A stretch of 63,405 nucleotides of DNA, filler included, from Octopus bimaculoides (lineage: Eukaryota): the NCBI RefSeq assembly GCF_001194135.2. It is 7 parts of 6 records of this genome, joined end to end, with 100 filler letters (N's around TTAATTAATTAA, not from the genome) between each part and the next. Parts side by side here need not be neighbours in the genome. Positions count along the whole stretch, not along the records: positions 1 to 29,408 come from NC_068981.1; 6 more parts are not named here. The stretch is one strand, 5' to 3'. A program made the position numbers and the translations under genes. Positions 1-63,405 of this stretch are shown in pieces; position 1 is the stretch's first letter, and each line of letters opens with the position of its first letter. The notes under the pieces were generated by a model. The model made no database searches. It was given only the letters and a program-made list of their open reading frames with translations, and was not told where the DNA came from.

Positions 1-352
1 CTCTGTAACTTTCATAACCTGATCTAACAGCTTGATGCCTCTGTAATTATTTGTATCTAAAGCGTCACCTTTACCTTTGTAGCAGTTGACTATGATGCTG
101 CTACACCAGTCATTGGGTATGACTCCTTCGTGTATCACCTGGTTCGTAATACGGGTGACTAGGCTGTAGCCAACACTGCCAGATATTTTGAGCATCTCTG
201 CAGTGATTCCTGATGGGCCGGGGGCTCTCCCGGTCTTCATACTCTTAATTGCTTTATCTACCCTGGTACTATCAACTCGGATAGCTGGTCCCTCTATTGG
301 GTCGACATACGGCAGGCTCTCTTTCTCCCATTCATTCTCTTTATTAAGCAAT
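1..352 (-). mobile_element. RTE-clade LINE reverse transcriptase N-terminal fragment
   Basis: Open frame ...KAIKSMKTGRAPGPSGITAEMLK...IPNDWCSSIIVNCYKGKGDALDTNNYRGIKLLDQVMKVTE. Confidence 0.9.
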
Positions 353-1211
353 CTATCTATATATATATATATATGTATGCACACACACACACACATGTAT
401 GCATATATGCCTAAGTGTATGTATATGTATGTGACTCTGTGTGTGTGCATGTGTGTTTTACTGTTTTCTTGCCTTGACATTGGGCAACGTTAGTGAGTAA
501 GTGTCACTGTCATGCAAGAGGTGTTCTTTGTTTCCAACCTACCATGTAAACATGTATGAGTATGGTGAAATATTACTTGAAAATTGGTGAGGATTGGTGA
601 CAGGAAAGGCATCCAACCATATAAACTGTCTGATCCATGCAAGCATGGAAAAGTGGACATTTCATATATTTATATATTCCACTTAATGTGTGTGTGCGTG
701 TGTACACACACACACACACACACACTATGCAACTGATATTTTCATCCAAGGCGTTACCACCATATCTAATTGTTCAAGTGCTTTCAATTCTGTGTATATA
801 CATATATTTACCTGATTGATGACATTTATCAATTGTTCCTCTTATTGTTTTGATAATGCCATTTTTGAATGTTAATAAAACTGTTGGTATTTTTGACAAC
901 ATGGATATACTAGTTTTATACTATAAAGTGTTAAAAGAATTTCACCAAAATTATTGTTCTAAACGTAAATTCATTTCATCTTTATCGAGTTCTTTGCTAA
1001 AATGCTTTGCACAAAAACCAAAAATAAAAAATGTATTTTTGTGGTATTTGTGACTTATTTCTATTTCTATTTACAGTAGAGTTTTGGTAAAAATGCCACA
1101 AGTGAAAAAAACAGGTAAAAATGGCACAATAAGCTTAATAAATATACACTACTGGCTCATAGTCTGTATTATACCAGTTCCATTCTTTACTTTACACACA
1201 CACACACACAT

Positions 1212-2451
1212 GTATTACATGGAAAAATGTGAGCAAGAGAAATAATATTCTTAAGATTATAAACCTGTACAAGACAAGTTATTACACTTGGAAACGTTCA
1301 GGACAAGTTATTACATCTGGTAAAGTACAGAACAAGAAAATTCTTACTTAAAGTATTGCAGCTAAGGATAAAATTTCAAATAAAATATTCAGGTTTAGAA
1401 AATATTAGCTTTTATTAAAACTAAAAATTTTATTACAGGTTATTACTTCTATTTGTTATTACTTTTTACTTCTATTAAAAATAACTCAGTTAAGATATTT
1501 TCTGCACTTTAAAAAAATTCGTTTTTTTTTTTATTATTAATTAATAATTACAGCATGAAAGGTGTTTATAAGCCATTTAAGAAACACACGAAACCATTAG
1601 ATTCACTTCAACATTTAAACTTAATTTGCCAAAATATTTTCATCACTGTGAGACTGTGACCTGTTCACTGACAAAATTCTGTGCTGCATCAATTTGCAAT
1701 TTAATGCATCAATTTTGTCAGTGAACAGGTCACAGTCTCAAAGTGACGAAAATATTTTGACAAATTAAATTTAAATGTTGAAGTTAATCTAATGGTTTTT
1801 GTGTGTTTCTTAAATGGCTTATAAACACCTTCCATGCTGCAATTGTTTTCGTTCCACCACACAATCTCAGATCAGGTCACTTGTTATGCAAGTACATCTC
1901 CGTAATCAATAATTAGAAATTTGAAAATAAGTTATAAAAAAATAATAGTAGTGCATAATTAGTTAGTACAATAAATAGAATAATACAAAAATTAGTTATA
2001 TATTACAGTAAAACCTACCTATAACAACAAATTCACAGTAAAATTTGCTTGAGTTATTGCCTAAGTTATTACCAAATCTTCACATTTTTAGTCTTGACCC
2101 AATGCCTATTTTTTATATAATGAATTTGCCTTATACTATTCTACTTTGCATAAAACTATATTGGTACTTCTGGCTCTCATTTTTTAAGTATTCTAGTGGG
2201 TCAATATTTTACCAAAATGACGGTACCTTTTTAATAATAATGTTACTTTGTAAATTAAAATCAAATGATTTTTAATACTCAAATTTTATCCTTAGCTGCA
2301 ATATTTTAAGTAAAAATTTTCTTGTTCTGTACTTTACCAGACATAATAACTTGTCCTGAACTTTTCCAAGGGTAATAATTTGTTCTGTGCTTTTCCAGGT
2401 TTATAATCTTAAGAATATTATTTCTCTTGCTCACATTTTTTCCATGTAATC
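1212..2451. repeat. Outer long inverted repeat (arms ~1212-1378 and ~2281-2451)
   Basis: ATTACATGGAAAAATGTGAGCAAGAG...GCTAAGGATAAAATTT recurs in reverse complement. Confidence 0.75.
1547..1843. repeat. Palindromic MITE with ~135-bp arms
   Basis: ATTACAGCATGAAAGGTG...ACAAAATT is the reverse complement of AATTTTGTC...CACCTTCCATGCTGCAAT, with scattered mismatches. Confidence 0.85.
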
Positions 2452-2619
2452 CATGTTTTTTCCAGGCTACGCTATTATGCTAATTAATAATGCATCAATT
2501 AATAATTTAAGATTTTACCTTATTGAAAATTGAACTTGATAAACTTTCAAAGAGCAACAGCTACTGATGTTACCTATCCACACCAAATTAATGGCAGAGA
2601 ATTTTACCATCTTGAAGGT

Positions 2620-3710
2620 TGCACTATGGCTCACCTATCGGTTACAAACAAGACCCCAAAACCCAGTTACCAGACTCACCTTAAGTAATCTAGATTTTGA
2701 GTTGGTGATAATAGCAATGACTGTTGCTGATCTAGATCTATCAATAATGATTCAATACAACAGTAATTATGAAAGCATATCAGATATACACAAGTGAAAA
2801 TTACCTACATTCCCATAATACAAAAATAGATATATGAAAATCCCTTTAATTTAATTTCGATATATTAAATAATAAGTTTAGAATATAATCACTTTATAAC
2901 AATGCCTTTTCTGGACAGCCTTACTACATGCCTTCAGGTCTGCACATAGAGACACAGCCAAAAATGACTTTATTCTTTCCCCAATAAAATTAGATGTGTA
3001 TATCTGAAGCATATAACACATTAAAAAATGAACTAGCCTGATTAAATAATTAGCTAAAAAGCAAAAGGAAAGCAACTAAAAAGAAATTAGCAAAAAAAAA
3101 AAAAAAAAAAAAAAAAAGCAGAAATCAAGTAAGGCTGAAAGAGAAAATAATAAAAGTTAAAATTACTTAAGTGCAATGCCTTTTCTGAACAGCCTTACTA
3201 CATGACTTCAGTACTGCCCATAGACACACAGCTAGAAATGTTTATATTCTATCAAGTGAATTTGGAATTTTTTAAAGAAAATAAAGATAAAATAAAGCTA
3301 TTTGTTTATTCAAATTTATTTTCTTGCAATTATTAATAAGTTATATGCATTTTTATAAGCAAAAAATTATTGATTTCATAACAAGGAACAACAACTACAA
3401 TATAATCATCGTTTTGAATTTGCAACATGGCTCACCAAACAATAACAAATTGCAAGACCCAAGATTTTCAGTGATTAGGCTCACCTTAAGTCACGTAGAT
3501 TTTGAGTTGATGAAAATAATAATAACTGTCGCTCAGTGAAATGAAAATAAACACTTTTGTTATGTAATAAATTTAATTAACAATGGTCAATGACATATAA
3601 TTTATTAAAGCATATAAATGGCTTCATTGCTAATAAATTTAAAATTAAAATTAAAAATAATATAAAATATAATCACTTAAAATTGTACCTTTTCTGAACA
3701 GCCCTACTAC
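2620..3710. repeat. Diverged local tandem duplications containing candidate 15-nt microexons
   Basis: GCCTTTTCTG.ACAGCC.TACTAC at ~2904, ~3178, ~3688; CTCACCTTAAGT...AGATTTTGAGTTG at ~2675 and ~3480. Confidence 0.6.
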
Positions 3711-5221
3711 CAGAACTAGAGGAGAAGTTTCAGGTGTGGGAGCAAGGTCTAGAATCAAAGGGCCTTAGAGTCAATCTAGCGAAAACCAAAGTCTTAATAA
3801 GTAGGAAGACAGACAAATCACAAATCCCTTCCGGTAGATGGCTCTGCTCAATCTGTAGAAAAGGCGTAGGTAGAAACTCCATAAGATGTAAGCTATGGAC
3901 ACATAAGAGGGGCAGCAATATCAAAGGGAGGCTAACTGGGAAGATAGTTTTTGTATGTGGCAAATGCTCAGGCGCTATAAACACAGAAAATGTGCAGTGA
4001 ACAGCTTGTCACATTCCAGGGAGAAAAACTAGTAGTAGTTGATAGCTTCTGTTACCAAGGGGACCAAGTCAGTAGCAGGGGTGGATGCGCTGAAAGTGTA
4101 GCTGCCAGAATAATAATAGCCTGGGCAAAGTTCACAGAGCTCCTACATCTGCTGGTGACAAAGGGCCTCTTGCTCAGAGTAAAAGGTAGACTGTATAACG
4201 CATGTGTGCAAACAGCCATGCTACATGGCAACGAAACATGGGCCATGACTGCTGAGGACATGCGTAAGCATGCAAGGAATGAAGCCAGTATGCTCCGCTG
4301 GATGTGTGATGTCAGTGTGCATACCCGACAGAGTGTAAGTACCTTGAAAGAAAAGTTGGATTAAAGAAGCATCAGATGTGGTGTGCAAGAGAGACAACTG
4401 CGCTGGTATGGTCATGTGTTGTGTATGGATGAGGACAGCTGTGTGAAAAAGTGTCACATCCTAGCAGTAGAGGGAACCTGTGGAAGAGGTAGTCCCAGGA
4501 AGACATATGATGAGGTTGTGAAACACAACCTTTGAACGTTGGGCCTCACTGAGGCAATATAAAGGAACCAAGACCTTTGGAGATATGCTGTGCTTGAGAA
4601 GACTTGGCAAGCCAAATGAGACCATAACTGGCCCATTTAAGAGTACCTTTCAATCATTGGGCAATAAATTGCGTTTGCAAAGCCCTGTTGAGTCAAGTGA
4701 AGTCATTGTGGTGGACGATGGCAGTACCGCCTGATTGGTACCCGTACCGATGGCATGTAAAAAGCGCTATTCAGGCATGGTCGATGCCAGTGCTGGTGGC
4801 ATGTAAAAAGCACCATTCAAGCATGATTGTTGCCAGTGCCATCCGACTAGCTCCCATGCCGGTGGCATGTAAAAAGTACCATTTGAGTGTGGTCGATGCC
4901 TGTCCTGGTGGCACGTAAAAAGCACCATTCAAACCTGGTCATTACCAGTGCTGCCTGACTGGCTCCCATGCAGGTGGCATATAAAAAGCACCATTCAAGC
5001 GTGGTTGATGCCAGTACCACCTTACCGGCCCTCATGCTGGTTGGACGTAAAAAGTACCCACTATACTCTCAGAGTGGTTGGTGTTAGGAAGGGCATCCAG
5101 CTGTAGAAACTTTTCCAGATCAGATTGGAGCCTGGTGCAGCCTTCTGGCTTGCCAGCTTGCAATCAAACCATCCAACCCATGCCAGGATGGAAAGCGGAT
5201 GTTAAACGACGATGATGATGA
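3711..5221 (+). mobile_element. 5'-truncated RTE LINE: RT C-terminal region, Cys/His finger, repeated 3' UTR, (GAT)n tail
   Basis: GLRVNLAKTKV, LHGNETW and LRWYGHV motifs with frameshifts; same family as 25150-26025. Confidence 0.9.
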
Positions 5222-6860
5222 TTTGTGTGTCTGTGTTTGTACCCCCACCATGACTTGACAACCAATGTTGGTGTGTTTACGATGTTAGTGGGTTCGGCAA
5301 AGAATAAGTCCTGGGGTTGATTTGTTCAACTAAAGGCAGTACTCCAGCATGGCCGCAGTCAAATGACTGAAACAAGTAAAAAAAAAAAATTTTTTAAATC
5401 AACAGGTTAATTTCGGAAGTTTCAGAAGCTAAGAAGTGTAGGGTTCTTGATCAGTTTATATCTTTTATTATAGTGTTGTGATTTGGGCCATTTAACACCT
5501 GTCTTATATATCACGTAGATGTGAGTAGATAAATGGAGAACAACTCTGGTAGAAGGCCAGAAAAGTTTGAGTGAATCAGTAGCCCTTGGTGGTGAGAGAT
5601 CTCTTGTTTCTCATTTTAACGTTGCTAAAAACAATAAGTAAAAATAAAAACATTTGCTTACAATTTTCATTATTTTCATGTACACTACGATCTCAATCAG
5701 ATCTCTTGCCAAACAAATACAATTCAAAAACGTACATAAAAGAGGCTTTGCGAAAAATGTAGTTCGAGTGCCAAATTTATTTCTTCATATGCGTTCATAC
5801 AAATAAGATGTAAATAAAACGTGTAGTTTCACACTCCCTTCTATGTAACGCTGTTAATGGCGAAATTTATTGAAATAAAGTAGCTTGCATACGAACTACA
5901 TGGTTCCGGGTTCAGTCCCACTGCGTGGCACCTTGGGCAAGTGTCTTCTACCATAGCCTCGGGCCAACCAAAGCCTTGTGAGTGGATTTGGTAGACGGAA
6001 ACTGAAAGAAGCCCGTCGTATATATGTATATATATATGTGTGTGTGCATGTATATGTTTGTGTGTCTGTGTTTGTCCCCCCAGCATCGCTTGACAACTGA
6101 TGCTGGTGTGTTTACGTCCCCGTAACTTAGCGGTTCGGCAAAAGAGATCGATAGAATAAGTGCTAGGCTTACAAAGAATAAGTCCTGGGGTCGATTTGCT
6201 TGACTAAAGGCAGTGCTCCAGCATGGCTACAGTCAAATGACTGAAACAAGTAAAAGAGTAAAGAGTATCATCTACATAGAAATAAATTTAGCAAGCAACT
6301 CAAGAGAAATATATTTGGGACCCGTGAATACATTTTTCTTCCTTTAAGTGAGTTTTATAATTTCATTTCCAAATATTTTGATAGTATTAGCGTTTGTAGT
6401 TTCGTACATGAAAACGTAATATTATTTTGTTCACATATATAACAAAACAGGAAGTTGGAAAACTTTTTGGTATTATTTATTGACCATTACACATTTCATT
6501 TGCTAAAAGGAATCACAAAGAAGAATTTCTAACAGGTAATTTTGGTCAATATAAAATTTAAGACCAGTTAACGAAAACAAAAAGAAACTCAGCCTGCTAG
6601 GTGTTAAAAACTGTGTAGAAAACAAATATGCAAAAAAAAATTTGTACAAACGAACGTGGAGTAGGGAGGAGGGGGAGAGGACTTTCAGAAAATTCACAAG
6701 ATCTGATTTTTCACTCATAACTTTCAGGAAAATGGATATTGATGAAATTTTATAGAAATACCATTCAAGTGGCACAAATTACGATTATAAAGACATTTCT
6801 GGGGGAAATTTTTTTCCGAAAGGGAGGGGGAAAAGACTGTTGGAAAATTCACATGATCCT

Positions 6861-6934
6861 GTGGGCATATGGCGTAGTGGTTAAGAGTGCGGGCTACTAA
6901 CTCCAAGATTCTGAGTTCGATTCCAGGCAGTGAT

Positions 6935-6996
<62 letters not shown>

Positions 6997-7151
6997 CAAC
7001 AACAACAACATCAAAAAATACCTTAGAAATGAGAACCCAGGTTCGAAATTTCTCCAAGACACCTGATGAAGGCTGGAGGGTATATCAGCCGAAACGTTGT
7101 GTTAACAACAAACAAGATGAGGACAAATATCCGTCAAATGTAAATAATGTA
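6861..7151 (+). mobile_element. tRNA-derived SINE-like element with (AAT)n spacer and hammerhead-bearing 3' part
   Basis: A box TGGCGTAGTGGTT (6870), B box GAGTTCGATTCC (6913); related tail sequences recur at ~10577-10614 (minus) and 57041-57239. Confidence 0.75.
7058..7103 (+). ncRNA. Minimal type-I hammerhead ribozyme motif
   Basis: Stem I GACAC/GTGTT; core CTGATGA; extra A; stem II GGCTG/CAGCC; GAA; palindromic stem III ACGT; predicted cleavage after GUU at 7098. Confidence 0.75.
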
Positions 7152-9637
7152 TATAGATAGATAGATAGATACAACGGGCTTCTTTCAGTTTCTGTCTACC
7201 ATATCCACTCACAAGGCTTTGGTCGGCCCAAGGTTACAGTGGAGGATTCTTGCCCAAGGTGCCACACAGTGGGACTGAACCTGGAACCATGTGGTTGGGA
7301 AGTAAGCTTCTTACCACACAGCCACTCCTGTGCCTATTATGTTAATGTTTTTTATTATTTCGGAATGAAGAACATAAATATGGATGCTGAGTAACTAAAC
7401 TTGTAGTATTTTGATGGGATTAAGCCAATGAATTAAGCAAGGTAATTGCTTCTATCAGAATCGTTTGCCTTTAAAATGAAAAAAATAAAACTGACGTATA
7501 GGACAGATATGTAAAATATATTCCTGTATGCTTCTTTCTCTGTTCATGCGGTTTAGCTGTGGAAATTGTTGCATGCGCGCACACACAAACACGAAAATTC
7601 TCCAGCCATTTAGCTGTTATTTTTACCATATCAAGAGCTTCACATGGCGTGATCCTTTTGCTGTTTCACTATAAATCTATGCATGCAGAAACAGACAAAA
7701 CAGTCGTTCATTTTCACTTTTAGATAGCAAGATGGGGTGGCAAGAGTGATTTAATTCTGGAGTTTTGCATAAAAATTTTGAAATTTAAATTTGTCTCCCA
7801 ACCCATATTCTTAATTTCTGTATTTTTTCATCGTAAATTGAAAAAAAAAAAAAAAATTTGAAAAATTGAAAAATTGAAACTTGGGAGAATGGAATTAAAT
7901 TTTTGAAAACATGGTTTTTTACACATTCTGAATCTCTGTCATCAAAAGAATAGGAATCTGGTGAAAAAAAAAAAATCGCTTTTGTGACTGGGTGCTAAAC
8001 TAGATCCTGGAAGTTATGAGGGGGAAAAAATGGATGGTGTGAATTTTCCAACAGTCCTCTACCCATNNNNNNNNNNNNNNNNNNNNNNNNNNNNNNNNNN
8101 NNNNNNNNNNNNNNNNNNNNNNNNNNNNNNNNNNNNNNNNNNNNNNNNNNNNNNNNNNNNNNNNNNNNNNNNNNNNNNNNNNNNNNNNNNNNNNNNNNNN
8201 NNNNNNNNNNNNNNNNNNNNNNNNNNNNNNNNNNNNNNNNNNNNNNNNNNNNNNNNNNNNNNNNNNNNNNNNNNNNNNNNNNNNNNNNNNNNNNNNNNNN
8301 NNNNNNNNNNNNNNNNNNNNNNNNNNNNNNNNNNNNNNNNNNNNNNNNNNNNNNNNNNNNNNNNNNNNNNNNNNNNNNNNNNNNNNNNNNNNNNNNNNNN
8401 NNNNNNNNNNNNNNNNNNNNNNNNNNNNNNNNNNNNNNNNNNNNNNNNNNNNNNNNNNNNNNNNNNNNNNNNNNNNNNNNNNNNNNNNNNNNNNNNNNNN
8501 NNNNNNNNNNNNNNNNNNNNNNNNNNNNNNNNNNNNNNNNNNNNNNNNNNNNNNNNNNNNNNNNNNNNNNNNNNNNNNNNNNNNNNNNNNNNNNNNNNNN
8601 NNNNNNNNNNNNNNNNNNNNNNNNNNNNNNNNNNNNNNNNNNNNNNNNNNNNNNNNNNNNNNNNNNNNNNNNNNNNNNNNNNNNNNNNNNNNNNNNNNNN
8701 NNNNNNNNNNNNNNNNNNGATATATATATTGGCGAAGTCTTTCCCGGTATTTCTATAAAATTTCACCAATATATATATCCATTTTCCTGAAAGTCATGGG
8801 GAGAAAATCAGATCTTGTGAATTTTCCATAAGTCCTCTCTCACCACACCCTCCATGTTCGTTTGCGCAATTGTTTTTTTCATATTCATTCTCTACAGCTT
8901 TTAACACCTAGCAGGCTGGCTTTATTATTTTTTTTGGCGTTAACAGGTCTCACTTTATATTCATCATCATCATCATCATATTGACCGTAATTTCTTACGT
9001 TTATCCAACATGTACAACTTCGTTATTCCTATTAGCAAATGAAACGTGCATAATGGTGAATAAATAATATCAAAAGACTTCCATTTTCCCATTTTGCTAT
9101 ATAATTCCAGTTTTCGCCAAATTTGGTGAAAATCTGTTCAATACACCGCCACAAATTTTTCACAAAATTTGGCAAAAATACTCATAACCCTAACTCTAAA
9201 AGCTGAACCCTAACCCTAAAACCCTAAAGCTAAAACCAGTACAAACGCATGAACGATGTCATAAATAACAGTACCACCGATAGTTGTTATTGACAAACAA
9301 CAGCACTAATTTTATTACACCGCATAACGTTTTGTTGACAATTCACAGCAGTAATTGTTTTCACCTCAATAGACATCAGTGATTGGTTGAAATTACCAAA
9401 ATACGACAATTTTAACACGAAATAACTTTAAAAAGATAATATTTTCTCAATAACACTAAGAGTAAAAGATGTTTTATATGACACATTCTACCAGTGTCCC
9501 AAGTTTGAAAGTGTTTCGTTAAGAAAACAAGTGGCGCCCGCCAAATCAGAAAGATCCAACACAGGTATAATAATATTTATTATTATTATTCATCAAAAAG
9601 TAATGCTTCAAATCGTTCCCAAAATTTTTCGGTATAA

Positions 9638-9925
9638 CTACAGATGTATACCCCACCGACTTTGTTGCCTCATAACTTCCGGAAAAATGGACACCTTTTA
9701 ACAAAACTTTCAAAAAATAACCGCTTAGATCTTGTAAATAGAGTGTATGTAAAGATTTGCTGGAAAAAAAAATGTTTCCAAGGGGTTGAGGAGAGGATTC
9801 TCATAACTCAACATTTTCCTTCCATATAACTTTCATTTTTCGTTAAAAAGTGTCCGTTTTTTCTGGAAATTATGAGGCAACAAAGTCAGTGTGTGTGTGT
9901 GGTGGTGGGAGTAATATATCTGTAG
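9638..9925. repeat. MITE with ~65-bp TIRs
   Basis: CTACAGAT...GACTTTGTTGCCTCATAA...GGACAC...AAC inverted at the other end. Confidence 0.7.
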
Positions 9926-9949
9926 TTTTGCCAATTTTTCTTTACTCAT

Positions 9950-10420
9950 TCGTTTTGGCGGTGAAGTTTTCCAAGAGGATGTCTAAAGTTTTTTCATTGC
10001 ACAAGATTTTATGTAAATGCATTACAGCACATTGTGTCAGACAATGTTGCGGCATAATTTTGAGCCCAGCTCAGTGTTTTGGCAAAAAACATCCTGAATA
10101 ACCTTAGTTAGTGTCTCCAAAGTGTGGTCAGGAGAAAATCTTCGTGGACATCCTGGTTTTCAGAAACATAACAATAACTGATTCGTGTTCTATTCCAGAG
10201 CAATCACATATAATACCAATAAACATGGAATTTTCAACCTTTTTTTCCTGATATCCTGCAGGATGTTATGAACATATGCCTCTAAGAGTTCATTTTGTAT
10301 GGTATCAGATAGGAAGCTGCTGACTTACTTCTGCACCACATTCCTTGGCAAGAATGCTGGTCTGACCAAAGACTGATATTATCAAAAGTGAATTTTACTA
10401 TCTGCAATCCTACTCATAAC
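9950..10420 (-). mobile_element. hAT (ZMYM1/Tip100-like) transposase remnant
   Basis: SFLSDTIQNELLE...FIGIICD...DVHEDFL resembles the YTS..IQNELI...FSIIADE...EDFLG pattern; decayed. Confidence 0.55.
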
Positions 10421-10616
10421 AATTACACTCAACCATTTGGAAAAGTGGAAGAGACAAAGCTGAAGAATAATGACAATTTAACCTCATTTCAAACAACCTG
10501 TGTCAAGCATCTCAGACAAAATAGATATTGAATCAGTGTGGTCTGCTTTTAAAAATGCTGTATTTGAGTCATCTTACAGTTCTATATTTGAGAGATGAGG
10601 AATTATGTACATTATG

Positions 10617-10866
10617 ATGCTAGTGCTGCCTTGACTGGCTTCCGTCGCACGTAAAAAGCACAATCTGATTGTGGTCGATGCCAGCTCCATCTGACCCCTA
10701 TGCTGTAAAAAAAGCACCCTAACCCTAACCCACTACACTCTTGGAGAAGTTGGCATTAGGAAGGGTATCCAGCTGTAGAAACACTGCCAGATCAGACTGG
10801 AACCCCAGTCGAACTGTCCAAACCATGCTAGCATGGAGAACAGATGTTAAACGATGATGATGATGA
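10617..10866 (+). mobile_element. RTE 3' UTR fragment (related tail fragments at ~470-660, 11507-11600, 19650-20040)
   Basis: GGAAGGGTATCCAGCTGTAGAAAC...CATGCTAGCATGGA...GTTAAACGATGATGAT matches the tail at 5080-5221. Confidence 0.7.
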
Positions 10867-12062
10867 TAACAGGGGACACCAGTGTCATATTCAGATGTGA
10901 CCTCCACTTCTGAATTTGTTTCTTCATGACTTTTAGAAAAATTCACATTTTAAATCAGAATTCATTGTGAGGAAAAAAACCTGGGGGAAGTTGTTGGAGA
11001 GGTAACACACTTCAGCAAAATTTTTGCGATAACTAAGTCAGTTGTCTGAAACTTCTCCCTCTACGCTTTTCTGACATCATCGTTGTCTACATCAAGTCAA
11101 ATATTTTCAGAACATATTTCATTACAAAATATCCATTTTCCACAAAGCCTTGTGAGTGGATTTGATAGACAGAAACTAAAAGAAGCCCATCATGTGTGTG
11201 TGTGTGTGTGTGTCTTTCTTTCTCTCTGTGGTAGTCCCCTATATCACTGCTTGACACCCAGTGTTGGTGTGTTATATCCCCATTACTTAATGGTTCTGCA
11301 AAAATGACTGATAGCATATGTACTAGGCTTTAAAAAAATAAGTCCTAGGGTTGATTTGTTCAGCTAATATCCCTGCAAGGTTGTGCCCCAGCATGGCCAG
11401 TCAAATGACTGAAACAAGTTAAAATATTAGCATACAAAACTACATCAATACACCAAATTCAAAATCAATGAGAACAAAATTGGAATCTTTTCTTTTTGGC
11501 TGCACCTGAGCCTGTTGTTGCCATCCGGTTTCACCAGTCCTCAGTCAAATCGTCCAACCCATGCTAGCATGGAAAGCGGACGTTAAACAATGATGATGAT
11601 ATAATTTTCCAAGCTGAATCTCAGGAGATAATTCGCTTTTTCCAGAAAAATATTAAAAGAAGCTTCAGGGCTTTAATGTTTTATCATTTTTACGCAGTCA
11701 GAAAACAAGATTTGGAAGCTGTCATTTTGTGCATGACTGTACGTGTTGTGAACTGTAAACAAATTAAATATTATTGGAATTCTGCTTTATGCATCCTATG
11801 AAACCCCTTATGACTTTATTTTTTGGAATCTTCAGAAAATTTTTGTGAATTTGCATTCTACACACAGGAATTCATACAATTATGCAAACACACAAAAAAA
11901 AAATTGTCCTTGTATGATTTGAGATCTATTTAGCTGTTATTTTTAGCACATCTGATGGTCACTTCATACTGCATGTGTTTTAAGCACTTAAAAAGTGAGA
12001 AAAAGATCACGTGGTAAGCAACTTGGCTTGTTATAATGGAAACAGGCACCTACATGTCTGGC

Positions 12063-12600
12063 TTTTGATTGGCTAAAATTATCCAAAATTCCCAAATTTT
12101 AAATGCTATTAACTATTTATGTATTGATCTATGGTGAAAATGAATTTCATGACATTGATTACTGAACAAAACTGTATCGATACACCAAATATGAACTCAA
12201 TTGGAACAAAAATTGTAGATATTGAAAAGTGAAAGCCAAGCAGAAAAGATCTTGCAATAGATTGTGATCTAGTTTTACTAATTAATTAAATGACTTCAGT
12301 CTAATTTCACAGGAATTTAGTTTACATCACAAGTAATGGTCGAGCCTGATAGGGTACTGTTTTTGACAGAGATTTACGATTGTTTACACAGCAATAAGAT
12401 TTTTCTCTCAACAATGTTGGCTTCATTAATAAAGTTTCTTCCAACCACTTAGTTTTTCAAATTTTCACCTGATTACTTTAAAAACATATAGTTCTGATGT
12501 AGTTTTGGATACTGATAATGAAAATCACACTCATTATTTCTAAAAACAAATAATTAAAAAGCTACATGCACTTAAAGTTAAGTAATTTTAGCCAATCGAA
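12063..12600. repeat. MITE with GATTGGCTAAAATTA TIRs
   Basis: TTTGATTGGCTAAAATTA ... TAATTTTAGCCAATCGAA; a similar end occurs near 38610-38630. Confidence 0.6.
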
Positions 12601-12717
12601 ATCATCCATTGTTCACATATCATCTATGCTTATTGCTATTGTCATGGAGATTAACACACACATAACTTTTATGTGGCCTCTTGGCTTGTTAGAAATAGCA
12701 GCCAAATCTTCATTCCA

Positions 12718-13432
12718 CTACCTTCCATAACAAATATTCAAAAGCCCACAACAAAATGGATGAAACATTGTGCCACAGCACCATTTATTTCCAGGCTTAA
12801 GGAAGGCCCAAGTGCATTCCTCTTGTTGAGTGCTGTTAATAACATTTAAATCAATCTCCACAGATGTAAACTTGGTGGTACTTTGGTACTGGTCTCCAGA
12901 GTGGCTATAGTGCACAGTTGTCTCCCTTGCACAAGTACACTGAATGGTTGAATTCTGTTTCAAGAATCCCATATAACTTCTCATAGCTTTCTTTTGGAAT
13001 TTTCAGAAAATGTTTACAAATTTTCTCTCTACACATGGGAAGTTATATGACAATGAAAAAAATTTTTGTAATTTTTCAATATTTAAAAAAAATTTTTTTT
13101 TTTTTAATTTTTTTGAAGTTTTACAAAAATCATAGTTTAAAATAGAGACTGATTTTTCAACTTAAATCCCAGCAATGGATCATTAAATGTGTTTATGGGA
13201 AGAAAGATATTAAACAGAATGATAAATAAATGAGGACAGTATTTGGTGGTCGTGAGATGCGCTGAAAATATCAGCACAGAATCACACAAAATTTTATTTA
13301 TGTTTTGTTTTTCCATAATTGTATGAATTCCAGTGTGTAGAATACAAATTTGCAAAGATATTTCTGAATATTCCAAAGAATAAAGTAAGATATGAGGAGT
13401 TATATGGGATTCTTAAAGCAGAATTCTGCCAA
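12718..13432 (-). pseudogene. Probable paralogous Ig-like exon split by a MITE (reconstructed WQNSTIQCTCARETTVHYSHSGDQYQSTTKFTSVEIDLNVINSTQQEECTWAF...)
   Basis: Removing the insert between GAATTCTG direct repeats (12950-12957, 13421-13428) restores an open frame after the acceptor ttttacttattcag; shares W, TCA, H.G, ST, N.T.Q and TW.F motifs with exon 4 (by-eye alignment). Confidence 0.45.
12955..13421. mobile_element. MITE with ~110-bp TIRs inserted in the Ig-like pseudo-exon (solo arm at ~11790-11900)
   Basis: CTGTTTCAAGAATCCC / GGGATTCTTAAAGCAG ends; flanking duplication (AATT, or GAATTCTG depending on boundary choice). Confidence 0.75.
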
Positions 13433-13544
13433 CTGAATAAGTAAAAGCTAAAACATAATTCCCAAATGTTTAGATCAGTGCTCCACAACCTTTTTTCACT
13501 TATATTCTTTGCAAAATTCGGTGGCACACCTGAACTAGAAATAT

Positions 13545-14305
13545 GACTAATAGTATATTTATTTCATTATTTCATATGCCTTTAACCCCCCAACGCGGAG
13601 TATAGGCCACTTATAATTGAATTCCATGTCACATAATTTTTCACTTCTGTACTTATACTCTTCCGTGAATGTTCCCCTTTCTCTAGCACTTTTTGTGTTG
13701 ATTTACGCCACGAGTTCTTAGGCCTACCCCTCTTTCTATATCCATCCGGATTCCACTGTAAAGCACTTTTCCCTACATTTGGTGTGTCTTTTATAATAGT
13801 GCTACCAATCTACTTCCACATTTTCTTAAATATTTGCTCCCTAATCGAAACTTGATTTGTTCTTTGCCATAGTTCCATATTGCTTATGTGTTCGGGCCAT
13901 CTAATTTTAAGTATACTACATAAGCATCTGTTGATGAATGATTGTATTTGCTTATTTGACTTAACAGTTGTTCGCCATGTCTCAGCCCCATACAATAACA
14001 CCACTTTTACGTAAGTGTTAAAAATTCTTATTTTGTTCTTTATTGAAATTACACTCGCATCGTCTTAGAGCAAAGCGCAGAGTGGAATGCACCGCTTTAT
14101 ATTAATTTTATTGACTTCGAAAAAGCATTCGATAGTGTAGATAGGAAAGGCTTATGGAAAATTATGCAGCACTACGGCATACCAGACAAGTATATATCTA
14201 TAATAAGAGCAACTTACCAAGGAATGTCATGTCAAGTCTTGCATGAAAACGGAGCTACGGACAAATTCGAAGTAAAAACAGGAGTTCGACAGGACTATTA
14301 GTATA
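13545..14305 (-). mobile_element. RTE/BovB-like LINE insertion with 5' inversion and 13-bp TSD
   Basis: Minus 13560-14054 encodes the C-terminus (VLLYGAETW...RGRP); plus 14051-14293 encodes the RT core (RIVLEQ...FIDFEKAFDSVDR...GVRQ); flanks GACTAATAGTATA and GACTATTAGTATA. Confidence 0.85.
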
Positions 14306-14742
14306 GGGGAAAAAAAATTATATTCAGGTTACACTACGGGACACCAAGCATCATCTCATGGCACACCATTGTGCCACACTAAACCAGTTTTGGATACACA
14401 AATTGGGAATGAAATGTGTAAATAGAAATTAGCAACAAACAAGAAACTGCCCGGAGGGTGATCTTTCTGCTAGGATATGTAATACATCATTGTATGCATG
14501 GAGAACTGAGAATCAATATGACAACTTGTTTACATGCCTTGTGAGTGGATTTGGAAGGTGGAAACTGTGTGGAAACCCCTGGTCTAAATATATGTGTCTC
14601 TGTGTGTGGGTCTTTGTGTTTGTTCCCCCCAACACCACTTGAGTAGGGTTTTTGAAAAGATGATGCTAAACCAATGATGATGATGGTACTTATAATATGG
14701 AGGGAATTTAGCAGAAACCAAATATGCTAATGCAATCATTGA

Positions 14743-15340
14743 AATTAGAAAATTACTATTTTTAAAATCTCACAACATGAGATATTCAGCAACAGTACTT
14801 TGTAGTAAAGATTGTTTGCCAACATAACATGGCAGTCCTGGTTTAGGATGAATGTTGCTGTAATTTAGCCCCAGGAGACATCATCTCCAGCTGGCTATAC
14901 GACATGATCTGTGTCCTTATATTTTCAAACAAGGGAATCTAGCATCTCCACTCAGCTCAAAACAATATCTGTGTATCATGATTCCTGGGTTATTTCTCTT
15001 CATCAGCACAGAATAATTGTTCAGCTAGAGGTGGCGCTGCCAAATTCCCATTCGAAATATATAGTTTTCAAAGTGACAACTAGTCACTGATTTATAAATT
15101 AGAAAATTACTACTTTTAAAATCTCACAACGTGAGATATTCAGCAACAGTACTTTGGAGTAAAGATTATTCGCCAGCTGGAGATGATGTCTCCTGGGGCT
15201 AAATTACAGCAACATTAGTCCTAAACCAGGACTGCCATGTTATGTTGGCAAACAATCTTTACTACAAAGTACTGTTGCTGAATATCTCACGTTGTGAGAT
15301 TTAAAAAATAGTAATTTTCTAATTTATAGATCAGTGACTA
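14743..15340. repeat. Rearranged foldback/MITE (same family as the palindrome at 34116-34330)
   Basis: Arm 14743-14895 inverted at 15175-15340, plus a direct copy of the arm start at 15082-15172. Confidence 0.75.
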
Positions 15341-15849
15341 ACATATTTGACAACCTCAACATTTTATGTAAACTGAGGAAAAAAATTAGGTGAAAGGGGT
15401 TAAAAAGTCACATAGAAAGTATAATTCCAATTTGGGTACCAAACATTAAAACCAACTAAAATTGGGTAAAATCGATAGTTATTAACCCCCAATGTAATTA
15501 AACAAGTATAAAAACAGGAAACATAAAATGGACACAAAACCTAATAAATTTCTTGAAATAATTGATCTTAAATGCAATTTTTTTGTGGTGGGGGTATTTA
15601 GCTTATTTTATGGGGGTAAAAATCTGATTAGGAAGATCAGATTCTGCCGAAATTGAAGAAGGGCCATAACACAAGATAACAAAAAGAAAATATTCCCAAC
15701 AAATCCCTGGATTGAAACTTTACCATAGTCTACCCCCAACCCCGCAAAAAAAGGAAAAAATACAATGCAAACCAGAATCATTTGCACTAAATTGTGAAAA
15801 CTGATCATTTATTATTCACAACAAATATTTTAAGAGAAAGGTAACATTC

Positions 15850-16010
15850 TTATACTACATCCAGTGGATTGTGGTTAACACAAGTTTTGATCAAACTGAC
15901 AAAGAAGGTTATGAAAAGGATGACTACAAGGCCAAGTATGGAAGGGATTACTATGGGATAGATGGGTATGCTGGTTATATATAATTTAAAAAAATTTATT
16001 CAATATTTCT
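15850..16010 (-). pseudogene. Duplicated TM exon 5b: alternative terminal exon or pseudo-exon (KKY* then INFFKLYITSIPIYPIVIPSILGLVVILFITFFVSLIKTCVNHNPLDVV*)
   Basis: Strong acceptor tttttttcttgtttttcttag; phase 1 is in frame with a TM paralogous to 5a; TGA at 16002-16000; AATAAA at 15813-15808. Confidence 0.6.
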
Positions 16011-16136
16011 CTAAGAAAAACAAGAAAAAAATCCCAAAACATAGCATTCTTATACCATAACTGGTGGATTCTGGTATTTCTCATGAGATATCCACTGGAT
16101 GACACAGTGATAGATGGGTATTCGAATGTAATGATG

Positions 16137-16249
16137 CTATATGACAAAGATTATGAAAAGGATGGCTACAAATTCGAGTATGGAAAGAATGACTATGGGT
16201 ATGCTGGTTCCTGATCCATTAGCTTCGAAAACTGTTGTTGGTTCTTCAT
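16137..16249 (-). CDS. Ig-like membrane protein gene, terminal exon 5a: stalk plus TM ((N)EEPTTVFEANGSGTSIPIVILSILEFVAILFIIFVI*)
   Basis: gttttcttgttcatcttttgcag|ATGAAG; phase 1; ~21-aa hydrophobic helix then TAG at 16139-16137; AATAAA at 16000-15995. Confidence 0.8.
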
Positions 16250-16592
16250 CTGCAAAAGATGAACAAGAAAACATATACTTTTTGTTTTTAATAAAAGATA
16301 TTTATATCAACCAGGCTGAACCATTTTGATACCAGCCTGCTCAAAACTACTTTTGTTTCTATTGTACAAATTCCCTGTTCTAAAGAGATCTAAAGTAAAA
16401 CCTTCCATCAAAGCTTCAAATAAACTTGTGTTCCAAACACTAACTTAATAATGACAAGGTTATTTCTCTAAATTCTTTATAACTTGTCAATCTACTTCAT
16501 TTTTGGTAATATTTTATAGGATTGAGGAAACTTCTCCAGTAGGTATACAGAAGCATAAAAAAAGAAGAGTGCCATTGTTATCAAGTGAACGA

Positions 16593-16649
<57 letters not shown>

Positions 16650-17209
16650 CAATTAGGTGACAAGCTGGCTGAACCATTAGCTTGTCAAGCAAAATGCTAA
16701 GAGGCATTTCACCCATGTTTACGATCTGAGTTCAAATTCCGTTGGTGACACCTTCACTTGTCATCCTTCTGCGGTCAATGAAATAAGGACTAGTTGAGCA
16801 CTAGAGTCGATGTAATTGATTTAACTCCCTTCCCCGAAATTGCTGGCGTTGTGCCAAAATCTGAAACCATTATTATTAATTCCAAGTTGGGTGAAAGTTA
16901 TGAACATGGCAAGAGTGGATGATCTCACTCTGAGTGTAGACCTGTGAGTTGGAGAGTAGGAATTGAAGGGGACAGATGCCCTTGGTGTTCAAGGAGATCT
17001 TGGATGGTGAAATTCCTTGGTTATCCCTAGATACAACACTGTCATCTCTTTCTTTTTTCTTGTATTGTTGTATACTTCCCTTCTTTGTTTATTGTAAACC
17101 GTGTATATATTTTATTATCATTCCATAACATGTAAACTCCCTACACTTTATGTCTATCATTGTATTGTCCCCTCATCCTTAGCCTGTGTAGCAAATAAAG
17201 GAAACCATG

Positions 17210-17279
17210 ATCATCATCATCATTGTTTAACATTGGATATTTCTATCATTTTTTCCTTTGATAAAGGTAGCTTTTGCAC

Positions 17280-17320
<41 letters not shown>

Positions 17321-17370
17321 CCACCACCACCACCATCATCACCACCACCACCACCATCATCACCACCACT

Positions 17371-17429
<59 letters not shown>

Positions 17430-17440
17430 TATTATTATTA
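17210..17440. repeat. Compound (CAT/CAC/TAT)n microsatellite; similar tracts at 51920-52040, 58860-59060, and (AT)n, (GATA)n, (GT)n, (ATGT)n throughout 45860-61800
   Basis: Direct reading; these tracts explain the poly-I/M/D/H and YI/CV/HT ORFs. Confidence 0.95.
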
Positions 17441-17709
17441 GGGTGGTGAGCTGGCAGAATTGTTAGTGTGCCAGACGGAAAGCTTAGCAAAATTTCGCCC
17501 GTCTCTCTGTTCTGAGTTCAAATTCCACCGAGGTCAACTTTGCCTTTCATCCCTTCAGGGTTAATAAAATAAGTACCAGTTGAGTACTGGAGTCAATGTA
17601 ATTGACTCATCCCCTCCCCACAAATTGCTGCCATTGTGGCAAAATTTGAAACCATTATTATTATCATTATCATCATCATTATTATTATTATTATAAATCA
17701 TTTCCTTAC

Positions 17710-17958
17710 TGTTTCTCTCCAAATGAATTCTTCCACCGTTGACGTTATTGTCCTCGAAGTCCCAAGTCAAACATTGCTTAGTCACATTTCGGATGAAAAT
17801 AGTGGACATATTTCCATTATGCGTAACTTTTATATTTTTGTCTTCAGCGCATGTCAAGTCACATTCGTATTTAGCTGTTTTACATTTCCACCCCAAGGGT
17901 CTCATCATGTTTGGAATGTTTATAGAGAGGGTGACATCTCTTCCAAGTACAACATTTT
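17710..17958 (-). CDS. Ig-like membrane protein gene, exon 4: atypical Ig-like domain ((E)NVVLGRDVTLSINIPNMMRPLGWKCKTAKYECDLTCAEDKNIKVTHNGNMSTIFIRNVTKQCLTWDFEDNNVNGGRIHLERN)
   Basis: gatttctttatttcag|AAAATG...AAACA|gtaagg; 249 nt, phase 1 to 1, as typical for Ig-domain exons; Ig-like strand motifs V.LG.DVTL, a C-strand Trp and STIFIRNVT; sequons NMS and NVT. Confidence 0.88.
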
Positions 17959-18898
17959 CTGAAATAAAGAAATCACATAAGAAGATTACTGTGCAACCAC
18001 ATGGTTCTGGGTTCAGTCCCACTGCATAGCACCCTGGGCAAGCTTCTACTATAACCCTGGGGTTAACCAAAGCCTAGTTAGTGGATTTGGTAGACGGAAA
18101 CTATAAGAAGCCCATCATATGTGTGTGTGTGTGTGTGTGTATGTGTCATTGTGTCAGTGTTTGTGCCCCACCACTGTTTGGCAACCGGTGTTGGTGGGTT
18201 CACATCCCTATAACTTAGTGGTTCTGCAAAAGAGACCAATAGAATAAGTACCAGGCATAAAATAAGCACTCATCAGCAGGGTCGGCGTGTTGTGCTGACG
18301 CTGCTGATGAGTCTTTGGTGTTAAAACCGAAACCGTTGATGATCCAGGGATATCATGACTGCCACTCTCAGCCGTTTACAGTTGCTGCCAGTATGTATGT
18401 ATACAAGTGTGTGCATTGACTGCAGCACCAGAGCACTTTAGCTCTTATGTCTATGTATGTATGTATGTTATGATGTATACATATATATATTTGTTAAGGC
18501 GGTGAGCTGGGAGAATCGTTATCATGTCGGGTGAAATGCTAAATTTTAGCAAAATCCTATATGGACCCCCAACAGCCATCTCGACCCCAGATGAAAACCA
18601 CTGCTCAGTGGACTCCCCAATGCATGTTTCTCGCTCTTTAACCTTCATCAATGGGAAACGCCAAAGGGAGATAACCATGGACAGATTCAAAGCTGTAGCT
18701 TTATCTAAAGAACAATATCAGTGGTTGAGTTGTGCTAGTGAACTGCCTGGTCAGAATAAAAATATTTTTAAAAAGCCAAAAAAAAAAAAAAAACCCAAAA
18801 CAGTGACTAAAACTTGTGAGTTAAGAGAAAGAGATAGAAGACAAATTTGAAAAGACAGTTTAGTTTCAAGGGAGAAAAAAATTTGTAAATCCATTTAC

Positions 18899-18937
18899 CA
18901 CTTTGGATAATTTCATAACGTTTTGCTCTTGAGAAAC
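18899..18937 (-). CDS. Ig-like membrane protein gene, exon 3 ((C)FSRAKRYEIIQS)
   Basis: tttcttttcatctttttttcag|GTTTCTC...CAAAGTG|gtaaat; 39 nt, phase 1 to 1, open in the phase required by exons 2 and 4; completes the signal peptide (FSRA). Confidence 0.8.
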
Positions 18938-19116
18938 CTGAAAAAAAGATGAAAAGAAATATTTTTGATTTTCAGGTTTTACATTTGATCAACAGGATTG
19001 TTTACTATTTGTGTTACAATGATTAAATGATAATTAATTCTCGTAGATCTAATTACACATTATATACAGTGGCAGATTGAGAGAAGGCATTGAACATGTG
19101 GTTCTCGGTTCAAGCA

Positions 19117-19620
19117 TTAACCATTTAGCATTTAAACTGGCCTTGTCTGGCCTAAACGTTTCACGTTTTTTATGTCCAAACTGGTCCTCTCACACCTACC
19201 TTACAATGTCATTCTAAAACTAAACAATCATCAAAATTATCTACAAGATAATGAATGATTAATTCAAAACCTGTTGAATTAATAAGCATTATATTTGATA
19301 GATTAATCTGATTGCCAAATTGTTAATTCTTTAGTATTTAAACTTGCCATATCTACCCCAAATATTCTACCTGTTTTATGTTCAAATTGGCCAGATCCAG
19401 CCTATCACTCCTACCCTATAATGTCAGTCTAAAGATAAACAATCACATTATCAAAATGTTGTAAGAAGATAATGAATGATTAATTCAAAACAGTGTGAAT
19501 AAATGAACATTACACTTGACAGAGTGATCTGAACCTTGAATGATTAAACCAACCATATCTGGCCCATATTCAAATTTCTCAACTATCCTATAATGTCATT
19601 CTAAAATTAAATGTACAAAA
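19117..19620 (+). repeat. Tandem copies (~2.3 x ~210 bp) of a TTAA-flanked piggyBac-like MITE
   Basis: Repeated TTAGCATTTAAAC...ATGTCATTCTAAAA...TAATCTGA units. Confidence 0.55.
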
Positions 19621-20823
19621 CCAGTTGCGTAAAGAAGTACTGGTTTCTAACTGTGGAAGCAACCCATGGAAGAGGTTGACTTGGTAAGACCTGGGATGGG
19701 GTGGTGAAATATGATCTTTAAATGTTGAATTTCACAGAAGCGATGACAAGTGACCGAGACTTCTGACAATCTGCTGTACTTGAGAAGACATGACAACCTA
19801 AGTGAAATTGTGGATGTGGCCAGTGTTGGTGACATGTAAAAGACACCCCTGCTAGTGACACATAAGAGGTACCCATGCCTCTTTAAAAACACCCGGTAAA
19901 ATTTATGGAGTGGTTGGCATTAGAAAACCAGGCCAAAAGAAACTGCAGCTCTCCTGCTTATCAGTTCCACTCAAACCGTCTGACTCATGCCAAGAGAGAA
20001 AAGCAGTCGCTAAATGATGATGATGATGACAATGATGACGACATTGATGATATATATATATATATTTCTTTATTTGTAAATTAAGACTACTATTGGATTA
20101 TGATCATAGAAAAAAGACTCTGTCTGATGCAAACATGGAAAAGTAGACAGGCCATTCTCATGAAAGTTAAACCAGAACAGGCTTTCAAGATTTTTCAGAT
20201 TGCCTGGAGAAACCATTATATACCTGTAAAGGTATGTTCAAATGGGTCATATTTAGCCAGGTATAAATATTGTTACAATTTTTTCCAGATCTACACTGTT
20301 TGGAAGATATAGAAAATATTTATCTTGAAAATGTCACTTTTGTCATGCATTGGTAAATGAGAATTGTGACCACAGACATGGTTGTCCAGGAAACTCATAA
20401 TCATTTTCTTTTATTACAAAGTCAATGCAAATGAATATCAGGAGGCTTTATATGCTGCTGTAACAACATTCAGAGGAATTAGCTTTTAATATTTACAAGT
20501 CAAAAAAATTATTTTGTACAATGTCACATAAGCAACGATAAAATACTTTTGGGATTGTTACCAGTAAATTAAATTGATATTAATGAATAGAAGAACACAG
20601 ATTTTGTTTGAGGTTTTAAATACAAAACAAAACATTCCACTGTCAATAATTTATAGAAAAACAGTGACCGTTCAGTCACAGATGTTGCAAATAACTGGCA
20701 AACTCTTTACAAAATGAATATTAGTGATGGAAGCAATATCGATACAAAATGGCAATCTTCATATCTTACTTAATCTGGATGTATTTTAAAACATCTTGGG
20801 AGATGCTCTCATATAGATGTATA

Positions 20824-21410
20824 CAGTAATACCTCACTTTATGAGGATCCATTTTACAAGACTGTGAGTTTAGAAGTTTCATTTTTCAAGCACAACATCC
20901 AAATTTTGAATGACATGCAAAAGTTTCTACTATCATAACAGATGCTTTTGTTACTAAGAAATTTATAGAGAGCAAAAAACAAGCTTCATCTAAGCAAACA
21001 ACACCAAACTTGTTTTTAAAAAGAAATCTCCAAATTCTTCTACGTGTGCTTGTGAAACTACAAGGTTATCTACGAGTGCTTGTGAATCGGTAATAGCATC
21101 TATGAGTAATGGAGCACATGAGTCTAGCGTGAATGAAAGTGATTCAGAAAACAACTATAATAATAATATTTTTTATTATAAATGATCTTGACATTCTTTT
21201 TACTTTACTTAAAATATTCTTTACATTCTAGTGCTGTTTTATTGTCATTTATTTACGAGTATTATAAATTTTATAGGTAAAATATTTTTTCTGGGAATGA
21301 ATTACGATTTATAACATTGCAACTATCAGAAATTATTGCTCTGCTTTACGAGTTTTCGCTTTACAAGCTGTCTTCGGGAACAAATTAACTCGTATGTCTA
21401 GGCATTACTG
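20824..21410 (+). mobile_element. Tigger/pogo-like non-autonomous DNA transposon
   Basis: TA TSDs (20822-23, 21411-12); imperfect TIRs CAGTAATACCT / AGGCATTACTG; internal KQTTPNLFLK resembles a transposase C-terminus. Confidence 0.6.
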
Positions 21411-22140
21411 TAGTGCTTAAAAGGACATACATCTTTTACAGGTAACAATTGTCTGGCATGGGTGTCAGAACTGATAGATCACGTTTCGGTTAATAAATCT
21501 ATGTATTGTTATCCATGACATAAAAATGTTTTCACTACAATGATACAGTTCAACAGTTTATGAAGTAATTTTCATTTTGAGAATGACCATAGGGTGAATG
21601 GTCTGTCTAGCAGCATGACAGGCATTGTATACTTTCTTTCTATCAATCGAAAAGAATTGTGACAAACAACTTTCTGATGGAATCCTATTTCACCAGATGT
21701 GTGAGTGGTCAGTGTTTAGTTGATGACATCAATAATTGAGCAAATCACATTTGTGTTGATACAGTGAACGCATTCAGAAATATTGTTATTGTGAAAATTG
21801 AATCAATACAATTTTTGAAAACGTTCAAAATGTACCACATAGATATTTCGTAAATTGTGTTGCTGTCATGTATGCCATATGAAAATGGATCAGATGTCAA
21901 AAAACGAAAAAACAATGATGATGATGATGATACAAGCACTGTTGTAAAATTATTGTAACTATATTGATTAAAACCAAATAGATAACATATTTGTAAAAAC
22001 AAACATTAAAAACTTGCAGAAAAAATATTATTCTCCAAGTTAATGTAAATGATATTTGAAACAATTATTTTTAAAAAACTAAATGTTAAGGAAAAATGAT
22101 TTAAAAAACAAAACTTAAACAAAAACAAAATAAAACTTAC

Positions 22141-22186
22141 AAAAACACAATGCAAACCAAGAGAGCAAATTTCGAAGGTCCATGAT
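22141..22186 (-). CDS. Ig-like membrane protein gene, exon 2 (IMDLRNLLSWFALCF, signal peptide)
   Basis: ttatttttcag|ATCATGGAC...TGTTTTT|gtaagt; 46 nt, phase 0 to 1; hydrophobic signal-peptide-like sequence. Confidence 0.8.
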
Positions 22187-22502
22187 CTGAAAAATAATTT
22201 TGAAAGCATGAAAACTGACAGCCAGATCATGACTGATATAAGAAACTTTAAATATCTATTTTCACAATATTGTTAGCATGCCAGACAAAATGCCTATGAC
22301 TTGTGGAAATATAAGGCGTTTTTAAAAATTATTATTTTTTTTTTTACAAAAGGCTTCCCCCTAACTATTTTGAAGTTCATGGTGCAAAATAAAATCCAAA
22401 TGCAGCTACGGAAGAACACTTCAAGCAAGCCAGCAATCAGCTTCCAGCCATTGTTACTGTCTACCGCCATGTTTGGATTCCTCACATGAGAAAGAAACTT
22501 AC

Positions 22503-22517
22503 CAATTCACCTGCCAT
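22503..22517 (-). CDS. Ig-like membrane protein gene, first coding exon (MAGEL); the exon may extend upstream to 22530
   Basis: Minus strand reads AAAAATGGCAGGTGAATTG|gtaagt: good Kozak context and a consensus phase-0 donor, in frame with the next exon. A pyrimidine tract plus AG at 22532-22531 suggests an upstream non-coding exon. The Met at 22183 is an alternative start. Confidence 0.55.
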
Positions 22518-22629
22518 TTTTGGATACCTTCTTAAACAAGAAAAAAGAAAATTTTTCAGCGGACTGCAACACAGGTTTAGTGACTAAGAAAAAAAAAAAT
22601 TTGCATTTTATGTGCCAGTTTTGTGACTC

Positions 22630-23180
22630 TAACAGTATCCGACCTCTCTCCTCCAAAGTCGATGCAGTTCAACGCATCTCACCTACTGAAAGCAAATACT
22701 AAAAGAGATGTTCCTATCACTCTATCTGCCAAAGCATTATCTTCTTTTGAGGCAATTAAGAAGGAAATAGCTTCTGTTCCCTTGCTTGCACATCCGGCTC
22801 CTGATACTCATCTCTCTTTAATAGTTGATGCATTGGATTCTGCGGTTGGTGCTGTTTTGCAACATACTGCCAACAATCAAACTCAGCCTTTGGAATTTTT
22901 TCTCATCAATTACAGCCAGCTGATTGTTGTTACAGTACGCTTGATCGTGACCTCTTAGCGATCTACCTGTCAATTCGTCACTTTCAACATCAACTCGAGG
23001 TCCAGGATTTTGTTATTTATACTGATCACAAGCCTCTTACGTTTGCTCTGTCATCCAAATCGGACAAACACTCACCTCGTGCTCTTTGTCACCTGGACTA
23101 CATTTTCCAGTTCACAAGTGACATTCGGCATATACCTGAAACAGAGAATGTGCCTGCTGATACACTCTCTCGTATCCCTG
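22630..23180 (+). mobile_element. Ty3/Gypsy RT-connection/RNase H fragment
   Basis: PLLAHPAP...LIVDALDSAVGAVLQ...DRDLLAIYLSIRHF...YTDHKPL...ENVPADTLSR with frameshifts. Confidence 0.85.
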
Positions 23181-25149
23181 TATGTTATCTTTCATCTCCT
23201 GCTGCAATCGATTTAACTGCCATTGCGCATTGGGTGTTAATCCAGTCCTAACAGTGGCATGTGTGGGTCTCACAGGTCTGGAGGCCAAGCCTACAGATAA
23301 ATACCAAGGCGAAGGGTGTTGTTATCAAACTGAGAGTGAGTCGTGGGTGAATACACGATGGAATAGCAATTATTTCGTCTTAGTTTTCACTGCTTATAAT
23401 AAGCACATGACATTTTTATCTTACGATAGGGAACATCATCTCCTCAGCCTAGGGAAGTTATCTTTTGAAGTCGGCGTGATGGGAAAGAATTGATGTCTGT
23501 GTGTGTGTGTGTGCGTGTGTGTGTTTTATGGCATTGTGCGAGACAGAAAGTGTGGTGTGTATGTAAAATTGTTTTGTTAGTGTGTGTGAAGAGACAGAGA
23601 GAGCAATGTGCTGGTGTGTGTGTGTGTGAGAGAGAGAGACAGAGAGACAGAAAGAGAGAGAACTGAAATTTTTTTTATTCACTTGTAGTGAGTGAATGTG
23701 TGAGTGATTGACAGAGAAAAAAAAGAGAGAGAGAGATTAGTGAGGTTTAAGCCTAGGAAGTTTCACCCACTGCCAACATTTTACAGAAATAAAATTTCCA
23801 GAGTGAATTACATGGTTCATTATTAAATATATATATATATATCGTGTATATTTGGTGTATATATATACATATATATAATAGCATGTATGTAGACAGGTAA
23901 AAATTCAGACAAACTGGTACGTCAAAAAAATGGATTAATTCTCAGCAAAACACTTTTTTATGCTAGACAAGTCAAGCTTTTTTTTTTCATATTCATTTAG
24001 AGCAAGTTGTTTTACACCTATTACACTATTTTTCTTTTGTTTTTGTGCTCGGGTCAAACACTTTAATTTAAACGCATTGGTTATTTTCTGAGCCCTCTTC
24101 CCCATTTGTCAGCGCGCACTTTCTTCCTCATATTGCTTTAAAACACAGTGCATTACAACTATTACACATTTTGGTTTTCTGAAATTGAAATTGTGAAGTT
24201 GCGATTTTTGCAAATTCATTTTTTTCAGAATTGAAATCTCCATAGCCTAAAACGTGGGATTCCCTAAAAACAAAAAACAAAAAAAAATTAAGAAGCGAAG
24301 GGTTCCATATACGACTGCTAGGACGACAACCACCGATTGTCTGCCTGAAGGATATGTATCGCACCACCGATACCTTTTTTTTATTAATAGTTTAACAAGT
24401 TGGTTAAAAAAATCCCCTTACTTTAAAAGAGTTTGTAGGTGATAGGGCCACCATCCTTGGGTAACCCTATCCTGTACAATCAATTTTCTTTAACGAAGAA
24501 AACAAAAACACTGAATGAATTGAAAAACAGCATAACAGATATCTATTACAAGTTACTCAGCCTTACATCTTGGGGTAACGGATTTGCCAGGTAACCCTTT
24601 ATGGTTGGTGTGAAGATGGCGTCGGTGTAGTTGTGTGGTTGGTTAAGTTATTCTTCACTGTCTCCGTAGTAGACTGTTTTGACTCAAGGTAGAGTTGACA
24701 GAGCGGCTCTTAGAGATGTCTGGTTCCCTCAAACGTTTAGCAGCTAAGAGGTCGAGAAAAGGTGGAAATGCTTGGATACTGGATAACTACACATGTGCAT
24801 AAGAGACTTTCCACATTCCTTCTGGAAGACATGTCCCTGTGCATGCATGGACAAACTCTCCAAAATGGCGACTGGTATCAGGCGCCACAACAAGTTAAGT
24901 AACAGCTCTAATGTTTTTGGAATGAATTGAATTTGGAAATCAGTATGTGTCTTCTAGTCAGCTTCTCTGATTTAGTCTGAATATGTTTGTTCAACCAATA
25001 TACTTCATTCACTTAAAGCATTAGAAGTGCCTTACATGAGAGATGGAGTGAAAAGTAATGGGAGTAGAGTAGAGTATAATACTACACTAAGATGATTAGT
25101 TGAAGAGAATGGCGTATATATAAATGAAATTAACGTATAGTAGTAGTAG

Positions 25150-26025
25150 TGGGGGTGGGTGCGCTGAAAGTGTAGCTGCTAGAATAAGAATAGCCTGGGC
25201 AAAGTTTAGAGAGCTCTTACCCCTGCTGGCGACAAAGGGACTCTCACTCAGAGTAAAAGGCAGACTGTATGACGCATGCGTACGAACAACCATGCTACAT
25301 GGCAGTGAAACATGGGCTGTAACTGCTGAGGACATACGTAAGCTCGCAAGGAATGAAGCCAGTATGCTCCGTTGGATGTGTAATGTCAATGTGAATACCC
25401 GTCAGAGTGTAAGTATCTTGAGAGAAAAGCTGAACATTAGAAGCATCAGTTGTGGCGTGCAAGAGAGACGATTGCGCTGGTATGGACATGTGGTGAGAAT
25501 GGAGGAGGATANNNNNNNNNNNNNNNNNNNNNNNNNNNNNNNNNNNNNNNNNNNNNNNNNNNNNNNNNNNNNNNNNNNNNNNNNNNNNNNNNNNNNNNNN
25601 NNNNNNNNNNNNNNNNNNNNNNNNNNNNNNNNNNNNNNNNNNNNNNNNNNNNNNNNNNNNNNNNNNNNNNNNNNNNNNNNNNNNNNNNNNNNNNNNNNNN
25701 NNNNNNTCTTGAGCGTGGCCGTTGCCAGTACCGCCTGACTGGCTCCTGTAGGATTTTCGAGCGAGATCGTTGCCAGTGCCCCTGGACTGGCTTGTGCGGG
25801 TGGCACATAAAAGACACCATTTCGAGCGTGGCCGTTTTCGTGCGGGTGACACGTAAAAGCACCCACTACACTCTCTGAGTGGTTGGCGTTAGGAAGGGCA
25901 TCCAGCTGTAGAAACTCTGCCAAATCAGACTGGAGCCTGGTGTTGCCATCCGGTTTCACCAGTCCTCAGTCAAATCGTCCAACCCATGCTAGCATGGAAA
26001 GCGGACGTTAAACGATGATGATGAT
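25150..26025 (+). mobile_element. 5'-truncated RTE LINE, gap inside
   Basis: KGRLYDACVRTTMLHGSETW...RLRWYGHVVRM followed by the same 3' UTR and (GAT)n tail. Confidence 0.9.
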
Positions 26026-27082
26026 ATAAATGAAATATTAACGTATATATAAATGTTATGTGAACAATAATATATATAAGATAAACTTACTTACATATTA
26101 TATGGCAAGGTTTCCTTGAAACAGATGTTCGGCAGCCAAACAAATACTAGCGGACTGCATAAATCTAGAAGAATGTAATTCATATCTGTAAAGAAAAAAA
26201 GGTGTGGCTTTCATTCACACATTACACAGTGAAACATATATATAAATCTGTTAAAAACTTCTTTATGTACCTCACTTCCCATGAGATTTTCAAAAGTTTC
26301 TTATGATCTTATATCTTACTTCGTTTACAATTTTAATTTATCGGTGTTCCTTCGATATAACTCAGTTGTTTCCGTAACAACTTAACAATTCACTTAGGAT
26401 ATCTCCGTAACAGTTGCTGAAATAAGAGGAGTTGAAGAAAGCTAAAGGGTTGTGTGTGCGTGCGCGCTTGTTCTTGTCTCTGTGTGTGTGTGCATGTGTG
26501 CTTTGTGTGTGTGTATGTGCTTGTTCTTGCCTCTGTGTGTGTGTGCTTGTTCTTGTCTCTGTGTGTGTGCGTGTGTGTCTGTGCCAGTTCTGTTTTTATC
26601 AAGTGACCATTGTGAGAAATTGCTGGCAAGCATTAGGAATTTTTCAAACGATAATTAACCCTTTCGTTACTATATTTCTGACCAAAATACACCTCTCATC
26701 GACTGGCCCTCTCCTCCAAAATTTCGGAACTTGTGCCTAGACAAAAAAAAAAAAAAAAAAAAATTAAAATTGATTTAATCACTGTATCTTTCAATGAAAC
26801 TTGCTTTGAAATTTGTTGCACACCTGCACGACTTACATAATTTCAACCTCTGTCAGAACTGTATGTGTACTTCCATGCAATGAATGTTACATTTGCTTTC
26901 CAAAGTGTAATATCCTGCCTGTATCCTTCAATGTATTCTGCTTTAAAATTTATTGCACAACTGTTAAATAATTCCAACCTCTGCCTGAACTCAGTACTTC
27001 TATGGAATGAATGTTACATTTGCTTTCCAAAGTGTAATATCCTCCTTGTATCTTTCAATGTGCCCTCTACAGGTCACTAAAT

Positions 27083-27820
27083 ATTGAGGTATCTTGGAGT
27101 CACCTCCTTGATGATGGATGCGATGTATGCATTCACCACCTCCACTCGACCTTTTAGGGTGTCCAACCATTTCGGACGTGTGGGCTTGTGCCAAACGGCT
27201 GCTGTCACATGTGGGACGAGCCCGCCTGTTAGCCGAGTCTATCATGAAAGTTGCTCCACCACCTTCCCTTAACTGAGAAGACAAGGCAGTCTTCATTGTA
27301 GTGGTCGCCATGGTGAAAGAATGTGTGTGGTGGACTTGAGCAAAAGGTTTAGAGACAAACACTTACCTCTCTGGGCAATCGCTCATCAACTTTTTCAAGT
27401 ATCACTTGAAAAGGAAGGTGAGAATAGAGAGGTAAGTTTTGTCACATAAAAGTTTCAATAAAAGGCGGGTGAATGTAGCAAAGATGATGCGTGCAAGTAA
27501 CGAAACCACTTTGAGCATGATCCTGTAAGTTGAAGAAAGAGAGAGAGAAAGAGAGCACTCCCTGCCTGAGGTTACCGTGGTCTTTTCCGTAGGCTTTTCT
27601 TTCCACGGATAAACCTAATCTTGCTTTTTACACTTTTAAAATTTTTCTGTGATACATGACCCTCCCACCTCTTTTTTTATTTTTATTCTTCTCATGATCC
27701 TTTTGATTGGAATTTTATTTTTCTGCTTTTTACGTTTTTTTTCTATTTTCGAAAAGCAAAGCTCTGCATTGTATTTTGTCCCCTCTGTGTTTGGCCCTGT
27801 GTGGCTTATAAAGAAACTTA
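27083..27820 (+). mobile_element. L1/Tx1-like LINE 3' end (related fragment at 16880-17205)
   Basis: KAVFIVVVAMVKECVWWT*AKGLETNTYLSGQSLINFFKYHLKRKVR, T-rich 3' UTR, ATAAAGAAA then (TCTA)n. Confidence 0.65.
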
Positions 27821-27830
27821 TCTATCTGTA

Positions 27831-27919
<89 letters not shown>

Positions 27920-28559
27920 CATCTAACTAGTTATCTATCTATCTATCTATCTATCTATCTGTCTATCTATCTATCTATCTATCTATCTACTTTTTATTTG
28001 TTTCAGACGATTGCGGTCATGTTGGGGCACCGCTCTGTGGGGGTTTAGTCAAATAAATCAATCCCAGGACTCGTATTTTGAAGCCTAGTTAGTACTAATT
28101 CTAGTGTCCTCTTTCGCTGTGCCGCTAAGTTACAGGGACGAAAACACACCAACACCGATTGTCAAGGGGTGGTGGGGGGCAAACACAGACATATATATAT
28201 ATATATATGTGTGTGTTATTTTATTCAATCATTTGACTGTGGCCATGCTAGAGCACCGTCTTTAGTCGAAAAAATCGACCTGCAGAATGTAACCCTAGTA
28301 CTTATTCTATGGGTCTTTTTTTGACAAACTGCTAAGTTATGGTGACATAAGCACACCAACATCAGGTGTCAACCGATGGTGGGTAGGAGGACAAACACAG
28401 ACACAAAAATATATGTATTTATACATGCAAGAGTGGCTGTGTGGTAAATAGCTTGCTTCCCAACCACACGGTTCTGGGTTCAGTCCCACTGCATGGCATC
28501 TTGGGCAAGTGTCTTCTACTATAGTCTCGGGCTGACCAAAGNNNNNNNNNNTTCCCCAC

Positions 28560-29010
28560 TCTCGCCTCCCCCACCTCCCAACACCCTCACATCACACCAC
28601 ACATCACTTCACAACACACACCACACACACACTACAACTGACCAACTCCTTTCTCCCCTTTCCATTTTTTCACACCTACATACACACATACATACATCAA
28701 GATCACCAGCATTCTCTCTCACACACACACAGCTCCTCGTATTTGGGTCACCGTTTCTTTCCCCTTTTGTTATCTCCCCTTTTTCTTAGCTCTCCTGCGT
28801 GAACTTTCTGTCCGGCAGTCGCCATGATAGATCACTGACCAAAACATTCAATGTTTTTTCTCCGTGTTTTTCTCCTTGTTTTCTCCGTATTCTTTCTGTT
28901 GAAGAGCGTAGCTCGAAATGTTAAAGACTTTCTCTATTCCTGAGCATTAAACTAATACATCCTTTTGTTGTTTACACCACTTGTCCTCGTCTGTTGTTTT
29001 TTTCGTAAAT
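28560..29010 (+). mobile_element. Penelope-like terminal repeat remnant containing the variant hammerhead (similar type at ~40000-40300)
   Basis: Pyrimidine-rich tract, hammerhead-like motif and T-rich tail. Confidence 0.4.
28891..28927 (+). ncRNA. Variant or degenerate hammerhead motif
   Basis: TCTTT-CTGTTGA-A-GAGC gta GCTC-GAA-ATGT-T-AAAGA; stems I and II are perfect, but core A6 is U and stem III has wobble pairs. Confidence 0.45.
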
Positions 29011-29452
29011 TCTCCCATATATATATATATATACATGTATATGTATAGCTGTATATGTATAGATGTATATATATATAGATGTATATATATATATAGATAT
29101 AGATGTATATATGTAGATGTATATATATAGATGTACATGTAATATGTACACATATATATACACATATGTACATGCATACATATATACACTCATACATACA
29201 TACATATACCTACATGCACACACACGCACATACATAGGTGCAGATATGGCTGTGTGGTAAGAAACTTGGTTCCAAAACACATGATCCTCAGTTCAGTCCC
29301 ACTGTGTGGTGACTTGGCATGTGTCTTCTGCTATAGCCTCAGACCAACCAAAGCTTTGTGAGTGGATTTTGTAGACAAAAACTGAAAGAAATCAATCGTA
29401 TATATATANNNNNNNNNNNNNNNNNNNNNNNNNNNNNNNNNNNNNNNNNNNN

Positions 29453-29464
29453 TTAATTAATTAA
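29453..29464. other. Artificial scaffold linker TTAATTAATTAA between N-runs (also 38837-38848, 45271-45282, 50503-50514, 52413-52424, 61554-61565)
   Basis: Identical six-frame-stop 12-mer, each centred in about 44 N on either side. Confidence 0.9.
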
Positions 29465-30123
29465 NNNNNNNNNNNNNNNNNNNNNNNNNNNNNNNNNNNN
29501 NNNNNNNNGATCAAATGGTAGAGGAGGATGCCCTGTTTATTAAGAGAAAAAAAAACACGTTTAATAATGAAACCAGTGACTGGTAACTGTGCTAAGTAGA
29601 GCTGTTTGAAGTTTTGTTTTTGTTTGTCTTGTTTTGTTTTTCTCGTTGATTTTTTTATATTGTAAATTATCTGACCTCCTTGTCACATCTCGAAACCGGC
29701 AAAACTACTCCATAAAAACTTGTTCATGTTATCATTTGTGTTTTTATCTTCAAGGTGATTACACTTTTATTTTATTTTATGTTCAAGGTGATTAGTTTTT
29801 TTTAATATTTTTTTATTTTATATTCAAGGTGATTACTTGTTTATTTATTTTATACTTTTTAAAATTTTATTTTGACACTTAAAAATGTCCGCTTAACAGC
29901 GGCGACTGACTTCTGGTCTTCAGAAGACATGATTACAGGCAACTCATAAGTTGTAGGGCCTTCTAGCCCCACCCACTAAAACGATTGTAGAGAGCTAGGT
30001 TTCAGCTGGACACTCAGTAGCATAGAAACAAGGACCAAGTTGCTAACAGAGTGGCTAGTCTCACCCAGAAATGGAATGAAAGGTCGAGAAGAGTTGATGA
30101 ATGCATACGTCGCCTCTTATTTA

Positions 30124-30337
30124 TTCTTTTCTATTCTAGTCACAAGGCCCGAAATTTTTAGGGAGGGGGCCAGTCGATTAGATCGACCCCAGTACACAAC
30201 TGGTACTTAATTTATCGACCCCGAAAGGATGAAAGGCAAAGTCGACCTCGGCGGAATTTGAACTCAGAATGTAAAGACAGACGAAATACCGCTAAGCATT
30301 TCGCCCGGCGTGCTAACGTTTCTGCCAGCGCGCCGCC
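30124..30337 (-). mobile_element. SINE family B, full copy; others at 16656-16870, 17441-17660, 33500-33680, 44585-44790, 49735-50080, 55977-56160, 56607-57022
   Basis: GGCGGCG.GCTGGCAGAA head, GAGTTCAAATTCC B box, central GCCTTTCATCCTTTCGGGGTCGATAAA.TAAGTACCAG motif. Confidence 0.85.
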
Positions 30338-31329
30338 TTGCCGCCTTTTATTTATTGCTGCCTGACTGGCGTCACTTATTCTTTCTTTCACCTAATCAGA
30401 TTGGAGGGTCCACCCTTTCGTTTATTGTAGAATGGACGTATTCTGCTTGTAGAAAGTGGGTCTACTGCTAACACAAGTATGCACTAAAGTTGCGGCGTCT
30501 GCAGAGAATTATAGGTAAGCGAGCAGATATGGTCACCGTTTGTCGGGCATATTTCAACAGCTGTTCTCTTTGACAGAATTGTAGTTATAGATGAATTTAA
30601 AGTCCAAGATTGGGTTGCAGTTCTTTACAAGTCAAGCAACACGGACGGTGGTACGTCAATTCTTGTATTCTTGGTGGGATTGGTGTTAGGCGAGAGTAAT
30701 TACGCCTTCGGGGAGACCTTAAGCTCAAAAGAACGGCCTATTTTGGAGGCCATTCAGTCCGGAGGCTATATATATGTAATCAGAAACCACTGTCAGATAA
30801 TCTAGTGGAGGTGAGCATTACCGATTCAGGAAAAGCTCCATGGGCATTGTAAGATCAACGAAACCATTCCCCATGCATTGATTTAGTGTCCGAGTATGAG
30901 TAGATTGTGGAGTTATGGTGAACAGCTATTGTTGTTCGTATTACAGACGCTGATATCATCCAAGTTCATCGAGGGGATCGCTCTTTCCTTTAAGTGTAGC
31001 TATTTTTCTTCTATCTAGTGGTTGTGATGGAAGAGGTTATATTGAAAGGACTGAGAACACTTTCTTTTTCGACCAAGACATCTGCAAATTCCACAGATAA
31101 AGATGAGTGTCTAAAGGGAAATACTTCTCCACTAATATATTTGCTGAAAGGTCAGTGAGTGTGAGCGTCGATTATAGACTAAGTTAATTGTCATATTTTC
31201 AGCACGTTGTTTTCAAACCGGGTCACAACTGAAAGAGGGCATTGCCTTTTACTGCAGGAGCAATCGGAACTCTGTGGGGTGTCTTAATTGACGATAGTGT
31301 TATGATATAGCACTGTTTGCATTTAGAAA

Positions 31330-31850
31330 AGAAAATATTTGTTCAAATGTTTAACAGCGTGAAAACTGAGAAATGTTCCAGCTGACCTCGCAATTGGAAG
31401 AGATGTGTCTCGTGGGTGGACAGCATATATAGAAATCGTCAGTGAATGATGCTCTTCAAATATTGGTTTACTAAAGTTTGCAAATGATTGAGTCCTATCA
31501 TAGAAGCTTGTCCCAAATATTGTGTTATATTCAAGACTAATTCGCTGAACTCTCAGCACCTGAGCTCTTCTAATGCTAGATTGATACCACAGAGTGTTAC
31601 AATCCCTCGCTGAAAACTGCGGCTTTATTGCAAAGTGGACAACTGATCTGTTTGCACAAAAAATTATTTGAGAGCAACTGGTGTCTTACCCAAGTGAAGT
31701 TTTTATCTTTTATCGGCTTTATGCCACAGCAACTGAAGAGAAATACTTGGCCTAGTGGGACACGATTGGGCCGCTCATGGAGGAACAGACGATAAAATTC
31801 CTTTGATATCCCAATACCTACTCCTCTCATTCAATACTGTCAGATATTTT
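31330..31850 (-). mobile_element. Decayed CR1/L2-like LINE C-terminal region (an endonuclease-like remnant also at 32990-33450, plus)
   Basis: By-eye similarity: FAIKPQF...LW...VLRVQR and KIIIIGNF.ACN; multiple stops. Confidence 0.35.
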
Positions 31851-34595
31851 CCATCCTAATTATGCCCTTGCTAACCCACTTTTTTTTTATTAAATAAGAG
31901 GACAATTAAGCGTTTCTATAACATGTTCATTTGTTTTGTTTTTTTATGTACCCAGCAAGATTATATCATACATAAAGGCATTACATGGGAATAATGTTTA
32001 AAGAATGTTTGTACATATCAGCTTCTTATCATTATAATATATTTTTTTTAAACGGAACAGGACGATAAAAATGAAGAGGTAAAGGAGGTTACCCTCTTTA
32101 CTATATAAAAAATAGTAATGAATCCAGCGACGAGTAAATATGCTAACGGGAGCTTTGGGGTGGGGTTTAATAGTTTGATTTGATTTTTTTTCTTGTTATT
32201 GTAAATTATCTGACCTCCTTGTCACATCTCGAAACCGACAAAACTACTCCATAAAATCTTGATCTTGTTATCATTTGTTTTTATCTTGAAAGTATTTAGT
32301 TTTTTTTATATATATATAGTTAATTTTATTTTACCACTTAACAAATGTCCGCAAATCAGATTCTTAGCCCTGGCTTACAGGAACGAAGTGATAATTATCG
32401 ATTTCAAATTTTGGCACAAGGCCAACAATTTCAAGGGAGCGGGTATGCCGATTACATCGACCCCAGTCCTCAACTGCTACTTATTTCATCGATCTCGAAA
32501 TGATGAAAGGCAAAGTTGTCTTCGGCGAACGAAGTGATAATTCCCGGCAACTCATATGTTGAAGAGGCTCCCTCTACCCACCCTAAGCTGCCAAGACTTT
32601 CTCAGGAAGCTCTTATGTCATTCAGTCTTTAAAAAGTAGAAGTCACGTAACATAATGCAGTCTTTCATACACCTAAGAAGACGGGGTGGTCATTGCTGGA
32701 ATACTTTTGATCGTAGGATTTCTCTATGGTTGCTGATCTAGGGCAAACAACTACAAATAGGAAGAACTATAAAGCAATCAATCCGCTAAATAATTCCCCC
32801 TTCTTCATCACAAACATACCTGAACTTCTGATCAATATGCACCCCAATTGCCATCTCCTGCTAGCATACAAACACACATCTAATCTTTTTTTCAGACACA
32901 AATTCCTTATTCACAAATTCCTCTTCAAAACATCCCAAGTACAAATTTCTCTTCAATACATCTCTGCTCACAGTCAACATTATGCAATCCAAGTTTTCTT
33001 CGAAAAGTGATGTCTGCGTGTATATATTATCTACTTCACGGACATTCACTTCCCTTCTCTAGGCTGGATTTCAGCATTTACTCTAATTAAATTACAGCTA
33101 TAACTCTAATTAAAACTAGTCTTTATTTTTTTTTTTTAAGTTTCACTTTCTGTTTCTACTGCTATCCGAACTTTAACAGTATCTCTCCTTCATCGCACCT
33201 TTCTCTAAGATTATCATCATTTGGCAACTTCAGTGCATGCAACTCTTCTTGATCATGCACACCTCCCACACCGAAGCTGCATTCTGTATTCTATGTACAT
33301 GTTAATGCAAATACCTCCCTATACCCTTAATTAACACAATGGGCCTGCAGATACACATGAGATCTTTATAATTTCCAAACCAAACCTTTACCCTACCATC
33401 GTTGTTTTCTTTACATAAGATTGGCTGGTCACTATCTACTGAATGCAACATGCCTCACATTCTCCTACCGCACAGAAACCGCCGTTTTCAAATTTCAGTT
33501 CATTTTACAGTGGTGATCTGGCAGAATCGTTAGCACGTCGGATAAAATGCCAAGTGGCATTTTGTCCATCTTTATATTCAGAATTCAAATTCTGCCGACA
33601 TCCACTTCGCCTTTCATTTTTTCAGGGCCAATAAAATAAGTACCAGTTGAAGTACCGCTCCAATGTAATCAATCACAAATTTTGCGTAACTTTTCACATG
33701 AAATCATTTACGTACATTGACGTTAGAAACAGAGTGGTACCGGAATAATTGTTAGAGAATCATGCGGATATAACAGAAAGCTGTATTGCATAAATCTTAC
33801 GGACTCGGCTATCAGTCCACATAGTGATCAATTACAAAGAAGAGTAGAGTATCTATGTAACTGGTAATCCAGAAATTCCGATCGATTTTCTTCGTTTACT
33901 TATTGACCAAATTAATCTAATTTTGGCCAGTTTCCTTCCATATACTGTGTGAGTGTGCGTTACTGGAAGTAATAATGCTTGAAGAAGATTGCGTCCTGTG
34001 GAAATCACGTGGTTAAATAAATATATATTTACCTCTCATACCTCCTGACTTCATGGTATGTATAAACATTATTATTTCTAAATCTTTCAAAGAGAGATAT
34101 TCAGTAACAGTTCTTTAAAGATTATTTACCAACATAATGTGGCTGTCCTGGATAGGACGATTGTTACTGTTGTTTATCCCCAGGAAGCACCGTTTCCAGC
34201 TGGTTATACAACACAATATAAGGACACTGATACTGTGTCGTATAGCCAGCTGAAAACGAGGTTTCCTAAGGCTAAACAACAGTAACGATCCTATCCAGAA
34301 CAGCCACATTATGTTGGCAAATAATCTTTACTATATATATATATATATATATATATNNNNNNNNNNNNNNNNNNNNNNNNNNNNNNNNNNNNNNNNNNNN
34401 NNNNNNNNNNNNNNNNNNNNNNNNNNNNNNNNNNNNNNNNNNNNNNNNNNNNNNNNNNNNNNNNNNNNNNNNNNNNNNNNNNNNNNNNNNNNNNNNNNNN
34501 NNNNNNNNNNNNNNNNNNNNNNNNNNNNNNNNNNNNNNNNNNNNNNNNNNNNNNNNNNNNNNNNNNNNNNNNNNNNNNNNNNNCAAACAATCTAT

Positions 34596-37078
34596 GGGAT
34601 GATTTCAAAACAAAAGTATTTCAAGCTGCAAGTTCGTCAGTGGGATTTAAATCGCGTAAGTCCAGTGATTGGTTCTCGGATAAATCAGCAGAAATTCATG
34701 ATCTACTTTAAGAAAAACAAAACTTAGGCAATACACTTCTTTCTCAGTCCATGAACCCCATCTCAAACGAAGTTTACAGAAATCTGAAAAAGAAAGTTCA
34801 GACTGCTCTAAGGAAAATTAAACAGGAATGGTGGAATGATGAAGCAAAAGGGGCACAAGAATCAGCTGATAGAAATGACGCCAAGGGTTTGTATTCTTAT
34901 GTTGAGGAGGTATATGGCCCCAAATCTTTTTCAATATCTCCAGTGAGAACAGTAAATGGACGTTTGCTTCTGACCGACACCGTTTCTATTCATAAGCGCT
35001 GGGTAGAACATTTTTCTGTACTTTTGAATAGACCATCATCTACTGACATGAGGATGACAGAAAAAGTCCAAGACTTTCCAGTTATAGAAGAGATGGCATT
35101 TGAACCAACTCTAAATTATATTTATTTAGCTGTGAATAAGCTGAATAACAATAAGTCTCCAGGGTCTGATGGAATCTGTGCAGAGGTCTTGAAATATGGG
35201 GGCGACAAAATGATGGAACTCTTAAATATATTAATTTGTCACTGTTGGAGAACTGAGAAAGTGTCTCAAGACTGGATTGATGCCATTTTAGTCTCCTTGC
35301 ATAAATCGGAGCCAAAGGATCTGTGTGGTAATTTTCGTAGGATTTTGCTTTTGTCTGTGGTTGGAAAGGTATTTGTCCGCATTCTCTTAGAACGTTTAAA
35401 TACCTTCATAGTTCCAAATATGGTGTCTGAGTTTCAATGTCGTTTTCGGTCTCCAGGGGCACAGTTGATTGTATCTTTACTATCAGACTATTTCAAGAAA
35501 AGTGCATTGAACAGAATCTTGCCCTTTACCATTCCTTTGTTGATTTGATCAAAGCATTCGATACTGTTAATCGAAATGCTCTATGGCTAATTCTAATGAA
35601 AATAGGTTGCCCAGAAAAATTTGTAAACATGATCAGGGCTTTGCATCAAGATATGAAAGCTAGAGTAAATTATTTTGGTGGTTAATTTTGGCTCTCTGAA
35701 TCTTTTGCCGTGAAAAATGGAGTAAAGCAAGGAGACCTTGATGCACCTTCTCTGCAATATATTTTACTCTTGTGTTGTCACATGCTTTTCAAAACTTCGA
35801 GGAGGGTATTTACATAAAATATCAAACAACAGGGAATATTTTTAATCTGACCAGACTGAAATTCAAAACGAAGGTTTTTTACTTCACTCATTAGGGAACT
35901 CTTATACGCTGACGATTGCGATCGAGTTAGTCATTCTGAAACAAGTCTGCAATCTCTTGAATCTGCATTTGACTCAGCTTGTGAGGATTTCGGTTTGACC
36001 ATCAACTTGAAAAAAACAGTTGTAATGTATCTACCTGCATATGGTGCTATTTGCAACCCCCACTAAAATTTTTGTTAAGGGTAAGCTACTTGAGGTTGTT
36101 GATTCTTTCATCTACCTTGGAAGCTCTGTACAAAATGAGGGAAATCTGGACACAGAGATACATCTGCGAATTCAGAGGGCAGCACAAGCACTTGGTGGCT
36201 TGGAGTCACGCGCTTGGCGCCAACGACATAAATAACGATACAAAATTGGCTCTTTACAAATCATTTATCCTACTAACCCTGTTCTGAAACATGGACATAT
36301 TATGAAAGACATTTCAAATTGTTAGAACAATTTCACCAAAAATGCCTTCATCGCATTTCAAACATTAAATGGAGTTCTTTTACTCCAAACACAGATGTCC
36401 TTGCGTCTGCAGATATCACCTCAATTAAAGCAATGATTTTTGAAAAACCAAATGAGATGGTGTGGCCATATTGTTCGAATGGCTAATGAACGCACACCCA
36501 AACAGCTGTTTTATGGTGAGCTTGAAGAGGAGAAACGCTATCGGCGTAAACCTAGAAAAAGGTTTAAGGGCGGCATAAGGACTACAATGAAGTCACTTGG
36601 AATGGATCCAGAAGACATAGAAACCCTTGCTACGGATCGAGCTGGATGGCGAACAAAAGTGTAGAGTGGAGTGAAAGCGTTTGAAGAGGCCAGGATAACG
36701 CATGCAAGATTCAAGAGAGATTTAAAGAAGAATGTTACGATCGAGAAGGTGAATCACAATGACCTTTTTGCGTGCAGTTTGTGACAGACCATGCCTTTCT
36801 TTTGTTGGGCTCAAATCTCATTTGCGAACCCATGGAAAATGAACCTCCACCAACTATTCTGCCTACATGTCTGTGCACACCTTTCAATGTAATGTGTGCC
36901 AGAAGGTCTTCAAATCTAACGGCGGCCTCAAAAGACATTTTAAGATCCACAAAGGTCAGAACTTAACTGCAGCTGTTTGTGGTCCAAATCGAATATGCAA
37001 TCTATGTGGGTTCTTTTCGAAACATTGTCTGGTTTTAAAAGCCACATGAGATGCCGGTGGTCAAACTCTGCATAAGGA
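34596..37078 (+). mobile_element. Degenerate RTE/BovB-type LINE: RT with YADD and C-terminal C2H2 fingers
   Basis: KSPGSDGICAEVLK, DLIKAFDTVNR, LLYADDC at ~35900, WCGHIVRM, CNVCQKVFKSNGGLKRHFKIH; many stops and frameshifts. Confidence 0.9.
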
Positions 37079-37108
37079 GTAGACAACCACCATATATATA
37101 TATGACAA

Positions 37109-37154
<46 letters not shown>

Positions 37155-37830
37155 GGATCAAAGGATTCGATTGAACATGCATCATAATGACCGAGTAATT
37201 TACAATTATGCTACTATTCATCGCACCCGCTCTAATTTAAGTAAATGATAAAAACATCGCCGTTTAAGCTGATGTACTTGAAACAGAACAGATGGGTGTT
37301 TTTCTCTCTCTCTCTCTCTNNNNNNNNNNNNNNNNNNNNNNNNNNNNNNNNNNNNNNNNNNNNNNNNNNNNNNNNNNNNNNNNNNNNNNNNNNNNNNNNN
37401 NNNNNNNNNNNNNNNNNNNNNNNNNNNNNNNNNNNNNNNNNNNNNNNNNNNNNNNNNNNNNNNNNNNNNNNNNNNNNNNNNNNNNNNNNNNNNNNNNNNN
37501 NNNNNNNNNNNNNNNNNNNNNNNNNNNNNNNNNNNNNNNNNNNNNNNNNNNNNNNNNNNNNNNNNNNNNNNNNNNNNNNNNNNNNNNNNNNNNNNNNNNN
37601 NNNNNNNNNNNNNNNNNNNNNNNNNNNNNNNNNNNNNNNNNNNNNNNNNNNNNNNNNNNNNNNNNNNNNNNNNNNNNNNNNNNNNNNNNNNNNNNNNNNN
37701 NNNNNNNNNNNNNNNNNNNNNNNNNNNNNNNNNNNNNNNNNNNNNNNNNNNNNNNNNNNNNNNNNNNNNNNNNNNNNNNNNNNNNNNNNNNNNNNNNNNN
37801 NNNNNNNNNNNNNNNNNNNNNNNNNNNNNN

Positions 37831-37874
<44 letters not shown>

Positions 37875-38654
37875 GAGTGTGTGTGTATACGTACATTTCG
37901 CTTAGACTTGGCGATACTAATAGCTAGTTGTTAGAACCTCGATATACATTTGCTTTAGAGTAAAGCGTTGGTGACTACAGAGCATATTAATGAAATGCAA
38001 GAGAACAGGAGTCACGTAATCGCCTTCATTAACTTATTTACATCTGTTTCTGCAATGAAAAGCACTGCATACAGAGCTAAGTGTCTGTGCAACATTCACT
38101 AGCTTCCTCGGAGCCATTAAAATAAAATATATGTTCATTTCGGAAAGCATTTAAATACATAGAGTCAGTTACATTCACAACTATATATATTTAAAGAACG
38201 ATGTAAAACTTAAAGAATTCAAACCTAAAATAAAAAATAGATAGAATTGTTAATGTAACCCATTATTACTGAACTTTCGATCATATATGACTGTTATGAA
38301 TTTCATCGAATATTTTGACTTGTATCATTGTCTATCTCTGTGACATTCATTAGAATTTGTATGAATTTGTATGTATTTGTATTGTATTTGTATTTGCTCG
38401 TTTAAGCATGTTTTCCCGAATTTTCCCTTGTCACTCTTAAACTGGATCTAGTCTTTCTCATCCGCAAAATGAGCCCCCGCTTAATTTTACTCAGGTTGCT
38501 TTCAGTTTTGGTGTATCGATGCAACTCTGAATTTTGATTACGATCAACCAATTACTTTATCTCGTAAATTAAAGAATCTGATGTTATATGGAATTAAAGT
38601 TGGGAAATTTGAGTAATTTTAGCCGATCAACAGACAGCGTGGCATTAGCAGCTT

Positions 38655-38668
38655 GTTACCATGACAAC
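38655..38668 (+). promoter_or_regulatory. RFX X-box-like motif GTTACCATGACAAC
   Basis: Near-palindromic match to GTTGCCATGGCAAC in unique sequence; motif match only. Confidence 0.3.
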
Positions 38669-38921
38669 CGCACGCTGCGTTGTGGTTCACTATTGTCTGT
38701 GCCGCTGGTATCCTATGTTGATTTCACCCGCATGTTTTGTTTTAATTTTTCTGTGTGTTAGTATATTACATATTTTTCAGTACGTCTGTGTGNNNNNNNN
38801 NNNNNNNNNNNNNNNNNNNNNNNNNNNNNNNNNNNNTTAATTAATTAANNNNNNNNNNNNNNNNNNNNNNNNNNNNNNNNNNNNNNNNNNNNCACACATG
38901 AGGCACACATTTTCTTATTAC

Positions 38922-39031
38922 CGGATATCCACTCGGTTAGAGAGATTTCGATGCCAGAAGGAAGTTTTTCGTCACGTCTATTTACGTTCAATGTTGAAAT
39001 ACTGATATAGGAATCTTTTTCTTCCTCTTTT
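38922..39031 (-). CDS. Candidate exon of a second, unidentified gene (phase 2: KEEEKDSYISISTLNVNRRDEKLPSGIEISLTEWIS)
   Basis: ttattttactatctttag acceptor, G|gtaata donor, one fully open frame in unique sequence; product not recognised. Confidence 0.4.
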
Positions 39032-40644
39032 CTAAAGATAGTAAAATAACATTTTATAACCAATAAAATTTTAATGTACAAAACCGACATTATGCTTCCA
39101 TCAGTGATTTGTCTTGAGGCTAATTTAGAAACATTATTATTAATATTATTAAGAGCAGTGGATCGTTGACATTGCAGATGTGCGGCTAAAATGTCTCGTG
39201 GTGTTTAGTTATAATCCTTTACGCTTCGAGTTTAAATTACACGCCAGCGTCGACATCGAGTTTAAACCTTTCAGATTCGAGGGATTAAAATACTAAGTAT
39301 GTAATAAGGTCAAGTATTAAGTTGAAAAAAAATAAGGGGTAAAGTATTAGGAAAAAGTACTATGGTGAAATAAAGTATCATTGATGTACTAGGGTAGAGT
39401 ATTATGATGAAAAGAAGCATGCATTTTATTTGGAGGAATATACTAGGATGAATGAAGGTAACATATACACTAGACTAAAATATAAAGAAATAAAATACTA
39501 GTTATGTACTTGTGTCAGATACTTGAATGAAATATGTATGCTTGTATGTATGTATGTATGTATATATGTGTGTATGTATGTTGTTTTACTTGCTTCAGTC
39601 TTTGAACTGCAGTCATGCAGGAACATCTTCTTGAAAGGCTCAGTCGAATAAATCGACTCCAAAACATTTTTGTAAAGCCTGGTACTTATTATGTTGGTTT
39701 TCTTTTGCCCAACCGCTACGTTACGAACACGCAAATAAAACTAACCAGTGGTAATCAGGGACGAACACAGACCCCCCAAACACATATATAAAATATACAC
39801 AAACTCGTACATACACGTATGCACACATACGTACGTAAACATTTTCTTGGCCGGCCGTCGTGCGTGCATCATCGATATTCCTCCCTGTGCCTGTGAAAAC
39901 TTGTATCCCTGCCGTAAGGCTTTATTTCCACACACGCCAGCTTAATTTAATTCGTCCTTAGTCGAAAGACATCTGTTGTTATGTACTGTTATTATTTTTA
40001 TTGTATCTGTGTAACATTGTCTGTTTTTTTCCGTCCTTGTTTTCGTATACATTAACTGCTTCCTTCCAAGGAAGCTAATGCGCTTAGCTTAGTTTTTCCT
40101 TGGGGCTGGCTAGATTGGAGCAATATTGAGTATAACCAGCCGAAATTGCAAAGATAATCTGATCTCGACTGAGGAATGAAAACTCCGAATGACCTGTCCT
40201 TGTTTTCTTTGTATCGTCTATCTGGATGTTTTGGTTTCCCTTTCTTGTATCACCTACTGCCTAGATGTTTTGCGTTCTTGTCCCATTTTGTATTATTTAT
40301 ATATATNNNNNNNNNNNNNNNNNNNNNNNNNNNNNNNNNNNNNNNNNNNNNNNNNNNNNNNNNNNNNNNNNNNNNNNNNNNNNNNNNNNNNNNNNNNNNN
40401 NNNNNNNNNNNNNNNNNNNNNNNNNNNNNNNNTATATATATATGTATGTATGTATGTACGACGTGCTTCTTTCAGTTTCCGCCTACAAAATCATCCACTC
40501 ACAATGTGTCACGTAGTAGGAGTGAAACCGAAGCACCATGGTCGGGAAGCAAGTTTCTAAACCTGACTGCCACGCCTGCGCCTTCATATATGTGTATCAG
40601 TGTGTCACAAACTCTTTTCGTTCTGTAACATACGTTTTTCTTAC

Positions 40645-40684
40645 CAATCTCTGAAAGAGCTAAACAGACATAGAGTTCTATAAT
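40645..40684 (-). CDS. Candidate 40-nt exon (IIELYVCLALSEI or YRTLCLFSSFRD)
   Basis: ttccgttttattactgacag acceptor and ATTG|gtaaga donor; internal alternative acceptors would give 15-nt or 6-nt versions. Confidence 0.35.
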
Positions 40685-41261
40685 CTGTCAGTAATAAAAC
40701 GGAATAAATTTTATTTTATTGCAAAATATCTCGGGCGACCATATCTTTGTAAGTGGATTTGGTAGAAGAAAACTGTTCATGTCGGTGCCCCAGCACGGCC
40801 GCAGTTTTATGACTGATAAATTAAAAGATAAACGATAAAAGATAAAGCTCTTTCTAAACAGTATTAATGCTCTGTTATTTTGTTTCTTTTTTATATCGTA
40901 TATATTTTTTAACGACAGAATATTAATAAAGCTCTTAAGGAATGTATTATCATTTTAAATAGACATGGTTGTAAAAAAAATTTATAGTAAAAAGGAATGG
41001 TTAACCGAAATATTAGAATTTCATAGAAAAAGGGAGAATTGCCATTTGCTTAAAAATGAGTCTTTGGAGTGATTGCCTGAAGTTAAGGAATTATTATTTC
41101 GAAGAAAAGAAATCAAGATTTATCAATAGCACACATTTGAAATAAAAGATGGTGATGATTCTTGTGATGATGATGATAATAATGGTAAACTTTCCATTAT
41201 TACCCACAAAGACCAGAAAAGATGCAGAAAAATGCAATGATTCGTTAAATATGTGACTTAC

Positions 41262-41297
41262 TATATGCAGGGTCGGATTGAGATGTTATTAAAAGAC
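41262..41297 (-). CDS. Candidate 36-nt exon (phase 1: LLITSQSDPAY); overlaps an equally plausible plus-strand exon 41271-41315 (GRIEMLLKDLKGYEN)
   Basis: Minus: gttttcataccccttcag acceptor and gtaagt donor. Plus: tatatgcag acceptor and gtaagt donor. Strand unresolved. Confidence 0.35.
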
Positions 41298-41499
41298 CTG
41301 AAGGGGTATGAAAACGTAAGTTACGTAATTATATGAACTAAAAATTTTATAAAACGCAGAAGTTTTTATGGAAATGATTTTTTTTTTTAAATATGATAAA
41401 ATATACAATATTTGATAAAAGATATTTTTATATGAAAAGTAAACTTCTGCCTACGTTAATTTTCCACTTGAGGCTTTTGTGTCTTGGTGGACAAGTAAT

Positions 41500-43580
41500 T
41501 GCGCATGTTTTCTAGGTCGTGGAAATGGCACATTACGTGAAATCTATACGAAATCTTTTCTAGTATTCTTTAATCTTTATGCCGTTTAAAATGTAATATT
41601 ATTTCTATCTCGAAATGTTCTTCGCTTAGATATTGTTCTTGTGAATGTCTACGAGTGACATTTCGTTCCGGGCGGAATTTTGTGCCGCCTCTGAAGACAT
41701 TGATTCTTCATTCTTAACTGAGAGGCTCTTCTACGAGGGAAGCGTTACCCATCTCGCCATTTTGTAGCACTACTTTTCTATTTTCCGTTGCGTCCTTTTT
41801 TTTTTTTNNNNNNNNNNNNNNNNNNNNNNNNNNNNNNNNNNNNNNNNNNNNNNNNNNNNNNNNNNNNNNNNNNNNNNNNNNNNNNNNNNNNNNNNNNNNN
41901 NNNNNNNNNNNNNNNNNNNNNNNNNNNNNNNNNNNNNNNNNNNNNNNNNNNNNNNNNNNNNNNNNNNNNNNNNNNNNNNNNNNNNNNNNNNNNNNNNNNN
42001 NNNNNNNNNNNNNNNNNNNNNNNNNNNNNNNNNNNNNNNNNNNNNNNNNNNNNNNNNNNNNNNNNNNNNNNNNNNNNNNNNNNNNNNNNNNNNNNNNNNN
42101 NNNNNNNNNNNNNNNNNNNNNNNNNNNNNNNNNNNNNNNNNNNNNNNNNNNNNNNNNNNNNNNNNNNNNNNNNNNNNNNNNNNNCTGTATTAATATTCTT
42201 TAATCTTTATGCCGTTTAAAATGTAATATTATTTCTATCTCGAAATGTTCTTCGCTTAGATATTGTTCTTGTGAATGTCTACGAGTGACATTTCGTTCCG
42301 GGCGGAATTTTGTGCCGCCTCTGAAGACATTGATTCTTCATTCTTAACTGAGAGGCTCTTCTACGAGGGAAGCGTTACCCATCTCGCCATTTTGTAGCAC
42401 TACTTTTCTATTTTCCGTTGCGTCCTTTTTTTTTTTTTGTTTCTTTTTAGAAAACCTGCTTAACTCCATCAGTCTCCGTCTGTTTTCCTTCTTCGTAAGT
42501 GAATGTGGTTACGTTGTTAAGAGGGTATTGTTCCTGGTCATTTAGAACCAACTGTTCATGCTGCATGTGATTCTTTTTGTCTTCACTAGTCGTGGCTTGG
42601 AAAAGTGACGCCGGGTTTTATTGCTTGCTCCTGGTAACGAGGATAGGAGCGGGGGATATTTTATTCGTTACTTCATGAGTTGTGCTTGGTGTTCCGCTGA
42701 GACCCAAATCCTCCGTGATTTGTTGTTGCTTTTGTTCTTTTAGATGTTCTGTTCAAGAATCTTTTTGATGGTTTTTGCCGCCATTTGTGTAGTAGCTGAG
42801 GCGTCCATTTTCGAGACTGAGCCATAAGGTATTCCTCTCAGTACACTCTGTTGGACCCATTTCTGGTATCGTTTTGTTTTCCTGCGGGATCATGAGGCCT
42901 TATATATCCATAGTTATTCCACCAAACCACATCTCACAGATGCACGTATTGTGCTACGAAGATGACTACTAAACAGAAGTTGATGTCACCATTGCTGACC
43001 CCTGTTGCCGTCTTTCTTAAATACAACAGTACCAAAATAAAGGCAGGTTTGTCGCGAATCTTTTTGGCTTTGCACTTTCTCCAAATCTTCTGTCTCCAAA
43101 TCTCGTTTGGATAAGATAGGATAAGATAGACCGCTACGTTCTTCGCAAGACAGAGCTAAGCTATTTTTCTCCGATCATGGGCTTCTCTAATTCACTATAG
43201 CAGACTGGCTCTAGTTTGATGCATAGATTCTTGAGTTCTTTCGATCTTTCAGCAACATATTTCGCATAGAGAGCTTTTCTTCTCGAAAGAACAATAACAA
43301 AAGACAATTTTTCGTTGGTTCTGTTTACTCTCGAAGACATACAAGAAGACTGTTGCTGTTGTTGTTGTTGTAGGTATTGCTTTGTTGCTCTTGATCTTGT
43401 TGATAAGATTGTTACTCAGTAGAGTTAAATACCTGTATTTTCTTTTAGTTCTTGTTTACTGATAATACTTTGAGTTGAAATTAAAGTGATTTTCTGATTT
43501 TTTGCTTGTTTTCTGTGTGCGGTTTTTCAAAAATATTTTTGCACACATTGTTTTCTCTTTCTGGCGTGGTTGGAAATATT
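41500..43580 (-). mobile_element. Decayed Penelope-like ORF remnant
   Basis: Frameshifted KSLSVKNEESM..RG.KF.P motif resembling the PLE NLS..L...E..L.RG.KF.P region; weak. Confidence 0.3.
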
Positions 43581-43963
43581 CAAGGCCTTTTTAAGCTTCA
43601 TATATTTATTTATTTAATTATTTGGTCAGTGACGTGAAAGAAATAGATATACGTTGTCTTCAAATAAAGGATAAAACATTTTCTTTTACGTTGAAGATTT
43701 CAGACCTTAGGAAGTTTTGTGTATTCCAACGAATAAAATATTCTTTACAACTTTTATTTTGCACTTTTTAATTTTTTTCAGGAGTTCTAAATAACCGTTT
43801 ATAAAAATCTGCAGTGAATGACAACAACAACATTTTTCCTTTTTTTCTGTCTTTCTTCCCTTCTTTTTCTATCACATAACTTGACTTTGTAAATGTTTAT
43901 TTTAATGGGCCACCAATGTATACAATGAACAAGAAACTTGGGAAGAAATGGAAACAAAACTGA

Positions 43964-44007
<44 letters not shown>

Positions 44008-44008
<1 letters not shown>

Positions 44009-44362
44009 CGACTAAACCAATACCTATTGTCATAGGTGCCCTGGGAATGACAGCGAAACGGGCTGATTACTACCTAGCTCAGATACCAGGAAGCCCAAAA
44101 TAGCTGAAGTTCAAAAGATAGTGCTCATGGGAACTGCCCATATCCTACGTAAAATACTGTCTATGTGATCTCAAACTTTAAAACAAATACATAATTTTCT
44201 TACGGTTTCTTAAACATTCTCTAGAACAACACTATGTACAAATCCAAATATATGGTACCCTAGGCATAACACCTACATGAACTTCCAACTTGTTGTCTCT
44301 TGAGATCTCTGGGTGAGACTTGGATCCAACTTGTACAAATGCAAAGCAAAAGTCAAACATGA
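44008..44362 (+). mobile_element. R4/Dong-like (restriction-like endonuclease) non-LTR 3' fragment inside (TAA)n
   Basis: PIPIVIGALG...EVQKIVLMGTAHILRKILSM*; (AAT)n on both sides. Confidence 0.75.
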
Positions 44363-46077
44363 AATAATAATAATAATAATAATCCTTTCTGCTATAGGCA
44401 AAATGCCTGACATTTTTGGGAAGCGGCTAGTCAAGTACATCGACACCACTGGGACTTTCTCTCAACACCTAAAGGATGAAGAGCAAAGTCAACCTTGGAG
44501 GAATATGAAATTAGAACGTAACACCGGAAGAAATACCGCCAAACATTTTTGTCTGATATTCTTGTGATATTATGATAAGGAGAAAGGCGGAGAGCTGGCA
44601 GAAACATCAGCAAGAGGGGCCAAATACTTAGCGGTATTTCATCTGTCGTTACGTTCTGAGTTCAAATTCAGCCGAGGTCAACTTTATCTTTCATCCTTTC
44701 AGGATCGATAAATTAAGTACGAGTTGCGTACTGGGGTCCATCTAATTGACTGGCCGCCTCACCCAAATTTTCAGGCCTTGCGCCTATAACAGGAAAAATC
44801 TTAGTATTGGTAAAATGGTTAGCACGCCGGGCAAAATACTTAGAGACATTTTGTTCCTCATTACGCACTCAGGTCAAATTCCGGGATGGTACTAGTTAAG
44901 TGCTGGGGTTGACCGAATCAACTAGTCCATTCCACCAAAAGGTCAGGCTTTGTAGCTTTAATACAAAGAATATATATAATATGTCAAGGGTGGCTGTGTG
45001 GTAAGTAGCTTGTTTACCAACCACATGGTTCCGGGTTCAGTCCCACTGCGTGACACCTTCAGCAAGTCTCTTCTACTATAGTCTCGAGCCGATCAAAGCC
45101 TTGTGAGTGGATTTGGTAGATGGAAACTGGAAGAAGCCCGTCATATATATATTTATACGTGTGTATATGTATGTGTGTCTGTGTTTGTCCCCCCACCATC
45201 GCTCGACACCCAATGTTGGTGTGTTTNNNNNNNNNNNNNNNNNNNNNNNNNNNNNNNNNNNNNNNNNNNNTTAATTAATTAANNNNNNNNNNNNNNNNNN
45301 NNNNNNNNNNNNNNNNNNNNNNNNNNGTATTATAGCCAAGCTGCAAATGCAACAGATACAAATAGAGATGGTGGAAACATATGTAGGTCAATATTAAGCT
45401 GTATTTAAATCAAAATGTAAATTAGACTTCACGAAACGCTACTTCATCATACTCCTTAATGTTATCATCGTGTGTGTGCGTGCGTACGTGTGTATGTTGG
45501 TCTTAATTCTACAACTTAGTCATTTTCTCTCATTCAGTCGGTTTTGTATTCCGTCCCCCATGACCGACTGCTATGTGTTCACAGAATAGCACGAAAGACG
45601 GTCTTTTCCACAACTTCACATGATTTGAACGGTCACAAAGACATAATGTTTATCGTGGAAGAGATACTGAGGGAAGAGTTCCTATAATTTATTTTTGTAG
45701 TGTACCCGAAACTTGTTCAGTTCTTTATTATTTCATAACTTTAGGCATATGTCATAGTTCCGGAGTACTTTATAATTAGATATGATGACGCGTTGAGCAC
45801 TTTCAGCATGGTAATTAAAATAGACCACTTTGACGATTTCAGATTTACCCTGTTGCGTTTTTGATGCTTATATATGTGTGTGTATGCATTCATATGTACA
45901 TATATATATATATGTGCGTGTGTGTGTGTATGTATATATATATATATATACGTATGTATGTATGTTTATACATATATATACATATGAAAATACAAACATA
46001 TCTGTATAGAGAAATACATACATACAGACAGACAGACAGACAGGCAGGCAGACAAGCAGACAAACAGACAGATAGAC

Positions 46078-46108
<31 letters not shown>

Positions 46109-46238
46109 CAGATAGATAGATACATACATACATACATACATACATAGACAAATTGATAGATACACAAATATATACATATATANNNNNNNNNNNNNNNNNN
46201 NNNNNNNNNNNNNNNNNNNNNNNNNTATATATATATAT

Positions 46239-46333
<95 letters not shown>

Positions 46334-46846
46334 TGAATATATTAGTAAAGGCTGTCAGAAACAGCGTATTATTCTTATTGCCAGATAAATCTAAAGGGAA
46401 ACGTCTTTTGAATATTTATTGCTTTGAGTCAACAAACGAACTTTCTAATTATGTATTGGTGTTTCGTCGGAGCTGTATATTCTATACCTACATATATATA
46501 CATAAATACGTATACATATTCATACATAAACGCACACATATATATACGTATCCATACACATACATATATGTAACTGTGCATATATATATATATACACACA
46601 TATATACATGTATATAAGTGTATACGATCATATAGCTGTTATGTTATTCATTTGCTTGTTTCAGTCAATGGACTGCGGCCATGCTGTGGCACCGCCTTGA
46701 AGGGTCAATGTCGAAGAAATTCGCCATATTACTTTTGAACTTTGTTACTTTTTTACGCCTGCTATTTACTCTATCGGTTTCTCTGACCGGACCGCTAGCT
46801 TATATATGCGCGTGTGTATGTACATATACATATACACATATATGTG

Positions 46847-46884
<38 letters not shown>

Positions 46885-47004
46885 NNNNNNNNNNNNNNNN
46901 NNNNNNNNNNNNNNNNNNNNNNNNNNNNNNNNNNNNNNNNNNNNNNNNNNNNNNNNNNNNNNNNNNNNNNNNNNNNNNNNNNNNNNNNNNNNNNNNNNNN
47001 NNNN

Positions 47005-47053
<49 letters not shown>

Positions 47054-48346
47054 CATACATACATATAGAAATATTTACGTATGTATGCACTTATATGTGT
47101 GTGTGTGCAAGTAGGGTTGAGAAGGTCTGTGAGATGCTGTGCAAACGTTATTGCACCTTAAACGTTAGATTATGCGATCGCCGGCGAGATAACTATCCGC
47201 TACCTGCACGAATAGGAATGCACGGCAGCGAGCATGGTAACCGCAAATGCAATAACCTCTTGCAGAACAATGATAGCATTTTGCATTGGACCATGGTCAG
47301 TGATGGTCCTCCCTGGGTCACGAATAGACAGTCTGATGTCTATCTGTAGGTCTGTCTGTCTGTCTGTCTGTCATTATTCAGTTTCTTTCCAATATCCTTT
47401 GCCAATAGAGAAAGAGACAGATTTCTTCATTCGAATTTCAACATCAGCAAGGTATTTTCGTATGTATGCATGTATGTATGAATGGATGGATGGATGGATG
47501 GATGGATGAATGGGTGGATGGATGGATGGGTGGATGGATGGATGGATGGATGGATGGATGGATGTGTGCAGGTTCATATGTTTTGTTTTATGAATGTATT
47601 CCCATGCATATCGTTTCATATCTAGACATGCTCGTGTACGTCTAAATGATAAACCTTTGAAAGGTTTTACAGACTACATCTCCAACGTATGAAACTATTA
47701 AAAGCACGTGACTGCATGCTGTATGTACATTAAATAATATGTATCTCTCACTGGATTAATTACTTTTTCTTTCGTTGATCAGACGGACAGACAGACAGAC
47801 ACACAGACAGATAGAAAGATAGATAAATAGATATAGGCATATACTTACACACAAACACACACATATATATTCCTTTATTCTTTTACGTCCTCGTAACTTA
47901 GCAATTCGGCCAAAAATCGATAGAATAAGTGCTAGGCTTACAAAGAATAAGTCCTGGGGTCGATTTATTCGATTAAAGGTGGTGCTCCAGCATGGCCGCA
48001 GTTAAATGGCTGAAACAAGTAAAAGAATAAAAGAATATATATATGTGTGTGTGTGTATGTGTGTGTGTGAGTGTGAATGTGTATATATCTATGTGTGAGC
48101 GTCTTTGTGCCTGTGTGTTTCTCCCTAACCATCAATGCTTGACAACCGCTGTTGGTATGTTAACGTCCCCGTAACATAGCGGTTCGGCAAAATACACCGA
48201 TAGACTAAGTACTAGGCTTAAAGATATAAGAGCTGAGGTCGATTTGTTCCACTAAAAACCCCTTGAAGTCGGTGCTCCAGCACCGCCGCAATCATATGAC
48301 TTAAACAAGTAAAAGAATAAAAGAATAAAAAATACTACTATTACTT

Positions 48347-48391
<45 letters not shown>

Positions 48392-62412: not shown

Positions 62413-63405
62413 NNNNNNNNNNNNNNNNNNNNNNNNNNNNNNNNNNNNNNNNNNNNNNNNNNNNNNNNNNNNNNNNNNNNNNNNNNNNNNNNNNNNNNNN
62501 NNNNNNNNNNNNNNNNNNNNNNNNNNNNNNNNNNNNNNNNNNNNNNNNNNNNNNNNNNNNNNNNNNNNNNNNNNNNNNNNNNNNNNNNNNNNNNNNNNNN
62601 NNNNNNNNNNNNNNNNNNNNNNNNNNNNNNNNNNNNNNNNNNNNNNNNNNNNNNNNNNNNNNNNNNNNNNNNNNNNNNNNNNNNNNNNNNNNNNNNNNNN
62701 NNNNNNNNNNNNNNNNNNNNNNNNNNNNNNNNNNNNNNNNNNNNNNNNNNNNNNNNNNNNNNNNNNNNNNNNNNNNNNNNNNNNNNNNNNNNNNNNNNNN
62801 NNNNNNNNNNNNNNNNNNNNNNNNNNNNNNNNNNNNNNNNNNNNNNNNNNNNNNNNNNNNNNNNNNNNNNNNNNNNNNNNNNNNNNNNNNNNNNNNNNNN
62901 NNNNNNNNNNNNNNNNNNNNNNNNNNNNNNNNNNNNNNNNNNNNNNNNNNNNNNNNNNNNNNNNNNNNNNNNNNNNNNNNNNNNNNNNNNNNNNNNNNNN
63001 NNNNNNNNNNNNNNNNNNNNNNNNNNNNNNNNNNNNNNNNNNNNNNNNNNNNNNNNNNNNNNNNNNNNNNNNNNNNNNNNNNNNNNNNNNNNNNNNNNNN
63101 NNNNNNNNNNNNNNNNNNNNNNNNNNNNNNNNNNNNNNNNNNNNNNNNNNNNNNNNNNNNNNNNNNNNNGATTTTAATTCAAAACCTATGAAAACAAGAC
63201 ATTTGTACTCAGAGCCAGAGTTGGTTTCAGCCGGGTTGGTAACGAAAGGGTTAAGAATTGTTTCTCTATTATATATTTTAACCCTTTTGTTGCCATATTT
63301 CTGTTAGTCTCTTTTTATTGAGCTGCAAGGTTACAAGGATGTAAAGAGGCCAACACTAGTTATCAAGCAGCTGTGGGGGACAAGCACAAACACAAACAGA
63401 TACAT

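What the first reader, a model, noticed from the sequence alone, without database searches (positions are those of the whole stretch)
16050..16139. TAG directly after the TM is followed by an in-frame 28-aa tail: candidate A-to-I stop-recoding switch
Reading through ATA-TAG-CAT gives HHYIRIPIYHCVIQWISHEKYQNPPVMV*. It ends at a TAA that aligns with the stop of the duplicated exon 5b (NPPVMV* versus NPLDVV*). UAG is the preferred ADAR triplet, and editing (plus-strand position 16138) gives UGG = Trp, a typical membrane-interface residue. The tail has two YxxPhi motifs (YIRI, YHCV) and a hydrophobic C-terminus. Coleoid cephalopods are known for extensive A-to-I recoding, so editing or read-through could toggle a tail-less receptor to a signalling one. 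This is inference. Alternatives are a plain TGG>TAG nonsense allele, or a lost donor (5a GTCA|tatagc versus 5b GTCA|gtttga) with chance openness of 28 codons.
Basis: partly seen in the sequence, partly recalled or inferred. Interest (0 to 1): 0.72.

Follow-up and report, generated by a model that had tools for sequence, protein, structure and literature searches.

The report
Stop codon truncating an octopus receptor tail
In a small, fast-evolving octopus immunoglobulin-like membrane protein gene, a TAG stop sits where the sister species has a tryptophan codon and cuts off a once-coding 28-residue cytoplasmic tail; this is most likely an ordinary tail-truncating mutation, and RNA editing back to tryptophan is possible but has no supporting evidence here.

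Summary
On the minus strand, TAG (16139-16137) directly follows a 21-residue hydrophobic segment. Then come 28 sense codons and a TAA (16052-16050).

The gene is Octopus bimaculoides LOC106881157, a 147/153-aa protein with a signal peptide, one Ig-like domain and a TM. Both NCBI models end at this TAG.

Twenty-eight open codons alone are not unusual (P about 0.14). However, the read-through frame is homologous to real cytoplasmic tails:
- O. vulgaris paralog: 11/28 identities, ungapped, same stop position, permutation p about 1e-4.
- Two exon copies in the syntenic O. sinensis ortholog.

This rules out the "lost donor / chance openness" alternative. In the best alignment, TAG lies opposite TGG (Trp) in the closest O. 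sinensis exon copy.

Other evidence favours a decaying relic:
- Excess lineage-specific change after the TAG (14 versus 3, p = 0.013).
- Tail omega about 1.2.
- Loss of conserved and basic residues.
- No double-stranded RNA around the site.
- Tail-less relatives exist.

No RNA data could be reached, so editing is untested. Best reading: a lineage-specific stop gain that leaves a tail-less receptor. Interest is low to moderate.

The parts
16137..16139 (-). TAG stop codon (A at 16138), the annotated end of LOC106881157. It corresponds to CM046601.1:108,264,766 in GCA_001194135.2.
   Evidence: It aligns opposite TGG in O. sinensis exon copy S2. S1 has TTG and P0012 has Tyr in that column.
16053..16136 (-). 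28 in-frame sense codons (HHYIRIPIYHCVIQWISHEKYQNPPVMV). This is a relic of, or a potential, cytoplasmic tail that now lies in the 3' UTR.
   Evidence: Homologous to P0012, S1 and S2 tails. Relative-rate excess 14 versus 3. Omega 1.18.
16050..16052 (-). TAA, the ancestral stop of the tail. It is positionally conserved with the stops of 5b, S1, S2 and P0012.
16140..16249 (-). It has a phase-1 acceptor and encodes the stalk (EEPTTVFEANGSGTS) and a 21-residue hydrophobic segment (16140-16202).
   Evidence: Kyte-Doolittle 19-residue maximum 3.23.
16109..16121 (-). 13-nt stretch ATACCCATCTATC inside the tail, identical to the start of the 5b TM (15957-15969). It lies within an O. bimaculoides-specific 6-nt insertion that replaces the conserved I-[KR]-x-x-V-N segment.
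15850..15975 (-). 5b: a partial tandem duplicate (TM, shortened tail, TAA). It has no in-frame acceptor reachable from the phase-1 donor of the Ig exon, so it is a pseudo-exon.
   Evidence: The acceptor frames were read directly from the sequence.
17710..17958 (-). Ig-like domain exon (phase 1-1).
   Evidence: Pfam I-set hit in family members. AF2 beta-sandwich model and Foldseek Ig hits.
18899..18937 (-). Small coding exon (FSRAKRYEIIQS).
22141..22183 (-). First coding exon of isoform X2 (MDLRNLLSWFALCF, signal peptide). The alternative MAGEL start of isoform X1 is near 22500-22517.
15995..16000 (-). AATAAA poly(A) signal about 50 nt after the TAA. A second one lies at 15808-15813, after 5b.

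Best explanation
The TAG is a genuine stop codon that arose in the O. bimaculoides lineage. The most economical route is a 6-nt deletion of the juxtamembrane Phe-Lys codons plus a single-base change of TGG (or TTG/TAY) to TAG.

The stop truncates an ancestral cytoplasmic tail of about 28-30 residues in a small Ig-like type I membrane protein. The protein made is tail-less and ends with its hydrophobic segment. By inference only, that C-terminus also resembles a GPI-attachment signal.

The 28 downstream codons are a recent relic now carried in the 3' UTR. They are still open because too little time has passed, not because they are translated.

Shown: the homology of the tail, a sense codon in the ortholog, and excess change in the tail. 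Inferred: the order of mutations, that the stop is fixed, and the anchoring mode.
For: - Both NCBI protein isoforms end at this TAG.
- The tail is homologous to real tails. This holds for O. vulgaris P0012 and for O. sinensis exon copies S1 and S2 in the syntenic ortholog L003. The open frame is therefore inherited rather than evidence of current translation.
- The O. sinensis copies carry sense codons at the site: TGG in S2 and TTG in S1.
- Nucleotide changes unique to O. bimaculoides after the TAG number 14, versus 3 unique to S2 (binomial p = 0.013). Before the TAG the counts are 9 versus 7.
- Amino-acid counts with the independent outgroup P0012 are 6 versus 1.
- Omega is 1.18 after the stop, 0.64 before it, and 0.37-0.47 in the Ig exon.
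- Residues conserved between S2 and P0012 are changed here: YIW, I[KR]xxVNEW, NEYQ, E at -1. Juxtamembrane K/R residues are lost.
- A neutral relic with 14-21 substitutions stays stop-free 36-46% of the time.
- 5b, which cannot be spliced in frame, also keeps a 41-codon open frame.
- Tail-less or nearly tail-less members exist. P0013 is a transcript with TAA right after its TM. P0019 has TM plus KKGQE and then TGA, with no relic tail.
- There is no RNA duplex at the site.
Against: - Both indels in the O. bimaculoides tail are multiples of three (-6 and +6 nt), and no second stop has arisen. If both indels post-date the TAG, this is mildly unlikely under neutrality (roughly 0.04-0.05 jointly).
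- The pre-stop versus post-stop contrast in the relative-rate test is not significant on its own (Fisher p = 0.14).
- All counts rest on 26-28 codons and on a hand-curated alignment around two indels.
- S1/S2 gene conversion in O. sinensis could bias the outgroup test.
- Only one individual's assembly was seen, so fixation is unknown.
- No RNA data were examined, so editing is not excluded.
Confidence: 0.72

Rival explanations
1. Restorative stop-loss A-to-I editing. ADAR deaminates the A of UAG in some tissues, giving UGG (Trp), the residue encoded in the O. sinensis S2 copy. A fraction of transcripts would then encode a receptor with a 29-residue tail. This would act either as a regulated switch or as a 'harm-permitting' rescue that allowed the G>A change to persist.
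For: - The U-A-G context fits the established ADAR 5'-U / 3'-G preference (own knowledge).
- The aligned orthologous codon is TGG.
- The tail frame is intact, with two in-frame indels and the ancestral stop retained.
- UAG>UGG stop-loss events are a recognised class in coleoid transcriptomes (PMC8382921) and in other animals. One example is Drosophila DopEcR, TAG=>TGG at level 0.72 (PMC9989829 supplement).
- The harm-permitting model for G>A changes in coleoids is described in PMC6881472.
Against: - A local 301-nt fold is no more stable than shuffles (z = 0.03).
- The best long-range duplex for the site across the pre-mRNA (-33.7 kcal/mol, with an intronic microsatellite) is within the range of shuffles and other native windows.
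- In the spliced mRNA the A sits in a 4-bp helix with pairing probability 0.4-0.6.
- The tail shows accelerated, non-conservative change and omega about 1.2.
- The column is variable across relatives (W, L, Y), so Trp is not specifically required.
- No protein with the extended C-terminus exists in the 5.8-billion-protein collection, which includes Logan assemblies (one search found only the NCBI models).
- Most coleoid editing is low-level and neural (PMC6881472), and this gene's expression site is unknown.
Confidence: 0.1
2. The TAG is not the species' normal state. It would be a private or polymorphic nonsense allele, or a base error in the single reference individual, and most animals would carry a sense codon (such as TGG) and make the tailed protein.
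For: - Only one assembly lineage was available. The window is identical to GCA_001194135.2. The older and newer NCBI protein accessions are identical, which by my knowledge reflects re-scaffolding of the same contigs.
- The tail is still fully open and in frame.
Against: - The tail has already accumulated many lineage-specific, non-conservative changes and lost its basic juxtamembrane residues. That is easier to explain if constraint was lifted some time ago.
- There is nothing positive in favour of a base error.
Confidence: 0.12
3. Programmed translational read-through of UAG produces a small amount of the C-terminally extended protein.
For: The base after the stop is C (UAG-C), generally the leakiest +4 context (own knowledge). 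The extension is open and ends at a conserved stop.
Against: - The downstream hexamer CAUCAU does not fit the UAG read-through consensus CARYYA / CA(A/G)N(U/C/G)A (own knowledge, sequence read).
- There is no stable downstream structure.
- There is no coding-type conservation of the extension (omega 1.18).
Confidence: 0.03

Closest known systems
UAG>UGG stop-loss A-to-I recoding sites in animals (coleoid 'editable stop codons', PMC8382921; Drosophila DopEcR TAG=>TGG, PMC9989829 supplement)
   Same: UAG in the ADAR-favoured context, with an in-frame extension behind it. In DopEcR the gene is likewise a membrane receptor whose C-terminus would be extended.
   Different: Those sites are defined by observed RNA-DNA differences. 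Here there is no RNA evidence and no predicted duplex, and the extension looks relaxed rather than conserved.
Restorative editing of premature stop codons in fungal 'pseudogenes' (Fusarium PUK1, PMC4817773; PMC10776026), and the harm-permitting model in coleoids (PMC6881472)
   Same: A G>A nonsense change at an ancestral Trp codon that editing could reverse. The ortholog carries TGG.
   Different: The fungal system is ADAR-independent, stage-specific and experimentally shown. Here the ancestral state is ambiguous (W, L or Y in relatives), and the truncation removes only a short, labile tail.
Receptor pairs that differ by a tail-truncating stop, such as human FcgammaRIIIA (TM, tailed) versus FcgammaRIIIB (shortened C-terminus, GPI-linked) (own knowledge)
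   Same: An Ig-superfamily ectodomain. A stop gain shortens the C-terminus, so the protein ends in or just after its hydrophobic segment. Small residues (N-G-S-G) lie upstream, which could serve as a GPI omega region.
   Different: GPI anchoring is not tested here. The octopus case involves one gene and a relic tail, not two expressed paralogs.
Octopus-restricted family of Ig-like repeat membrane proteins (uncharacterized LOC genes of O. bimaculoides, O. sinensis and O. vulgaris found)
   Same: The same ~105-aa domain (PNMKRPVVWKC..YKYECDRTC...STLWIR.VT..CLTW.F.D), stalk, TM and short variable tail. Exon order and phases are shared.
   Different: This member has one domain and no tail. The O. 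sinensis ortholog has two domains and two intact terminal-exon copies.

Membership tests
ADAR stop-loss (UAG>UGG) recoding site | A in genomic DNA but G (inosine) in cDNA of the same individual | not testable with these tools
   No RNA-seq reads are available. Protein look-ups found only the NCBI genome models.
ADAR stop-loss (UAG>UGG) recoding site | The edited A lies in an extended, imperfect double-stranded RNA | tested here: not met
   Local fold z = 0.03. The duplex scan over 8 kb of pre-mRNA is no better than shuffles or native controls. In the mRNA fold the site sits in a 4-bp helix. Prediction only, so this is not decisive.
ADAR stop-loss (UAG>UGG) recoding site | Favoured neighbours (5' U or A, not G; 3' G) | tested here: met
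   The sequence is AUA-UAG-CAU.
ADAR stop-loss (UAG>UGG) recoding site | The downstream extension is maintained as coding sequence | tested here: inconclusive
   The extension is homologous to real tails and still open with in-frame indels. Against this, there is a lineage-specific excess of change (14 versus 3) and omega 1.18.
Programmed stop-codon read-through | Leaky stop context or stimulatory downstream element | tested here: not met
   Only the +4 C fits. CAUCAU does not match CARYYA. There is no stable 3' structure.
Nonsense truncation with a relic ORF | Sense codon at the homologous position in the ortholog or paralogs | tested here: met
   TGG in S2, TTG in S1 and Tyr in P0012.
Nonsense truncation with a relic ORF | The sequence after the stop is homologous to coding sequence and shows relaxed constraint | tested here: met
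   Homology p about 1e-4. Relative-rate p = 0.013 after the stop versus 0.8 before it. Omega 1.18 versus 0.64 and 0.4. The numbers are small.
Ig-superfamily type I membrane protein | Ig-like beta-sandwich ectodomain | tested here: inconclusive
   The Pfam I-set model passes its cut-off only in relative P0044 (35.5 bits) and is sub-threshold in the others. This protein itself gives no Pfam hit. The AF2 model is an all-beta domain with pLDDT about 75-82. The Foldseek top hits are all Ig domains but weak (E >= 4.6e-3, TM 0.36-0.48).
Ig-superfamily type I membrane protein | N-terminal signal peptide and a single C-terminal TM | tested here: met
   There is a hydrophobic N-terminus (MDLRNLLSWFALCFCFS), a predicted helix at residues 3-17, and a C-terminal helix at 135-146. 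KD 3.23. No dedicated signal-peptide predictor was run.
GPI-anchored protein | A C-terminal signal: small omega/omega+2 residues, a short spacer, then a 15-20-residue hydrophobic end with no cytoplasmic residues | tested here: inconclusive
   By eye the pattern is A-N-G-S-G, then T-S-I-P, then a 19-residue hydrophobic stretch ending at the stop. No GPI predictor or assay was available.

The most novel reading that the evidence does not exclude
The UAG is a restorative stop-loss editing site. In ADAR-rich tissue a substantial fraction of LOC106881157 mRNA would be recoded to UGG, toggling a tail-less (possibly GPI-type) Ig-like receptor to a transmembrane form with a 29-residue tail. The tail carries a juxtamembrane YxxPhi and a hydrophobic C-terminal x-Phi-x-Phi end. 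The G>A change would have been tolerated because of that editing.
Probability: 0.07. Interest if true: 0.6.

Novelty: new member of a known kind. Interest (0 to 1): 0.3.

Why it matters
If the plain reading holds, this is a tidy example of how a lineage-specific, rapidly evolving octopus Ig-like receptor family changes its membrane anchoring and signalling capacity. The changes come through exon duplication, decay and a single stop gain. The finding is useful for annotation but not surprising.

If the minority reading holds, it would be a concrete, easily assayed case of editing reversing a nonsense change at an ancestral Trp codon in a coleoid. That bears directly on the adaptive versus harm-permitting debate about cephalopod recoding. 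Published coleoid editomes built on Swiss-Prot-anchored ORFs would have missed this orphan gene.

Tried and rejected
**Lost splice donor with chance openness: rejected.**
- TM and tail are contiguous in one exon in O. sinensis S1 and S2 and in P0012.
- The GTCA|gtttga site in 5b is a deletion junction, not a donor.

**5b as an alternative coding terminal exon: rejected.**
- Every AG upstream of it gives a stop within 3-6 codons when joined to the phase-1 donor of the Ig exon (sequence reading).
- The T-rich similarity upstream of 5b is the common 3' flank of all the exon copies, not a duplicated acceptor.

**My first inference from the 5a/5b alignment: reversed.**
- I first read the extra 45 nt in 5a as an insertion.
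- Relatives show that the long tail is ancestral and that 5b carries the deletions.

**A 51-nt in-frame micro-intron that would remove the TAG (TTT|GTCATA...CATCCAG|TGG): considered and set aside.** The donor is weak (GTCATA) and the intron is very short.

**Other searches:**
- A second paralog in the window was sought by tblastn. Only 5b was found.
- DNA for P0012 and P0004 was not on record. P0031 worked instead.
- The alignment-based protein search returned only 6 family members and missed several of its own input sequences.
- Gene and protein identifiers were not found in the paper library.
- Other family loci (P0019, P0038) show no UAG-plus-conserved-tail pattern.

Full report
**Observation**

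- On the minus strand the terminal coding exon reads ...EANGSGTSIPIVILSILEFVAILFIIFVI, then TAG, then HHYIRIPIYHCVIQWISHEKYQNPPVMV, then TAA.
The tail occupies 16136-16053 and the TAA 16052-16050.
- The TAA and its 3' flank (TAAGAATG) align with the stop of the downstream partial duplicate 5b (15853-15975...NPLDVV*).
- With the local stop-codon frequency of 0.067, 28 open codons occur by chance with P = 0.14. Openness alone therefore means little.

**What the gene is**

- The exon belongs to Octopus bimaculoides LOC106881157. Isoform X2 is 147 aa (P0001) and X1 is 153 aa (P0002). Both end ...IIFVI at this TAG.
- The window is identical to GCA_001194135.2 chromosome CM046601.1. The site is at position 108,264,766.
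- Exact GT-AG exon coordinates on the minus strand are 22183-22141, 18937-18899, 17958-17710 (phase 1-1) and 16249-16137. AATAAA signals lie at 16000 and 15813.
- The product has a signal peptide, one ~85-residue all-beta domain, a short stalk and a 21-residue hydrophobic C-terminus.
- An exhaustive HMMER search found 29 representatives. All those whose source I looked up come from Octopus species.
- These relatives have one to four copies of the same domain, followed by a stalk, a TM and short, very variable tails.
- Pfam I-set passes its threshold in one relative and is sub-threshold in several.
- The AF2 model is a beta-sandwich of medium confidence, and every top Foldseek hit is an Ig domain, though weakly.
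- [quoted passage not shown] is a fair description.

**The tail is a real, inherited coding sequence**

- The O. vulgaris paralog P0012 ends ...VAILIISCIIFKYPPYIWIKTHVNEWISCNEYQLPPDEV*.
- BLASTP of the stalk, TM and read-through tail of the last exon (58 aa) against P0012 aligns 27/61 residues. The alignment runs straight through the stop position to both C-termini (E = 7e-10).
- The tail alone gives 11/28 identities ungapped. Permutation gives p about 1e-4 for score, and 0 of 200,000 shuffles reach that identity.
- I then obtained the DNA of the syntenic O. sinensis ortholog, LOC115229017 (L003).
  - Intron identity to the window is 82-90%.
  - It has two Ig exons and two complete terminal-exon copies.
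  - S1 reads ...ILWFKFKLPPYDWCRNRVTRRIPRNEPQNQQVEV*.
  - S2 reads ...IIFSVIFKWLLYIWIRNRVNEWISPNEYQNPPVEA*.
- S2 is the closest copy to our exon. Its upstream intron is 90.5% identical.
- In all of these, TM and tail are contiguous in one exon and stop at the same place. This rejects the "lost donor plus chance openness" alternative.
- It also reverses my first reading of the 5a/5b alignment. The long tail is ancestral, and 5b carries 21-nt and 24-nt deletions.

**The orthologous codon**

- The best pairwise alignment is:
  - ours: GTC ATA --- --- TAG CAT CAT TAC ATT CGA
  - S2: GTC ATA TTC AAG TGG CTT CTT TAC ATT TGG
- TAG therefore lies opposite Trp (TGG), after loss of the Phe-Lys codons.
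- S1 has TTG and P0012 has Tyr in that column. The position is a variable aromatic or hydrophobic juxtamembrane residue.
- TGG, TTG and TAY are each one step from TAG, so the ancestral state is not resolved.
- 5b has lost this codon.

**Is the tail still constrained?**

- With S1 as outgroup, nucleotide changes unique to O. bimaculoides versus unique to S2 are 9 versus 7 before the stop. After the stop they are 14 versus 3 (binomial p = 0.013).
- With P0012 as an independent protein outgroup, the post-stop counts are 6 versus 1. The pre/post contrast alone gives Fisher p = 0.14.
- Nei-Gojobori omega against S2 is 1.18 for the tail, 0.64 for stalk plus TM, and 0.37-0.47 for the Ig exon.
- The O. 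bimaculoides tail has lost residues shared by S2 and P0012:
  - W>R in YIW.
  - I[KR]xxVN replaced by IPIYHCVI, through a 6-nt insertion containing a 13-mer identical to the 5b TM start.
  - E>Q.
  - NE>EK.
  - E>M.
  - All but one juxtamembrane basic residue.
- Staying open is not informative. Simulated neutral decay with 14-21 substitutions leaves the frame stop-free 36-46% of the time.
- The unusable 5b also keeps a 41-codon frame.
- The only hint of maintenance is that both tail indels are in frame.

**Editing prerequisites**

- The U-A-G context fits the ADAR preference (established knowledge).
- No duplex was found:
  - A 301-nt local fold is no better than shuffles (z = 0.03).
  - The best partner anywhere in 8 kb of pre-mRNA is an intronic microsatellite at -33.7 kcal/mol. 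That is within the shuffled range (-29.7 +/- 3.3, minimum -38.5) and the native control range.
  - In the spliced mRNA the A sits in a 4-bp helix with pairing probability 0.4-0.6.
- No transcript-derived protein for this gene, edited or not, exists in the searched collections.
- Editing is therefore untested, not disproved.

**Family context**

- Tails are labile in this family.
- P0013, a transcript assembled from SRR3401912, stops with TAA immediately after its TM.
- The P0019 group has TM plus KKGQE and then TGA, with nothing tail-like downstream.
- The truncated C-terminus here has small residues (A-N-G-S-G), a short spacer, and 19 hydrophobic residues running to the stop. This also fits the general pattern of a GPI-attachment signal. 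That is inference only.

**Comparison with what is known**

- UAG>UGG stop-loss editing is an accepted class. Shoshan et al. merge coleoid ORFs across "editable stop codons" (PMC8382921).
- A genome-based metazoan editome lists TAG=>TGG sites, such as Drosophila DopEcR at level 0.72 (PMC9989829 supplement).
- Restorative editing of premature stops is established in fungi (PMC4817773, PMC10776026).
- The harm-permitting model describes G>A changes tolerated at edited sites in coleoids (PMC6881472).
- The coleoid ORF sets were anchored on Swiss-Prot similarity, so this orphan gene was probably never examined.

**Verdict**

- The feature is real, and the tail is genuinely ex-coding.
- The best-supported explanation is a lineage-specific stop gain that removed a short, evolutionarily labile cytoplasmic tail and left a decaying relic in the 3' UTR (confidence about 0.72).
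- Rival explanations:
  - Editing back to Trp is a legitimate, cheaply testable candidate (about 0.1 for detectable editing, less for a functional switch).
  - A reference-specific allele: about 0.12.
  - Translational read-through: about 0.03.
- This is a new instance of known kinds of event. Interest is low to moderate.

Noticed in passing
window 17710-17958 and 16053-16249, versus L003: The coding exons are more diverged from the O. sinensis ortholog than the flanking introns. The Ig exon is 72-73% identical (dS 0.64-0.73) and exon 5 has dS about 0.3-0.36, whereas the intron just upstream of exon 5a is 90.5% identical. This suggests exon-level gene conversion among paralogs and/or diversifying selection.
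   Followed up: partly
L003 15680-15892 and 16969-17133: The O. sinensis RefSeq model (P0031/P0004) splices at GAG|GTATAA. That uses the tail's own stop region as a donor and joins it to stalk-repeat DNA upstream of S2, read in another frame (QQWIRNQQSSKWIRKQQ...). The unspliced reading ends ...NQQVEV*. The annotated C-terminus looks like a modelling artefact.
   Followed up: partly
L003 16975-17135: In front of the S2 terminal-exon copy, the stalk has expanded into several ~27-nt repeats (GGATCAGGAAGCAGCAGATCAGCAAAT). A 1-nt difference puts the S2 TM out of frame with a phase-1 acceptor. This is either a real frameshift or a homopolymer assembly error.
   Followed up: no
L003 10928-11182 and 15047-15307: The O. 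sinensis ortholog has a lineage-specific tandem duplication of the small exon plus the Ig exon. The two domains are about 95% identical at nucleotide level (dS 0.064). O. bimaculoides has one domain.
   Followed up: partly
window 22584-23248 (+), 14047-14298 (+), 13813-14064 (-), 3698-4361 (+), 25124-25735 (+): Retroelement fragments are present. An LTR-type RT/RNase H fragment lies just upstream of the gene's first exons (PF17917, 46.9 bits). An RVT_1 fragment and a DUF6451 fragment lie downstream in opposite orientation. Two related ORF fragments at 3.7-4.4 kb and 25.1-25.7 kb gave no Pfam hit.
   Followed up: partly
window 12721-13002 (-): A 94-codon open frame is rich in Cys (…NSTIQCTCARETT…QEECTW…CCGTMFHPFCCG). 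It has a weak Shisa_N match (E = 0.006, below cut-off). It may be an exon of a neighbouring gene or a chance frame.
   Followed up: no
window 17230-17460, 16590-16650, 6940-7000: There are long tri-nucleotide microsatellites ((ATC/ATG)n and (AAT)n) in the introns. The 17.3-kb one is the best, but non-specific, predicted pairing partner of the TAG region. Assembly gaps (runs of N) lie at 8067-8718, 25512-25706 and 28542-28551.
   Followed up: no
L001 (Logan SRR3401912 contig), 245-661: This is a transcript of another family member (P0013, 138 aa). It ends with TAA right after its hydrophobic segment, so a tail-less form is expressed naturally in this family. The species of the run was not determined.
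   Followed up: partly
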